Positions 1 to 64,000 of a stretch of DNA of 64,000 nucleotides are shown here, piece by piece. The position numbers and the translations under genes are program-made. Under the pieces are notes generated by a model. The model did not search any database. It saw nothing but the letters and a program-made list of their open reading frames with translations, and had not been told where the DNA came from. The stretch comes from a virus: the IMG/VR virus record IMGVR_UViG_3300025154_000063, positions 1 through 64,000 of that record; one strand, 5' to 3'. How positions within the stretch are numbered: position 1 is the first letter of the stretch; every line of letters begins with the position of its first letter.

Positions 1-2
1 AC

Positions 3-539
3 TGTAAAGGTCATACTAATGGTGAGGCAATTCGTTTATCTGTAAGTGCAGAGTATATTAAACAGATTAAGAGAGCTTTACTTGCAATTGAAACTGAATT
101 GGGTACTGACCCAGCAGGGACTTTTACTAATGTAAAGGGTAGACTAGATGCAATTGATGCTGTTAGTCCTGAAAAAACACTTGTTCTTTTAAAGGTTGTG
201 GCAGAGACATCACCACTTATTGTATCCGATGGTGTTATCTCATGGACTGTACCATCTGAGCTAAATGGGGCAGAGCTTATTAATGTCGCCAGCGCTGTGT
301 ATACATCTTCTAGCTCAGGTTTACCAACAGTAGACATCACAAAGAATGGGGCTACAATGTTAGATACATTGTTGACTATTGATATTTCTCCAGACAAAAA
401 TAGTTATCAGGCAGCTACGCCAGCGGTCATTAATGCTTCTACAAAAATTGTAGCAACAGGTGACATTATTTCTGTTAATGTAGATGTTACTGGTACTGGT
501 ACAAAAGGTTTAGACGTTACTTTAACATTGAGTCTATAA
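3..539 (+). CDS. Tail/virion structural protein, 5'-truncated by the window edge
   Basis: Frame is open from the window start through the 99..539 ORF; beta-rich Ig-like C-terminus; abuts tail-collar genes. Confidence 0.55.
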   Translation, partial: CKGHTNGEAIRLSVSAEYIKQIKRALLAIETELGTDPAGTFTNVKGRLDAIDAVSPEKTLVLLKVVAETSPLIVSDGVISWTVPSELNGAELINVASAVYTSSSSGLPTVDITKNGATMLDTLLTIDISPDKNSYQAATPAVINASTKIVATGDIISVNVDVTGTGTKGLDVTLTLSL

Positions 540-540
540 T

Positions 541-1425
541 ATGAAATTTATTACTGTTCAACATACTGGTGGGTGGGATGTACCAACAGGGAGCATTGTT
601 CTCTGGTATGGTTTAGCAGCTAATATTCCTGTTGGTTGGGAATTATTTATTGATGCTGATGATGCTTTTGTTATGGGAGCATCTTCTGGTAATAAAAATA
701 CTACTCCTGCAGGTGCAAACACACACACCCACACAACAACAACACCAACAGGAACAGAAGCAAATCACGGACACAGTGCATCTGGTGGTTCTGCTGCTGG
801 TAGTGGTTCTACTAATGTTGCCCCTCAGGCTGGAGACACAGCGGCAGCACCAAGTCACTCACATGCAGCTGGCTCAACATATACTGGAGATAGTGGTAGT
901 CATTCACATACCTTTAGTACTACTTCATCTGCCGATAGTATGCCCCCTTATCACAGATTGTATTGGATAAAGAAAACTTCGACTATACTCCCTATTGGAG
1001 CAATAATCTTTTGGAATGGTACTTCTGCAGCAATTCCTGCTGGATGGAGTCCTTGTGATGGTGGCACTTATAACAGTATTGTAACACCAGACTTGAGGTC
1101 TAAGTTTATTTATAGTGCATCTAGTGAAGACCATGTTGATGATGCTGGTGGGGTTGCTTCCCACCTTCATAGTAATCAAAACACATCTAGTGATGGTAGC
1201 CATTCCCATACTTGGAACTCTAGTATTGCAACTTCTAGTGGAACAACAACCGTAAACAGTGCGTCCGGTGGTTCTGGTACTGATGTTTCTCAGCGTAATC
1301 ATACACATAGTGATAGTGGAAATACAAGTACTGAATCTGCACATGCACACACTGTTCCTGATACTAGCTCTGATGGTGTTCTTCCTCCATACCTAATGTT
1401 TTATTATATTATGAGGACTATATAA
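541..1425 (+). CDS. Tail fibre protein with two tail-collar-like modules
   Basis: Two P-x-G-(S/A)-I-x-x-W...P-x-G-W modules, PDLRSKF, HxH repeats, terminal PPY-x-x-x-YI motifs. Confidence 0.8.
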   Translation: MKFITVQHTGGWDVPTGSIVLWYGLAANIPVGWELFIDADDAFVMGASSGNKNTTPAGANTHTHTTTTPTGTEANHGHSASGGSAAGSGSTNVAPQAGDTAAAPSHSHAAGSTYTGDSGSHSHTFSTTSSADSMPPYHRLYWIKKTSTILPIGAIIFWNGTSAAIPAGWSPCDGGTYNSIVTPDLRSKFIYSASSEDHVDDAGGVASHLHSNQNTSSDGSHSHTWNSSIATSSGTTTVNSASGGSGTDVSQRNHTHSDSGNTSTESAHAHTVPDTSSDGVLPPYLMFYYIMRTI

Positions 1426-1844
1426 TGGCTGAGTTACCTGCTGGTTCAATAATATTATGGGATGGTGGTTCTATACCAAGCGGTTGGGCACTGTGTGATG
1501 GTGCTGGTGGCACACCTAATCTTGTAGATAAATTCATTCGTGGTGCATCAGTGGATGGTGATGTTAATACTGGTGGTGGAGTAGAAACACATACCCATAC
1601 CGGCCCGTCTGCTACAAATACTGTTGCTGAACATGGTCATACTGCTGGGCCTGCTTCCGGTAGCAATAGTCCAGCACTTAATGTGGTTGGTGGTTCTGGT
1701 AGACTTCCTGCTAGTATTCACTCACATAGCTGGTCTGTAGATATTGGTAATGGTGGTGGTCACTCACACACTGTGTCAGCTACTATAGGAACAACAAATA
1801 ATCTTCCTGTTCATGTTAAGCTTTATTATATCATAAAGATTTAA
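1425..1844 (+). CDS. Tail-collar domain protein
   Basis: LPAGSIILW...IPSGWALCDG...PNLVDKFIRG, HTH/HSH repeats, ends LYYIIKI. Confidence 0.8.
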   Translation: MAELPAGSIILWDGGSIPSGWALCDGAGGTPNLVDKFIRGASVDGDVNTGGGVETHTHTGPSATNTVAEHGHTAGPASGSNSPALNVVGGSGRLPASIHSHSWSVDIGNGGGHSHTVSATIGTTNNLPVHVKLYYIIKI

Positions 1845-1854
1845 GGAGTGAGAA

Positions 1855-2184
1855 GTGGAAAAAAGAGAAGTAGAGTTTTTTAAAAAATTTAATGAGACCT
1901 TTTCCATAGAGGGAAAAGAAGCCGAAGAAGTACTAGATGGGTTGGCTAAGATGACAAGAGAACAAGGGAATGCTCTTGATTTCATGGGAGTAATTACCAT
2001 GATGATAGCTCCACATGGCTTATTCAAATATACTGCTTCACCTAATCTTGTACACACGGTTGAAGGCTTGTCAGCAGTGGAAGCTGCTCTCTTAGACCTC
2101 ATGCGTACTGTTAACATTCAAAAAACTAAGGTTCTTCTTGGAACAGAAATGCCCGAAAAGAAACCCGCTAAGAAATCTAAGTAA
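1855..2184 (+). CDS. Hypothetical protein
   Basis: ORF with AGGAG SD and GTG start. Confidence 0.6.
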   Translation: MEKREVEFFKKFNETFSIEGKEAEEVLDGLAKMTREQGNALDFMGVITMMIAPHGLFKYTASPNLVHTVEGLSAVEAALLDLMRTVNIQKTKVLLGTEMPEKKPAKKSK

Positions 2185-2204
2185 TAAACAGTACAAGGAA
2201 TAAT

Positions 2205-2780
2205 ATGATAACAAACACTGTTTCAGCAAGATTTATTGATATGTCTGGACAAAAATTTAATAGGTTATTAGTTACTACTTTGTCCGAGGAACGAACCAAG
2301 TCTGGTGGACTCATGTGGAACTGTATATGTGATTGTGGAAATAGTGTTAGGGTTTCTGCCCACGATATAAGGAGTGAACATACTAAATCTTGTGGATGTT
2401 TGAAAACTGATAAGTTGTGTTTACCACCAGAGGAGGCATCCTTTAATGCCTTGTATTACTCCTATAAGACATCTGCTGAAATGCGTAAAGGCACTAAGCA
2501 TAGAAATCTTCCGTTTGATTTAAGTAAAGAATTTTTTAAGAAAATTACTGGTATGAATTGTTTTTACTGTGGTGTAGTACCCGCTAGAATTATACCTACT
2601 AGACAAACAAACGGAATATACCCAAGAAATGGCATTGATAGAGTTGACTCATCAAAGGGTTATGTAGAAAATAATGTTGTTCCTTGTTGTAAACGATGTA
2701 ATGTTGCAAAAAATGACATGAGTATTTTAGAATTCAAAGAGTGGTTGAGTGCTGCTTATAATAATTTAGTAAAGGAATAA
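2205..2780 (+). CDS. HNH homing endonuclease-like protein
   Basis: GQKFNRL...WNCICDCG...SCGC N-terminal module and CFYCG...GIDRVDSSKGY...NVVPCCKRCN HNH core. Confidence 0.8.
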   Translation: MITNTVSARFIDMSGQKFNRLLVTTLSEERTKSGGLMWNCICDCGNSVRVSAHDIRSEHTKSCGCLKTDKLCLPPEEASFNALYYSYKTSAEMRKGTKHRNLPFDLSKEFFKKITGMNCFYCGVVPARIIPTRQTNGIYPRNGIDRVDSSKGYVENNVVPCCKRCNVAKNDMSILEFKEWLSAAYNNLVKE

Positions 2781-4264
2781 TGGTAATGCAAATTCAAGTG
2801 CCTTTTCGCTCTCAGTTGGGTTTTGGCTCAGACAAGTTTAGAAATGATTGCCTAATCGCATGCCTCTCTATGATACGTGGGGCATATGGTTTTCCTGTTG
2901 AAAATCCAGATGATATTTATAAGCGTCTGGGTATTGTCGGTGATTCTTACTTAAGTGTAAGTGTTGCTTCTATTGACTTACAAAGTATAGGCGTATTGAC
3001 AGATTGGAAATCCTATACAAACTTGGACACACTCAAGGCTGTGCTTACGGAAGGTAAACCCGTCATTGCCTTGGTAAAATATACCCCCCTTGTACAGGCT
3101 GGGTTGACCGAGAGCAAGACGTTCACAGGTATGCACTTCGTTGTTGTGGTTGGTTTTGATGCTACTAACATAATTTATCACGACCCATATATGATAAATG
3201 GTTCATACATCAAAGCTCCATTCAACGTCTTCGATGCCGCATGGTTAGCAGCAGGAACAGACCCGCTGGTTACGAACCCGTCCCGTGGCATCCTCATACC
3301 TCGTGACTCAATAGCTATATTTAAAGCTAAGCTAGCTTCTCAGGGCGACGGTTCTGCAAGATGGGCAAAGGTAAATGTTGATGCTCTTAACATAAGAACA
3401 GCACCAATAGTTGGCTCAGTTATCAGGTCTCTGAAACTGGGCACACAAGTTCGCATTGTCAGCGTTTCCTTAAACTGGGCAAAGATAGACTTCCCACTTG
3501 TTGGTTATTGTTTCTATCCTATGCTTACAGAAATACCAAGTGATGTCTACATTCCGCCACAACCAATCTATACTCATGGAAGGAGAGCTATTGATATATC
3601 TTATTATCAGGAGTTTATTTCTTGGGGTGCTGTTGCTGAGAGTGGTGTTAAGATAGCTTTTATAAAGTGCACTGATGGTGTGGGTCTCTTTGAGGACTCT
3701 AGGTTTCAAGCTAACTATGATAACGCCAAGCGTTCTGGTATGCCACGACTACCATACCACTTTCACTGGACAGAGACAACTCCAGAACAACAGTTTAGGT
3801 TGCTACAAAGAACTGTTGGTGGTGAGTGGGGTGATGAGTTTCCGGCTATGATTGACCTAGAAGATTACAGCTATTCACGTTCAACACTTGGAATAAACAA
3901 TGGCGCTGTGATTACAAAGACTAAGACACAGGTGCAGGATGACCTACTTAAGTTTATGAATTTAATTGAAGCTGATAGTAGTAGTGTTCCTTTGTTATAT
4001 ACTGGGTACACAGACTTTATGCAGTATATCAGTGGAGACAAACGCTTTGATAAATATCCAATTGCTTTTGCTGGTTATCCATACTACAAACTATCCACAA
4101 GAAACTACATCAGTGAATGGGACTTACTTAATTACTCTATTCAGATGCCTTTGATTCCTGAAACATTAAATATGAGCAGGGTAAAATTCTGGCAGTTTAC
4201 AGACCAAGGTAAGGTATATGGTATTAAAGGAAATGTAGACCTTAACATTGAAATTGTCTCATAA
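2780..4264 (+). CDS. Modular endolysin: C39-like peptidase + SH3b + GH25 muramidase
   Basis: DCLIACLSM and HFVVVVGFD...YHDP (C39); LNIRTAP...WAKI (SH3b); IDISYYQ, FIKCTDG, DLED, WQFT, VDLN (GH25). Confidence 0.85.
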   Translation: MVMQIQVPFRSQLGFGSDKFRNDCLIACLSMIRGAYGFPVENPDDIYKRLGIVGDSYLSVSVASIDLQSIGVLTDWKSYTNLDTLKAVLTEGKPVIALVKYTPLVQAGLTESKTFTGMHFVVVVGFDATNIIYHDPYMINGSYIKAPFNVFDAAWLAAGTDPLVTNPSRGILIPRDSIAIFKAKLASQGDGSARWAKVNVDALNIRTAPIVGSVIRSLKLGTQVRIVSVSLNWAKIDFPLVGYCFYPMLTEIPSDVYIPPQPIYTHGRRAIDISYYQEFISWGAVAESGVKIAFIKCTDGVGLFEDSRFQANYDNAKRSGMPRLPYHFHWTETTPEQQFRLLQRTVGGEWGDEFPAMIDLEDYSYSRSTLGINNGAVITKTKTQVQDDLLKFMNLIEADSSSVPLLYTGYTDFMQYISGDKRFDKYPIAFAGYPYYKLSTRNYISEWDLLNYSIQMPLIPETLNMSRVKFWQFTDQGKVYGIKGNVDLNIEIVS

Positions 4265-4332
4265 TTATCTGCCAAAGACCGTCTGAAATCGTTTGAAGTA
4301 AGTGTAAACAAATTAATAATAGAGGTGTCGTT

Positions 4333-4722
4333 ATGGCAGGAGAAACAAACAATGTGACAGGTGAGTTAATACTTGACCTCCTGAAAGAACAAGGATTAAA
4401 AATTGATGGGTTAGCCATATCACAAACTACATTGGTTACAAAGGTAGAACAGCTAGAAAAGAATACTGAAAGTTTAAAAGAAGGACAAAAAGAAATATCT
4501 GAAAAGCTAGAAGGCCCAGCTGGGTTAACTGTAAAGTCTGAATTATTAAAAGCAAGAGTTGATGCAATTTCATCTACATGTGCTGCACGAATTGCTAATC
4601 AACAAAACAAAGATACTAGAGCAAGAGATAATTTAAAATCAATCATAATTCCGATTGTAGTGAGTATAGTTCTGTTTATTATTTACTCAGTTATACCACA
4701 TGTTATTACAATAACACCTTAA
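4333..4722 (+). CDS. Coiled-coil protein with C-terminal TM helix (XhlA/holin-like)
   Basis: Heptad region followed by hydrophobic IIIPIVVSIVLFIIY; in lysis cassette. Confidence 0.55.
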   Translation: MAGETNNVTGELILDLLKEQGLKIDGLAISQTTLVTKVEQLEKNTESLKEGQKEISEKLEGPAGLTVKSELLKARVDAISSTCAARIANQQNKDTRARDNLKSIIIPIVVSIVLFIIYSVIPHVITITP

Positions 4723-4734
4723 GGAGAAATTACT

Positions 4735-5085
4735 ATGGCAGTTAGATTAGAAGAAGTTGTACAAACAACACAGAGAACCACTGGTTTGCTTCCAGTATTA
4801 ACACAAGCGATTGCAGAAGGTATGTACTTTGATAATAAGTCACAGAAGAATGTGGTTATTGTCAAGAATACTGGTGCTGGTTCAATCAACATCACAATTC
4901 AAACACCCGCAACTCTTGATGGTGATGCAATTGCCGAGCGTGTTGTGGCAGTAGCAGCTGGAGTAACAAAATTAATCGGCCCATTCCATAATGGTATTTA
5001 TGGACAAACAGGCGACCTTGTGTATGTCGACACAGACACATTTGCTGACACCACTTGGGGTGTTATCGCTCTGGGTGCTATCTAA
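4735..5085 (+). CDS. Small beta-sandwich virion/decoration-like protein, paralog 1
   Basis: Shares KNTGAGSIN-x-TIQTPA, AERVV-x-VAAG, IGPF-x-N, LVYVDTDT with the next ORF. Confidence 0.6.
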   Translation: MAVRLEEVVQTTQRTTGLLPVLTQAIAEGMYFDNKSQKNVVIVKNTGAGSINITIQTPATLDGDAIAERVVAVAAGVTKLIGPFHNGIYGQTGDLVYVDTDTFADTTWGVIALGAI

Positions 5086-5119
5086 GATAATAAATAAAAT
5101 ACCATAAGGAGATATTACT

Positions 5120-5473
5120 ATGGCAAGAGAAGCAATTGTTGCTCAATTAACAGCACGTACAGGGCTTGCCCCTACGCTAACCCCTGCAACAGCAGACGGG
5201 TTTTATTTTGATAATGCAAGACAGAACCGTATTATTCAAGTTGAAAATACTGGGGCTGGTTCTATTAATGTTACAATTCAAACACCGGCATTGGTTGATG
5301 GTAACCTGACCGTTTCAGAACGTGTTGTTCCTGTTGCTGCTGGTGTTACCCGCTATATTGGCCCGTTTAGCAACGCTGTGTATGGTCAAGTAGGAAATCT
5401 TGTATATGTTGACACAGATACTCCAGCAGATACAGACTGGGCTGTATTGGGCTTGGGTGCTATTCTAAACTAG
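5120..5473 (+). CDS. Small beta-sandwich virion/decoration-like protein, paralog 2
   Basis: Tandem paralog of 4735..5085. Confidence 0.6.
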   Translation: MAREAIVAQLTARTGLAPTLTPATADGFYFDNARQNRIIQVENTGAGSINVTIQTPALVDGNLTVSERVVPVAAGVTRYIGPFSNAVYGQVGNLVYVDTDTPADTDWAVLGLGAILN

Positions 5474-5483
5474 GAGAATTAAT

Positions 5484-5855
5484 ATGGATGAAGTTGTTGG
5501 GTTGGTTTTAACTACACTAATACAGGTGTTAGCACCTCTTGTTCTTACTTTCCTTATTCCATGGATTGTATCACAGTTACGTTTGACAAAGGCTCAAATC
5601 TCTGCAGAGAGTTTTAAAGCCGCTCGTGAGATTGTGGGTACTTTGGTATCTGCAGCCGAGCAGTCTGGGTTAGCTGGTGTATTGTCCTCTATTGGTGAGG
5701 AAAAGAAAGCATGGGTTATGGCAGCAGCCCAAGAAGAGTTTATAAAGCGTGGTATCAAGATTGATATTTGGGCTCTTGAGACCATCATTGAGGCAGCTGT
5801 GTATGACCAAATTACTATGTATAAAGATGAGCTTGCTGAAATCTTTGAAACGTAG
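5484..5855 (+). CDS. Holin, LL-H family-like
   Basis: N-terminal TM helix, AAEQ...GEEKK, IEAAV motifs. Confidence 0.75.
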   Translation: MDEVVGLVLTTLIQVLAPLVLTFLIPWIVSQLRLTKAQISAESFKAAREIVGTLVSAAEQSGLAGVLSSIGEEKKAWVMAAAQEEFIKRGIKIDIWALETIIEAAVYDQITMYKDELAEIFET

Positions 5856-5877
5856 TTAATATTCACTATCTATAAAT

Positions 5878-5909
5878 AATAGGGTAGCTTATTGCTACCC
5901 TTTTTATTT
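5878..5909 (+). terminator. Intrinsic terminator after lysis cassette
   Basis: AGGGTAGC-TTATT-GCTACCCT followed by T-tract. Confidence 0.85.
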
Positions 5910-5912
5910 ACC

Positions 5913-5945
5913 TTGACTTATTATCATAAAGGTGGTATAATTAAT
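5913..5945 (+). promoter_or_regulatory. sigmaA-type promoter
   Basis: TTGACT-17-TATAAT with TG extension, followed by TAAT. Confidence 0.85.
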
Positions 5946-5977
5946 AGGTAAATAAATTAATCCTTTAAGGAGAGTAT

Positions 5978-6979
5978 ATGGTAGAAGAAGATGATGTAGT
6001 ATTCGATGCTTGTTACAAGGCATATATGTCTGGTGGCAGGGGAAGTGGTTCACAGTTTTGGGATGGGCTTTCTAAGAAGTATGGTGCTTTAAATGGTGAA
6101 GCTTTACGTGCTTGGTTTAAGCGCCAAATGGTAGCAAGAAACATGAAGTTCAAGAGTGCGTTGGATAAAGAACAAGATATGTCAGATAGGAGACCAAATG
6201 TTTTACTGTTTGACATTGAGACATCACCACTAGTTGTCTACTCTTGGGGTTTATATGACCTCCATTTGTCGCCGGAGAATATTATACGTGACTGGCACAT
6301 GATTAGTTGGAGTGCTAAGTGGTTGTTTGATAATGAAACTTTTGGTAGTGTTATGACACCAAAGGAAATGAAGAACGCTGACGACTCAAGACTTGTTAAA
6401 GAAATGTGGGACTTGCTGGAAGAAGCTGATATTGTAATTGCTCATAATGGTAATGGGTTTGACCTAAAGAAATTGAATGCTCGCTTTATTTTAAATGGTC
6501 TAACACCTCCAACACCATATAGGTCGATTGATACTCTTGCAACTGCCCGCTCTGTGTTTGGGTTTACCTCAAAGAGATTGGACTACATTAGTAAGGTTCT
6601 TGGTTTCTCTGGAAAAACACACACGGGTATGAAATTGTGGATGGACTGTATGTCTGGAGACCCAGATGCACTAAAGGAAATGCTTGAATATAACATCAAT
6701 GATGTTTTAATTCTTGAAGAGGTCTACTTAAGAATGCGACCATACATTAAGTCACACCCCAATCTTACTCCTTATTATGCTGACCTAGAAGAGGGTGTTG
6801 AAATTTGCCCGCTGTGTGGTTATGATGAGCTAAAGGTTAAGGGTGAGTATACTACAGATGCTAATGTATTTGAAGCTTTACGCTGTGGTAACTGTGGTGG
6901 CATTGCTCGCAGGGCTACTAGTGAGCTGTCAGCTAAGGTTCGCAAAGGGATGTTGAGACCTACGCCCAACAGAATGTAA
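5978..6979 (+). CDS. RNase H-like (DEDD) 3'-5' exonuclease with C-terminal Zn ribbon
   Basis: FDIET, AHNG-x-x-FD, IDT, YNINDV; CPLCG...CGNCG. Confidence 0.85.
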   Translation: MVEEDDVVFDACYKAYMSGGRGSGSQFWDGLSKKYGALNGEALRAWFKRQMVARNMKFKSALDKEQDMSDRRPNVLLFDIETSPLVVYSWGLYDLHLSPENIIRDWHMISWSAKWLFDNETFGSVMTPKEMKNADDSRLVKEMWDLLEEADIVIAHNGNGFDLKKLNARFILNGLTPPTPYRSIDTLATARSVFGFTSKRLDYISKVLGFSGKTHTGMKLWMDCMSGDPDALKEMLEYNINDVLILEEVYLRMRPYIKSHPNLTPYYADLEEGVEICPLCGYDELKVKGEYTTDANVFEALRCGNCGGIARRATSELSAKVRKGMLRPTPNRM

Positions 6980-7003
6980 TTAGTAAATAACAAATAGTGT
7001 TAG

Positions 7004-7073
7004 TCCCCATAGACCAAAGTCGCACAAAGTATATGTTTTTAGCGAATTTGAATATATCTATGGGGATTTTTTT
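7004..7073 (+). terminator. Long imperfect hairpin terminator
   Basis: TCCCCATAGA...TCTATGGGGA followed by T7. Confidence 0.7.
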
Positions 7074-7132
7074 ACCCTTGTAATTTAACTAAAAGAATGT
7101 TATAATTAACTTATAACAGCGACGGAGGAAAT

Positions 7133-7396
7133 ATGATAATAGATTACTTTGATAGCCCAGAGGAGCTAGATAATTTTCTTTTAAAGATGAAACCAGATAG
7201 CATGTTAAGAGAAGAAAAGGATGGGTTGTTTCTTGTGTCTGGTGCTAAGGTGATACCAACACAGCATGCACTTATCTTGACAGGGTATGATAACATAACT
7301 CTGGTCAAGCCCAGTGCAATAGGAGCAGAGAAAATCTTGCAGTCAATGACCCCACCTGTGTCGATAGGTTCATTCAAGAAGAGGAAGAGACATTAG
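7133..7396 (+). CDS. Hypothetical protein
   Basis: GGAGG SD and own promoter TTGTAA-17-TATAAT at 7078-7106. Confidence 0.6.
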   Translation: MIIDYFDSPEELDNFLLKMKPDSMLREEKDGLFLVSGAKVIPTQHALILTGYDNITLVKPSAIGAEKILQSMTPPVSIGSFKKRKRH

Positions 7397-7399
7397 TAC

Positions 7400-7434
7400 T
7401 TGACTTGAGAATAAAAACATGGTATAATTAATGT
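7400..7434 (+). promoter_or_regulatory. sigmaA-type promoter
   Basis: TTGACT-17-TATAAT (TG extended) then TAATGT. Confidence 0.85.
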
Positions 7435-7463
7435 ATTAAATCAACCGACACGGAGGAAATATA

Positions 7464-8504
7464 ATGCAGGAAAAGAGTTTCTTAATTCAAAATGCTTGGA
7501 ACAATGTAACACCGAAAGACTGGCCTTATAAGGCTCGTAAACACATGCGTCCATCAGAAATTGGGATGCCTTTTATAGATAGGTGGTGTTCAATGAATGC
7601 TATTCCTATCACTAATCCTTTCACACAGCGGACACTCCGCATCTTTCAAGCTGGCAATGTCATTGAGTACATTGTACTCCGTTCGCTGGCTCTCTCAGGT
7701 CTCTTGCACTCAAGTCAGCAATGGCTGGAGCTTAAGGAAACCCCTGAGCACCTAGGTATGAAGGGTCGTTTGGATGCAACCATTGGTGGGTTCGTTGACT
7801 GGGATGATGCCCGCCGCCGAGTTGATGCTAACTTGGCAGAGTTTGCTCACAGTCTTGATGAAGATGTAATTGCTGCTAAATCCACTGCTATTATTGAAGA
7901 CCTTAAGAAGCGTTTCCCCAAAGGTTTTAAAGAACAAATTATTGTTGAAGTTAAATCCATTAACTCCATGGCTTTTCATAACAGCAAAGGTAACAAGGAC
8001 TCTGATGGTGACTTTAAGGGGTATGACCACAACAAGGCACAGCTATATTCCTATTTGGAAATGGCAAAGACTCGTGTAGGTTTGTTGGTTTATATCAGTA
8101 AAGATGACTTTTGTATGGCAGAAGTTCCTGTTCGCCACGACGACAAAGAAGTTGCTGATGCTTTCTGGCATGACATTCAGGAAATGTCACGACTGTATCG
8201 TGCAGACGAAATGCCAAAGAAAGAGCCGGAAATTTCTTTTAATCAGCGAAACGGTAAGTTTGAAACAAACTGGTCTGTTGGTCGTAGTTTGTACCTGACT
8301 TACTTGTATGGTTATGAATCACAAGATGCTTATGAAAAAAGCTGGCACTACAAACTGTTGGATGTTAACCGTGCTCTTCGACACCTGCGTGTAGAGAAAG
8401 TTAAGAAGGAAGACATTCCGGTTATTGAAGAATGGAAGTTGAATGACTTCGTTAAGTTTGAAGGTGACGGAGGTTCTGAACAGGAGGAAGTAGATGCTGA
8501 ATAG
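7464..8504 (+). CDS. PD-(D/E)XK Cas4/RecB-like exonuclease
   Basis: RPSEIG, GRLD, VEVKS, QLYSY motifs. Confidence 0.75.
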   Translation: MQEKSFLIQNAWNNVTPKDWPYKARKHMRPSEIGMPFIDRWCSMNAIPITNPFTQRTLRIFQAGNVIEYIVLRSLALSGLLHSSQQWLELKETPEHLGMKGRLDATIGGFVDWDDARRRVDANLAEFAHSLDEDVIAAKSTAIIEDLKKRFPKGFKEQIIVEVKSINSMAFHNSKGNKDSDGDFKGYDHNKAQLYSYLEMAKTRVGLLVYISKDDFCMAEVPVRHDDKEVADAFWHDIQEMSRLYRADEMPKKEPEISFNQRNGKFETNWSVGRSLYLTYLYGYESQDAYEKSWHYKLLDVNRALRHLRVEKVKKEDIPVIEEWKLNDFVKFEGDGGSEQEEVDAE

Positions 8505-9408
8505 TTTGGCTGACTATGTGCGGGCTTACCGCAGACTAGGTTTCTTACCCTTCCCGCTTTCTGGTGGCACTAAAATGCCACCGGAAGGCTGTAAGTTATT
8601 CTATGCAAATGAAATTCCTTTTAAAGAGGGGGATAACATTGGCTTATTCACAGGGTCAAGCAATAGGTTTACTGTGATTGATGCTGATGATGAAAGAGCA
8701 CAGAAGAATGTTACTTGGTTCTTGAAGAAGATTGGTTTGTATGAACATCTTACTATTGTGAGGACACCAACCCGTGGTGGATTACACTTTTGGGTGAGGA
8801 TAGATGCTCCAGAGTGGGTACAAACATTCTATAAACTTCCTAGTGAGGTTGGTCATGGTGAGTTTAGGTTTAGGAGACCTGCATATGTTGTTGGTGTTGG
8901 TAGTGCTGTAGAGTCTGGTAAATATGAATTCATACAGGGTGGTATTGAAGAGTTTGTAGCACAGCCCTTACTTCCATATGACATGTTTTATAAATTACTA
9001 CCACATCACGCCAGAGAACAATCAAATAAACTTAATTACTCTGGAGACACAAGTCAATTAACCTTTGAATCCTTTGGGTTACATCCAGTAGCAAAAAATC
9101 CTAACCCACCTGTGTTAAACATCATACCATTAATCCACTCCTCCCAATATAATATACCTAAGATAAGTACTTATACTGGTAAGGTTAAGGCAGGAAAAAG
9201 ATATGCCTCACGTTCAGAGGCAGAAGCTGGTTTGGTTACAGGGTTAATAAAGTATGGTTGGTCTTTCAATGATGTACTAAAACTATTTACTGATGAGCGA
9301 TTGCCACACTTTAAATCAACACCAAACCCTGAGAAATACTTATCAGCAACATACTTAAAGTGTCTTGGGTTCTATGCACAACACATAAAAAGTCAACCAA
9401 GTTTCTAG
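8494..9408 (+). CDS. Bifunctional primase-polymerase (Prim-Pol, AEP)
   Basis: NIGLFTG, VIDAD, TPTRGGLHFW, YVVG; C-terminal SRSEAE helical domain. Confidence 0.8.
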   Translation: MLNSLADYVRAYRRLGFLPFPLSGGTKMPPEGCKLFYANEIPFKEGDNIGLFTGSSNRFTVIDADDERAQKNVTWFLKKIGLYEHLTIVRTPTRGGLHFWVRIDAPEWVQTFYKLPSEVGHGEFRFRRPAYVVGVGSAVESGKYEFIQGGIEEFVAQPLLPYDMFYKLLPHHAREQSNKLNYSGDTSQLTFESFGLHPVAKNPNPPVLNIIPLIHSSQYNIPKISTYTGKVKAGKRYASRSEAEAGLVTGLIKYGWSFNDVLKLFTDERLPHFKSTPNPEKYLSATYLKCLGFYAQHIKSQPSF

Positions 9409-9416
9409 TATACTAA

Positions 9417-9444
9417 GACCCCCAAATTAATTGGGGGTTTTTTA
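9417..9444 (+). terminator. Intrinsic terminator
   Basis: GACCCCCAA-ATTAA-TTGGGGGTT then T-tract. Confidence 0.8.
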
Positions 9445-9489
9445 TTTGCCTATGTCTTTATTGACATTTCATGTGTAAAGTTCTGAGAT

Positions 9490-9515
9490 AAAAAAAGAGA
9501 GCCTTTCGGCTCTCA
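9490..9515 (-). terminator. Intrinsic terminator for the leftward block
   Basis: Minus strand GAGAGCC-GAAA-GGCTCTC then T-tract. Confidence 0.85.
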
Positions 9516-9521
9516 ATTCTT

Positions 9522-10319
9522 TTAGATATTGTAAGAAAGGATTTGGGCTGCTTTAGCAACTACCTTATCTTCTTCTGTCTCAGGAATGAATTTAACTCCT
9601 GCGTTGTTGGCTACCTTACCGGCTAACCATTTAATTACTGCTGTGGAGTTTTCAATTCCTTCTACCTTTGCAAATGTCTTTCCTAAGAACTCTTTGGGCA
9701 GTGGGAGAGTCTTTGAAACAACTGTGCTCATTGCCCACTCAACTTCTGCCTCAGTTGGAGCACTACCATTAGCTGATTTAGTGTGGATATTAACCTTCAT
9801 CCATCTGCTGAATTTGCGCTTTGGTTTCTTTGCTCCCTCGGTGTAGTATGGGTTTGGCTTGAATGCCACCTTAACCAACTCATCGGCTGTTGAAAAGAAT
9901 TTGTCTGACTTTGCAGCTGCTCCTCTTTCAATTGGATTACCCTGCCAAACTGGCATACTATTAAGGGATAATCCTGTGGCTAATTCAAATGCCTCAACAT
10001 CAACATCTTCATTTAGGTACATTCCCATGGTGCGGAATTTGGCATTAGGCCCATACATGTCAATGATGGGTGTTATTCTACCATCATCTTCTTCTTTCTC
10101 ACGACGAACGAAGTATTTCATTTCCTCAATTGTCTCACCATCTTCGGCATCTGATGTCCCTACCATATCGGTTGTGAATCCAGCAGCCATCAGGCTTTCA
10201 ATCGACGTTCGAATATTTGTAGCTTGTTCGATAGTCATTGTTTGATTTGGGTTAATGGGGACGGTTACTTGTACACCATTCACAAATAGCTTAACCCAAC
10301 CAGTGTTTTCTTCTGCCAT
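9522..10319 (-). CDS. Hypothetical protein (replication module)
   Basis: AGGAG SD and own promoter at 10353-10385; no family recognised. Confidence 0.65.
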   Translation of the reverse strand: MAEENTGWVKLFVNGVQVTVPINPNQTMTIEQATNIRTSIESLMAAGFTTDMVGTSDAEDGETIEEMKYFVRREKEEDDGRITPIIDMYGPNAKFRTMGMYLNEDVDVEAFELATGLSLNSMPVWQGNPIERGAAAKSDKFFSTADELVKVAFKPNPYYTEGAKKPKRKFSRWMKVNIHTKSANGSAPTEAEVEWAMSTVVSKTLPLPKEFLGKTFAKVEGIENSTAVIKWLAGKVANNAGVKFIPETEEDKVVAKAAQILSYNI

Positions 10320-10377
10320 ATATTTTCTCCTTTGTTAGAGTTTGTTTGATGTATTAATTATACCACAAGATGTTAGA

Positions 10378-10824
10378 TTATGCAAGGGCTAATAAGTTAT
10401 CATACTTAGATATATTTCCTGCAGTATCAATCTTGTATGCAGGGATGTTAAACTTCACAGCAGTATCTAGCATGTGTTTTGTTCCAACGGACTTGCCGTC
10501 CCAAAAAGCAAGAAGAAGGTTTACCTCTCCTCTCTTCTCTGTTGCCAGCTTAGCCATTTCAACATTTCTTAAGATGCCTGCAGACTTTCCATACTTTTCC
10601 CAATCAGCAGGAACACATACCTGTTTAAACTTATACTCAGTAGCAAAACGAGAACCACATTCATCAGCCCCCTTAGCCCCGCCTGTGATGAATGTGATGT
10701 CGTGATGAAATACATATCCCCATATATCTTCATGCTCATAGATATGTTTAATTGCCTTTAGACACACTACAGCAACCAGTGTATAATTAGTAAATGTTCT
10801 TGAGCCTGCTATAATTATCTTCAT
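10378..10824 (-). CDS. YspA-like SLOG family protein (DUF2493)
   Basis: IIIAGSR, GGAKGAD, PADW...GKSAG-x-x-RN, WDGKS-x-GT. Confidence 0.85.
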   Translation of the reverse strand: MKIIIAGSRTFTNYTLVAVVCLKAIKHIYEHEDIWGYVFHHDITFITGGAKGADECGSRFATEYKFKQVCVPADWEKYGKSAGILRNVEMAKLATEKRGEVNLLLAFWDGKSVGTKHMLDTAVKFNIPAYKIDTAGNISKYDNLLALA

Positions 10825-11834
10825 ACTACATCCTGTCGGTTTCTGATAGGCAAGCGCCTGATTAAGTCATCCACAATCTCACGTGGAAGGTCTACAATAT
10901 CTGCATAGAACGGCACAGAAATGACCTCTACGATGTTTTTAGTTCCTGTTGCACTATCTATGCCCATTCGTACTAATTCAACCACTAGAGCGTCAGATTT
11001 TGTGTCCCACGTGTAATTTATTTCTGGTATCTCCAAGATGTCATGCTTGATAAATGACATAGCATCCTTACTACTAGCATGACCAGACACTTCTTCAAGA
11101 AGAGCTTTCATAATTGGGCGTGCTCCAGTAAACAAGGCTTCCTTGTTCTCATCTGACGGGTCAGCTAAGAACGCTGCTGACAAGTTGGCTAAGCCTTCTG
11201 CTAACTCAGGGGCTACTCGCTCTGCTACCTGTCTTAAAGCTTCTGGATTTACGGAGTCAAGACTTCCGCCTGTCCACTCACCAACAAGTTTAAGGGTCTC
11301 TTGAATAGCATAAGGGCGAGCAGTGATGATTTGGAAAGCCTCGCTCTCTGTGTACCCTAGGCTAAGAGTCCGCTCGATAGCTGCCAACCGCATGAACACA
11401 AGCCCACGTGATATGCTAGCCTCACGGCAGAACCAACCAATAAACTTCTCTTGGTTTTCAAATGGTGCTTCTGTTTCTGGATTCATAAGAGACAGATACA
11501 CAGGCACACCATCTTCTGTTAATGTCCGGCAGAATTGATATAGCCTGAATAGACCACGCTCACGAAGGATACGGGAAATGTTTACGTCACGGCTAACACG
11601 GCGGAGGGTTTCTTCTGGAGACTGACTTACATCAGGTACTTCCATGGAGAACATGTCTGTGATAGTGGTTAATAAACTAGCTAGGTTTTCCACTACATCG
11701 GGTGGTAGTAGACCTTGGATGTCCTCTCTCTGTATAGCCTCAACGAGCGGGAGAAGTTTCATTTCTGCAACCACCCGCTGAATTTCTGCGTTGGGATTTT
11801 CTGGTAACTGTAGTGCTAAGTTTTTGAATTCCAT
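10821..11834 (-). CDS. Hypothetical protein
   Basis: 337-aa ORF translationally coupled to neighbours. Confidence 0.65.
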   Translation of the reverse strand: MEFKNLALQLPENPNAEIQRVVAEMKLLPLVEAIQREDIQGLLPPDVVENLASLLTTITDMFSMEVPDVSQSPEETLRRVSRDVNISRILRERGLFRLYQFCRTLTEDGVPVYLSLMNPETEAPFENQEKFIGWFCREASISRGLVFMRLAAIERTLSLGYTESEAFQIITARPYAIQETLKLVGEWTGGSLDSVNPEALRQVAERVAPELAEGLANLSAAFLADPSDENKEALFTGARPIMKALLEEVSGHASSKDAMSFIKHDILEIPEINYTWDTKSDALVVELVRMGIDSATGTKNIVEVISVPFYADIVDLPREIVDDLIRRLPIRNRQDVV

Positions 11835-12839
11835 TTAGTCAATATCTCCTATAGGTTTAGTTGTGGCACGTCCGATGAAACAACCAGATTCATCATCTAA
11901 AGGTTGCCATAAAGTAAAGCTCGAAGCTCTACGACTTTCTTCCAGAATAATTCTCATAACTCCTGAGCCAGACTCATACTTTGTAGAGATAACAGAGTTG
12001 GCTTCTTCTGCTGCTTTTGAACCACCTGCTGCCATAAGTGTACCACCGTTGCGTGATTCCCTTACAGACGTTAGAGAGACCTGTGTAAGTAAGAAGCATG
12101 CCACGTTGTAGCGAGCTACTAAGTCACCGATTGCACTGACAGACTTAATTAATTTTTCATAGCTTGATGCTTCACCCGCTATTGCATACTGTTGGGCGTG
12201 GTCAATAACAAACATATTGACACCCTCTTCTTCAATTAGCCTTACCCAACGTGATTCTGCAGGTTCTTGTGGGTCATAGGCATTGCCTAAGTCACGTGTG
12301 TTTCCTTGCATAGGGTTAGCACCATGAACAAGTAATGACCATTCAGACATAGTAGCTATAGCATAGTTAATAGCTTTGAGCTGGTCTTTTGTTCTTGAGT
12401 TGTACATCAGAAATTCTGGGGTTATGCCTAGTTGATTGCACACAGCCTGACCACAAGCGTGGCAGTGTGAGAATGGAGTGTGTCCCTCACCAAGTAAATA
12501 CCTTGTAGCCATAATAGATATAAGGCTATCTCTGTATCTGCGAGGAGGCATGCCAGACTCAAGTGTATCAATATTAATTACAGGTGGGTTAACTAGCTCT
12601 GCATTGTTACAGATGTTGGCAATTACATTTGCCATGAAAGTTGTCTTACGATTTTTCTCTTGTCCCTGAACAACAACCAATTCACCATTAAGAACATCAA
12701 CACCATAGAGTGCTCTGTCTAATTCAGGAATGCCATAAGGTACAAGTAGCTTGCGGTTGTCTTCTGGTTTGCCCCAATCATCAACACATTGTTTGATTAA
12801 GTCTCGGATATGTGGGCTGTATGCTGTAGTTTTTTCCAT
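11835..12839 (-). CDS. DnaB/RecA-fold helicase-like ATPase with atypical P-loop
   Basis: YGIPELDRAL..GELVVVQGQEKNRKTT, LES, VIDH, LLTQ; start set at MEKTT after AGGAGG SD. Confidence 0.65.
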   Translation of the reverse strand: MEKTTAYSPHIRDLIKQCVDDWGKPEDNRKLLVPYGIPELDRALYGVDVLNGELVVVQGQEKNRKTTFMANVIANICNNAELVNPPVINIDTLESGMPPRRYRDSLISIMATRYLLGEGHTPFSHCHACGQAVCNQLGITPEFLMYNSRTKDQLKAINYAIATMSEWSLLVHGANPMQGNTRDLGNAYDPQEPAESRWVRLIEEEGVNMFVIDHAQQYAIAGEASSYEKLIKSVSAIGDLVARYNVACFLLTQVSLTSVRESRNGGTLMAAGGSKAAEEANSVISTKYESGSGVMRIILEESRRASSFTLWQPLDDESGCFIGRATTKPIGDID

Positions 12840-12923
12840 AGTCCTCCTAACTAAAGGTGCTCTGTTTATGACATTAATTATATCATATTCAGAGCACCAT
12901 GTCAAGTATAAGTTTGTACTAAT

Positions 12924-14720
12924 TTAGTGGGTATCTCCCCAACTAGCTCCCGCTTTCCCGTCTGCAACAAGACCCACTCTCATGCCTAGAATTTCCCCTG
13001 CCTCAACCATGTGCTTTGAAGCTACTTTAAGAAACTCTTGAGTTGATGCTTGTGGACATTCAAAGGCTAACTCATCGTGCACTTGTGCATTCATTTCAGC
13101 ACCATAGTCCTGTGCTATTGGGTGTATGTTAAGCATAGCAACCTTAACAATGTCAGCAGCAGAACCTTGAATAATCGAATTGGCTGCTTGTCTTTGAGCA
13201 GCAAATCGTAGTGAATCATCACGGGATGATAGCTCAGGCAGTCTGCGTTTTCTGCCACCTATTGTTTTAACATATCCCAAAGCGGTAGCGTGTTGTACAA
13301 CTCTCTCTTTCCACAACTTAATTGATGGGTAAGCATTATCAAAAGCATTGAGCCATGACTTGGCTTGTTTAAGTGATGGTCTAGGATTGCCACCTTTTTC
13401 GACTGTCTCTGAGATAGTCTTTGGGCCTGCTCCGTAAAATACACCGAAGTTTAGAGCCTTAGCAACATACCTTTGAACATCACCACACAGCGTTGCTGTT
13501 AATTGGTGTGGGTCACCACCATCCTCAAAGAGTTTGGTCAGGTTCTTATCTCTTGTGAAGTGAGCACCAATACGCATTTCCAGTTGTGAGTAGTCAATGT
13601 CTACGAAGTAACTATCTTCTGGTGCAATAAAGAGCTTTCGTATTTGAGCACCATCTAAACCCTTGGCGGGAATGTTCTGTAGGTTGGGGTCAGATGATGA
13701 TAGTCGACCAGTGACTGTGCCAGTCTGATTGAATGAACCATATAGTCTACCACCAATCTGCATGTCTCTAAAGGCATCAGTGTACTCAAGCAGTTTTTTA
13801 TATTTTTTTACTTGTAGTAAGGCATCAATAGAGCCTGTCTTATCATACTCTTTTAGTCTGGCTAGTGATAGGGCATCTGATGACGGTGCACCGGAGTCTG
13901 TAAACCTAGTAGGCGTGAACCCCAGTGTGGTATATAGATAATTACCAAGTTGTTTGGATGAGTTAGGATTTACTCCATTGCTCAAGCTCATCCAAGTTTC
14001 GTATGCGTGGTCACGCTTGGTAAGGAATTCCTCCGCAACTACTGGAAGATTGTTGTTATCAATATAAAAACCAACACGTTCCATGTCAAGAAGAACCTTT
14101 AGAAAAGGCATTTCAACATTCATCATTTGAGCAGTCATGCCCTCTTTCTCAACCTCATGCGTACATACTTGCTTGAGGTCTAGAGTTAGCCGAGCATCGA
14201 GACCTGCGTACTCTGCTAGCTTGGTGGGGTCTATCATGTCAATGGTTACATCAGACAGTTTCTTTAGTTTTAATTCTTTCTTAACTTCGGCAACCAAGTC
14301 TTTAAACTGTGGTAGATTTTTTGGCATACCTAGCTTTGTCTCAGCCAGTACCTTTAGCTTAAGTGTCTGGTTTTCATCAACGAGAGCTTGTGCTACCATC
14401 GTGTCATAGACTTGATTAAATTCAACTCCATGGTTGCGGAAAAAGTGCATATCAAATTTGCCATTGTGCATGATAGCAAGTTTATTAGGCTGTGCTCCAA
14501 CCAGCTTAATAGCAGCCATACCCGCTTCCAACATGTGGTGTGGAATATACCACTCATAGTTTGCTGTTGCTGTAGAGATACCATACACCTCGTCTGTTGT
14601 GAAGTTAAGACCAGTAGTTTCTAAGTCAATAGCAAATTCTGGTGCTCTCATAATACAGCGCACCATGTGGTTTATCTCTTCAACGTCCAAACATATCTTA
14701 AAGTTTTTTAGGTACTGCAT
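12924..14720 (-). CDS. polA: DNA polymerase family A (3'-5' exonuclease + polymerase)
   Basis: DLETTG, HNGKFD, YAGLD; TGRLSSSDPNLQNIP, DYSQLEMR, KALNFGVFYG, QVHDE. Confidence 0.95.
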   Translation of the reverse strand: MQYLKNFKICLDVEEINHMVRCIMRAPEFAIDLETTGLNFTTDEVYGISTATANYEWYIPHHMLEAGMAAIKLVGAQPNKLAIMHNGKFDMHFFRNHGVEFNQVYDTMVAQALVDENQTLKLKVLAETKLGMPKNLPQFKDLVAEVKKELKLKKLSDVTIDMIDPTKLAEYAGLDARLTLDLKQVCTHEVEKEGMTAQMMNVEMPFLKVLLDMERVGFYIDNNNLPVVAEEFLTKRDHAYETWMSLSNGVNPNSSKQLGNYLYTTLGFTPTRFTDSGAPSSDALSLARLKEYDKTGSIDALLQVKKYKKLLEYTDAFRDMQIGGRLYGSFNQTGTVTGRLSSSDPNLQNIPAKGLDGAQIRKLFIAPEDSYFVDIDYSQLEMRIGAHFTRDKNLTKLFEDGGDPHQLTATLCGDVQRYVAKALNFGVFYGAGPKTISETVEKGGNPRPSLKQAKSWLNAFDNAYPSIKLWKERVVQHATALGYVKTIGGRKRRLPELSSRDDSLRFAAQRQAANSIIQGSAADIVKVAMLNIHPIAQDYGAEMNAQVHDELAFECPQASTQEFLKVASKHMVEAGEILGMRVGLVADGKAGASWGDTH

Positions 14721-14728
14721 GTTACCTC

Positions 14729-15214
14729 CTAGGAAAAGACATCTTCTTTCCTCATAATTTTATTAAGCTGCTTTTGTTGCTTAAGGTATTCTTCTTCCTC
14801 AGCATCCATAATACTAGTAACTATTGCAAGAGCTAGTGGGAAGTCAAACCTTACCTGAACCAAAGAAGTGCGTAGTTTCCAGTTAAACTTTTTATCTGAA
14901 AACAATAGAGCGATTGCCCTTATTACTTTGTTTATGTCGTGGTCAGCATCACTCAGTAGTAGCTCGGCTGTGACTAACTCACGTTTATATGTTGGTGACT
15001 TCTTGTTAATCTTAAATACTACGGGCTTACCACTCTCAGCAGTGAGGTTTTTAGATACACTGTTCTCAAGAAACTCAAGTATAGTCACAGTGGGTGATGA
15101 GCCCGTGTCTCTGTACCAAACCCCCTTGTATATACTTATAGGTTCTTTACAGTTTGGGCACAGACCTGCCACCCTTTTTGTTTGCTCTGTCTTACACATT
15201 GGACACATAGCCAT
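14729..15214 (-). CDS. Zn-ribbon hypothetical protein
   Basis: CPMC...CPNC N-terminus. Confidence 0.6.
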   Translation of the reverse strand: MAMCPMCKTEQTKRVAGLCPNCKEPISIYKGVWYRDTGSSPTVTILEFLENSVSKNLTAESGKPVVFKINKKSPTYKRELVTAELLLSDADHDINKVIRAIALLFSDKKFNWKLRTSLVQVRFDFPLALAIVTSIMDAEEEEYLKQQKQLNKIMRKEDVFS

Positions 15215-15441
15215 TATATTTTACCTGACTTTCTAAGACCATCAAAGGTCTCATCCATTTTAACTCTAGGCAATAACCTATCTTCAAACAACATTTTGAA
15301 TATTGCTAAGCGAACCCACTCACTCATAGACATCTTCCGCATTGTCATTGAGCGGACAATCATCTTGAACACTGGTGCAGACACCAGACATCTAACTGGT
15401 GTGCTGATTTTTCTATCATCATCTTTTGTTGGTCTTCCCAT
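15214..15441 (-). CDS. Ribbon-helix-helix-like DNA-binding protein
   Basis: MGRP..., beta strand then MSMSEWVRLAI. Confidence 0.5.
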   Translation of the reverse strand: MGRPTKDDDRKISTPVRCLVSAPVFKMIVRSMTMRKMSMSEWVRLAIFKMLFEDRLLPRVKMDETFDGLRKSGKI

Positions 15442-15632
15442 ATTATCTGCTCCTCATTACATGCTCCCCTATTCCCACAATAGCCCTAGCTTTTTCGAAG
15501 AAAGCATCTTCACCATATGCTATGCTATTGCCACAGTCTAGTCTATGTTGGTTCTCTGCTTTCATTCCCTCAACCTGTACCAGTAATGCTTCTAACTCAC
15601 ATCGTTGTGCAAATAGATAAGCATCGTCCATC

Positions 15633-16298
15633 TTATCCTCCTGTCATTTGTTTCTTAATTTCCATGGCATCTTCCACAGCACCAATTGAAACCATCATAC
15701 TTAGGATGCTTGGTATGGTCTCTTTCCTCATAGTCGGTGGCACTGTGTATGCCAACTGCCATAGTATAGCAAGCATTTCTATATAAGGTAAAACATCTGT
15801 TGTCTTGGTTGACTTAACTAATGCCTCCTGTAATTGAACAAACAGGGGTGCTGTGTACTTGTACTCTGGTAACTTTGTTAGCGCTAGGTTTCTAAATGCT
15901 GTCTCTAGCACACCAGACATTGGTGCTCGCATTGTTTGACATAGCTTATTAAAAGCTTCTTCAACTGTTGTACACCTGTTACATATACCAACCTTTAGTC
16001 TTCGAGATACAGGCATACCAAAAGCCTTCTCCGAAATTTTTTTAGTAGCCCGCTTATCCTCAGTCTCTTGTGATGCTCCAACCCACCACTCTTCAATAGG
16101 TTGACGACGTAATACAACTGAGGCATCAACCATACGTGGTGTTCTATGGAAAGCCGAGGCATATGGTACTGGTGGAATTACTAATGTAAACATTGGAATA
16201 ATACCAGTAGCACTACCTGTACCACTGGTTATGTATAGACCATATTCTTTGCGTAGTCCACAACCACGCTTGCTAGTTGTTACTGAAACAATCTGCAT
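15633..16298 (-). CDS. Hypothetical protein
   Basis: GGAGG SD, promoter at 16315-16349; KRGCG motif. Confidence 0.55.
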   Translation of the reverse strand: MQIVSVTTSKRGCGLRKEYGLYITSGTGSATGIIPMFTLVIPPVPYASAFHRTPRMVDASVVLRRQPIEEWWVGASQETEDKRATKKISEKAFGMPVSRRLKVGICNRCTTVEEAFNKLCQTMRAPMSGVLETAFRNLALTKLPEYKYTAPLFVQLQEALVKSTKTTDVLPYIEMLAILWQLAYTVPPTMRKETIPSILSMMVSIGAVEDAMEIKKQMTGG

Positions 16299-16352
16299 AT
16301 ACCCTCCATTTCTTACATTAATTATAGCATAGAAATTCAATTAACGCAAGGG

Positions 16353-16934
16353 TCAATTCATGTTGTCCCTAAGCTGACGTAAGTGATTGTATGCTGAGAT
16401 AACTGTCATCCAGTTTCCTCTGAATTTTGTTGGGTGAAAAGCATTCCATGGTTGAGTATATAGTATACTGATTGTGTCAGGCCACACTTCTCTCATCTTG
16501 TCAAAGGTCTGAGCTTTATCATCTACAAACAGGTCACAGTGCAGCAGGGACTTATCGGCTATTTCAACATAGTCTTCTTTTGCCACGTCAAACCCTAGGT
16601 CATTTAATAAAGTAAACTTCCTCCCCTCTGTTCCCTGTGCCGAGTGTGTAGCATATACAATACGAGTGCCACGTTGACGCATAAGAGCAATGGCACTTAG
16701 GGCAGCAGGAAAAGCTTTAACATTATCATAGATGCTAGGTTGATACATGAGTGCCATACCCTCCTCAGCAAACTCCGGCTTAAAACATTTTTTAATATCG
16801 AAAGAAGATATTTCTTCTTTCCTTAAGTCATCATTAGCTAAGGCGTTGTACTTAACCAACCACTCATCAACTAAACCAACACAGGTATCATCAACATCAA
16901 CAACAACAGTCAACTTACGAATTGAGTATCTCAT
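16353..16934 (-). CDS. 5'(3')-deoxyribonucleotidase (HAD, NT5C-like)
   Basis: DVDDT, DKSLL, FVDDK, QPWN motifs. Confidence 0.85.
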   Translation of the reverse strand: MRYSIRKLTVVVDVDDTCVGLVDEWLVKYNALANDDLRKEEISSFDIKKCFKPEFAEEGMALMYQPSIYDNVKAFPAALSAIALMRQRGTRIVYATHSAQGTEGRKFTLLNDLGFDVAKEDYVEIADKSLLHCDLFVDDKAQTFDKMREVWPDTISILYTQPWNAFHPTKFRGNWMTVISAYNHLRQLRDNMN

Positions 16935-17158
16935 CTTCTTCCTCCTCGTGCCTACATAACATATCTTTGGCAAGTAAAAATATACAGTCAGGTTCATGTT
17001 TTATGTTGCGTGTGTAATAATCATCTTCACCACACAGTGGACATTGCTCATAGTCTCTACCATTATTGTTGGATATATAGTTCATATCACAGTTTGCAAC
17101 CCCCATTAGTACTGTAAGCACATCATCATATTTCCAACCAGAAGAGTATAGTTTTTGC

Positions 17159-17746
17159 TCATTCGTTTGTGTCATTATCGTCCTCCATGTATGTAACATG
17201 TACAGGGGTTACTATTCCAGCATCTATATATGCCTGTATATCTTTATGCTCCTCCGGCAGTGTGTCAACACCATCTGGTAGAACAAACTCTATACGACCA
17301 AATGGGGCAAACCCAAACACACCCATCATATATTCAATACCATATTCCTTTTCCAACTTTGTTTTAAAGAAGGTCGGAAGTGTTGATATAGCTCTTGAGA
17401 TTGTCAACATTGGCAAGGGTACGTAGTCCTCAGCTTTCAAGTTATCTCCTGTCCACCCATGGATTTTTTCCTTTTCCACATCCATAAGAGCCATGATGTC
17501 ATCAGCAACTATGGTATCCATTTCCAGCAGGGCGTAGGCTAAGTCAACAAGGTCTCTGCCTTCCGCTGTCACCCTGACGATTGCTTGCGGGTGAGCTAGC
17601 AGGACGTGGCTCTCGTATGGTACAAGACCATCTGGTATATAAGTTAGAGGTATCCTTTTAGATACCCCCATTCTCTGTGCCTCAACTATAAACTCATCAA
17701 GTCCATAGTGTTCTTCACCCACACAAAACAAAAGTGATGCTGTCAT
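17159..17746 (-). CDS. Hypothetical protein
   Basis: 195-aa ORF, F-x-x-EA-x-x-MGVSKRIP motif. Confidence 0.55.
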   Translation of the reverse strand: MTASLLFCVGEEHYGLDEFIVEAQRMGVSKRIPLTYIPDGLVPYESHVLLAHPQAIVRVTAEGRDLVDLAYALLEMDTIVADDIMALMDVEKEKIHGWTGDNLKAEDYVPLPMLTISRAISTLPTFFKTKLEKEYGIEYMMGVFGFAPFGRIEFVLPDGVDTLPEEHKDIQAYIDAGIVTPVHVTYMEDDNDTNE

Positions 17747-17748
17747 TG

Positions 17749-19381
17749 TTATTCCTTTCGTAGTGGTTTGAATGTTATATTTGGGAAGTGCTCAAGTACT
17801 ATGTCTTTGATAGTACAAACTTCTTCCTCTGTTATGTGCTTGTTAGCTATCTTTATGTCAAACTTATGAGTATCACCTTCGGCAGTAGCTCTGATTACTA
17901 CTGCCCCTGTGCCAAACATCTTTCTAAAACTCTCATTTATTTCTCTGTATATGTTTATTACATTAGCCATCAATCATTCTCCGAATAAACATTCTCGTTT
18001 GTGGACACAAGGTTGTGTCGTTGTCTAAGATATGTTGCAGCATTATTTTGTCTGCCCAGATATGAGTATTTAGGCACTTTATTTCATCAATCAAACTAAT
18101 TACAATTGTCCTATCATATCCTTTACCGTCTATCCATATTGTGGTTGGTACAGGATATACTTTTTGAAAGTCCAGAGGAACAGTCATGGAATGTTTATTA
18201 AGATTACAGGGACAACCAGTATCTTTACCTTCACACATATTATTCACTTTCCTTTGTAGTCCTATACATTCCAACGAATGCCGGACTTGTTGGGTTAACA
18301 GAGAATATTATTTTGTTACCATCACTCTCTGTGTACTCAAGTTGTAGCAAGTCTGCGTTTCCACGGGGCATGTTGATAACAACACATTCAATCTCAAGTC
18401 CACCACACTGAAATGGAAATACATCATTCTCATAAAATTTGACCATTACTTTATTACCATTCTCAATCATGTTATAGTCTCCTTCAAGCTATCAATTCTT
18501 TTACTTATGTCACGTAGTCCTGTAAGTGATTGCACAAGATTACTTGAAATTAATAAAAGCTCTCTTTGTGCTTTTACCTGAGTACAATACTCTTTGTGTT
18601 CAACTAAACCATTCTCTAGTTGTCTTCCAAAGCACAGGGCACATACCCGTACATGGCTGCCCACATACGGCTCAAATGTTATTGGTTCAAAGACCAGTTT
18701 TTCTAACTCAGATTTTTTTATTTTACTCATTCTTTCACCCTCTGAAAGTAAGTTTCCACCATGTGCATTCGACCATCTGGTTTAAGCTCTCTCCTAGTAA
18801 AAGACTTTATAATGGAGCTATGTCCATTCGAGCACCTGCTGTGTGAACGGTAGCACCGACAGAATTCAGTAAGAGTAATACCACACAAAGGGCATACATC
18901 TGGTATGTCATTTACATTAGAGTAAGTCATTCCATCCATTCACAACCTCCTTCAAAGTATATCCATGAGCGACACAGCCAGACAAGTTTCTTTCCCATTT
19001 GTGCCTTAAACATGTTGTCTCCGCAGGCAGGACAATACATGCTTGGATGCCACTCAGCTTCACGGATGAATTTATCTGCAGCCTGAGTGTCCGCCTCACT
19101 TAGGTTCAGTTGTGTTACATCAACTTTGTCTATCATCTTCTTCACCTTCTTTAATAGAGTGTATAATCATATTTCTTGTTTTCTTTTCCTTCCACCAAGA
19201 AGAACATATTAGGCCAGTCCCAAAACTTTTCACCTTTGTTGACCCAGAACCACCCCTTCTTAACAACCCTTTGCCACAGCTTTTGTCCTTTCCAACCACC
19301 ACGTCCCCCCAAGCATATAAACTTCTTGCCGTTCCCTGCAAAGGTTTCATATAACTTTGGTCGTATGTGTATGCTACTCAT
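17749..19381 (-). other. Run of small leftward hypothetical ORFs, several with CxxC
   Basis: Overlapping start/stop junctions with SD sites (17749, 17963, 18240, 18467, 18727, 18927, 19151). Confidence 0.55.
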
Positions 19382-19385
19382 TTGA

Positions 19386-20189
19386 TTACTCCTTTATGTT
19401 TGATATAACACCAGACAACATCTTGCGTATGCTATTCACTAGGTCACGTGCTTGCTTGCCAACTTGTGGGTCTACAATCACATCTTCTTGGATGGACAAT
19501 AACTCATGTGCCACACGTTCAAGCATGGCGACTGTCATTAATTCCAATGGGTTCTCTGGTGTATATTCTCCAAGAACCATCTGCTTAACCTTACCACCAG
19601 CACCTTCCATCTTGTGCATAGCTACCAGTTTCTTCACAGCCGTTACTGTCTTGGCGCTGATAACTGCTTGGGCAATTTCTTCCTGCTCTTCTTCCGGCAG
19701 GGCAATGACTTCTTCTGCAGCACTTGGTGACAGGCGACCATCGTTAACTGCTGCCCGTATCTTCGGGGATGCTGCGAGCATGGACAAGTATAGACTAACA
19801 GCAGCCTCAGACATGACCAGTTGTTCTGCAATGTCTTTTTGTTTCATACCAAGAGCCTTCATGTCGGATACAATATTAGCATTGTCGAAGTAGGTTGCAC
19901 CCACCCTGTGTTGATTCTCCGCATACTGTTGTCTAAGTAATTCAGCATTACTCTCAGGGGTGGCATCAATGATTGCATCAATTGTTTCCCACCCTAATAT
20001 CTTGGCAGCCTCCAAGCGCCTGTGACCAAAGCGAACAAAGTATTCATCATTCATAATGAATACACTGATAGGTACAAGCAAACCATTCTGTTGCATGGAT
20101 GATGTAAGCTCAGACAAGTTGTTCACATTTAGGCGTGGGTTCTTTTCAACATTGATTAACTCAATAGGTAATTGCATTATCTTATACAC
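19386..20189 (-). CDS. ParB/Spo0J-like protein
   Basis: NPR, GLLVPI, GHRRLEA, EN-x-x-R, HTH (QKDIAEQLVMSEAAVS). Confidence 0.85.
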   Translation of the reverse strand: MYKIMQLPIELINVEKNPRLNVNNLSELTSSMQQNGLLVPISVFIMNDEYFVRFGHRRLEAAKILGWETIDAIIDATPESNAELLRQQYAENQHRVGATYFDNANIVSDMKALGMKQKDIAEQLVMSEAAVSLYLSMLAASPKIRAAVNDGRLSPSAAEEVIALPEEEQEEIAQAVISAKTVTAVKKLVAMHKMEGAGGKVKQMVLGEYTPENPLELMTVAMLERVAHELLSIQEDVIVDPQVGKQARDLVNSIRKMLSGVISNIKE

Positions 20190-23100
20190 TATATGACCTC
20201 CAGTTTAACCCCAATAAATAGGAATGTAAGTGGCCCATCATCAGGAATGAATGTTCCTACTTGCCAGCCACAATCTTTAGGAATAAAGCTTACTTGTGTT
20301 TTGCAAGGTATAAATTCTCCAACCATACCAATGAGATTGAACATCTTCCTGTTTTCATACCAACTATCTGCAGAATGAATATCCACTATTTTATATTTCT
20401 TAGCTGCCACTATAACCCTCCATTCAACCAGTCCCAACAATTTATACAGTAGCCATCACGTACTGCCTCAGCATCACAGTCTTCATGTTTACATTGGTTT
20501 TCTTTCTCACATTCAAGACAAGCAAAGTATACACCAGAACCAAACCCATACTCTACCATGAACGCTCCGCACTCAGGGCACTCAGGTAACTCTGCTCCCT
20601 GCTCTTCATCATACCGTGTTCTATCTAAACCACCACCCCACATATTATTCCTCCTCTTTGTGTTCTTTCAAAGGTACTTCAATTGCACCATCAGGCACAT
20701 CTTCTTTTAGTACTGGCGTAAAGCCAACAGGCATACCCTGTGCAAACAACATAGCTTCACGCCAAGTAATGAAGTCACGCTTATGTACTGCTACTATCCC
20801 AAAGGACATCTTAAGTATAAGTTTATACATTTTCCTCCTAGCCAGCAGCCACTGTGACAAGACCACCGATACCAAAGACTGCTACAATGGGCAACAGAAC
20901 CAAAGCTACGGGGGCAAGGAAAGCAATTACCACACCGATGAAACCAATTGCCAAGACAATCACGATGGGTGCAAATATAAGAAAGCCAATCAATTTACCT
21001 AGATTTTCCATAGTGTTTCCTCCTAGAAAGTTTCATAAGGGACGCTGACAAACTCAGAGTTTCTCAGGTCTTCAACATAACGATTGGCATACTGCCAATA
21101 AACTTCACACGGGTTCATATCCCCAATCTCATCAAACTCTGGCAGTGATGCTGCCTCACTGGGAAACCTGCCAGTGTTAGCTACGTGCTTGGTAACTGCT
21201 GCCCGTAAAGCTTTCTTTTGTTTAACTGTTATACCATACATGTTATTGCCTCCTCAAACTATACATTAATTATACCACACTTCCTAATAATTTTCAAGTG
21301 TAAATTTCTAGGATAAAAAATTATCTCATCTGCATGTAATCTCTTTTACGTCGGCGCAAGTCTCGTGTATCAATATCAGCACTCTTGCTCTTTACTTCAC
21401 GTATTGTTAGACCACACCAAGCACAGCGGATGTTATGTGGAGCAGTATCTTTGATGTAAACCTTTAGACTATTACCACATTGTGGGCATCTGAAACTTGC
21501 AATATGCCGACCATTCCCATTGGATATAATTTCTAAAGACATTATATTCTCCTCTGTGATTGACACTATTGACAGTGACAAAAAGTGTCAGTTGTAACTA
21601 AAGCAATTTCTTTGCATGGTAGTGAGTTTTATCACACTACATCTACTGCAAAACGAAAACCACACACCATTCTATTACTACAAACGAATGAATAAGTTGT
21701 CCCTGTGTATTCAAGTACATCCAAGTTATGACCAAGCAGATACTTAGCCCAATTAGTAACCGTCACAGACACGATTGGTTTGCCACATTCTGGGCAGGGT
21801 TCGTCGCTGATATAATAGTCTTGGTCGATGATTTCATATTCAGTATTAGACATTAAATATCCTCCATAAAAGAACATTCAGTACAGCAATATTGGGTGTG
21901 ATAGTATATAACATCAACATCGTCCCCCGCATTATTAAGAGTAGTACCATAAGTTTCATACTCAGATACCAACACACTTCCCCCACATTCTGGGCACGGT
22001 TCTTTACTGGTATAGGTAGATGTTATTCTTGCCATAGTTGTTCCTCCTGTATAAACTTGTACAACGAACATCACGCCCGCTGTGTGGTGACAAAATGCCC
22101 TATAGCAATATGCACTTGTTGTTATTATTAATTATAACATGAAGACACAAATCTTGCAAGCCCCAGAATACAGGACAGCAAGTAGCCTGTAAACTGGGGT
22201 TGCTTGTTAGCTGAATACACCGGACACACCTCCGATGTAAACAGACTATTCCTTAGAGAGAGAAAGCAGATGCTCACACATAGTAGTGGCATCATCAAGT
22301 ACATCAATGACAGGCTCACACTTAGGACAGTTAGACATTGCACCTTTATGGTGTGGACTGTTGATATGGTTGGTGCGTGCAGTGTGCAGTAAGCTAGCAT
22401 GCAGTCTGCTGATTACGTGGGCTGCGTCATCTAGTGGGTTGTCGGTTATGAGTAATTTAGTCATAGCATTCTCCTCCACGAAACATACTCTCCGTCACGG
22501 GCAACCGCAACCCTATGCTCAGGACTGGTAAGAGTAATAGATGAATAACCTGCAACACCAAAGTACTCAGGAGTCTTAACATTTATCTCAATACCTATAG
22601 GTGCAGTGCGTATTGGTAACCATTCATTTTCAAGCTCTGCAATACGTTCATTAAGACGCTTGATATGTACAGTAGCACAGGCTATCAGTGTGCCTGCATC
22701 CCAGTTAGCTATGTCCTCTCCGTACTCCATGACATCTGCTAACCTCTGCATTCTAGTCTCTAGTATATTCATGCTAACCTCCTATATACATTAATACAAT
22801 CATACAATGATACAATAAAATAATCAATTAGTGGGCCTAACTCCGCCAGAACCAATGTCTTAAAAAATCTCTGGCGGACACAGTACCCACAGCTAACAGT
22901 CAGCTAAGAGCACCGAGCTAACAGCAAGCTGTTCGCTAGGTACTCAGCTAACGAGGCAGCTTAGTCACCGTTATCAGCCGACGAGTACGCAAGCTAGTCC
23001 GCTTGTCAGTTACCTCTGCCTCCCCCCTTAGCAGCATGTGTGCTCTGCTTAGGTCTATGAGGAGGTCACGAGTACCATCACACAGCGGGCAGTCGTGGTA

Positions 23101-25332
23101 CATAACTTCTGGATGCCCACTACTAGCAGTATAGTGATACTTCATCTGCAGGTTGAGCAGGTTAACATAGGCATCAGCACACAGGGCACTGCAGTCAGCT
23201 AACAGGTTGCCAGTTGACTTGCTCAAAGGTTTGATTTTAATAGTAAGGTTATCGCCCATCTTTACCTCTCTTTTTATTTTTGCCGGCACGCTTTATCTGT
23301 GCCTGAATGATAGTGAATACGGAGCGGCTACCAACGACTGTGCCATGCTCTCTTTTATGTCTTGCTTTGTCCCTCTTCTTCCACTTGTCCTCTCGCATCG
23401 TTAATGCTCCCTTTAAGTAGTTGTCCTTTATCTACTGTCCTCACAGCGTGGCAGTTGGGGCACAGCCATGTGTCCATCCCCTGATACTTATGATAGTGAC
23501 TCATGCCACAGCGGAAACAGTACAACCAAGTTAGCTTAGGCATAGCACCCTCGCTAACAAGATGCCTTTCAATAGTCTGCAGTATACTGCGAATGTCCCC
23601 CCTGCTTGCATCCCTTTGCTTTATCATGGTAGTCAGCTCGTCCACTAGTCCACAGTCAGCAGCTACCTGAGAGTCAGCTAGTATTCTAGCCGACAGGTCT
23701 GGGTCTGTGTTGATGTGAAGCTTTGCCATATAGATAACATCTTCTGTAGTTAATTCTCTTTGCTCCATGTGCTTACCTCCAATTGAATATCACATTAATT
23801 ATAGCATAGTTATTGCTAGCTGTCAACCCCCTGTTCGCAGTGAACGCAGTACACATGTGTACTGAGTTTACTGCAGTATGCTTGCCGGCATGTTAGCTAG
23901 CCGGCGGATGAAGATAGTAGTAGGTGCTACACCATCTGTGAACCACGTATCATATATCTCCCATCCCTGCCCCAGTACATATGACACAGCCGCATCATAC
24001 TCACGCATATCGGGCACGTTAATGAACTGGACTTCGTACCCCTCGAACACTACGGGTACAGTTGTGTGCTTGCTCGCTGTCATCTTGTCTCCTTGTCGCC
24101 TGCAAACAGGCCTAATGGTGGCTTTCAGGCTTGAGTCCGCTGTAATTGTGGTTGCCTGTTGCCACGCCTTTGTGTGGCTTTCTGGTTTAGGAGCTATTCC
24201 CCTGAGGTAGTGAGCCTCTGCTCCAAATCAATCCCCCTTGATTGATGGGTGCTACCACCCTTCTGTTTGTTCAGCCTCTATATAGGCACGAGCTATCTCT
24301 TCTGTTGCTATCAGCTTGCACTCTATCCTGATTAGGTTAGAGTATAACCTGCCCGCCAAGACTGTGCTGATGGTATGTGTATGGTTGGGGTTATCTTCAT
24401 TAGTGAAGTGTAGTACATCATCCACTTTCCCCACATACTTACCTCCTAGGAATGACTCAATATAACTGCCTACGTTATCCCACTCCATAGTATATTCATT
24501 CTCACTTTTGGCAGGATTACCATCGGGTAAGCGTAACATGTGTACCTCCTAGTCTACTTACTTTGTTCTCAAGTTCTATCACAGCACCAACAATTTCCAT
24601 GGCTACCCATGATGGGATTGTAGCCGTGGTTACTTTGTCTGCATGCAGCAGCAAGATGTTAGGGTTGAACCCTAGCAGGGTAGTCCCTGTTATCTCAGCC
24701 AACTTGTTACCAAGTCGTGTCCACCGTTTCAAAGCAACAGTATCATTACAGGTATGACCTTGTGGGTCTTTCATCATATGATTAGTCCTCCTCTACTTTT
24801 GGTGTTACTAATTCTTCCCAAGTATCAGCAGTTACTGGAATGTCTACCTCAACACCATCTTGGAAAGTGTCATCCTCAAACCCAGTTACTATCCATGCCC
24901 AGCTACCATTAGGTAGATGGTGTGGTGCAATATAAGCACCTGTTGCATATAATATAGGCATTATACTTCCTCCTTTACACATGGAAAGATGTACTCAAAA
25001 CAAACACGCTCCTCTTCATCACCATTCCAAGTGGCTAATATACCCGACAGTATGCCAGACATAACCAATAAATTGGCCGCCCGTTTAGTGGTAAAGGATA
25101 TGTAGAACTTACCAGACTTCATGCTCTCCCTATCTTGTGCACTGTAGAACACAGCGTCACCCAATGGTTTATCACCAGTGTACAGGATGTGGTCTGGTAA
25201 TGCTGCAAACCCACAGCTACCACAACACTTGTGATTCTGTCGTGCCCAAATATCGTGGGTGCGAACCATCTTGAATGCTGCAGTTATCTGCTTACGGAAA
25301 GCAGCTATGTCCCTATTAGTTAATTTACTCAT
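20189..25332 (-). other. Cluster of small early hypothetical ORFs, many Zn-ribbon (CPECG)
   Basis: About 15 ORFs of 65-140 aa with SD sites and internal promoters at 21263, 22125, 23792. Confidence 0.55.
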
Positions 25333-26047
25333 TGTTTACCTCCTGTTTCTTCATAAGTTTACGCCACGCTGCCACTGCTTTGCCGGCTACTGAACCTGCA
25401 GGCTGTGTGCCGTGAATAATTATAGCATATGGTTTGGTGCAGTCAATGGCATGACTATCATCATGGTCTATTTCAAGACCTAAGTCATCAGCTTCCTGCT
25501 GACTGTAGACAATGCGAGCGTAGACTGGGTACTGGTAGGCCATCTCATCATACCTACCACCAATACTGGCAGTGATACGAAAGTTTGCCGGCATATCTGG
25601 ACGAGTTACCTTGATGAAAGGTATCATCTTGGTGTACCCATAGAAGATTATCTCTGGATGCCGCTGTGCCACACGCATCCACGCCAAGTAATAGTCAAAG
25701 TTGTAGTAGTCACCACCCACATGGATACGAATATGGGTAGCACCCTTAGGCAACGAGCTATCTATGAGGTCAGCTAACACATCAGCATTGTGACCTGCTG
25801 CCCACAGTATATCAAAGTTACGCCACACCATATCACGTAACTGTTTATACTGTACCTCCATGCTTGCCTCGAAACATCGGATAGTACCATAGTCTGTGAG
25901 TACACCATCACGAGTTACCATTGTCTTACATATGGTAGCTGCAGGGCAGGTCTTGCCGGCTGGTATAGAGAACCCAAACACCTTAGCATTCTTTATTTTA
26001 GTCAGCTTAGAGTTGCCAGAACCCTTTGAGAAAGTTAGTTTATCCAT
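25325..26047 (-). CDS. GP88-like protein (Fe-S, radical-SAM-related)
   Basis: NSKL, SIPAGKTCPAATIC..CF, RIHVGGDYY, FYGYTK. Confidence 0.7.
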   Translation of the reverse strand: MDKLTFSKGSGNSKLTKIKNAKVFGFSIPAGKTCPAATICKTMVTRDGVLTDYGTIRCFEASMEVQYKQLRDMVWRNFDILWAAGHNADVLADLIDSSLPKGATHIRIHVGGDYYNFDYYLAWMRVAQRHPEIIFYGYTKMIPFIKVTRPDMPANFRITASIGGRYDEMAYQYPVYARIVYSQQEADDLGLEIDHDDSHAIDCTKPYAIIIHGTQPAGSVAGKAVAAWRKLMKKQEVNNE

Positions 26048-26107
26048 AGGTAATCCTCCTGTATTTAATAAGAAAGTTAAATAAACTTAATTAAAGTTAA
26101 TAAAAGT

Positions 26108-26136
26108 ATTATAAACTATTATTAACTAATTGTCAA
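26108..26136 (-). promoter_or_regulatory. sigmaA-type promoter with AT-rich leader
   Basis: TTGACA-17-TATAAT on minus strand. Confidence 0.8.
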
Positions 26137-26797
26137 TAGCTTCTTTCACTATTATCTAATTCATCTTCCTCCTCATCTTCTTCTTCTGAGTCAAATATGC
26201 TAAGACCATAGTCTCTTCTGTCTTGATTAGCTTGCTCAATAAAGAAGTCCCGTATGTCCAAGTGTGTGGTGTCTGACATAACCCCCTCACCGTAGTGTAC
26301 TTCAAGGTGTACAGCACGAAGCAAGCGATATGCCTGCTTCATGCGTGATACCGAGAAGAGCATGCGTTCAGCTAACAGCTTCTCCATTTCTCTGTATGCT
26401 TTCATGTCTACCTCTCTATTCCAACTAGTGCATAGAGTTCCCTCCACTCTTCTCCGCACTCTTCACATCTGCAGTCCCGTCCCAAGTCTTCACCCATAGG
26501 TGAGGTGTTGATTACTGAATACTCTGCACCACACACGGGGCAGTTGAGACCACCTGTGTCTATATACTCATGTATAACTATCTTTTCGAAGTCGTCCTTA
26601 GTGTTTGTCATTGGCATGTCCACCCATTCATCGTAAGCTTGTCAACTTCATCACTCACTTCTTCCTGAGTGAACAAAGCAACAGTGATTGGCGACGGTTC
26701 ATCAGGTGTAAGGTAGAGCGCCTGTGCAAATGTCCCGAAGTACCATATATACACACATGCTGAGCCATTATACATGGTCAGTACTGCATCATCTAAT

Positions 26798-27634
26798 TCA
26801 AATATCATTTTGTTCCTCCTCTTTCTCAGCCAACAAGTATTCAGTTACCTTTGTTGCCAGCTTACTGGTCTTATAGAAAGACCACTCATCATCTTTGATG
26901 CGTTCCTTCCATGCTTGCAGGTACTGAGCATGGTCAGGTTGAATTTCCTTACTCACTCCGAGTGTCATACACATGTAGAGTGAGGCGAGCTCAGCTACAA
27001 GCTCCTCTTCTGCAGAGGTGTGCTTGTCAAGCCTATCTAATCGAGAGGTATGTCCTGTCCAGTGAGCAAGCTCATGCAATCTGGTTGAGTCATAACCATC
27101 CTCTGTCTTGAAAGCCTCTGCAGGTGGGCAGATTATCCTATCTGAGCTAGGAATGTAAGCTGCCTTGTTACCACCGTAGTCTATGATAACTTGGTGACGA
27201 GTGAGCAAGTCATCTACAAGCTGTGACCCTTGTGTTGCATACAAGGTGACTGTGCTTGCCGGCTCTGTCCACCCCTCAACCTGTTGAGCATTGAATAGTG
27301 CAATGGTTCTCATCAGCGGGATGGTCTTGGGGTTACCATCTTCATCCTTGCCGTTGATAATCTTCCAGAATAGCACACTGGTTGACTTCTCACCTGACTT
27401 TACGTGAGCACCGAGTCTCTTCCAACAATTGAAGTTACCCCAGTACCGTGAGGTAAAGGGAGTAGACATCAGAATGAATGGATTGAACCCTGTGTACTGA
27501 CGCTTTGATTCAGCATTGCACGGCATAGCCCCACCATAAATATCAACCCACGGCTTCATCCACCCTGTGCCGTAGGTCTCCATCATGGACAGTACCTTAT
27601 CATTGATAGCAGTCATATCAAATTTAGTAGTCAT
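26798..27634 (-). CDS. ardC: ArdC-like antirestriction protein (ssDNA-binding + zincin-like domain)
   Basis: W-x-KPW, Y-x-G-x-N, VKSGEK, FNAQQV, HELAHWTGH-x-SRLDR, EELVAEL. Confidence 0.85.
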   Translation of the reverse strand: MTTKFDMTAINDKVLSMMETYGTGWMKPWVDIYGGAMPCNAESKRQYTGFNPFILMSTPFTSRYWGNFNCWKRLGAHVKSGEKSTSVLFWKIINGKDEDGNPKTIPLMRTIALFNAQQVEGWTEPASTVTLYATQGSQLVDDLLTRHQVIIDYGGNKAAYIPSSDRIICPPAEAFKTEDGYDSTRLHELAHWTGHTSRLDRLDKHTSAEEELVAELASLYMCMTLGVSKEIQPDHAQYLQAWKERIKDDEWSFYKTSKLATKVTEYLLAEKEEEQNDI

Positions 27635-30496
27635 TCGATTACCTCCTGTCTTGAGCTGGGCATAAGAGAACCTAAACAATTGTGAGGCATACCATATACC
27701 TCTGAGTTTAACACATCTTGGATAGTTTTGCAAGGGTCAATTGCTCCATGATAATAACCCTTATACTTACGGACAAACCATTTAGGTGTCTCATCTGTAC
27801 TACCCATGTACCATGTTCCGTTGCCGGACAAGAATACAAGTTTGTACTTGTCAACATATGGTTTGATTACTTCATCATACACACTTTCTATGTAAACAAA
27901 CACTGCATCACAGAAGTGTTCATACATTCTGTTGGTTACATTTTCATACTTGTTTCGGTTAGTCACTGTCATCTTGACAATCCTCCTGTCTTGGTATTCC
28001 AATCTGCTCATGGGTCGGGTGTGAGAAGCAGTTGCACTTGGTACACTGCACAGCCACCCAAGTAATGTGGTCAGTCACAAACCCCTCACTATTGCCACAT
28101 GAAGGACAACGACCCGTGTGTGGTAATTTCATTCTAACCATTATCATTGACATTATTCATCATCCTTTACTATAACAAACTCACGACTGTAATCACACCC
28201 GCCCTGTGCTATTCTAGGATATATAGAAGCATTCCGTTTGAGAACACCATTAGACCTATAGAAGAATATGTTTATCCACCACACATCATCTACCGAATGC
28301 CAGACACGTGTTACGTCTTGATGTCTTGTTCTCATAGCCAACATGTTGAGTGCCTTATTCAAAACATGTTGTGGTATTTCTTCAAAGGGGATGATTTGTG
28401 TTGTTCTCATAAGCTATTCTCCCTAAGCCCGCCCTGAATTTTTTTCAGTAGCCAGCTTGATACCGTAAAGTTATTATGTAACATGTCCATCTTGATACGG
28501 TAGAACCGTACCTTGTTCACAACATATCTCTCAGAGACAATGCCAGCCTCCTGCTCTTGGGAGAGCAGGTAGCTAGCATACTCCAGTTGCTTGCTCGCAG
28601 CTAACAAGCGTGCTATGTGTGCACGAAGTATCCTTGTCAACCATAGCATCCACAATACTATGACCATAAGTTACGCTCTCTTTCCAGCTCGTGAATCAGG
28701 TCAGTGATTTCATTGTCCACTCGCTGACAATCTACAAGGAAACTAGTACCTTGATTGACACCACTGATATGCAGTAGCAATCCACTGATTGCCATGCCTG
28801 CCTCGGACAATACCCGTAGAACTTTAGATAGTAGTTTATACATATTGCCTCCTAATAATTCTGTTCAATAAATGAGCGCATTCCCTCATCAGCATTGAGG
28901 ATGTCAATACCGAAGTGGTTCTGCAAGTACTCAGCTTTCTGAACACTGGATTTCCGGTGCTCGGCAACTGGTTCGAGTTCACCAGTACAGTAAGAGCAGA
29001 TGATGTCATTGTCTTTCAAGACCTCAACTGCTTTCTCAGCAGAGTCCTGCCCTGAGTTGAAGTAAGAATACTCAGAGAGAACATTCATGTTCTGCTCATC
29101 ACCACACACACTACATGTAAACTTTTTATTAGCCATGTTATTTAGCCTCCACTACAAGTAGTCGATTAGATACCCATATTACTTCACCATTTGGAAACCT
29201 GACGAGTGTCTCACACAGGTTTGATTGGTACACATGTACTGGTGTATACACTTCTTTTGATGTATACTCCCCAGTATTACCATCATATGTTCTCATTATA
29301 TCAACTGCAAAAAGGTTTGTACCTATCTTATACATAACATTACCTCCGTGTGATTTTGAATGTAGTTACTAGCCACCATAGTCCGAAGACTATGGCAGCT
29401 ATTGAAAGGAAACAGAGTAGGCTAAGTCCGTTCATACTATCTTGTAGTATGAGGTAGCCTCTTCTTGACATTCGAAGAGTGCATCTGCAGGAACACCATA
29501 CTTGACACACATTTCAAGTAAGCGTTCGTTATTCCACAGTGGGGTGTTGGTTACTTTGAGAACTTTAGCACCCTCGCCAACTGCCTCCATGATACCAGCC
29601 AGCTCGCACTCTGCCTTGATGGTATTGCTCAAGGCTGTGGCAAACTTGCCGAGGTCTTTCAGCTTGGTCTGCAGGTCACTGGTCTGCTCAATTATCTGCA
29701 GCTTGACCTTAGTCTGCTCGGCTTTATTCCCACCGAGGTCATTCAACATCTTGGTGATACTAATCATACTGGTCATAGTCTTCCTCCTTAGTTATAGTAT
29801 AGCATCGAATAGTTATTTTGTCAAGGATGCTGCTGACTTGCCATGCCAACAGTTATCTACCATCCATGCCATGATTAGGTCAAGGCTATGCTCTCCACTA
29901 GTGTGGTTAGCTTCACCCTCTAGCCCCCAAGTACACACTGTGCCCTTGATTACCAGTGAACTGGTGTCCCTGCCACCATCAGGATACTCGAACAGGAAAC
30001 CTGTCCACGTGTACTGTCCATCCACTCGAATGAGTGCCAATATCTGGTCACCAAATCGCATGACTTGGTTGACATGCACATATTGTGCATAGCCAAACTT
30101 GGCGTTCACTAGCTCTAACATCTTGTCATATAACATTGCAATCCTCCTACCACTCACAATTGATGAGGTATTCCATACCCTCAGCAATTCGAATATCATG
30201 TCGGCGCATACGCCACAATAAGAACTGCATTATGTACATCTTGATTGTGTCCATTAATAGTCCCTTATGTAATTCTCAATCTGGTCTCGCAGGATAGGTG
30301 TATCCATGTCTACAGGTATTACCATTGTTACTAATGTATCCATGAAATTATCTTCACAATCACAGTCTACCTCACAGAAGTCGTGTCTGAATGGGTCTGA
30401 CCTGTAGCATGCCCATTCAGACCATGCACTTTGTAGGTTAGAAGCAAACTCTTTATTAGAGTTTATCAACATATTGATAATCAATCCATCTGCCAT
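27631..30496 (-). other. Cluster of small early hypothetical ORFs
   Basis: Closely packed leftward ORFs with GGAGG SD sites. Confidence 0.5.
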
Positions 30497-30499
30497 TAC

Positions 30500-30802
30500 T
30501 CACCTCACATACTGGTCAATTTCACACGGTCTGAATACTTGCTCAGCCCGTCGGTAGAATACTGTCTTGACTACCTTCTTCACAGGGTCAACACAGGCGA
30601 CAATCACGTTGCCGTTGCTAAAGTTGTCAGTAAATTTGTCCTCATCGAGTACTCTTATTATTACTTTCGCCTCCTCATATGGTGTTTCAAGTGCGGCTTG
30701 CTCACACTGGTTGATACGATAGCGGAGTAGTGAGAGACTTATGCCTCTCACCTCCGCCTCACGCTTGGCGTGCTCACTGATACGAATTGTTGGCATCCTC
30801 AT
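30500..30802 (-). CDS. DUF4258-like (RelE/BrnT-fold) protein
   Basis: ISEHAKRE-x-x-x-RGIS ... VVKTVF. Confidence 0.55.
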   Translation of the reverse strand: MRMPTIRISEHAKREAEVRGISLSLLRYRINQCEQAALETPYEEAKVIIRVLDEDKFTDNFSNGNVIVACVDPVKKVVKTVFYRRAEQVFRPCEIDQYVR

Positions 30803-31686
30803 CTGTACTCCAATTTCTTAGTCACACTGTTCCAGTAAGGTGTGAGCTCTGCCGTTGCGGCTGGCAATACTGCATTGCCATTACCCTTATTCAGGTATGT
30901 TACTGCTGGTGATGCTCGTACTACAAACTTCTGCTCACCAATCATTGCCGCAACATATCGTTCTTGGTTGCGTGTCTCAACAGCCTCATCACAGTAGTTA
31001 GCCCTCACCCATTTCACTGGGTCAGATAACTCTGGCATCCACAGCCCCATCAGAATGGATAGTACTACACCCGTTCTGCCGTGTCCACCCATACAACATA
31101 CTAGCACATCCTTGCCACTGAGCAAGACTGCCTTGATGTCTGCTGCAAACTGTTTCCAGAATGTCCAGTCCAAGTGCTCCGGCTGACCGTAGTCTAAGAT
31201 TGGCAGTGATACAAACTGAACATTCTGCTCACTGATTGAGGGGAATAGGTCAGGTCGATTAGTGGTTGGCATTGCACCAAACACTAAGTCCCCGCCTGTC
31301 AGGTCAACTACTAGCATACCCCTGTATACCTTAGCTCCACGGGATGTGCCACCTGCATAGAGTGTGCCCTTATTCTCAAAGGATACTATACTCTTGTTGC
31401 CCCTGTGACATTCTTTTCTTGCATATGAATTCCAAACGCCAGACGTAGTAGTTTTACCACCAGTTCTGTCCCAGTAGTCTGCATAGCGCAGGTCATCATC
31501 TTCAAACTCACCCTTGTGTAGCTCAAGCCATTCTTTATCGCTGAGCTCATCATCGGCAAATCTGGTAGCAGTCTTGACAGGTGCTTTTGGATTGGCTAAG
31601 TCAGCCTCCAATTGAGTGAGATTATTACTAACCCACTCGTTGAAATTTTGCTTATCTAAACGTGATTTCTTATGTTTCTTACTCAT
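30799..31686 (-). CDS. Protein-tyrosine/dual-specificity phosphatase family protein
   Basis: PILDYGQP, VLVCCMGGHGRTG (CX5R), AVETRNQ. Confidence 0.85.
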   Translation of the reverse strand: MSKKHKKSRLDKQNFNEWVSNNLTQLEADLANPKAPVKTATRFADDELSDKEWLELHKGEFEDDDLRYADYWDRTGGKTTTSGVWNSYARKECHRGNKSIVSFENKGTLYAGGTSRGAKVYRGMLVVDLTGGDLVFGAMPTTNRPDLFPSISEQNVQFVSLPILDYGQPEHLDWTFWKQFAADIKAVLLSGKDVLVCCMGGHGRTGVVLSILMGLWMPELSDPVKWVRANYCDEAVETRNQERYVAAMIGEQKFVVRASPAVTYLNKGNGNAVLPAATAELTPYWNSVTKKLEYR

Positions 31687-32902
31687 TGTTCACCTCTTCT
31701 TCTGTGGTAGAAGAGGCTGGTTCATCACCAGCCCCCTCTTCATTGTTCTTATCATTACATGAGGAGCATATCCAGTCACCATCCTCATTCTCGATGAGCT
31801 CATCAGCCTCATGTATATCACAGCACTGGTCACAAGTAAACTCCCAACAGTCCTGACAATACTCATCCCCCTTGTACTCCTTGCTGTCAGTGCTCCAGTA
31901 TCCACAGTTCTCACACTGTATGTAGGAATATCGTGCTGCACAACGGTCGCAGATGTAGTCGCCACCCGATGTAACCTTGGCATCCTCCTTGTACAACTCT
32001 GTACCACAGTGGTCGCAGCTTGCGTAGTCCTCATTGTAACAATCACTGCACAGTATGTCGCCCCCCTCTGTGTGATACATGTCCTCACTAGGATAACTAC
32101 TGCCACAACTCTCACACTGAGATTCTTGAGAGATTTCCTCCCAGCCCTGAGAGCCAAGTACATCAGTACCAAACATGCCGAGGTCACATGTCTCAGACAA
32201 TTTCTTGCATAAGTCTGGACGATGGTGGTAGAATGTGATGTGACCACCATTTCTCTTGCCGAAGTTTTCCAACAGCTTACGAACATCTACACTGACGTGA
32301 GCATAATACTTCTCATCATCAATCCCATTGGAAAGCAGGTCATAATTCTTCTTGAGGTCGAGGAAGTTCATCAGGGTGTTCTCACCAATATCCATATTCA
32401 GGTGCACTCGTTCGAGCACACCGTCCTTATCAAACAGTGAGCCCCCATTATGCTTGAGGTCAATGATGTGGTCTACAAAGACAGTCTTGTTCACTTTGTA
32501 GAGACTGATTGCTTTTGAAATTGACTTCCACGCATTGCCACCATACCCACTTTCCCAGTTCTGGTCGAATACCCTTATCAGTGCAGGTGCTGATGCAAAC
32601 AAGTCATATTCAATGGCGGAATCATATGCACTGCCACGTCCACCACTCGGCAGGTCACAGGGGGCTTCACCGGATGCCTTGTCATATGCGTGCCGTGCCT
32701 CACCAAATGCTGCCATGAATGCGTAGGCTACGAATGTGTCAGCCATTACATCAATTACTTTTTCGAGGTGTCCCTCTACTGCACGGCGCAGAGACCAGTA
32801 GCGAACGTCGAGGTTCTCAGCATCATCACGTGGTTTGATAGTCCACATGCGATACTCGGCGGCGTTCAGGTAGTAAAAATCGTACACTAAGCTTATGTCC
32901 AT
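31679..32902 (-). CDS. Unknown helical domain + multi-CxxC Zn-ribbon repeats + acidic tail
   Basis: GYGGNAW..DH-x-x-DLKHNGG N-domain; about 8 CxxC pairs at the C-terminus. Confidence 0.65.
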   Translation of the reverse strand: MDISLVYDFYYLNAAEYRMWTIKPRDDAENLDVRYWSLRRAVEGHLEKVIDVMADTFVAYAFMAAFGEARHAYDKASGEAPCDLPSGGRGSAYDSAIEYDLFASAPALIRVFDQNWESGYGGNAWKSISKAISLYKVNKTVFVDHIIDLKHNGGSLFDKDGVLERVHLNMDIGENTLMNFLDLKKNYDLLSNGIDDEKYYAHVSVDVRKLLENFGKRNGGHITFYHHRPDLCKKLSETCDLGMFGTDVLGSQGWEEISQESQCESCGSSYPSEDMYHTEGGDILCSDCYNEDYASCDHCGTELYKEDAKVTSGGDYICDRCAARYSYIQCENCGYWSTDSKEYKGDEYCQDCWEFTCDQCCDIHEADELIENEDGDWICSSCNDKNNEEGAGDEPASSTTEEEVNNE

Positions 32903-32914
32903 CTTATTGCTCCT

Positions 32915-33424
32915 TTACCAATTGGACGGGTCAGATATTTCCGGTCTAATCCAGACCGGTGATACTTTATACTTTGTAAACGGTAGTATCTTATACTCAG
33001 CAGTGAGCACATTTCGCAGGTAAATTCTGCCGCTTGTTACGACAGTCAAATGAAACTCCTGCTCCATCAAGATAGTACGAACACTATCTGGAAGTACTCG
33101 ATTAGAAACATACCATTGGGGGTTATCAAGTCTAGCGACGGTTGACCAGAATAGTGGATACAAAGAGTGTGTATAGTAGTAAGATGAGTCCTTTACCCTG
33201 CTCCATCTATCACCACAACATGGACAATCAATCTCATTCTTGACCCCATCGAAGTAGACACCAATCTTCTCAGCAATCCGATTGGCTTGCTCAGCATTGT
33301 CAGCTTGCACGTTCACTGCGAACGTGATTGCATCGTGCTGGAGCACTGGTTGCCAGTCACCTTGCGGGGACTGGTTGAAGACGTAGTATGGTACGTCTTT
33401 TGGAAACTTAGCTATTCTGGACAT
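32915..33424 (-). CDS. Conserved phage hypothetical protein
   Basis: GVYFDGV...DCPCCGDRW motif. Confidence 0.55.
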   Translation of the reverse strand: MSRIAKFPKDVPYYVFNQSPQGDWQPVLQHDAITFAVNVQADNAEQANRIAEKIGVYFDGVKNEIDCPCCGDRWSRVKDSSYYYTHSLYPLFWSTVARLDNPQWYVSNRVLPDSVRTILMEQEFHLTVVTSGRIYLRNVLTAEYKILPFTKYKVSPVWIRPEISDPSNW

Positions 33425-35784
33425 GAGACTTACCTCCTTTGAGTAAGTTGAAATGTGTCTTGACATTATCCTGACCACTTATATAAACCATGGTTACGAT
33501 GATTGTCAGATTATCAATACGTCCACATGTACTCTTTTCTGATTTTTTGTCACCATGTTGGAGTCCACGTAGATTGATACTATCAAACAAATGATATAAA
33601 CTTTGCCACCTCTTTCCAAAAGTACAGTCCAGAATTCTTGACACGTCACTTACTGAGACGTATGTGCCACTGAGAACATGTGTCTGGTCAACGTCATAAA
33701 TATTGACCATATATGCTATCTTTCGCCAGAACATAGTGTCACCTATAGTCGAACGTATCCATCACACACGGTGATTGAATAATTGACACCTTTTTGCAAT
33801 GGGCTGACCCATACACCCATCACTGTGTCAATCCAGTAATTGTCAACGTGTCCTGCAGGTATCCAGCTTACTGGTGCTCGGCAGACTTCCACTTTCCAGA
33901 TGCCAATGAACTCACGTTCAATTACACCTGAGTGCTCAGCCTTGAGAAACAGATGCCGAACCTCATCTCTGCATATGTCCATACGAATTCCTTTGAGTGT
34001 GTCGAGCATGGTGTCTGCGTTGCTGAATATTCCAGCGAAATCCAGACGACCTGCCTCGTACCAAAAGTTCACAACATAAGCATACTGCATTGTCAATCCT
34101 CCTCACTAACAGTCTGCAGCAAGTGCTACATTACAAAGTCACAGTCGCACTCCGTAACTTCGTATCGTAGTCTCACTATGAAATAATATTGATTGTCACC
34201 TTACCTTTCTTGATATTTGCCATCTGGTTACCTACACCCTTGCCAACGGGGTACAGGGTCATCATGTGCACCAGTTCGTAAGTGACCTTGTTGTGAGTCT
34301 TGGCTACAACACTGTCACCCTGCAGGTGGTACACGGTTGAGTATGCCGCTGTGTCGTACTCAGCAGGCAAAGTGGCTTTCGCCTTGGAAATCAGAGCAAA
34401 GGATACATCAATGTCGAGCATAGTTCCTCCTATCGAACCATTGCGATGGTCACGTCGTGTGCCATGTCACACTCAGTACATTGCACAGTGGCAACAATGA
34501 AGTCGTGCTTGTCACCACAGCCACACTCACAGGTCACAGTCTCAACAACTGTCTGACCGACCCGTGAGATTACTTCACGTCCGTTGCACTCGTGAGCAAC
34601 GAATGTCCCCTTACTGTCACGAACATTACAACCGTTGATAGTCATTGCTACCTCCATCAATGAGCAGGCACATCCTACTCTTACAAGTGTCCACGTCACC
34701 ATGGACACTGGTAAAAGTGGGAGCTGTTAGGGGTCAGCTCCCTTGACCCTACCCGTCAGCACCAGTAGATGCAGTCTATTAAGCTGGCTGCATCACCGTT
34801 GAGACCCAAGGATATGAGCGTGTACTCAATTACATCCTTGTCACTGACCGAACCAACGTGGTCACCCTGCTCATCGAGCGGCAGGTGCACTCGCAATTCA
34901 CCTGCGAGTCTACGACCACCTATCTCATTCATCACCCTGTGCAGTGGGTGACTTTCGAGCATCTTCCGCCATGCCATGGCTGAGTCAAAGTCCATGCCAC
35001 AAGCCTTCTCTTTCAAGCTGACCTCGATGTAGATGTCTACATCACGTGGTGACACTCGCTCATCGAGCATGACCGAGTAAATCCGTGCCATGTCTTCATA
35101 CTGGGGTCTGTATGAAGTGTGGGCGTTGCGTCCGGCAGACGCTGGGATGTTCCAACCGAAGTAGACTTGTGTAGACATTAGATGCTCCTTAGAATTGTCA
35201 CCAGATTGTTGAGCTGGTTGAGTATGGGGGTCAGTAATTCTGACCCTGCAGTGACTGTTACCACTGCGACTATCAGGAAGAAGAGTGCTACTACTTTCTG
35301 CATGGTGCTCCTTGAAATCTGTCTGGTTCTAGCGGGTGGCTACTCGGTATCCGAGCAGGAGTGCTGGGCTGCTGAATACTAGGGTACTGCCGTACATTCC
35401 ATACTTGCCGAAGGTTCGCACTGGGGCGGTCTCTGAGTACCCGTCGCACTTGCATACTGTCCCGTACTTGTCGACCTTTGCGTTGATGGCCCAGTTGCCT
35501 GCTGCCGTGATGTAGGCATCATACTTGCGGGTGTCTTCGGTGTGCTCAAGTGCTCGGTTCGCTCTGGACTGTGCGTGCCACTGTGCTCTGGCCTCGACTG
35601 GTATCGTCCGTGCTATCACTGCCTGTCTTCGCCATTTCCCGTCACTCAGATTGCAGTGCAGGGTCGTCGTCGCCTGTGCGGTGTCGCCTGCGTAGTGTAT
35701 TCCGTTCTTGTCAACTGTGGTGAAATTTCGGTTCGCTATGTAGTTCATGGTATCCTCCGTGTCGCCTGTGTCTGGTTGTGGCAA
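33408..35784 (-). other. First ORFs of the leftward early operon (hypotheticals, GC-rich)
   Basis: ORFs 33408-33734, 33743-34096, 34176-34421, 34430-34646, 34756-35178, 35329-35748 with SD sites. Confidence 0.5.
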
Positions 35785-36430
35785 CCTGCCCTGTCACCAT
35801 GTCAGTAGCATGGTGTCAGGATACTTGTCACAACCCCCTGTAAAATCTGTCATTATCTCGCCGACGCTCGAAATTTCTCTCGATGAACCCTTGCTCGCAT
35901 CCCCTGCCGTCACTATAGGGGCTCGATGTCATATGGGTCTTTGTCTACTTATGGGAGTGTATTTCACGCTGCCGTGATTTATCACCGTCGATCGCTACTC
36001 GATGGGCACTCTGTGGGCGGGTCGATGGTCAGGCTGTCCATTCGTCGGTACTTTTACACCTGTGTTACTCAGCTAGGGAGACCGTTTCCTGATAGTCGCT
36101 ATATCCGCTTACCTGCCGTTCTAGTCAGGGTTCGCCGTGTTCACTAGGCACAGCTCCGCCCGCAGAATTCAAAATGGGTTCAGTTGTAAAGGTTCAGAGA
36201 CATAACTCAAGCTAGTGAAGCCGGAAGTAAAATCTCATTGATAGACAAAGTATAGCATACCCAAAACATTACGCAGAGGCACTCGGTTGGGGAAATTATC
36301 GAGGAGTTCTGGCACGTAAGTGGGTCAGACGCTCACGTTTACAGTATAAAAATATCCCGTTCGCAGCCACCTCGCTAACACGCACCCACGCCAACAGGTA
36401 ACAGCTGTCTCCGGCTGTGTCATAGTTGCA

Positions 36431-36459
36431 ATTATAAATGATGTATTGGAATTTGTCAA
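36431..36459 (-). promoter_or_regulatory. Consensus sigmaA promoter heading the early operon
   Basis: TTGACA-AATTCCAATACATCATT-TATAAT (17-nt spacer). Confidence 0.85.
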
Positions 36460-36505
36460 GTGTCAATAGCCCCCTAATAACAGTTTAATTTTTTTATTTT
36501 TAGAT

Positions 36506-36536
36506 AAGAAAAATCCCTCAGTTAAGAGGGATTTCT
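36506..36536 (-). terminator. Intrinsic terminator
   Basis: AAATCCCTC-TTAACT-GAGGGATTT then T-rich tail on minus strand. Confidence 0.8.
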
Positions 36537-36543
36537 CAATCTA

Positions 36544-36779
36544 CTTGCAGTGGTCAGGTCACTGAGCTGACAGTGTATTCGCAGATTTCTAGGAAGCCGG
36601 CAAACAGCTTTCTGCTAGCTGTGGGTTCTGACTCGTGATACAGGAGCTTATAGTCTGCCTAGTCTACTGCCCTTACTGACCCACAATCACCCTGTCTTAC
36701 GTCTTAGTGGCGCACTCTCCTCACTGCACTGCAAGCAGCGAACCCAAGACCGGTATCGTGCTGACTTCAACCGACCTGA
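36544..36779 (-). ncRNA. Candidate ~235-nt structured ncRNA
   Basis: Closing TCAGGTC/GACCTGA and GGTTGA/TCAGCT, TGTGGGT/ACCCACA, CTTGCAGTG/CACTGCAAG; no ORF; terminator immediately downstream. Confidence 0.6.
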
Positions 36780-36788
36780 GAAACCTAA

Positions 36789-39508
36789 TTATTGTTTACC
36801 AAAAGCACTTTCAAAAGCTTTGTCTTCAAAGTCGTCAACAACCTTAATAATGATTGGTTCAACTAAAGTTGGACAAACTGTGTAGTGAGTAAATATCTCA
36901 TTAGAAGCTATTACCACTGGTCTCTTAAACTCGTGCATTAACAAGTTATTATGGTCTTGCCCACAACGAGAACAACTTTTAATATCTATTCTATTAGCCA
37001 TGTTAGACCCATATAAAATAATTTACTAACAATAAAAAGCATAAGAATTGTTACTAAAGTATAGATAAAATATTTAATCACATCTTTCTCCTGCTCTAAA
37101 GTGTACTATGCCCTTCTCACACTCTTCACCATCTTTACCAAAGTGGTGGTCGCAGTCTAAAACTTCTGGATGTTTAAAGAGTACGTCACAGTCGCACAGC
37201 CATGTACCTTCAGTCTTAAAGAAAGTACATTTTGGAGAATGATTTTCAACTTCAACAAGTCTGGCAAGTTGCCACGCTCGCTCGAATGTCACAGTCATAA
37301 GTTAATTCCGCATTATCAGTAGTGCTGAATATGCTACATCCTGTTGAGTATTGCTCATCTGATATTGAACCTCCAATGTGCCAGCACTAGCCTTTTGCAT
37401 TCTTTTAATTACTGTATCTAATTCCTCTTGAAAGTCAGTATCACTGAAGCTTGTGACATGTTCTACGGCTACTATTTTAACTATCATTTTATTTCTCCCT
37501 GAAACTTTTCTACTGTTTCAATTAACTCTGACATTGTGATTATTGTGTATTCGTCATTATTTCTATCATCTTCTCTGAAGTCACAGTGAACCCAGTCGCC
37601 AACTTTTAATTTCTTGCCGGCTTCTGTCATTGACCAGTTACCAGTATAATTGCTGACTAAGAAGTCCAAGGTCTCTTGGTCGGTGATGAAATAGAATACC
37701 CCTAACACACTGGACTGAAATGCACTTAGCTTTACCTTTTTCCACATTTCTGTAATATGTAAAGCCCGCTCGTGGTATCTACAGGAATGTTCCTGATTGA
37801 ATTCTTTTCCGTCGCTAGCTATCCAGACAACCTGTGACATAATTTGTGCTGGCACTGCAACTTCTCTAACTTCTTTCTTCATCATATCCTCCCATTAATC
37901 TTGTTCAACTTCTATAAGTTTAACACCATAGAAATAGAATTGTTCATCACTCACGTCCCCATAGCCATCTAGCACACAGGTAAACTCGCCACCTACGAAC
38001 CCGTCCTCTAGCTCACTCTCCTGCAAGAATGTTCCAATTGACCCAACTACTCCTGCATACTGGATGTAACCCTCTAAGGGGTGTAGCTCAACTATTTGAT
38101 AAAGTTGTTCGTCCATGTTACTTTTCCTGTTTTCGCCACTTGATAATGCCGACGATGTTCTGTGTTAAAAACAATGAGACTAATAATAAGGTTGCCCATT
38201 CATGTTTTACTAACCAGTAGTAAACATAAATTGAGTTTCCAACCATGAACCAGAGAAAGGTCTTCCAGCTCTTTGTTCTAATTAGTACAATGTTTCCGAT
38301 GAAGATGAGTGCTGAGGCTACCCAGCTTAAAAGAGTAATGTCCATTATTCAATCACCACCCTAAGACCATATAAGCTGCCACCCACACGATACTGGTCAA
38401 ACTTCTCAATGAAGTCATTCTCTAACTCGAAAGCCTCTTTACCTGCTGATAAGCCTGACTCCATTCTATCAACAAGATTATCATACTCCAACAATTTCTC
38501 AGATGGTATCAGATACCAGTGGCTATCATCATCTTGACGCAAGAACCCAAACTTAATTTCCACCATCAGCCTTAGCCTCCGCAGCAGCCTTAGCTTTCTT
38601 GCCTGCCTCAATGCGGGCAGCAGCGTCCACTGCAGCCAAGTAACCGAGACCACCTGTGTTCTTCTTCAAGCGTTCCAACATCTTTTGAACACGTGCCACA
38701 CCTTCGTAACTACTCAATGCTTTTGTCATTATTTATTCTCCTCTTCCTGATTATATTCCCAAACCAACTCAACAATTTTCATTCGTCTTGCCAACAGCAC
38801 AGGGCTGTGACTGTGTGACTTTGGGTAAGTGTCTTCAACCAGACACTTTACAATTCCTCTTCCAGCCTTATTACGAAACTGACGATGAAAGAATTTGAGA
38901 GTGTCTTCAAATGACGGAAGGACATGAAAGCCAGAAAGATATTCTTTACCGTGAGAACCATCATTAACAATCTTCTGGTCGGCATCCATCCACTCATTAA
39001 AGGTAAACTTTCTACTACCCTGATTACCATGGAATAGTGAATAGAAATTCCCCTTCTTAATTTCAACAATACGATAAGCTACTTCTGCCATTTGTTTCCT
39101 CCTGTTTAATTGATACATTAATTATACTACAAAACCCGTGGTTGTCAAGGGCTAATCCCAAGACCACGGGTTTTCATATTTCTGCCCTTTGATTTCTTTA
39201 ATTGCGGGTTTCTCATCTTCAATATCTTCAAGAGCATCAATCATGTTAAAGAGCTCTTGGCGGGTTACACCACCATATTTTCTTGGAACATTTGGCATTC
39301 TGGAATTCGTGCTTGGGGTAGTTGCCATAATACCAATAACATCAGGCTTTTCCCAAGGGGGAGTTTCTTTCTTACGCCACCAGTGACCGGCGTGCCAGAA
39401 AGGGTTTTCGTACTGTGCCCAAGTCATGTGACCTTCTTTCATCCGGCGCACAGCCTCAGCTTTGTGTTTCTTGGTTTGATGAATACGAAAAGCTCTAGTG
39501 CGGTACAT
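36789..39508 (-). other. Cluster of small hypothetical ORFs incl. a PnuC-like 3-TM protein (38118..38345)
   Basis: Packed ORFs with SD sites; promoter at 39115-39149. Confidence 0.5.
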
Positions 39509-39538
39509 ATGCCTCCTTGAATATTAGAGGATAAAAAG

Positions 39539-39610
39539 AGCGCCTGAGAGGTGCTGCCCCCCCGTTTCTTCGTTCGTAGCGAAGTGCCCTATCTGTTGGA
39601 CGACAGGCGC
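39539..39610 (-). tRNA. tRNA-Arg(ACG)
   Basis: CTTCG-CTACGAA-CGAAG arm; GCGCCTG/CAGGCGC acceptor; atypical T loop. Confidence 0.8.
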
Positions 39611-39619
39611 ATATTATAT

Positions 39620-39707
39620 AGTTGGAAAAGTCTACCAGATATTCCCGCTTGAGCACGTCCGGCTATCCTAGTCGTGGCGGACTTTTTAAAGGGGCTCATA
39701 ACCAACT
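39620..39707 (-). ncRNA. Candidate ~90-nt pseudoknotted RNA between tRNAs
   Basis: AGTTGG/CCAACT, AAAAGTC/GACTTTT, crossing TGAGC/GCTCA. Confidence 0.45.
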
Positions 39708-39711
39708 AGAG

Positions 39712-39783
39712 TGCTCTACGTCGGAGTCAAACCGGCGTTACTGCGTTGAGAGCGCAGCGTACTAATCACTATACTAGTAGAGC
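39712..39783 (-). tRNA. tRNA-Glu(CTC)
   Basis: CTGCG-CTCTCAA-CGCAG; cloverleaf. Confidence 0.88.
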
Positions 39784-39786
39784 GTG

Positions 39787-39860
39787 TGCAGCTAGCAGGA
39801 GTCGAACCTGCAGATTTCACTTTTTGAAAGTGCTGCCTATGCCTATTCGGCTATAGCTGC
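39787..39860 (-). tRNA. tRNA-Leu(CAA), short variable loop
   Basis: CACT-TTCAAAA-AGTG; Leu-type D arm; variable loop of about 5 nt. Confidence 0.85.
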
Positions 39861-40098
39861 ATATTAAATTTTAACTGGGTCAATTATACACTTTCTAACA
39901 CTTAAATATACATATGAACCATAGTCACCACATCCTGCCATATCCTCATCACCATCCCACTTATGAGCAATTTCTTTCAAGATATATTCTTCCGGCTCTA
40001 CACTTAACACTATTGGCCCATAATGGTCTCCACTTTCTGATGTAGCTAAGATAACCCAAACTTCTGTTCCAGATAACATGTGTCCTCCTAAATATAAG

Positions 40099-40175
40099 AG
40101 CAAGCGGCGGGGGTCGAACCCGCATTTTCATCCTTTATGCACGTGGTGCTTAGAAGGCACGGCCATTACGCTCGC
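40099..40175 (-). ncRNA. tRNA-Arg(TCT)-like RNA lacking a D arm, with D-loop-like element 3' of the anticodon arm
   Basis: GCGAGCG/CGCTTGC acceptor, 7-8 nt connector, GTGC-CTTCTAA-GCAC, 21-nt region with ATAAAGGA, canonical T arm. Confidence 0.75.
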
Positions 40176-40180
40176 ATGAG

Positions 40181-40254
40181 TGCCAGAGGAGGGAGTCGAA
40201 CCCTCAGACCTAGAGGTTTAAGCTCTCTGCATATGCCTATTCTGCTACACTGGC
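40181..40254 (-). tRNA. tRNA-Leu(TAA), short variable loop
   Basis: AGAG-CTTAAAC-CTCT; Leu-type D arm. Confidence 0.85.
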
Positions 40255-40267
40255 TTGTATTACTGTG

Positions 40268-40348
40268 TGCTCCTGAGAGGACTCGAACCTCCACACCTTG
40301 CGGCACTTGCTTCTAAGGCAAGCGTGTCTACCGTTCCACCACGGGAGC
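40268..40348 (-). tRNA. tRNA-Leu(TAG)
   Basis: CTTGC-CTTAGAA-GCAAG, long variable arm. Confidence 0.92.
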
Positions 40349-40369
40349 ATAACCCTCTTTCGAGGGATG

Positions 40370-41464
40370 TTATCCTGTTGCTTTGAAGTTATAGATAGGC
40401 TTAATAACTTCTATTATATCTGCTGTTGGTGCTATATCATCTACAATTGTTTGCATTGACTTGTAAGCATTTGGTGCTTCATCCAGTGTGGATGCTCCTA
40501 CAGTACTACTATAAACACCCTTCATGCTACTAACAAACTCATCTAAGTCCAGAGTCTTCTTTGCAACATTTCTTCCCATCAATCTACCTGCTCCGTGGGG
40601 AGCTGATAAATTCCAATCTTCATTTCCTTTACCAACACATATTAAAGAACCATCACGCATATTGATAGGGACAATAAAGATTTCATCTTTCTTTGCTGAC
40701 ACAGCGCCCTTTCTTATCATACCCTGTGACACGTAGTTATGAATTGTTTCAAAACGTCCGATGTTCTGGATGCCAACAAACATGAAGTTTACAATAAGGT
40801 TTGATATTACTTCCCTATTAAGGCTAGCATATTTTTGACATATCTCCATGTCGTGTAAGTATCCCTCACGTGCTTCACCTGTTAAGTAACACAGGTCTTT
40901 TGGAACACTTGCATCACAAGAGTCAACAGCTACCTTCTGCCAGTACTCAGCAACCTGCTTTCCTAGGTTACGGCTTCCAGAGTGAACAACTAAGTAGATA
41001 TTGCCGTCTGTGTCTTTGTCAAGCTCGATGAAGTGGTTACCACCACCTAGTGTTCCTATCTGCAGTGGAAATACCTGCTGCTTCTTTAACTTCTTGTAAC
41101 AATATAGGTCTACTATATCCCCGAAGTTTTTTACAACTGTTAGGTGTGAGTTATGTCCACTTGGAATTATTGTGTGTACTGCATTGTCAAAAGCACGTAG
41201 GTCTAGCTTTACTTTTCCTAAGTTGGTAACGTGCATTCCACACCCAATGTCAACTCCAACAAGGTTAGGAATTACTATCTCTCCCAGCTCTGCAGTAAAC
41301 CCTATTACACATCCTGCCCCAGCATGGTAGTCTGGCATAATACGAACGCTCTTTCCATGTGTAAAGCTCTGGTTAAGTAATTCAATTATCTGACTTACTG
41401 CCTTATCTTCCCCAACATCAGAGAATACTTTTGCTGTTGCATATTGTCCTGTTAATTCAAACAT
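40370..41464 (-). CDS. rtcB: RtcB RNA ligase
   Basis: MPDYHAG, VGVDIGCG, GTLGGGNHFIE, HSGSR, HNY, SAPHGAGR, DEAP-x-AYK. Confidence 0.95.
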   Translation of the reverse strand: MFELTGQYATAKVFSDVGEDKAVSQIIELLNQSFTHGKSVRIMPDYHAGAGCVIGFTAELGEIVIPNLVGVDIGCGMHVTNLGKVKLDLRAFDNAVHTIIPSGHNSHLTVVKNFGDIVDLYCYKKLKKQQVFPLQIGTLGGGNHFIELDKDTDGNIYLVVHSGSRNLGKQVAEYWQKVAVDSCDASVPKDLCYLTGEAREGYLHDMEICQKYASLNREVISNLIVNFMFVGIQNIGRFETIHNYVSQGMIRKGAVSAKKDEIFIVPINMRDGSLICVGKGNEDWNLSAPHGAGRLMGRNVAKKTLDLDEFVSSMKGVYSSTVGASTLDEAPNAYKSMQTIVDDIAPTADIIEVIKPIYNFKATG

Positions 41465-41493
41465 AACTTCCTCCTGTACAAATTTATATTAAG

Positions 41494-41565
41494 TGCTCTG
41501 TAGGGGAGTCGAACCCCTGTTACTTGGGTGAAAGCCGAGCGTCTTAACCGCTGGACTAACAGAGC
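41494..41565 (-). tRNA. tRNA-Glu(TTC)
   Basis: Loop CTTTCAC; cloverleaf. Confidence 0.9.
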
Positions 41566-41572
41566 ATGCCCC

Positions 41573-42403
41573 CTAATATTCTTTTAAAACCATCCCGTAG
41601 TTATTCACACCATTAGGTATAGAAAGACCAGCTTTTCTTATCAGTTGGTTATTCAAGAATGGCTTATAATTAACATCGTGATGCCACCTACCATACCTGA
41701 AAACAACCTTTACTACATCTGGATGCTGGCGCTGCAAAGACTCAGCAAACTCTTTCCTATTGTCCCCTGTGTTATAGATGGTGTCAGTATTGCCACCCGC
41801 CATGGTCATTGTTCCTGCCTTATTCTGCAGGAATCCCTGAAACAACACAGTGCACCAACCATCTTTTAGTGCTCTTAAGGATATGTCTGTATCCTCATTA
41901 TACTTTCCACGCCATCTGTAAGGTATGCTATTGTTTACAAGAATACAAGAATACGTCCTAGTGTTTAGCCTGAATGGTGCTTTTTCTCTTCGTGCTCCAC
42001 CAGCAAACTGACGGTACTCAAAGCTAGCTAAGGCAACATTAGTATACCTGTCAACAAAGTCCTCAGCACACTTGAAAATAGTGCCTGATGTTACCTTTGC
42101 TCGCACGTTCCTGTTGAGTCTTTCAAAACCATTGATGTTATCGTCAAGTATCCAATGTCTTTCAAAACCTGCAGCCATGGAGTGTTCCCATACCCAATTG
42201 CGAGCAGGGGTAGAACCTAAACCTAAGTTACTAAAAGGCAAAACATATATCTTACTTCTTGGTGTATCCTTAGAGTAGTCGTTGTATTCCTGCGGTTCAA
42301 TCACTAACTTGTAAGGTACACCTATCTCTTCTAGCTTGTGGGCTGTGGTGTGGTTATGTGCCCTGCCCTTAGAGATTATGTATACGGGATACTCAGGATT
42401 CAT
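41573..42403 (-). CDS. TET-associated (TAGT/GREB1-like) GT-A glycosyltransferase
   Basis: YPVYIISKGR, ARNW-x-W, HWILDDNI, RWRGKYNEDTD-x-SLR. Confidence 0.8.
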   Translation of the reverse strand: MNPEYPVYIISKGRAHNHTTAHKLEEIGVPYKLVIEPQEYNDYSKDTPRSKIYVLPFSNLGLGSTPARNWVWEHSMAAGFERHWILDDNINGFERLNRNVRAKVTSGTIFKCAEDFVDRYTNVALASFEYRQFAGGARREKAPFRLNTRTYSCILVNNSIPYRWRGKYNEDTDISLRALKDGWCTVLFQGFLQNKAGTMTMAGGNTDTIYNTGDNRKEFAESLQRQHPDVVKVVFRYGRWHHDVNYKPFLNNQLIRKAGLSIPNGVNNYGMVLKEY

Positions 42404-42617
42404 CCACATACTCCCGCAGTATTTTGTCTGTCTTTACTGGGAAAAATATACCCTTAGTTTTCATGGTAATTTTTCTACCAATCAATTTTGAGAAAGCATC
42501 CATATCTTCAAGAGATTCAAAGTGTACCATCACACCCTTTATGCTTTCTTTATCTTCTTGCACAAACTCTGGCATATCTTGCCACTCATTAAATATCTCT
42601 TGCTTGCCTTTAAGCAT
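42393..42617 (-). CDS. Small partner protein of the glycosyltransferase
   Basis: EWQDMPEF...VHFESLED...F-x-x-LIG...T-x-KTK-x-I-x-FP; overlaps the GT start. Confidence 0.6.
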   Translation of the reverse strand: MLKGKQEIFNEWQDMPEFVQEDKESIKGVMVHFESLEDMDAFSKLIGRKITMKTKGIFFPVKTDKILREYVDES

Positions 42618-42718
42618 AAGTCCTCCTGTTAAAAGTATACCCAGTTTCGCCATGCCCTCACCCACCCAACTGTAAAGTCTTCATTGTGAGGTAGTGTGTA
42701 GCTGCAGTACTTTAAAGG

Positions 42719-42790
42719 CAGTCCTAGATAGTTTCGGGCTATCAACCTTCTCGCTCAGAACGAGTTGCTCTACCTTTGAGCTATAAGACT
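42719..42790 (-). tRNA. tRNA-Gln(CTG)
   Basis: CTCG-TTCTGAG-CGAG; divergent T loop CCCGAAA. Confidence 0.75.
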
Positions 42791-42792
42791 AG

Positions 42793-42863
42793 TGCGGGTG
42801 ACAGGATTTGCACCTGCACAGGCTGGGTGGAAGCCAGCAATGCTACTGTTACACCACATCCGC
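42793..42863 (-). tRNA. tRNA-Gly(TCC)
   Basis: GCTGG-CTTCCAC-CCAGC. Confidence 0.9.
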
Positions 42864-42869
42864 ATATAT

Positions 42870-42941
42870 TGGGAGCGTCCTGCCATTAGACTAACAGACC
42901 CATAAGGTGCTGTAGGGGTATTGAGCCCACTGTTTCTCCCA
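42870..42941 (-). ncRNA. Circularly permuted tRNA-Glu-like RNA (T arm, closed acceptor, D arm)
   Basis: TGGGAG/CTCCCA closing stem; T-like arm; ACAGCACC-TTAT-GGGTCTGT; D arm GTCT-AATGGCA-GGAC. Confidence 0.7.
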
Positions 42942-42943
42942 TG

Positions 42944-43014
42944 AGCGGAATATCGGATTTGAACCCATACTCAATGCTCGGCAAGCATTTGCGCTACCGT
43001 TACGCCAATTCCGC
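42944..43014 (-). tRNA. tRNA-Gly(GCC)
   Basis: AATGC-TTGCCGA-GCATT. Confidence 0.9.
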
Positions 43015-43069
43015 AATATAATATTTCTATGCTTGAATGATACTAATGAAATATTAAAACAGTCCATTG

Positions 43070-43151
43070 TGGGCAGAGAGGGATTTGCACCCCCAAGACC
43101 GAAGTCGGGCGGGTTACAGCCGCTGAGTGTCACTATTCACTGCTTCTACCC
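43070..43151 (-). tRNA. tRNA-Tyr(GTA)
   Basis: GCGG-CTGTAAC-CCGC, long variable arm. Confidence 0.85.
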
Positions 43152-43169
43152 ATATTTTGTCTGTTCACA

Positions 43170-43312
43170 GCATCCCGTCAAGGTCGGATTGCCATCATTC
43201 TCTACTTTGTCTCAGGTAGGGTTTCTACATACTGCCTATAATCAGTACCCACCATTGCTCGCCTTGGCCTTTATTGACATTTCAAAGAATGGACGCAGGA
43301 CAGACTTGTCCT
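43170..43312 (-). ncRNA. Candidate structured RNA between tRNA-Lys and tRNA-Tyr
   Basis: GCGTCC/GGATGC, GTCAA/TTGAC, GGTGGG/CCTACC, TACTG/CAGTA stems; no credible ORF. Confidence 0.4.
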
Positions 43313-43320
43313 TGTCACTG

Positions 43321-43394
43321 TGACCCTGAGAGGATTTGCACCTCCAACCCTCCGCTTAAAAGGCGGTTGCAATATCTACTCTTGCTACAAGGCC
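43321..43394 (-). tRNA. tRNA-Lys(TTT)
   Basis: CCGC-CTTTTAA-GCGG. Confidence 0.85.
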
Positions 43395-43399
43395 GTAAG

Positions 43400-43472
43400 T
43401 GCTCCCAGCAGAGTCTGAGTCTGCATTAGATGATTAAGAGTCACCTACATTTTCCGTTTATGTTATGGAAGC
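43400..43472 (-). tRNA. tRNA-Lys(CTT)
   Basis: GGTGA-CTCTTAA-TCATC; divergent T loop. Confidence 0.75.
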
Positions 43473-43853
43473 AAGTTTTATTTTTTGTTTATATTCTTTA
43501 TTATGTTTTGATTTTGTTGTAACACACTCAATGCAACGACAATATCTATAAGAAGATAATGTACCATGAGTATTTTTTGCATTACTTCTTCCTAGGTTTG
43601 ACAATGTTTTTTCTATGTGACAATCTACACATAATAATTGACATTTTTCTAACTCAATAATAAGACTTTTAATTGAGCCAACCAGCATATCTGATATGTT
43701 TTTATTTTTTGTGTTTGGGTCAATGTGGTCAAACTCTAACCCTTTATCAGAACCACAAATAGTACATACATTTCCAAGCTGTTTTTCTGCCCATGCTCTT
43801 CTAGCAGCATATCTTGTATTCATATATACTCGCATATACTCATTAGTTGACAT
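43458..43853 (-). CDS. HNH endonuclease within the tRNA array
   Basis: CTICG...LEFDHIDP...KCQLLCVDCH, HGT-x-x-x-Y-x-x-CRC-x-x-C. Confidence 0.85.
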   Translation of the reverse strand: MSTNEYMRVYMNTRYAARRAWAEKQLGNVCTICGSDKGLEFDHIDPNTKNKNISDMLVGSIKSLIIELEKCQLLCVDCHIEKTLSNLGRSNAKNTHGTLSSYRYCRCIECVTTKSKHNKEYKQKIKLASIT

Positions 43854-43885
43854 ATAAGCTCCAACACTAATTTACTAAACTTAAG

Positions 43886-43958
43886 TATTGTTGAGTGGAG
43901 TCGAACCACCAACCAGCTGGATATAAGCCAGATGCTCTAACCATTGAGCTACAACAAT
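43886..43958 (-). tRNA. tRNA-Ile(TAT)
   Basis: CTGG-CTTATAT-CCAG; A73. Confidence 0.85.
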
Positions 43959-43969
43959 ATATTACAAGG

Positions 43970-44041
43970 CGGCTCGTACGGGTACTGACCCCGCTACCAT
44001 CCGCTCGACAGGCGGGCGCTCTTCCGGTGAGCTAACAAGCC
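43970..44041 (-). tRNA. tRNA-Asp(GTC)
   Basis: CCGC-CTGTCGA-GCGG; G73. Confidence 0.85.
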
Positions 44042-44054
44042 AATTAACTTACTT

Positions 44055-44087
44055 ATTAATTATACAGCATGTAAAGCCCTTTGTCAA
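44055..44087 (-). promoter_or_regulatory. Internal promoter of the tRNA array
   Basis: TTGACA-17-TATAAT-TAAT. Confidence 0.85.
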
Positions 44088-44102
44088 GGGGCAATTTCAA
44101 AG

Positions 44103-44182
44103 TGCCTGTTGAGGGAGTCGAACCCACATTCACAGCTCCGTTTACGTATAGTAGTTTAGGAAACTACCTCGGCTAAACAGGC
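44103..44182 (-). ncRNA. tRNA-Arg(CCT)-like RNA lacking a D arm, same architecture as 40099..40175
   Basis: GCCTGTT/AACAGGC, 8-nt connector, GTAGT-TTCCTAA-ACTAC, region with GTAAACGGA, T arm. Confidence 0.75.
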
Positions 44183-44186
44183 AAAT

Positions 44187-44219
44187 AAAAAGAGAGCTAA
44201 CTTTAGTAAGCTAGCTCTC
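44187..44219 (-). terminator. Intrinsic terminator
   Basis: GAGAGCTAGCTT-ACTA-AAGTTAGCTCTC then TTTTT. Confidence 0.8.
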
Positions 44220-44261
44220 ATGGTTGCCGTTCCCTAATACGGCAAAGAAAAGTTTTGCTTA

Positions 44262-44375
44262 CTACTTGGTAATATCCATGAGTGTCCCTTGTTCATAGGC
44301 AATACCAAATATAATGGTCTGTGTATCTTGACCATCTAATCTATACTCACCTATGCGTTTATCAAAGTTACTCAT
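44262..44375 (-). CDS. 37-aa small ORF
   Basis: GGAG SD; MSNFDKRIGEYRLDGQDTQTIIFGIAYEQGTLMDITK, ends TAG TAA. Confidence 0.5.
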   Translation of the reverse strand: MSNFDKRIGEYRLDGQDTQTIIFGIAYEQGTLMDITK

Positions 44376-44466
44376 TAAATACTCCTAGATATATTCATCT
44401 TCTTTAAATCGCCACAACACAGCGGCGAGTCTTCTTGATATAATTACTACAATCACAAAGCATAAC

Positions 44467-44802
44467 TTATTGAGCATTGGCTATCCTTAGTAAAACATCT
44501 TGCATGGAGTTACACCTGTTGTCACCAAATTTCAAGGGAATGCAATGACACCCTATACAAAATATTGTATCAACATTATGGTCATTATGTGGGGCTACTT
44601 TATAACCATATAACATTGAACCATTACACATGTAATAATGAGACACAATAATTGGTATTTCTTCTATCAACACACTTCCAAGATAAAACTCTCGCAACAA
44701 AGAATTTATAGTCTCTATATTCTCAACCCATGTTTTGCGAGTTTGAATAGATAGTTGAGGTTTTGTAAACGGTGTTTTTATTTCCACCACCTCTAGGAAC
44801 AT
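44467..44802 (-). CDS. Hypothetical protein
   Basis: ORF with SD inside the tRNA island. Confidence 0.5.
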   Translation of the reverse strand: MFLEVVEIKTPFTKPQLSIQTRKTWVENIETINSLLREFYLGSVLIEEIPIIVSHYYMCNGSMLYGYKVAPHNDHNVDTIFCIGCHCIPLKFGDNRCNSMQDVLLRIANAQ

Positions 44803-44841
44803 ATCTTGCCCCTTTCAACCTGATAATATAAAACATAATAG

Positions 44842-44912
44842 TGGAGCTAAGAGGAGTCGAACCTCCGTCAGATGCGTGCAAGGCAACTGTAATCCCGTTA
44901 TACGACAGCCCC
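44842..44912 (-). tRNA. tRNA-Ala(TGC)
   Basis: Loop CTTGCAC; G3.U70 present. Confidence 0.9.
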
Positions 44913-44923
44913 AGACTTACTAG

Positions 44924-44995
44924 CTCACCTACGTGGATTTGCACCACGAACCCTTCGGGTAACAGCCGAGCGCTCTACTATTGAGCTATAAGTGA
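44924..44995 (-). tRNA. tRNA-Asn(GTT)
   Basis: TCGG-CTGTTAC-CCGA. Confidence 0.88.
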
Positions 44996-45224
44996 ATATG
45001 GTTACTTACATAATTCTTCATATTTCCATTTAAATTCTTGAAGTGCTGTTACTGCAACTTTCAAGGTGGCATTATGTTCTTCTAATGCTACAATGTAATT
45101 CTTTATTACTACGGCTAATTTCTGGTCAAGAACATAGGCAAGTGCTATATTAGCTTTTTCTCTTTCTACTGACAATTGCTCTTCTGCCATCACATTTCTC
45201 CTGTACAAGTTTATACTACTAAGG

Positions 45225-45296
45225 CAGTCCTGAATGGATTTGCACCACTAACCTTATGCTTCAAAGGCATCTGCTCTGCTGTTGAGCTACAAGACT
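45225..45296 (-). tRNA. tRNA-Gln(TTG)
   Basis: ATGC-CTTTGAA-GCAT. Confidence 0.85.
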
Positions 45297-45302
45297 ATAA
45301 GG

Positions 45303-45374
45303 CGGGAAAGGTGGGAGTTGCACCCACATCTTGCAGTTTTGGAGACTGTTATCCTGCTATTAAACGACTCGCCC
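45303..45374 (-). tRNA. tRNA-Trp(CCA)
   Basis: CAGT-CTCCAAA-ACTG. Confidence 0.85.
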
Positions 45375-45375
45375 G

Positions 45376-45449
45376 TGGAGTATGGTAGGGATTTACACCC
45401 AATTTTACTATCAACCAATTACGGTCAATCTACGCCTATACGCTCATAC
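45376..45449 (-). ncRNA. Anticodon-less tRNA-like RNA with encoded CCA
   Basis: GTATG/CATAC-T-CCA, mini hairpin, ATTGACC-GTAATT-GGTTGAT, GGG-TGTAAAT-CCC. Confidence 0.5.
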
Positions 45450-45452
45450 AAG

Positions 45453-45522
45453 TAGCGGGTGAGAGAGTTGCACTCTCAGGGTCAGGCTTATGAGGCCTGT
45501 TGTCAACTGCTGACTACCCGCT
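45453..45522 (-). tRNA. tRNA-Met(CAT), reduced D arm
   Basis: CAGGC-CTCATAA-GCCTG; AGCGGGT/ACCCGCT. Confidence 0.75.
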
Positions 45523-45582
45523 ATGCTGGTGTCCCCTATATGAGGACACTGAATATCTTTTGTACACATGGTACATAGACTG

Positions 45583-45655
45583 AGCCGCAGGTCAGAACTG
45601 CCCTGACAACCATCCGCTTACAAGGCGGGCGCTCTACTAATTGAGCTACAACGGC
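45583..45655 (-). tRNA. tRNA-Thr(TGT)
   Basis: CCGC-CTTGTAA-GCGG. Confidence 0.85.
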
Positions 45656-45849
45656 ATATTAACTTCTTCTACTTCTGAGAGGTCAATTATATTCTCGTGG
45701 TTAATTGCACCCCAACGAAAGTAATCGTGACCACCATCAACAAACACTTCGCCACACTTACAGCTTACCCAATCATGCCTATAATGACTTTCAATGACAT
45801 CACTACACAGCTTGCACTGCACCCTGTTATGAATAATATTTGTCGTCAT
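45646..45849 (-). CDS. Small Zn-ribbon phage protein
   Basis: CKLC-x-DVIES..RHD...CKCG-x-VFVDGG; GGAGG SD. Confidence 0.65.
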   Translation of the reverse strand: MTTNIIHNRVQCKLCSDVIESHYRHDWVSCKCGEVFVDGGHDYFRWGAINHENIIDLSEVEEVNMPL

Positions 45850-45876
45850 ATTGCCTCCTGTGTTGATAAATAAAGG

Positions 45877-45948
45877 TCGAGGAAAGTGGAGTTGCACCAC
45901 CATTTTCTCGCTTCCAAAGCGAGGCTCTTGCTTTTAGAGGACTCCTCG
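45877..45948 (-). tRNA. tRNA-Pro(TGG)
   Basis: CTCGC-TTTGGAA-GCGAG; C1-G72, A73. Confidence 0.85.
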
Positions 45949-46002
45949 ATAGGGGGGTATTATCCCGCCAACCACATAGTGGACGGAGGTACAACACCCA
46001 AG

Positions 46003-46075
46003 AGTTCGGTGTGGGAGTCGAACCCACCAATTACCCTTTTGCAGAGGGCAGCCTAAGCCGCTTGGCATACCGAGC
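46003..46075 (-). tRNA. tRNA-Cys(GCA)
   Basis: GCCCT-CTGCAAA-AGGGT; U73. Confidence 0.9.
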
Positions 46076-46081
46076 ATACTG

Positions 46082-46153
46082 TGCCACCGACTGGTATCGA
46101 GCCAGTCTGGCCTGCTTTTCAGACAGGAGCTAATCCGTCTCAGCTACAGTGGC
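46082..46153 (-). tRNA. tRNA-Phe(GAA)
   Basis: CCTGT-CTGAAAA-GCAGG. Confidence 0.88.
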
Positions 46154-46161
46154 ATATTATT

Positions 46162-46413
46162 AAAGAGGTATCCGAAGCACGGGTAATACCCTCTTTGTCG
46201 TGGTCTTTTACACCACATGCTCGACTTTTCATTTAGAACCATTCCAACGCTGGTAAACTGCTGGCTGACTAGAGGTTAGGTGAATTGCGTGTCATGCTCA
46301 CACCTGTCGTACCTTATTGGACTCCATACAATAAAGTAGTTGCCTTTGTGTCCTTACAGTTTTTAGAGACTACCCTTTTCTGACACTCACCCTTTCGGGA
46401 AGTTGGATGATTC
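46162..46413 (-). ncRNA. Candidate ~180-250-nt multi-stem RNA
   Basis: GAATCAT-CCAAC/GTTGG-A-ATGGTTC closing, CCC-GAAA-GGG, CTTTATTG/CAATAAGG, AGGTG/CACCT, plus two 3' hairpins. Confidence 0.5.
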
Positions 46414-46467
46414 TTAGAACCCATTAGTAGTGGATTCTACGAACAGAGCTGTGCCTAGTGAACAAGG

Positions 46468-46554
46468 CGGAGCAGGAGAGAGTCGAACTCCCAATGCCTT
46501 TAACAGCGAATTCGTTTTCAAGACGGGTTTCGTCACCATTCGATTTGCTGCTCC
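46468..46554 (-). tRNA. tRNA-Ser(TGA)
   Basis: Loop CTTGAAA, long variable arm, G73. Confidence 0.85.
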
Positions 46555-46684
46555 GTATTTATATCCTGAGACTCCCGCTTCTCCACTCAGGTTTGCACCA
46601 TGCACAGGCTGTATCATCCGTGCTATTATAGCCATTGCTGTGATGCAGTTTTATTTTATATAGCGTCTATCTAAACTAATACAG

Positions 46685-46771
46685 AGGAGAAGAAAGGATT
46701 TGAACCTTCGGGGGATTTCTCCCCTCCCGCTTTCTAGGCGGGTGCATTAAGCCAGACTCTGCCACCTCTCC
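46685..46771 (-). tRNA. tRNA-Ser(AGA)
   Basis: CCCGC-CTAGAAA-GCGGG, Ser-type D arm and long variable arm. Confidence 0.85.
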
Positions 46772-46782
46772 GAATTACCAAA

Positions 46783-46905
46783 TGGCCTTGCGGGAGTCAA
46801 ACCCGCCTTCCGATTAGCCGCATTATCGTTGTACTAGTAAGCGTGCACACTCGCTAGCCTTACGAAGTCAGCAGGGTCTCAGTGTGCTTCGTACACTAAA
46901 CGCCC
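46783..46905 (-). ncRNA. tRNA-like RNA with anticodon arm replaced by ~73-nt irregular helix
   Basis: Acceptor GGCGTT/AAGGCC, D arm GTGT/GCAC, T arm GCGGG-TTTGACT-CCCGC, nested CTGA/TCGG, CTGC/GCGG, TCGT/ACGA, GCTAG/CTAGT. Confidence 0.6.
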
Positions 46906-46921
46906 ATGTGAAACTTACAGG

Positions 46922-47006
46922 CTGAGAATAAGGGAATTGAACCCCTGCGTCCTTGCGGGCGACTACGGTTTAGCAAACCGTTGCATTACCTCTCTGCCAA
47001 TTCTCA
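46922..47006 (-). tRNA. tRNA-Ser(GCT)
   Basis: ACGGT-TTGCTAA-ACCGT, long variable arm. Confidence 0.9.
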
Positions 47007-47009
47007 AAG

Positions 47010-47060
47010 CTGGGTGGAGGGAGTCCCACCCTCTGCTGCCGTGTTACAAGACACCACCCA
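47010..47060 (-). ncRNA. ~50-nt mini tRNA-like RNA
   Basis: TGGGTG/CACCCA stacked on GAGGG-TGGGACT-CCCTC plus one small arm. Confidence 0.5.
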
Positions 47061-47065
47061 TAAGG

Positions 47066-47139
47066 TGCTTAACCTCTGATTCGAACAGAGAACCTTCCGT
47101 GTATCAGACGGGTGCGCTGACCAATTGCGCCAGTCAAGC
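47066..47139 (-). tRNA. tRNA-Ile(GAT)
   Basis: CCGT-CTGATAC-ACGG. Confidence 0.9.
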
Positions 47140-47153
47140 ATTTTTATTACAAG

Positions 47154-47226
47154 TGCCCATAGAAGGACTCGCACCCTCAACCCTCTGTGTGTAGGACAGA
47201 CGCTCTAACTGTTGAGCTATATAGGC
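47154..47226 (-). tRNA. tRNA-Val(TAC)
   Basis: TCTGT-CCTACAC-ACAGA (C33). Confidence 0.85.
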
Positions 47227-47232
47227 ATAATA

Positions 47233-47313
47233 CTCAGTTCCTGACCTATTAGATGAAGACCCATTTGTGCTGTTCCTGCACGAGCCTACGGGAGTCGAAC
47301 CCGCATTACTGAG
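47233..47313 (-). ncRNA. Circularly permuted tRNA-Glu-like RNA (YrlA-like topology)
   Basis: CTCAGT/ACTGAG closing, GCGGG-TTCGACT-CCCGT, AGGCTC/GGGTCT capped by GTGC/GCAC hairpin, D arm ATCT-AATAGGTC-AGGA. Confidence 0.75.
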
Positions 47314-47316
47314 GTG

Positions 47317-47389
47317 AGCCAAAGGTGGGAGTCGAACCCACAGCTGCTTACTTACCAAGTAAGAATTCTACCACATGAATTTCTTCGGC
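47317..47389 (-). tRNA. tRNA-Thr(GGT)
   Basis: CTTAC-TTGGTAA-GTAAG. Confidence 0.88.
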
Positions 47390-47400
47390 TTATTATAAGG

Positions 47401-47474
47401 TCAGGTAGGTGGGACGTGCGCCCACTTTCTCCGGTTCACAGCCGGCCACATTACTACTTATGCTACTACCATGA
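47401..47474 (-). tRNA. tRNA-His(GTG)
   Basis: CCGG-CTGTGAA-CCGG; irregular acceptor and T loop. Confidence 0.75.
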
Positions 47475-47504
47475 TGGGGTACAAACTTGTACTGAATTAA
47501 CTAT

Positions 47505-47539
47505 ACATTAATTATACACTATTATAAAGCTTTTGTCAA
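47505..47539 (-). promoter_or_regulatory. Promoter heading the tRNA array
   Basis: TTGACA-17-TATAAT-TAATGT. Confidence 0.85.
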
Positions 47540-47658
47540 GTACCAATTTTACAGGATTAAATCGGCGACTACTACAATCATTTTGTTTATATTATTGTAA
47601 TGGCTCACAGAAATTAATCCATGAGCCACTAATAATATATTGGTTAATTAAATATCTG

Positions 47659-48555
47659 TTAACCTTTAAGGATAAGTGGGCCGTCAGCCGGCTTCTGATG
47701 AAGTGCTTTCAGCACAATCTCCCTATTATTAATATCCCTATTCTCCACAGACATTTCTTCAATACGGGCTCTTACGTTTGACCAACCATACGTGCGCTCA
47801 CGAAAGAAATATATGTCTTCCGCCTTGTTACAAATAGCCGACAGTAATGGCTTAGTGTTATAACTAGCACAGTGCTCGAACGGCGACATGTGATTATCTT
47901 TCTTAAGACGCTTAGTTAAAGCAACTGCCTTCTCTTTATCGTTCCCTTCGCTACCAAGTGACAAGCGAGCTATGCGACCCACGGCAACGAAGTAGTCTTC
48001 TCCGTCCTCTGCCAGCGGGTAGTGATTAAAGTTAACATCCCATTTGATTCCTTTTATCTGCTCCCGCATCATATGTGCCACCCTCTGCATGGCTGTGTCG
48101 GCTTGCAGCGAGTCTCGAAGCATGAGCATCTTGCGCCAAGCATCCTCAGTACCAGTAAGCATTCCACGCATCATCTTAAATGTCGGTAAAACCCTATTGG
48201 CTTGTTCCCTACTTACTCCCAGAGCGGTAAGCTGCTCGACGGCTTTTACAGCGTGTGCCCATGCTGTCTCCCATATCTGCATAGCAATGGAAGAGTCATC
48301 AAGATTAAGCAAGTGTGAAACCCCCTCTTTATCTTTGTTCGTCCAGAATACTTGGGGGTTATAGTGCCCCATGGCAACATGCTTATTTGCACTCTGGTAA
48401 CGGCTTGATGAGGCATTCCTAGCAAACCTCTTATGTGTTAATAGCTCCATCCAGATGTACGCAGGTACATCAAGTACCATGGAGATTAAACCATTGGGAG
48501 CATTCTCAAACCCTCTGGTTGCTTTTACTACTGTTGCACTTATGTTCTCACTCAT
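47659..48555 (-). CDS. thyX: Flavin-dependent thymidylate synthase-like protein
   Basis: ELLTHKRFARNASSSR, REQANRVLP, HMSPFEH. Confidence 0.75.
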   Translation of the reverse strand: MSENISATVVKATRGFENAPNGLISMVLDVPAYIWMELLTHKRFARNASSSRYQSANKHVAMGHYNPQVFWTNKDKEGVSHLLNLDDSSIAMQIWETAWAHAVKAVEQLTALGVSREQANRVLPTFKMMRGMLTGTEDAWRKMLMLRDSLQADTAMQRVAHMMREQIKGIKWDVNFNHYPLAEDGEDYFVAVGRIARLSLGSEGNDKEKAVALTKRLKKDNHMSPFEHCASYNTKPLLSAICNKAEDIYFFRERTYGWSNVRARIEEMSVENRDINNREIVLKALHQKPADGPLILKG

Positions 48556-49910
48556 TTTATTACCCTTTCAACTGCTTGTTTCCAATTTTCCACGGATATT
48601 GTAAAACCATGTCTCAGCCCGTAGAGTGATATAATTCTATCTGCCTCAACTATATTTAATTTTAACTTAAATATATCTGACTGTAAACATCTGGTGCAAA
48701 CCCCATCTACCAAGACATCCCCCCATTCAGCATGTCCGCACTGTACACAGTCTTCTGGAACACAGGGCTCTAGTGCACTATAGCTACCAACTCTTTTAAT
48801 GCTCACAGTTATCCCTCCCCAAACTTTTCCAGCCACTCACGGCTGTCTTTTCTCAAAGGCTCACTTGTCTCATCCGAACCATTTACAGTGCTAATTATAT
48901 CCTCTGCACCACTTCTAGCAGAACGTAAGTTACAATAAACATCTACAGCATCTTTCACAGCCTTATCTAAACCATGCTCTGCTTCATAGTGCCCACCATC
49001 ACGGTGTACATATGCTAGTAGTATGGATAGCCTATCATGCAGTCTACTATTTTCTGCTTTCAATTCAGCAATTACAACAGCTGTAGCATAGTCATTAACC
49101 CACTTATCATAGGCATCTTCACCGGAAATATTAGTAAGTATTGTTGCTTTATCTCGGTTAAGGTCGTAGAGAAGCCCTTCGGTAGGCTGCCTGATAATAT
49201 CTTTAACAGGCATTCCCATAAGACCTTCCATTCCCTGAAACACTACGTTGCCCTTTTTTTCTTCTTCCAAAACAATTTTCTTAAATTCTTCTGCTCTATT
49301 ACTCATGCTGTCTCCTGTTAACTGCCAGCGTGGTTACTTGTTATCTGTTGGCTGGCACGTCGGCTTGTTTGCGTGGTTGCTTGTGCCCTGTGGGTGCTGA
49401 GGTGGTGATTAGACTAGATTTCCCGGCCCATTTAGGAAGTCTAATAAATTCGTGATAGCCGCTTGAGCAGCTGTGTTGTCCCCTTTAGCCCTAGCCTCAC
49501 GTATTTTTCTTGCCATAAATACAGCAATACGATAACGAATAGAAACAGATTTAACTTTAAGAATATACAATAAAAGTGCCTCAAATAACTTATTGTATAA
49601 CCATAAAAATGGGGCTTTAATTCTATCTAACAGATTCATTTTTTAACTCCTCATCTATAGTATTAAGTAACTTTCCTAACTCACACACTGGGGTGTGACC
49701 AATCCTTGCAGAGTCCTTATATTTCCTACCCCTATCTCCACCACACACGGCGCACATAAATGTTATGGGTGGGACAACTACTACAGGCCACTCCATCTTA
49801 TTATGTGCAAGCAAGTCCCGCAGTTGTCTAAGTAATTTATGACTACTGGACGGGACTGGCTTATGGATAATCTGCAGGGCTTCTTTAAACCAAGCAGGCT
49901 GTGTTATCAT
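48552..49910 (-). other. Four small hypothetical ORFs
   Basis: 48552-48836, 48809-49306, 49409-49639, 49623-49910; coupled junctions. Confidence 0.5.
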
Positions 49911-50980
49911 TTAAACTCACTACCACCTTTTCTAGCAAGATAGGCAGCACTAACACTCTTTAAAACTTTGCGACCAACCTTCCAATGATTAGTCTCATCA
50001 AGAGAACGAATAACAATACCCTCTCTCATTTGTTTGTGGTCAAAGTATGATTGCCCTTCTGTTAGCATATCAACCGTGTGCTGGTTGAATACACCAATAT
50101 ACATTGTTGGCACAGTTGGAATGTTGTGTTTTAGTGAAAATTCCACAACCTTTTCCCAAGGTAGGTAAACACCATTTTCTTTAATATCAAAGATAGCTAC
50201 CTTGATGTCACTAAGACCATACTCTAGGTCTTGAATTCCTTTCCCGTAAACCTCTCCATAGACAATAACACCATTAGGGATTATTTCTTTGAAGTTATAT
50301 TTATCTACTATCTTAGCATAAACATCCATTTCATAGTAGTTTCTTCCCCTGCCTGCCAACTGTACGTTGTGTGAACCATAACAAAACTCATATTTCTTAC
50401 CAAAGAGTAACTTAATTCTAGCAAGAACACGATACCACCAAGGCTGACCAGCATCAATTTCTATTGGCAACCAACCAGCACACCAGTTTGAACCATGGAT
50501 TTTTTCTGTTATTACAACGTGGTCATCTTCTGTAAATACATCAGGAAAATTTTTAATATTTTCCATTTCGAAGTACTTAGAAAAGTGAGGATTCATACGT
50601 TTTCTAGTAGCTCTAGGAGCACCTTGTATAGTACGTTCCGGCTGCACATACTTAGTAATTCCCATTACCTCAGCAACATCATCACCCTCTTTGTATTTTC
50701 CTTTTGGCACAGGCAATACTAGCCCTTGTGACAAGTATCCACGTAGACGAACAGTACCGGTTCTCTTATTACCTTTAAGATAAGTTAATTCGTGCTCATC
50801 TATTAGACTATCTGGGAGAACACAATCAGGTGGAATGAATACAACCAAGTCATCAACTTTGTAGCTATCTTTTTGGATGATACAATTCCAACCCTTTATA
50901 ACAGCAATATCCAATCTATCAGCATTTGGATGTGGCTGTACATCTTTTACTTTACAAACTTCAACAATTAAACTTGACAT
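49907..50980 (-). CDS. ATP-dependent RNA ligase, DRB0094/Rnl5 family
   Basis: N-terminal OB module HPNADRL...LRG-x-LSQG; TEKIHG, GEVYG, FDI, EGIV, LK motifs. Confidence 0.85.
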   Translation of the reverse strand: MSSLIVEVCKVKDVQPHPNADRLDIAVIKGWNCIIQKDSYKVDDLVVFIPPDCVLPDSLIDEHELTYLKGNKRTGTVRLRGYLSQGLVLPVPKGKYKEGDDVAEVMGITKYVQPERTIQGAPRATRKRMNPHFSKYFEMENIKNFPDVFTEDDHVVITEKIHGSNWCAGWLPIEIDAGQPWWYRVLARIKLLFGKKYEFCYGSHNVQLAGRGRNYYEMDVYAKIVDKYNFKEIIPNGVIVYGEVYGKGIQDLEYGLSDIKVAIFDIKENGVYLPWEKVVEFSLKHNIPTVPTMYIGVFNQHTVDMLTEGQSYFDHKQMREGIVIRSLDETNHWKVGRKVLKSVSAAYLARKGGSEFK

Positions 50981-51291
50981 AATTCTCTCCTATATTAAAC
51001 ACACGGTTTTCTCTTGTTCCAAGTCAGCAGCCTCTGCTCCACCCAACCGAGAAGTCCTGCTCTGCAGAGTAGCACTAAACTATTACAGCTTAGTAACTTC
51101 TAGTTTAATGTGGTAAGACAGTTCATTAAACCCTGTTGTTGAATTAATAACAACAGTGCTGCCTTTAGACAAATGTTGATTTGAAAAAACCTGTTCCAAC
51201 AAGTCCACACATTTTCCGGTTATAGTTTCCCTAACTGCAAGAAAGTCTTTTAAAGCACCCATATCTTTAATAATAAATTTTGTTCCCATGC

Positions 51292-51873
51292 TCACTCCTC
51301 TAACATATTTGATTTTTTATCTAAAGAAAAACGGTGAAGGTTTTTATAAGAGATATTCAACGAGTCTTTTAAAAACTCTTTATTATTAATTGTGTCTATG
51401 TCACCTGCTTTCCACAACTTCACATGTGGGCTGGTTAGCCACTCATTTTTATTTATCCACCCACACAGCCACACATTACTAAGGTCAAGCACTGTTGATA
51501 AAAAAGCATAGTAATCAACCTTAAAGTCTGTCTGGTAGGAAAATACTGAGGCATCAAAATGTGGTTTAGGTGTTACACTACGAAGCTTACACTTGACATC
51601 TACAGTTACAATTTTTTCACCATTAAAAAGTGTCAGGTCATATAAACTGGTTTTTTTACCTGAGAAAGCTGCAGAGCTACCAAAGAATTTCTTAAACACA
51701 TGTTCGCCTAGTATTCCTGCCAACCTAACTTCTCTGGTAGTGTATACTGTATTTCTATTTAAGGTTAGCATACTACCAGCGCTTTCAAACTTTTCAACTA
51801 CCTCATCAATGTCTTCCTTAGTAGTCTTATATCTGATAAACCCATTTCCATCTACTGTGAATTGACTGTTCAA
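51292..51873 (-). CDS. PD-(D/E)XK nuclease-like protein
   Basis: GILGE...YDL...VDVKCK...WLCGW. Confidence 0.55.
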   Translation of the reverse strand: MNSQFTVDGNGFIRYKTTKEDIDEVVEKFESAGSMLTLNRNTVYTTREVRLAGILGEHVFKKFFGSSAAFSGKKTSLYDLTLFNGEKIVTVDVKCKLRSVTPKPHFDASVFSYQTDFKVDYYAFLSTVLDLSNVWLCGWINKNEWLTSPHVKLWKAGDIDTINNKEFLKDSLNISYKNLHRFSLDKKSNMLEE

Positions 51874-51877
51874 TTAT

Positions 51878-52384
51878 TTACTCCTGAGATTGCAAACTCC
51901 TCATTCTTACTACAACATCATCATAGCTGAATGGGTAAAAATTATTTACATCCACACCAACATTCATACACTGACCATTTTTAATTACATAGTTATTGTG
52001 AATGTGCCCATACAAGTGCCAAGAACCTTTAAACTTACCATCCCAATCATATATAGGGTAATGACACATAATTATTTTCTGGTGGTTTACATTAAGCTTT
52101 GCATAACTTCCAAGTAGACTTTCTTCTGGCCACAGATTATGCTTATGGTCATGGTTTCCTCGGACAAACTTCTTCTTCCCCTTTAAAAGTTTAAGGTATG
52201 GAGTTGGGTCAACAAAACTAAAGTCTCCTAAAAAGAATACTGTGTCGTTGTCCTTAACAACAGAGTTAAACCTATCTATCATCTGGCTTTGCATTTCCTC
52301 CAGAGAAGCGAATGGTCTGTTACAAATATTTATTATATTTGCGTGGTCAAAGTGTTGGTCTGATGTAAACCACATATTACTCAT
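51878..52384 (-). CDS. Calcineurin-like metallophosphoesterase
   Basis: SDQH, LGD, GNHD, HYP, GHIH. Confidence 0.9.
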   Translation of the reverse strand: MSNMWFTSDQHFDHANIINICNRPFASLEEMQSQMIDRFNSVVKDNDTVFFLGDFSFVDPTPYLKLLKGKKKFVRGNHDHKHNLWPEESLLGSYAKLNVNHQKIIMCHYPIYDWDGKFKGSWHLYGHIHNNYVIKNGQCMNVGVDVNNFYPFSYDDVVVRMRSLQSQE

Positions 52385-53051
52385 TTTATACCTTCTTTCT
52401 TGTAACCTCCACATAATGTTCTGAGGCTAATTTTGCTTTTTCAGTAAGCTTAACTACTAGTTTTAAGCCACCCTTTTCTTTGTTTGATGCTAGAACACCA
52501 GACTGTTTTATGCACAGGTCTACAAACTCACGAGCTTCACCAATAGCAGTACCTTTCTTAAAGTCAAAAGCAAGTAAGATGTCTGCTCTTTCCTCGTCTG
52601 TCTCAGTGACTTTTAACGAACGCAATAGCTTTCTGTATGCTTCTGTATACTTACTCATTCTTCCCATAATATTCTCCTGTGATAATGTATATTAATTATA
52701 TCATAGTTATTGTTTTATTGCAAGTATCTCTTATGTATCTCCACACCCGCAAGACGAACACCATCAACATTTTTGCCATCCATACGAAACACGTGCCAAA
52801 ACCAGTCTTTAAAAGACCCGTAGTCATATAGAATTTTGTATCCAAACATATAGTTTGTGAGTAGCCACTCCCTTAGTATAAGTAAACGAGTTACCACCTT
52901 TGGTGAGTTTGGTTCATACCATGCCCAATTCCAACCACACACCTTACATACAAACATGCCGTTTGAATATTTCCATAAAAAGTGACCATACCACCAACAG
53001 ATTAGGACGTGTTTTACCACGTCCAACCTGCTTCGTCCCATAATTAAACCA

Positions 53052-53525
53052 TTATTTTTTCTCATATTCTGGCCACTTTCCATCAGCCATTAAGTAACCG
53101 ATGATACCATAGTTTGCCACATCCATAAATGTATCAACTACAGACTCATCCTTTACTAAAGGTTGAATGTTATTTCTTGTTAGATTTAGCATGCGTTCTA
53201 TCTTATCATTAAGTCTGACAATAACACCAACTATCCAAGTTTTAGATAGATTAGCACTCCCATAGTCATGGTTCTTCTGTTTAAACAAACTAAATATTTT
53301 TTGCATTCCACGGAGCATATGCTGTTCTAGCTGAATATTTCCAGATGTGCCATCAGCTAGCAATGCCCAGTCATCAGAAACTTTGGCAATGCTAATTAGT
53401 AACTCTTTGTTACTGATGTTTCTAACTATCTTTTTATACTTTATAAGAGCTATAAGGTCTATATAAATAAACCCCACCAGTAAAATGAAAAGAACAATCG
53501 CAACTACTACCATTTTATCTATCAT
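53052..53525 (-). CDS. Nucleotide-modification-associated domain 1 (DUF1599-like) protein with N-terminal TM
   Basis: KNHDYG, RLNDKIER, ESVVDTFMDVANY. Confidence 0.7.
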   Translation of the reverse strand: MIDKMVVVAIVLFILLVGFIYIDLIALIKYKKIVRNISNKELLISIAKVSDDWALLADGTSGNIQLEQHMLRGMQKIFSLFKQKNHDYGSANLSKTWIVGVIVRLNDKIERMLNLTRNNIQPLVKDESVVDTFMDVANYGIIGYLMADGKWPEYEKK

Positions 53526-53857
53526 CGTTTGTCTCCACTTCCACCAAGCACACCCCGAATTTGTCTATCTGCCAACTTCTGTAAATTAAGTGCAGCAACA
53601 GCATTCAAAGGTATTCCCAAGTCTGTACACAGCTGTGACAGATACCAGAGAACGTCACCAATTTCCGAAGCTATTATATTAATTGCCTCTTGTGAATAAA
53701 AGTCGCCGTCGCTGTCCCTGATAATCTTCTTTATCTTTCCAGCAACTTCTCCAGCCTCATTTGTAAGACCGAGAGCTGTGTAGATTACTTTTGATGATTC
53801 TGGATATATTGCAGTTTCGGCTGCAAGCCTTTGATATGTGTCAAACTCTATTCCCAT
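53522..53857 (-). CDS. MazG-like NTP pyrophosphohydrolase
   Basis: LGL-x-x-EAGEV, EIGDVLWY, N-x-x-KL-x-x-R...GSGD-x-R. Confidence 0.9.
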   Translation of the reverse strand: MGIEFDTYQRLAAETAIYPESSKVIYTALGLTNEAGEVAGKIKKIIRDSDGDFYSQEAINIIASEIGDVLWYLSQLCTDLGIPLNAVAALNLQKLADRQIRGVLGGSGDKR

Positions 53858-54558
53858 CAATTACCTTCCTTTGCCTCGGCTAACCACCTGTAGGCTGTGC
53901 GTGTTGAAACTTGATATATATCTGCGATTACTTCTGGTGTTGCCTTTGAACCACTAGCTTCTAACATTGCTCTTAATTCACCGGAAGCTACATCCTTTTT
54001 AAACTGTTTCTTACCACTAGCATCACTAGTCACAGGGGCTGACAGCCTTTCTGCTTTTCGCTCTGCTTTATCTCTCTCTACAGACTTTATTAATTCGGAG
54101 TGCTGTGTCCTAGTAGCCAACAAGATAGCAGCTGGTATAGATAACAGAGTCAACAGACCCCTTGCAGACACGATGAACCATGGAAGAGCACTATCAGAAC
54201 CTATTAGAGCTGAGTCCAAAGCAATGTTAACCACAATAATAACTGTGAAGTAAGATACAAATGAGACTATTGCTAGCCCCATTGGTGCTTTCTTATATTC
54301 TGCCTTATTTCTCTTATTGTAGCTCCAGAAGGATATGATTGTTGACACAGTTGAGAGACCGAGAATTTCTACTGCTAGGGCTACAAAGAATGCAATTACT
54401 GGTGGGTATGACAGTGTTTGTGTCATGTGACCCCAAGTTGTATATGCAGGGGCTAAAGGAGCAATCCACGGTGCAATCGCTGACAATAAGTTAACTAGAG
54501 AAGCATCACTGTCACGAATGAACCTGTTTGCTCTATCAAAAATGTTTTCATTTTCCAC
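53857..54558 (-). CDS. Multi-TM membrane protein with C-terminal HTH
   Basis: Four hydrophobic helices, coiled coil, IADIYQVSTRTAYRW. Confidence 0.6.
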   Translation of the reverse strand: MENENIFDRANRFIRDSDASLVNLLSAIAPWIAPLAPAYTTWGHMTQTLSYPPVIAFFVALAVEILGLSTVSTIISFWSYNKRNKAEYKKAPMGLAIVSFVSYFTVIIVVNIALDSALIGSDSALPWFIVSARGLLTLLSIPAAILLATRTQHSELIKSVERDKAERKAERLSAPVTSDASGKKQFKKDVASGELRAMLEASGSKATPEVIADIYQVSTRTAYRWLAEAKEGN

Positions 54559-54827
54559 ACTATTATGCCTCCTTTCCTACAAAGATGCTGTTTATTGTTA
54601 CATCTTCTGATACTTCTACAGGAATATACTTATTACTAAATTTTATTGTCTTAAGCTCACTGCCAAGCAGGTCTGCTATATTTACTTCTATTAGGTCAGG
54701 CAACATGTTGTATTTTTTAACATAATACTCTACAGCAATTAAGATTTTATCTGTAAACTGCTGTAGAGTCTTGTTTTTGCCTGTCCACCATAGCATATAT
54801 ATTATTGTCTTTGGTGGAGTTGTCATA

Positions 54828-55472
54828 TTAGTCCTCCCAAGGGAGTAACTGAGAGCCCTGTTTTACCGGCAAGCCTGCAATATTGCCAAAGTTAACTTGT
54901 TTACGTGCACTAACGTGCTTATCAGCCAAAGTCATTGGCTTATTTGGTGCTACTTTGTTAAAATTATTTGAAACATTTCCTATATATGGCTTATGTGCTG
55001 TTGGTGTAGTAGTAACTTTCCTATGTGTATTTCCTCCAGCCACAGTTTTAAGACTTCCTGACTTACACAGCGCCCAAATTAACATTTTCTCAGGGGCAAT
55101 ATCCATAACAGATGCCATTAAAACAAAACCAAGTAAGATAAATGGGGAGTCAAGCAACTGTGAAATGGTCATTCCACGACCAGCAGTAAGCCCAAGGATA
55201 TTTGTGAAGATTGAATAGGCATATCCTAGTAAACCCAGACCATATAAGGCTCTTAAAACCTCATCATGCTTGATGTCTTTAACATCAATTGTGTTAAAGA
55301 TAAACTCAAGGATTGTCATTGTAATTGCAAGGGCAATACCAACCCAAGCACGACTTGCAATAAATGAAAACCCGTCTTTTGAAAAAGCCATACTACCAAT
55401 TAAGACTACTACCGATGTTATTGCTGCAATGATTTTTAAAACTGTTAGATAGCTTGTTTTACTAATGTTCAT
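54828..55472 (-). CDS. Multi-TM membrane protein
   Basis: Four hydrophobic segments; GGAGG SD; promoter 55495-55529. Confidence 0.6.
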   Translation of the reverse strand: MNISKTSYLTVLKIIAAITSVVVLIGSMAFSKDGFSFIASRAWVGIALAITMTILEFIFNTIDVKDIKHDEVLRALYGLGLLGYAYSIFTNILGLTAGRGMTISQLLDSPFILLGFVLMASVMDIAPEKMLIWALCKSGSLKTVAGGNTHRKVTTTPTAHKPYIGNVSNNFNKVAPNKPMTLADKHVSARKQVNFGNIAGLPVKQGSQLLPWED

Positions 55473-55534
55473 TTTGTTCCTCCTGTTTTAATTTACATTA
55501 ATTATATCATAAACTGTACTGGGTGTCAAGAGTA

Positions 55535-55897
55535 TTATCCAACTTCACATAAAGAAAAGTCACAAACAGAGCAATGCTTACATCCAGCCTCTTTAATTAA
55601 AGCCTCTCCACACACGGGGCATAGGTCTTTCTTAATATTCTTTGGGGTAAGTACTTCTACCTGCCTAGACTGATTTCTGTACACAGTTATACCCTTAATG
55701 CTCGGCATATGATATGCCATCATAAACATTTCAGCAACCGTTGAGCGCCTAGTTAGCTGTGGGCAGTTAATAGTTTTCGAGACACCGGCATCCACGAATT
55801 CCTGTGCTGCTTCAAGTGTTAATATGTGTTCTTGCCATGTTACTTCTTTACCCCCATTACTTGACACAGCGCAGCGGAAGTGTGGAGCAGATGCCAT
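55535..55897 (-). CDS. nrdJ: Class II ribonucleotide reductase, C-terminal portion
   Basis: VDAGVSKTIN, KGITVYR, terminal CPVC...GCKHCSVC; in frame with the upstream part. Confidence 0.75.
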   Translation of the reverse strand: MASAPHFRCAVSSNGGKEVTWQEHILTLEAAQEFVDAGVSKTINCPQLTRRSTVAEMFMMAYHMPSIKGITVYRNQSRQVEVLTPKNIKKDLCPVCGEALIKEAGCKHCSVCDFSLCEVG

Positions 55898-55918
55898 TGG
55901 ATGTTCTATTTGATATGT

Positions 55919-57226
55919 TTATGTTTTATCTGCACGTTCCATGATTTCAGAAAAGATAGGTTCAATACCAGACGAACAACCAGCCAAAATTGAAATAGTA
56001 CCCGTTGGTGCAATTGATAGGAGTGTTACATTCCTACGTGGTTTTGGCATACTGATTGTATTCTTTGGTTGACCAAATATCTTGCCCAAATAGATAGACT
56101 CTTCCTCGGCAATTGCTGCAATACCACCCATTACTTGAGACAAAAGACCAATAGCTTGTTTAGAACCATAAACTATTCCAGATTCTAATAAGCAGTCTGC
56201 ATATCCCATGATACCAATACCAATACTACGGTTATCCTTTGCCCACTGTGCAATCTCTGGAGTTGGATAAGAATTAACAGAAACAACAGCATCTAAGAAA
56301 CGTGTAGTAAGACGAACAGTTTTCTCAAGAAGCTCATAATTTATCTTTCCATCTACCATGTGTTTTGATAGGTCAATACTCGCCAGATTACACACCCCAT
56401 ACTTAGGAAGTCCTTGTTCACCACATGGATTTGTTGCATCTATTACTTGTGCTGAGTAAGTATATGGTGATTTATTTACTTTCTCTTTAAAGATTAGGCC
56501 AGGCTCACCATTTTCCCATGCCCCATCAACAATTAAATTAAACACGTCACGAGCTTTTAATTTTTCATAGCTTATACCATTAAACTCTGTATAGTAGCTA
56601 CTATCAGATTCAACAGCTGCCATAAATTCATCATCTACCATTACCGAGATATTAGTATTTGACATAATACCTTCTTGTGTTTTGGCAGATATAAATTTTA
56701 GAATATCTGGATGCCTGACTGACATAACCCCCATCATTGCCATAGCCCTAAACCCAGACTGTGTTATTACTTCCATATCTTTACAGATTGTGCTGAAAAA
56801 CCCAACAGGCCCACCTGAATATCCATGGGCAGAACCAGAAACTTTTGAACCTTGCGGACGTATATTAGACAAGGTAGTACCACATCCACCACCCTTACGG
56901 GCTATTTTTGCAAAGTCATACTTTGTTTTATAGATGTCGTCAATCGTGTCATCAAACGGGAGAACAAAGCAGGCTGATAAACCACCATTTACTGTACCAC
57001 TATTAACAAGTGTTGGTGAATTTGGTAACATAAACCTGTGGTATAACATGTCCCTTGTTTCGTCAAAGTCTATACCACCTTCTGGAAATACATGAGCCAT
57101 TACTCTATCTACAACTTGACTCCACCTCCACTCCCCTGTGTGGAAATATCGTTTCTTTAATACATTTTTAGATACATCATCCAACCTGCGAACAGGTTTA
57201 TATTTTGGGCCTGCTATACTATTCAT
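55919..57226 (-). CDS. nrdJ: Class II ribonucleotide reductase, N-terminal portion (ends at in-frame TAA)
   Basis: PNSPTL, SACF, GGG-x-G, NPCGEQ, CNLASI, APTGTIS, SSGIEP. Confidence 0.85.
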   Translation of the reverse strand: MNSIAGPKYKPVRRLDDVSKNVLKKRYFHTGEWRWSQVVDRVMAHVFPEGGIDFDETRDMLYHRFMLPNSPTLVNSGTVNGGLSACFVLPFDDTIDDIYKTKYDFAKIARKGGGCGTTLSNIRPQGSKVSGSAHGYSGGPVGFFSTICKDMEVITQSGFRAMAMMGVMSVRHPDILKFISAKTQEGIMSNTNISVMVDDEFMAAVESDSSYYTEFNGISYEKLKARDVFNLIVDGAWENGEPGLIFKEKVNKSPYTYSAQVIDATNPCGEQGLPKYGVCNLASIDLSKHMVDGKINYELLEKTVRLTTRFLDAVVSVNSYPTPEIAQWAKDNRSIGIGIMGYADCLLESGIVYGSKQAIGLLSQVMGGIAAIAEEESIYLGKIFGQPKNTISMPKPRRNVTLLSIAPTGTISILAGCSSGIEPIFSEIMERADKT

Positions 57227-57471
57227 CCTCAATTACTTCCTTTATTAATTCACTATAATTGGATAACCAATTCTTTGCAGCCGATGTGTCAACACCCTCA
57301 AGTATAGCCACAGCCACGATTAATGCCAGCGCTAGCCTATTTGCTTTTGCATCTTTAATTGAAATACACTGCATGGCAGCATCCATACTATCCCACTCTG
57401 GACTACTAACTTGTATGCCATCCATGTAGTCACAAAAGAATTTATCTAAAGCATCTACAGGCTCTTCTGAA

Positions 57472-57828
57472 TTACTCATCTTCTACCTCAACCTCACACT
57501 CAGCACAATCTAAAAAGAACTTACAAAAGTCGTCCAATGTCATTGACACTATACTCTGCCCATAGCGCCAACCCTTTTTATGTATAACAGATATAGGCAA
57601 CTCACCCTTATCTTCTCTTGCTATACGTGCTTGTTCAATAGCATTTACAATTAAACCAAAAGAAGGGCTCTTACTATGTTTTATTTCTACTGATAGTGGT
57701 GCAGATGTAATAACGTCTGACTTACCACCAGCTCTAAAGCGCTGTTTAAAGTCAGCTCCCCTTCTTTGACCATCAGGAAAATATTTTGCAATCTCCCGCT
57801 CAACCTTTTTCCACGTCTTATCAGTCAT
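57472..57828 (-). CDS. Hjc-type Holliday junction resolvase-like nuclease
   Basis: WKKVEREIA...SDV...VEIK. Confidence 0.65.
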   Translation of the reverse strand: MTDKTWKKVEREIAKYFPDGQRRGADFKQRFRAGGKSDVITSAPLSVEIKHSKSPSFGLIVNAIEQARIAREDKGELPISVIHKKGWRYGQSIVSMTLDDFCKFFLDCAECEVEVEDE

Positions 57829-57993
57829 CTTCTTCATCCTCATAAACAAAGAACAACCCTTCCTCATTCTTGAAGAAAAAGCTGTCTCTATCATAATTAT
57901 CAAAATAATGAAGTGCTCCACTTGCTGTCACTTCCTCAACTGTAACCACATCCCCAATGTAGTTTCCGAGCGTTTCACAAATTATTCTAATTT

Positions 57994-58383
57994 TCATAGT
58001 AATTCTACAATTGGTTTTGATGGAATAATAAAGTGTGGATTTATAGGAGTTTTATTAGCTTGTTTTCTAATATGCTCTATCCATTCCATTTCCAACTTTG
58101 GTACGTCTCCCTTAATTGGGTGTGGATGATGCTTTCTACAAACGCACATAAGGTTAGTATAGTGTTCCCTATAATCTCCGGCAACAATACCCCTACCAAA
58201 TACATGGTGTACTTCTTCTCTATTCACTCTTAGACCGTCAGTAAAATAACAAACAACACACAGGCTGTTATCACGACTTATAGCTAGGGCTGCTTGTACA
58301 CGTCTGTACTGAATTAATTCACTGTGTTTTGTCTTTTGTTCTGCTATCCTATCTGACTTTTTTGGTTTTGGTGATGGGGGCAT
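57994..58383 (-). CDS. HNH-fold nuclease
   Basis: RD-x-x-LCVVC...EVHHVFGR...NLMCVCRKHH. Confidence 0.7.
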   Translation of the reverse strand: MPPSPKPKKSDRIAEQKTKHSELIQYRRVQAALAISRDNSLCVVCYFTDGLRVNREEVHHVFGRGIVAGDYREHYTNLMCVCRKHHPHPIKGDVPKLEMEWIEHIRKQANKTPINPHFIIPSKPIVELL

Positions 58384-58588
58384 ATGTTACCTTCTTTACG
58401 TTAATTCGTTTGTAGGTTAAGCCTCGTCGCTATTACCCATGAGAGAAAGAATTGTCTGCATAGCTTGACCACACAGATTATCCAACTCCTCTTTACCTAT
58501 CCCCTTTACTTCCGCCGCCATTGCTACGGCTGCGGGAACGGTCAGGTCAATAGTTAAACTAGCATTAATACCTTCCATAAGTTGATAC

Positions 58589-58900
58589 TTAAGTTTTGCT
58601 TTCATCTGACCTCTTTCCAAACTTTGTTACCTTGCTAGTGTCAAGTGGATAACTTTTTATATTCCTGCGGATTATCTGTGCCTGTCTAAATAGTTTTTGA
58701 ATTTCAAGGACTAAATTTACTCCACCTAATGTAGTAGTTTCACCAAGTTCTGATAGCTTCTTTGCTGCCAAGTAAGCAGCTGCCAGAGATATAAGCAAAC
58801 TGGCTGACGGGTCAGTTGCCTGCTTGTCGTCAGCCAGAGTGGATACCTTATTGATGTCTACTTCATACTGCTGGCTAGAACGGAAACTCGTCTTCGCCAT
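58589..58900 (-). CDS. Hypothetical protein
   Basis: Overlaps SSB end; coupled to 58417..58607. Confidence 0.5.
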   Translation of the reverse strand: MAKTSFRSSQQYEVDINKVSTLADDKQATDPSASLLISLAAAYLAAKKLSELGETTTLGGVNLVLEIQKLFRQAQIIRRNIKSYPLDTSKVTKFGKRSDESKT

Positions 58901-59324
58901 CTTGAGTACCGAAGTCTTCTGTGAATTGCTCTTCTTCGGTTGCAGTTTTCTTGGCAGCGGGTTTAGAATTTTTAGCACCAGAGTAGTTTTCATCTTTTGC
59001 AAACTCTGCAACTGTGAAACTACGAATTAAGAAAGAGTGACCATACTTTGTCTCACCATCTTTCTCATATTTGTAGGTGCTATAAATAGCACTGACAAGA
59101 ATTTTTGCACCCTTCTTTGCAAGCTTGGCTAAGTTTTCAGCAGTCTTTCCGAGAGCTGTTAACTGAACCCAAGTGGTTTCTTTAGTCCACTCATCATTGA
59201 CTTTCTTTGCCATGTCGAGAGCAATGCTACAGGTGGCACGCATAGTACCATTTGGCGTGTGTTGAACCTCAACATCCTTGCCAAGTCGACCCAAGAACAT
59301 ACAGTTATTTAACAATTCATTCAT
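58875..59324 (-). CDS. ssb: Single-stranded DNA-binding protein
   Basis: GRLGKD, TTW, AE..KKG, acidic tail EDEFPF. Confidence 0.92.
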   Translation of the reverse strand: MNELLNNCMFLGRLGKDVEVQHTPNGTMRATCSIALDMAKKVNDEWTKETTWVQLTALGKTAENLAKLAKKGAKILVSAIYSTYKYEKDGETKYGHSFLIRSFTVAEFAKDENYSGAKNSKPAAKKTATEEEQFTEDFGTQDGEDEFPF

Positions 59325-59365
59325 TTTTTATTTCCTCCGTTTAGGGTTAGTTTATGACTTACGAT

Positions 59366-59450
59366 ATTAATTATACACTATATTTACATCTGTGTCAAGG
59401 GGCAATATTTTTATCCCCTTGCAATTATTTTGTTTTTATGGTATAATTAT
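59366..59450. promoter_or_regulatory. Divergent promoter pair at the strand switch
   Basis: Minus TTGACA-17-TATAAT (59398-59370); plus TTGCAA-17-TATAAT (59419-59447). Confidence 0.8.
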
Positions 59451-59485
59451 ACCATTATATATTCTATTTGTAAAGGGTGTGTGTA

Positions 59486-59731
59486 ATGATTAGTTTAAGT
59501 AGTGATAACTTTGTATCAGTAGATACAGAAATCTCCCTCAAAGAATTAATACAGGTTGGACTAATCATAATGACTATTCCAGAAAAGCTGGCTGTAGTTA
59601 TGTATATAGATGGTTTTTCAAAGGGTGAAACAGCAGAGATACTTGGCTTTCATAGGGCTACTGTGAGTTCACATACAAAATCTGCTCTTGCTAAAGCACG
59701 TACAGTATTCCTAGAAAATTTGGAGGTTTAA
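59486..59731 (+). CDS. Sigma70 region 4-like HTH protein
   Basis: DGFSKGETAEILG...TVSSH...A-x-x-K-x-R. Confidence 0.7.
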   Translation: MISLSSDNFVSVDTEISLKELIQVGLIIMTIPEKLAVVMYIDGFSKGETAEILGFHRATVSSHTKSALAKARTVFLENLEV

Positions 59732-59733
59732 AT

Positions 59734-59940
59734 ATGCGAGGTCACAGATGCCTAGCCGGTTGTGGAAAAGCAATAACTTATAGGTTTGCTATTTGTTCAG
59801 ACTGTGAAAAGATTTATGGTAGAAGTTCTTTACAGTGGCCAGAGTGGTTACGTTACTCATGGAAACAAACACAGAAAGACCGCAGGAAAGAAAAGAAACA
59901 CAAGCAAAACTGTATCAACATTACGTTTAATGACATTTAG
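59734..59940 (+). CDS. Small Zn-finger protein
   Basis: CLAGCG...CSDC; GGAGG SD. Confidence 0.55.
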   Translation: MRGHRCLAGCGKAITYRFAICSDCEKIYGRSSLQWPEWLRYSWKQTQKDRRKEKKHKQNCINITFNDI

Positions 59941-60002
59941 TGACAATTGTGACATATTGACAAAAACTGTCAAATTTATGTCATTTACTCTGTGGAGGTT
60001 TT

Positions 60003-60818
60003 ATGGTTAAAAATAAAGATTTAGCAATTAGAGAAGACGCAGATTGGAATACCCTTGTATCTGCTTTAATTGATGAGATGGATACACAAGATATGCCCGA
60101 CAAAGTTATAACAGCTACGGAGTTATTACTGTGTGGATACCCAACAACAAAAGTAGCTAAAGAAATTGGAGTTACATCACAAACAGTTAGAAACTGGCTG
60201 TCATCATACCCTATAATGTCAGACATAATTGCTAGAGGAAAACCGCTCTTAGCACAGTGGCGCATGTCCAAACTTGAACAACAATTCTTTAAAGCAATTA
60301 ATAGGTCTGAGGATATACTTGGCGTTTCTTTAAGTGGCATTGACACAAAGACTGGTGAAAAAGTAGATGCAAAAATACTTACTGTTGTTGCAGCACAAGC
60401 CAGATATATTATTGGATTGTTTGCTGGTCAGCAATCTAATGTTAATGTTAGACACGAGCTTGATGACTCATTACTGCTTGCTCACACGGATGCACTAGAC
60501 TATATTACTCTACAGATGAAGAAACATCGTGAAGCAAATGAACCTATTGATGCAATAGTCAGAGTTATTGATGCTAAAGTTGATAACACAGCTCCCATGC
60601 TTGATGAAAATGGTGATGCACTATATGGAAAGCTCGGAGAAATTGATAAAACAGAAGATGGTATTCTTTGTCATGTTTGTGGCAAACGTCTACGAGGGTT
60701 CTCAGCACACATATCAACAGCACACACAATGACTGCAGACGATTATGAACTGATATTTGCTCTACCAACAAACTTACTTTCAAAAGCAGAAGACTACTGG
60801 AAAAATAAAAATGATTAA
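60003..60818 (+). CDS. Probable terminase small subunit (HTH + Ros/MucR-like Zn finger)
   Basis: HTH TTKVAKEIGVTSQTVRNW; C-terminal CHVCG...H...H..T-x-x-x-Y; directly upstream of TerL. Confidence 0.65.
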   Translation: MVKNKDLAIREDADWNTLVSALIDEMDTQDMPDKVITATELLLCGYPTTKVAKEIGVTSQTVRNWLSSYPIMSDIIARGKPLLAQWRMSKLEQQFFKAINRSEDILGVSLSGIDTKTGEKVDAKILTVVAAQARYIIGLFAGQQSNVNVRHELDDSLLLAHTDALDYITLQMKKHREANEPIDAIVRVIDAKVDNTAPMLDENGDALYGKLGEIDKTEDGILCHVCGKRLRGFSAHISTAHTMTADDYELIFALPTNLLSKAEDYWKNKND

Positions 60819-62691
60819 GATTAATGAGGAGCTAGCAAGTCTAGCTAGAAAAGACCCACTAGTTTGGGGTATTTTGCACGTTGATTTGGGGGATGGAAAA
60901 AAGTGGGAAGTTGAAACAAGAGCATGGATGAAAGAGATATATTCTGTTGTTAATCCATATGATATTGAAAGGTCTCCAGAAGGGTTAGCAAGGCGTATGT
61001 CTGTCATAAAAAGTACACAGTCTGGTCTTAGTACCATGGGTGTTGTTCGTATGCTACACTTTTTAACATCTTGGCCTAGTAGAGTAATTTACACACTACC
61101 TCGCCAAATGGACTCTATTGATTTTGCAACCACTCGTCTTGACCCCATCCTAAGGAAGTCACCATATCTTCGTGGACTACTTGGTTCTCCAGACTCCGTA
61201 CATGCTAAACGTATAGGAGATAGTTTTGCTTACATACTAGAAATGAGTGTTGAGCCTAGGTCTATCCCAGCAGATATTATCTTTATTGATGAGGTAGATT
61301 TGTCTGACCCAGCCAACATATCAACAGCACTCAACCGTCTCGATGCGTCTCGCTGGAAACTAAACTATTTCTTTAGTACCCCAACATTACCAGCTTATGG
61401 AATTCACTCCATCTATGAGGGAAGTGACATGAGGGAGTGGCTTGTTAAATGTCCAACATGTAACCACGAACAACTCATAGAATGGGAAACACACCTAAAG
61501 ATTGTAGGAACAAACCATAATCCAGAGAAGGTTTATTTTGGTTGTATAAGATGTGGTGCTGAAATAACACTGCCACATATACAAACAGGTAGATGGATTG
61601 CACAAAAACCAGACCTATCAAATCATCATATTGGCTTTCATGTATCCCAGATATTGTCATACTCTGCTTGGGATTTGTATAGGATTTTCCGTGACCCACA
61701 GACAAACATCATGGAATTTTATAGAAAACGTCTTGGTATGCCATATGAAATCAGTGGTGGTTCTATAACCCGTGATGACATTATGGAACAATGTTTTCTA
61801 GAACCATATCCAGAAGAAGACATTAGAGATAAAGACTCACAATACTTCATGGGTGTTGACCAAGGAAATGAATTACAGGTTCTTATAGGAAAGTTAGAGC
61901 CCGAATCAAACGTACCTAAATTGGTACACGCTGAACTCGTTCCAATGGAAAAGGGGTTCGACCGCATAGGTCAGCTTATGAATATCTTTAAAATAAAGCG
62001 CTGTGTTGTTGATGCAAACCCTAACAGACATGAGGCAGTAAGATTGGTTAAAGCATTTCCAAATAGGGTACTTATTGCAGACTACATTGAACAAAAGGAA
62101 ATGGTTAAGATTAAAAAATCTTTACTTGAGCTTCCTAAGCTCTTCACAGGTGTTGCAATAAACAGAACACTTGGATTTGATGCACTTGTAGCAGACATTA
62201 AAGATGGTAAATGGATGATGGCTGGTGAATTACCTAACCTAAGCTCTGAAATGGAACTGGTGATTGACCAGATGACCGCCATAAAGAGAGACCTAGAAAC
62301 AAGAAAGACCCCATCAGGTGAAGTACAAGTAGCTGTGTGGCGAAAGATTAGAGCAGACCACTTTGCACACTCTTGGCTATATCTAAAGACCGCCATTGAT
62401 GCCTTTAAAAAACGTGGTATGCGTATTGCTGTCATAGGAAAAACAGATATTGTTGAGGAAAGCTTGACAGAGATACTAGAAGATGATATAATTAAGAAAG
62501 CTATTTCTTCTTTGGCAGAAGTTCCACTTATTCAGCTTGCAGATTACTTAGCAAACTGGGAGTCAGAGGACTATGAGTACCCGTTCCCATTAAGCCATAA
62601 GATAGATGTTTGTAGAACATACGGTATTGGTGAACAGTATATTTTAAAGGCAATGGAAAAATTGGTCATTGACTCTAAACCAAAACTATGA
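60811..62691 (+). CDS. Terminase large subunit, gpA-like
   Basis: KSTQSGLS, IFIDEVD, STPT, CPTC..CIRC, GVDQG, DHFAH. Confidence 0.85.
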   Translation: MIKINEELASLARKDPLVWGILHVDLGDGKKWEVETRAWMKEIYSVVNPYDIERSPEGLARRMSVIKSTQSGLSTMGVVRMLHFLTSWPSRVIYTLPRQMDSIDFATTRLDPILRKSPYLRGLLGSPDSVHAKRIGDSFAYILEMSVEPRSIPADIIFIDEVDLSDPANISTALNRLDASRWKLNYFFSTPTLPAYGIHSIYEGSDMREWLVKCPTCNHEQLIEWETHLKIVGTNHNPEKVYFGCIRCGAEITLPHIQTGRWIAQKPDLSNHHIGFHVSQILSYSAWDLYRIFRDPQTNIMEFYRKRLGMPYEISGGSITRDDIMEQCFLEPYPEEDIRDKDSQYFMGVDQGNELQVLIGKLEPESNVPKLVHAELVPMEKGFDRIGQLMNIFKIKRCVVDANPNRHEAVRLVKAFPNRVLIADYIEQKEMVKIKKSLLELPKLFTGVAINRTLGFDALVADIKDGKWMMAGELPNLSSEMELVIDQMTAIKRDLETRKTPSGEVQVAVWRKIRADHFAHSWLYLKTAIDAFKKRGMRIAVIGKTDIVEESLTEILEDDIIKKAISSLAEVPLIQLADYLANWESEDYEYPFPLSHKIDVCRTYGIGEQYILKAMEKLVIDSKPKL

Positions 62692-62703
62692 TATAATTAA
62701 TGT
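62669..62703 (+). promoter_or_regulatory. sigmaA-type promoter overlapping the TerL stop
   Basis: TTGACT-17-TATAAT (TG extended) then TAATGT. Confidence 0.85.
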
Positions 62704-62717
62704 ATAAGTTTTTACAA

Positions 62718-63050
62718 TGGTTTTCCACGGTCAGAGGATTACCTACATACTGGCAAGAAATCGCCTTCGGACGATGAGTCTCAAGGAACTACTTGAAGTA
62801 GTTCGCAAAACTCGTCTAGGTACAGTGGCTGACGCACGGATGTTGACTCTGTTATGGAGACTTTCAACAAGACGCACTCACACCCAACGTGCAAAAAGTG
62901 GGTGCGTCTATAATTTATATGCACATGAACACTAGAAACCCCCCGTCCTCGTATGGGGAACACAGTGAGTCTGGTAAAGCGAGACTTGGGCAGATGCTCT
63001 AATTGAGCGTAGCTGTGTTCTTATTTCCCCTTTGTTTGGCAAGGGGGGAA
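62718..63050 (+). ncRNA. Candidate ~330-nt multi-hairpin ncRNA downstream of terminase
   Basis: About ten stems incl. GAACTACT/AGTAGTTC, AGACGCACTCAC/GTGGGTGCGTCT, GAACACAG/CTGTGTTC; GC-richer than flanks; own promoter. Confidence 0.6.
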
Positions 63051-63121
63051 TATATCAATTTACTTTTAGTATATATTTATACTTATTTTTAAAGCACGTC
63101 ACAGAGCACTTAGGAGATAAA

Positions 63122-63340
63122 ATGATATTTAATTTAGTAACAAAAAGTGATTTAGAAAAATCTATATTAAAAGGAATAATGGAAAGTATTATTACTTTAG
63201 ATAAATCTAAATCATATATTCTGGTGTTTCCAGAAGAATTAGAACTTTCAGTAGACATAGCTAAACAGTTAGCAGAGTTTACTAAAGAGCATAATATGTT
63301 TATTATACAGTCAAATAATCTTAAATTAATTGAACTGTAA
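63122..63340 (+). CDS. Hypothetical protein
   Basis: GGAG SD before ATG 63122. Confidence 0.55.
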   Translation: MIFNLVTKSDLEKSILKGIMESIITLDKSKSYILVFPEELELSVDIAKQLAEFTKEHNMFIIQSNNLKLIEL

Positions 63341-63366
63341 TTTTCATGTGTAAAGGAGTGTGAACC

Positions 63367-63954
63367 TTGAATAAGTTGTTGAAGAATGTTTTGGTTTTGT
63401 TAGTTGCTTTTTCTTTTTTGTTGTCATCGTGTGATGCTGTACCGGCTGATTACCAGACAGCTATAGCTAGTGGTGAGGTCAGGGAGCAGGAGTGTGTAAG
63501 TGCTCCATCAGATAATGGTAAAATGTGGGCTATGAATAGCTGTGTGTGGGTATCTACAGTGGCTTATGAAGTTACTGTACGTATTAGTGATGACCTGCTA
63601 AGCACACAGACAATTAATTCTGAATCATATGGTTCTGTAGTAGGCATGGGAGGCTCAGTATATGGGTCATCTAGCTCACGAATGTGGACAGAGGGCAAGG
63701 GAACAGTACCAGTTAAACTATTAAATATATCACATGAGTTTCCAATGGTTGAGGTTGGTCAATTAATTATACTAAAAACTACCGACTTAAAAGCAATCTC
63801 TTTACCTGTTGGAGCTATTGTACTGTTCGTTTGCAGTCAGGATGCTGAGGTAACTTCACCAGTGTACTCTGGTCAACTGTTAACTACTGATAGAGTTACT
63901 TATGAATTGGATAACTGCAGAATGAAGTCGCCGGCGTTTACAATGGGAGAATAA
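63367..63954 (+). CDS. Putative lipoprotein
   Basis: Basic N-terminus, hydrophobic stretch, LSSC lipobox. Confidence 0.65.
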   Translation: MNKLLKNVLVLLVAFSFLLSSCDAVPADYQTAIASGEVREQECVSAPSDNGKMWAMNSCVWVSTVAYEVTVRISDDLLSTQTINSESYGSVVGMGGSVYGSSSSRMWTEGKGTVPVKLLNISHEFPMVEVGQLIILKTTDLKAISLPVGAIVLFVCSQDAEVTSPVYSGQLLTTDRVTYELDNCRMKSPAFTMGE

Positions 63955-64000
63955 TATGGCAACAATAGTTGGGCAGAAATTCCGTGTGTACGTAGTTGCA

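Follow-up and report, generated by a model that had tools for sequence, protein, structure and literature searches.

A promoter-driven, knotted non-coding RNA behind the terminase gene of a groundwater phage is an enlarged variant of the orphan EGFOA family

The DNA analyzed here (the window, 64,000 nucleotides of the IMG/VR virus record IMGVR_UViG_3300025154_000063) comes from a groundwater phage, and it raises the question of what is encoded between the end of the terminase large subunit gene (terL) and the next gene. A first-pass annotation, which was prepared from the nucleotide sequence, had suggested a novel non-coding RNA at this site. Our analysis indicates that the stretch after terL is a promoter-driven, non-coding structured RNA and not a protein gene. 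This part of the earlier suggestion was retained, but the novelty was not, since the RNA has a divergent EGFOA core and its syntenic relatives score above the threshold of this family. Rather than forming a new class, the RNA belongs to a known orphan family as one of its larger variants. It is highly probable that a non-coding RNA of about 350 nt, which constitutes an enlarged and divergent EGFOA member, is encoded here. A literature search for structured intergenic RNAs between terminase and portal genes retrieved nothing related by title or abstract. The locus is framed by the following features:

62669..62697, + strand: sigma-70-type promoter (-35 TTGACT at 62669-74, 17-nt spacer, -10 TATAAT at 62692-97)
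62704..63056, + strand: predicted RNA of about 350 nt (5' end placed from the -10 box, 3' end from where conservation stops past the last hairpin)
62717..62935, + strand: 72-aa open reading frame with ATG start, judged not to be a gene
63122..63340, + strand: first gene after the RNA, encoding a conserved 72-aa protein

The near-consensus promoter (TTGACT-17-TGnTATAAT) reached a score of 11/12 in our promoter scan, and the terL stop codon TGA (62689-62691) supplies the TG of its extended -10 element (62689-90). These data confirm the consensus promoter that had been proposed to overlap the terL stop. Relatives of this locus had to be collected via a terL alignment, since peptide patterns derived from the single terL protein retrieved no relative among viral contigs. 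The terminase of the window is of the GpA type (PF05876). When terL was compared with cultured phages by tblastn, the best identity was 28%, which indicates that there is no cultured close relative, and the RNA region gave no blastn match in cultured phages. In four related loci (L021, L008, L007, L019), the promoter scored 10-12/12, included the TG and occupied the same position as in the window.

When the stretch 62700-63055 (+ strand) was folded as RNA, we obtained a folding energy of -119 kcal/mol compared with -95.7 ± 5.1 kcal/mol for 100 shuffled sequences (z = -4.55). None of the shuffled sequences folded as well. The first-pass annotation had described some 330 almost continuously paired nucleotides, but continuous nesting does not apply, since there are at least three mutually crossing interactions. 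Hence, the fold is knotted rather than nested and involves a hairpin-loop pseudoknot, an H-type pseudoknot and a long-range helix. The minus strand of the same stretch also outperformed its shuffles (z = -2.88), as might be expected if a packaging, replication or recombination site folded here as single-stranded DNA and not as RNA. We consider such a DNA-level element very improbable, since the plus strand is clearly better folded and since several helices contain G-U pairs (stems A and E; UG/GU types), which correspond to A-C on the opposite strand. Moreover, a conserved promoter is located upstream and a contig from an RNA library covers part of the stretch. This 205-nt contig of a metatranscriptome library is a close variant that lies entirely within the RNA (62728-62932), and the uncovered parts are uninformative on expression. 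Because DNA can occur in RNA libraries, the contig is no proof of transcription.

The 72-aa reading frame (62717-62935) is open and begins with ATG, and one might argue that it is a real small gene and that the structure is incidental. This explanation is scarcely credible. On reading the sequence, we agreed with the earlier observation that the frame lacks a Shine-Dalgarno sequence, and it belongs to no PHROG family. A tblastn search in the RNA regions of the relatives yielded no match (best E 0.37, located elsewhere), whereas the next small ORF (63122-63340) was recovered in six loci at E ≤1e-4. In the relatives, the longest ORF on the plus strand of the RNA region comprises 24-79 aa and does not resemble the 72-aa frame of the window. 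In the library variant, an exchange at 62856 (G>A) converts codon 47 from TGG to TAG. With no tblastn match and a stop codon in a near-identical variant, the search for a conserved coding signal, which had been proposed as a control, gave a negative result.

To which family does the RNA belong? It had been stated that it matches no known family, but an Rfam search identified EGFOA (RF02955) at 62926-63019 below the family threshold, and the following elements were assigned:

62926..63019, + strand: EGFOA-type three-way junction (Rfam placement)
62941-44 / 62955-58, + strand: stem C with CGUCCU in the loop
62959-65 / 63013-19, + strand: stem D, aligned by Rfam to the outer stem of the junction
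62969-73 / 62991-95, + strand: stem E around the loop 62974-90
62996-99 / 63005-08, + strand: hairpin F in the EGFOA-type junction

The match reached 27.9 bits (E 0.031 and 0.0036) and, in another search, 21.2 bits, which is below the gathering score of 37.7 bits. At E-values up to 10, EGFOA and a chance match to tsr31 were the only Rfam hits in the window RNA. Among 18 related loci searched, five carried an EGFOA match above the threshold after terL (L004, 49.0 bits; L019, 42.9 bits; L018, 40.8 bits; L021, 38.5 bits; L008, 37.8 bits), and by motif the EGFOA core was recognized in 17 of 26 distinct relatives. The 17-nt loop GUAAAG..GACCUGGG (62974-90) with its flanking stem E of 4-6 bp, which served as membership feature, was present in 18/18 sequences, and all five base pairs of stem E were changed on both sides. 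Both 5' motifs of EGFOA are present. CCGUCCU is located at 62943-49, and the equivalent of CCCAG reads CCCAA (62883-87), the partner of which has changed to match. For the latter motif the Rfam alignment proposed the non-matching nucleotides 62926-35 versus the covariation-supported site at 62883-87. The junction stem GAACACAG/CTGTGTTC of the first-pass annotation was retained as a putative helix. Our own search for the outer stem yielded 8-11 bp in 6/6 sequences, but shuffled sequences reached such values in a fraction of 0.08-0.86 of the trials. When RF02955 was searched over G001-G004, no match was obtained, but the search also missed G002, in which the core was seen by eye, so that this result is weak evidence of absence. 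The Rfam model under-detects and partly misaligns such variants, and both the window and G002 remain below its threshold.

We take it that a neighbouring motif carries the name 'EGFOA-assoc-1'. EGFOA itself is credited to Weinberg et al. 2017 (PMC5737381) by reference 41 of a recent preprint (bioRxiv 10.64898/2026.07.01.735769); the name is absent from the main text of PMC5737381. [quoted passage not shown]

The 3' domain of the RNA surrounds the EGFOA core and involves three additional features:

62870..62924, + strand: H-type pseudoknot (stem A 62870-81 / 62898-909; stem B 62889-93 / 62920-24; CCCAA at 62883-87 in the first loop)
62883..62990, + strand: long-range helix T (CCCAA 62883-87 with UUGGG 62986-90 inside the 17-nt loop)
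63022..63056, + strand: last hairpin (63022-63052; pyrimidine-rich 5' arm, G-rich 3' arm) with a short conserved tail

The 12-bp stem A had already been drawn in the first-pass annotation and it stands: none of 300 shuffles reached 12 bp in the window, and at least 8 bp were found in 12/18 sequences. For stem B, the 5-mer was fixed by position alone, and a Watson-Crick partner was then present in 12/13 sequences compared with 0.42 expected. A free search sequence by sequence was not significant for this stem, whereas the position-anchored test was. In helix T, the pair CCCAA:UUGGG of the window covaries with CCCAG:CUGGG and UCCAG:CUGGA in the relatives, and the two changing columns contain CG 14 / UA 3 / UG 1 and GC 17 / AU 1 (18 sequences), where AU is the pair of the window. 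For helices T and E together, 98.9% of the cells were paired (18 sequences), 7/10 pairs had changed on both sides and 0/500 shuffles matched the covariation score; in these and the other covariation counts the agreement is inflated because the sequences are mutually related, because segment ends were picked from motifs and because in L003, L007, L014 and L036 the motif was placed with the complementarity already known. MAFFT global alignments, whether run on the complete RNA or restricted to the 3' domain, put variable stems out of register and were excluded from the counts. When a covariance model was derived from the window RNA as the single input sequence, it found eight relatives at the right places, but several of these were misaligned in stems A, D and E, and its alignment was excluded as well.

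The last hairpin, which had also been predicted before, was retained. Its G-run and the tail align by eye in 16/16 sequences. No U run follows it, and it was not scored as terminator by our scan. Two further ideas on this region were rejected. Pairing of the conserved tail with a conserved ACAUAGA-like motif fitted, by eye, L008 only, and start codons sought 3' of the G-rich arm were too closely and too inconsistently spaced.

For the 5' domain, the following features were assigned:

62718..62741, + strand: hairpin P1 (arms 62718-24 / 62735-41, wobble-rich in the window phage; GUCAG in the loop)
62730..62833, + strand: pseudoknot PK1 (loop GUCAG 62730-34 with CUGAC 62829-33)
62770..62816, + strand: helix G (arms 62770-74 / 62812-16) with a hairpin inside (62786-93 / 62797-804)
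62841..62869, + strand: hairpin taken from the fold (arms 62841-46 / 62864-69 and 62847-50 / 62856-59)

For P1, the best stem around the motif comprised at least 7 bp in 11/13 sequences with differing letters; in the window it has 7 bp, which was equalled by a fraction of 0.056 of the shuffles. The GTCAG/CTGAC pairing of the first-pass annotation (62730-34 / 62829-33) stands, but it is a pseudoknot and not a nested helix. In PK1, 96.7% of the cells were paired (12 sequences with letters) and the pair types CG/UA/UG and AU/GC were observed. Helix G was paired in 83.6% of the cells and 4/5 pairs had changed on both sides; its second pair was non-standard in 8/11 sequences. When PK1 and helix G were evaluated jointly, 90.4% of the cells were paired and 0/500 shuffles reached the covariation score. 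The hairpin inside helix G (62786-62804) had been proposed before and is backed by the library variant, in which 62788 A>G and 62802 T>C form a compensatory exchange from A-U to G-C. Similarly, the TGTTGA/TCAACA stem (62841-69) was retained, and here the exchange 62856 G>A of the variant converts a U-G pair to U-A. Other helices of the earlier model had to be given up. ATCG/CGAT overlaps the covarying helix G, TACCTA/TAGGTA has, as judged by eye, no counterpart in the relatives, and the upstream AAACC (62677-81) of GGTTT/AAACC falls within the promoter spacer, 5' of the expected start. A further AAACC is present at about 62936-40 inside the RNA.

Taken together, the RNA shares with EGFOA the three-way junction with its putative closing stem, the hairpin with the conserved 17-nt loop, the CGUCCU loop with a CCCAG-type motif upstream and the phage/environmental setting. 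Apart from its low bit score, it differs from EGFOA in an H-type pseudoknot that interrupts the stretch from the CCCAG-type motif to the CGUCCU loop, in a 5' domain of 165 nt that contains a further pseudoknot and in a closing pyrimidine/purine hairpin. It lacks the hairpin that the Rfam model places before stem E and has one after stem E, and its place behind terL is constant and includes a promoter of its own. In this phage lineage, the 108-position EGFOA motif is a mere core of a multiply knotted RNA of 250-600 nt, which has its own strong promoter, occupies a constant slot between terminase and head genes and has its parts joined by a long-range helix. ROOL and GOLLD are also large and intricate RNAs, which are often phage-borne and often located next to tRNA genes (PMC5737381, main text), and which form RNA-only multimers according to bioRxiv 10.64898/2026.07.01.735769. 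The window RNA is smaller and differently folded, and Rfam gave no ROOL or GOLLD match in the window region and none at gathering score in the 18 related loci.

What might such an RNA do? We tentatively favor, at somewhat less than even chances, a stable folded RNA that acts in trans. The host RNA polymerase would initiate at the strong promoter over the terL stop, and the transcript would fold as two domains. In the 5' domain, a hairpin loop would knot onto a downstream strand. In the 3' domain, the H-type pseudoknot would use its loop to contact the conserved 17-nt loop in the three-way junction of EGFOA type, and the pyrimidine/purine hairpin would close the RNA. Owing to this compact, knotted fold the RNA might form a stable particle, perhaps a homo-oligomer such as the two EGFOA RNAs form in vitro. 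In the infected cell, the particle might bind or hold a partner, either a protein or a nucleic acid. Cleavage at the last hairpin would release the RNA from a long transcript, or else the RNA would remain the 5' end of this transcript.

Transcript organization bears on a second explanation, according to which the RNA serves the head-morphogenesis operon as a cis-acting leader, i.e. the 5' part of a transcript that continues into the small ORF and the portal, protease and capsid genes. Such a leader might, for example, make the polymerase resistant to termination, sense a signal or control mRNA stability. The RNA begins about 15-30 nt past the strong promoter and is, in every locus inspected, co-oriented with the genes downstream of it. 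Genes for portal, protease and capsid are encountered within the next 2-6 kb. No terminator-like site was detected 3' of the RNA in any of the five phages scanned, and a second sigma-70-like promoter between the RNA and the next gene was absent in four of them and present in L008 only; these findings suggest that the RNA may never exist as a separate molecule. Moreover, relatives without RNA behind terL (L006, L011, L015, L039) still carry the promoter at the terL end. The HK022 put RNA makes the polymerase resistant to termination, and antiterminator leaders of this kind likewise follow directly on a strong promoter and precede a long operon. However, they are far smaller and simpler than the window RNA, and 350-600 nt with several pseudoknots is far above the size of any such leader we know of. 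Rfam lists EGFOA under sRNA genes, in L013 and L016 the conserved small gene is not adjacent to the RNA because a further ORF of about 1 kb intervenes, and in L011 and L015 the small gene is located elsewhere with no EGFOA nearby. Considering both sides, we regard the leader function as rather unlikely, although it deserves serious attention.

The location between the terminase and portal genes, in the window and in the relatives, had suggested an analogy to the phi29 pRNA, a phage RNA that oligomerizes and is part of the packaging machinery. An oligomer of the window RNA would dock on the portal or terminase, would participate in DNA packaging or in the assembly of the head and would resemble pRNA in function and not in fold. 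The trimers and the hexamer class formed by EGFOA RNAs in vitro are consistent with this proposal. However, there is no sequence or structure match to pRNA at E-values up to 10, the terminase is of the GpA type and is not a phi29-type packaging ATPase, and the promoter is host-type and early-looking. Among 26 distinct relatives that share the terminase type, five lack the RNA after terL. For three of these five, Rfam found no EGFOA anywhere in the record, although the records are incomplete and the search also missed G002. To our knowledge, GpA-type terminases do not require an RNA. We consider a packaging or assembly RNA improbable, and there is just as little reason to expect a morphogenetic cofactor of phages with lambda-type (GpA) terminases, i.e. 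an oligomer that assembles by itself and either docks on the portal or terminase or nucleates head assembly. If the cofactor reading were true, a packaging RNA would have been invented twice, here and, in unrelated form, as the phi29 pRNA.

The small protein encoded downstream (63122-63340) is not tied to the RNA, because it is present in phage records that have no RNA behind terL and no EGFOA near it. It has no Pfam or PHROG family and a PDB profile search gave no credible match. As a PELOTA-like RNA-binding protein it reached an Atlas score of 0.77, which is below the level often reached by shuffled proteins, and this candidate was rejected. In L013, L016, L011, L015 and L020, tRNA genes with their own promoters fill the slot after terL, which suggests that this slot holds stable-RNA genes and speaks for the trans-acting particle. 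In L013 and L016 the RNA has an additional promoter, which is located after a tRNA.

The complete virus record (complete by CheckV) comprises 88,993 bp, of which the window covers the first 64 kb, and DNA of this phage was seen in groundwater metagenomes. The genes surrounding the flagged stretch are arranged as follows:

60003-60818, small-terminase-like gene
60757-62691, GpA-type large terminase gene, terL (PF05876, E 2.5e-24)
63122-63340, plus strand, 72-aa ORF, the first after the flagged stretch
3' of the 63122-63340 ORF, an ORF of 195 aa and several small ones, two of them with zinc-ribbon matches below the Pfam cut-off
about 65195-66811, portal gene
3' of the portal gene, protease-like gene, capsid-like gene and head-tail adaptor

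This gene order places the flagged stretch between terminase and head genes, and its G+C content (0.42-0.43) is slightly raised when compared with the surroundings (0.26-0.40). The promoter that the first-pass annotation had proposed at the terL stop is present at 62669-62697. It matches 11 of 12 consensus bases and carries an extended -10, the TG of which belongs to the terL stop codon. A strict promoter pattern was matched at the terL end in 14 of 23 sequences, and the promoter scanner returned 10-12 of 12 bases with TG in all four further loci. A perfect 12/12 sigma-70 match with an extended -10 TG (62464-62492, plus strand) lies farther upstream within the 3' part of terL, about 205 nt before the promoter of the RNA itself. 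When folding energies were compared with those of shuffles, the structured RNA suggested previously was borne out: 356 bases of the plus strand, starting at 62700, yielded -119 kcal/mol vs. -95.7 ± 5.1 for 100 shuffles (z -4.55), and the minus strand of the same stretch gave a z of -2.88. That the stretch works as a DNA element instead of an RNA is highly improbable.

No known RNA family had been recognised here by the earlier reading of the sequence. The Rfam search, however, assigned 62926-63019 (plus strand) to EGFOA (RF02955) with 27.9 bits, below the gathering score of 37.7 (E 0.031 over 4 kb, 0.0036 over 471 bases), and taken by itself this match would be a weak hit. Scanning viral contigs for the conserved loop motif identified one phage contig (L002, identical to L021), in which the terL end is followed by a promoter, by about 400 gene-free nucleotides that score 38.5 bits for EGFOA, by a G/C hairpin and by a similar small ORF, which is the order of the window. 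EGFOA reached the gathering score in 5 of the 18 loci searched, each time directly 3' of terL on the plus strand. Rfam places its 5' CCcAG motif at 62926-35 in the window and at a similarly wrong place in L021, and this misplacement may be the reason for the low scores of both RNAs; covariation argues for 62883-87 as the putative site of the motif. Taken together, the RNA is an enlarged, divergent EGFOA and thus a variant of a known family, not a new class. The main text of PMC5737381 does not name EGFOA, and the motif description is presumably contained in its supplements.

The RNA is predicted to adopt a knotted fold that goes beyond simple nested hairpins. The 12-bp stem of the first-pass annotation (stem A, 62870-81/62898-909) is real and can now be described as belonging to an H-type pseudoknot, of which it forms one half. 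Within the loop of stem A, CCCAA (62883-87) precedes the 5' strand of stem B (62889-93); the strand that pairs with the latter (62920-24) lies 3' of stem A. Stem A was at least 8 bp long in 12 of 18 sequences, its letters being unrelated, and in those 12 the observed length was reached by at most 0.10 of the shuffles; in L003, L014, L007 and the L024/L026/L004 group, it is weak or built otherwise. The stem B 5-mer was defined solely by lying 6 nt away from the motif, and it found a Watson-Crick partner within 30 nt past stem A in 12 of 13 sequences (0.42 expected from shuffles) and, with G-U allowed, in 13 of 13 (1.58 expected). In the long-range helix T, the motif in the stem A loop is paired with the 3'-most five bases of the 17-nt loop that is conserved in the EGFOA hairpin. 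It reads CCCAG:CUGGG in most phages, UCCAG:CUGGA in L013, L016 and L007, and CCCAA:UUGGG in the window, with a single mismatch in one sequence (L019). Helices T and E were paired to 98.9% across 18 sequences, 7 of their 10 pairs were changed on both sides, and shifting the partner by one column reduced pairing to 41-49%. For junction stems C, D, E and F, the layout is that of the Rfam model apart from one lost and one gained hairpin. The last hairpin, which has a pyrimidine-rich 5' arm, a G-rich 3' arm and a short conserved tail, ends the conservation in 16 of 16 sequences (by eye); a U run is lacking behind it, and the terminator scan made no call here.

In the 5' domain, the P1 hairpin (stem of at least 7 bp with differing letters in 11 of 13 sequences) presents GUCAG in its loop. 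This loop (62730-34) pairs with CUGAC (62829-33), about 100 nt downstream, to form the pseudoknot PK1, for which 96.7% of the cells were paired in an end-anchored alignment of 13 sequences (12 with letters), including the variants GUCGG:CCGAC and GUUAG:CUAAC. An inner helix (62770-74/62812-16) was paired to 83.6% with both-side changes in four of five pairs; the second of the five departs from standard pairing in 8 of 11 sequences. The covariation score was reached by 0 of 500 shuffles both for helices T and E and for PK1 jointly with the inner helix, in related sequences cut into segments at motifs, four of the 5' motifs having been placed with their complementarity already known.

Conserved coding signal in the 72-aa ORF overlapping the RNA would have spoken against the original proposal. 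This ORF had no match in the homologous regions of the relatives (best E 0.37, located elsewhere), whereas for comparison the next small ORF (63122-63340) was recovered in 6 loci at E ≤1e-4 and in 26 loci with a profile. In a metatranscriptome library from sediment, a 205-nt contig covers 62728-62932; it shows 8 differences, of which the following 4 were listed. The exchanges 62788 A>G and 62802 T>C convert A-U to G-C in the hairpin 62786-62804, 62789 C>T converts C-G to U-G, and 62856 G>A converts U-G to U-A and, in the ORF frame, codon 47 from TGG to TAG. All four keep or improve pairing and one terminates the ORF, which makes a real gene at this place extremely improbable. Origin from an RNA library alone is no proof that the flagged stretch is transcribed. 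The small protein of the 63122-63340 type (66-127 aa as called, motif ..LDP.K.YIL.LP.. near the middle in its alignment A8) is encoded 3' of the RNA in all RNA-bearing loci and also occurs in phages without the RNA. It matched no Pfam or PHROG family, and a PELOTA-like RNA-binding identity (Atlas 0.77, below noise level) was rejected, being unsupported by Pfam or PDB profiles.

Among 8000 scored candidates, there were 253 terL homologues at E ≤1e-10. A search with an alignment of 31 terL homologues (A1) returned 21 viral loci, a single locus in an uncultured Chloroflexia MAG (on a contig of 255 kb) and, from metagenomes, 22 loci that include 15 close relatives. Duplicates and near-duplicates were removed by eye (L012=L010, L022=L007, L025~L017, L027 and L038=L026, L029=L028, L032=L015, L033=L020, L034=L016), and L005 and L035 (cut at terL) as well as seven distant loci (L040-L046) were left out, so that 26 distinct relatives with sequence 3' of terL remained. 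The EGFOA-type loop motif with its flanking stem was present in 17 of them. Four (L020, L030, L031, L037) carry a structured stretch, divergent and free of genes, whose last hairpin is similar and in which the core was not placeable by eye, and five (L006, L011, L015, L028, L039) have genes or tRNA arrays in the slot instead. This absence from 5 of 26 relatives of the same terminase type, together with the lambda type of the terminase, makes a packaging RNA, as suggested initially, very unlikely. tRNA genes or arrays follow terL in L011 (4945-6274), L015 (5876-6634), L020 (5186-5897), L013 (4304-4375) and L016 (4300-4370); in the latter two, the order is one tRNA gene under a promoter of its own, a second promoter and the EGFOA-type RNA.

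As to function, we tentatively favour a separate, stable RNA acting in trans. For this reading we counted the Rfam type of EGFOA (sRNA), the compact, multiply knotted fold and the tRNA genes with own promoters in the same slot of other relatives. We also counted the in vitro oligomers that a cryo-EM preprint (bioRxiv 10.64898/2026.07.01.735769) describes for two other EGFOA RNAs, a trimer (with a hexamer class) and a strand-exchanged dimer. A cis-acting leader is rather unlikely, but it would fit the constant orientation, the head genes downstream and the scans of 5 phages, none of which has a terminator-like site 3' of the RNA and just one of which has another promoter ahead of the next gene. 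New for this lineage are helix T with the window's own compensating change, the 5' loop pseudoknot, the ORF-stop variant and the counts with and without the RNA, some of which may already be in print.

The same module of terL, RNA and small gene is carried by the Chloroflexia MAG contig (L024, CAWBGK010000016.1, 255,880 bp), and the record G002 (L009) is a provirus by IMG/VR classification; both are possible hints at host and lifestyle. Near the small gene of G002, there is a weak skipping-rope RNA match (L051 1154-1226, minus strand; Rfam 26.3 bits, gathering 36.7, E 0.015). In L004 (about 4290-4400), inspection by eye shows the terL frame continuing into the RNA's conserved 5' domain, with promoter and first hairpin seemingly absent, yet this locus has the highest EGFOA score (49 bits). 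In L007 (about 4760-4840) and L014 (about 4800-4880), a short motif containing GTACT was seen by eye to recur several times in the interval from the last hairpin to the small gene, where L013 and L016 have other short repeats; these may mark a regulatory or phage-specific promoter region.
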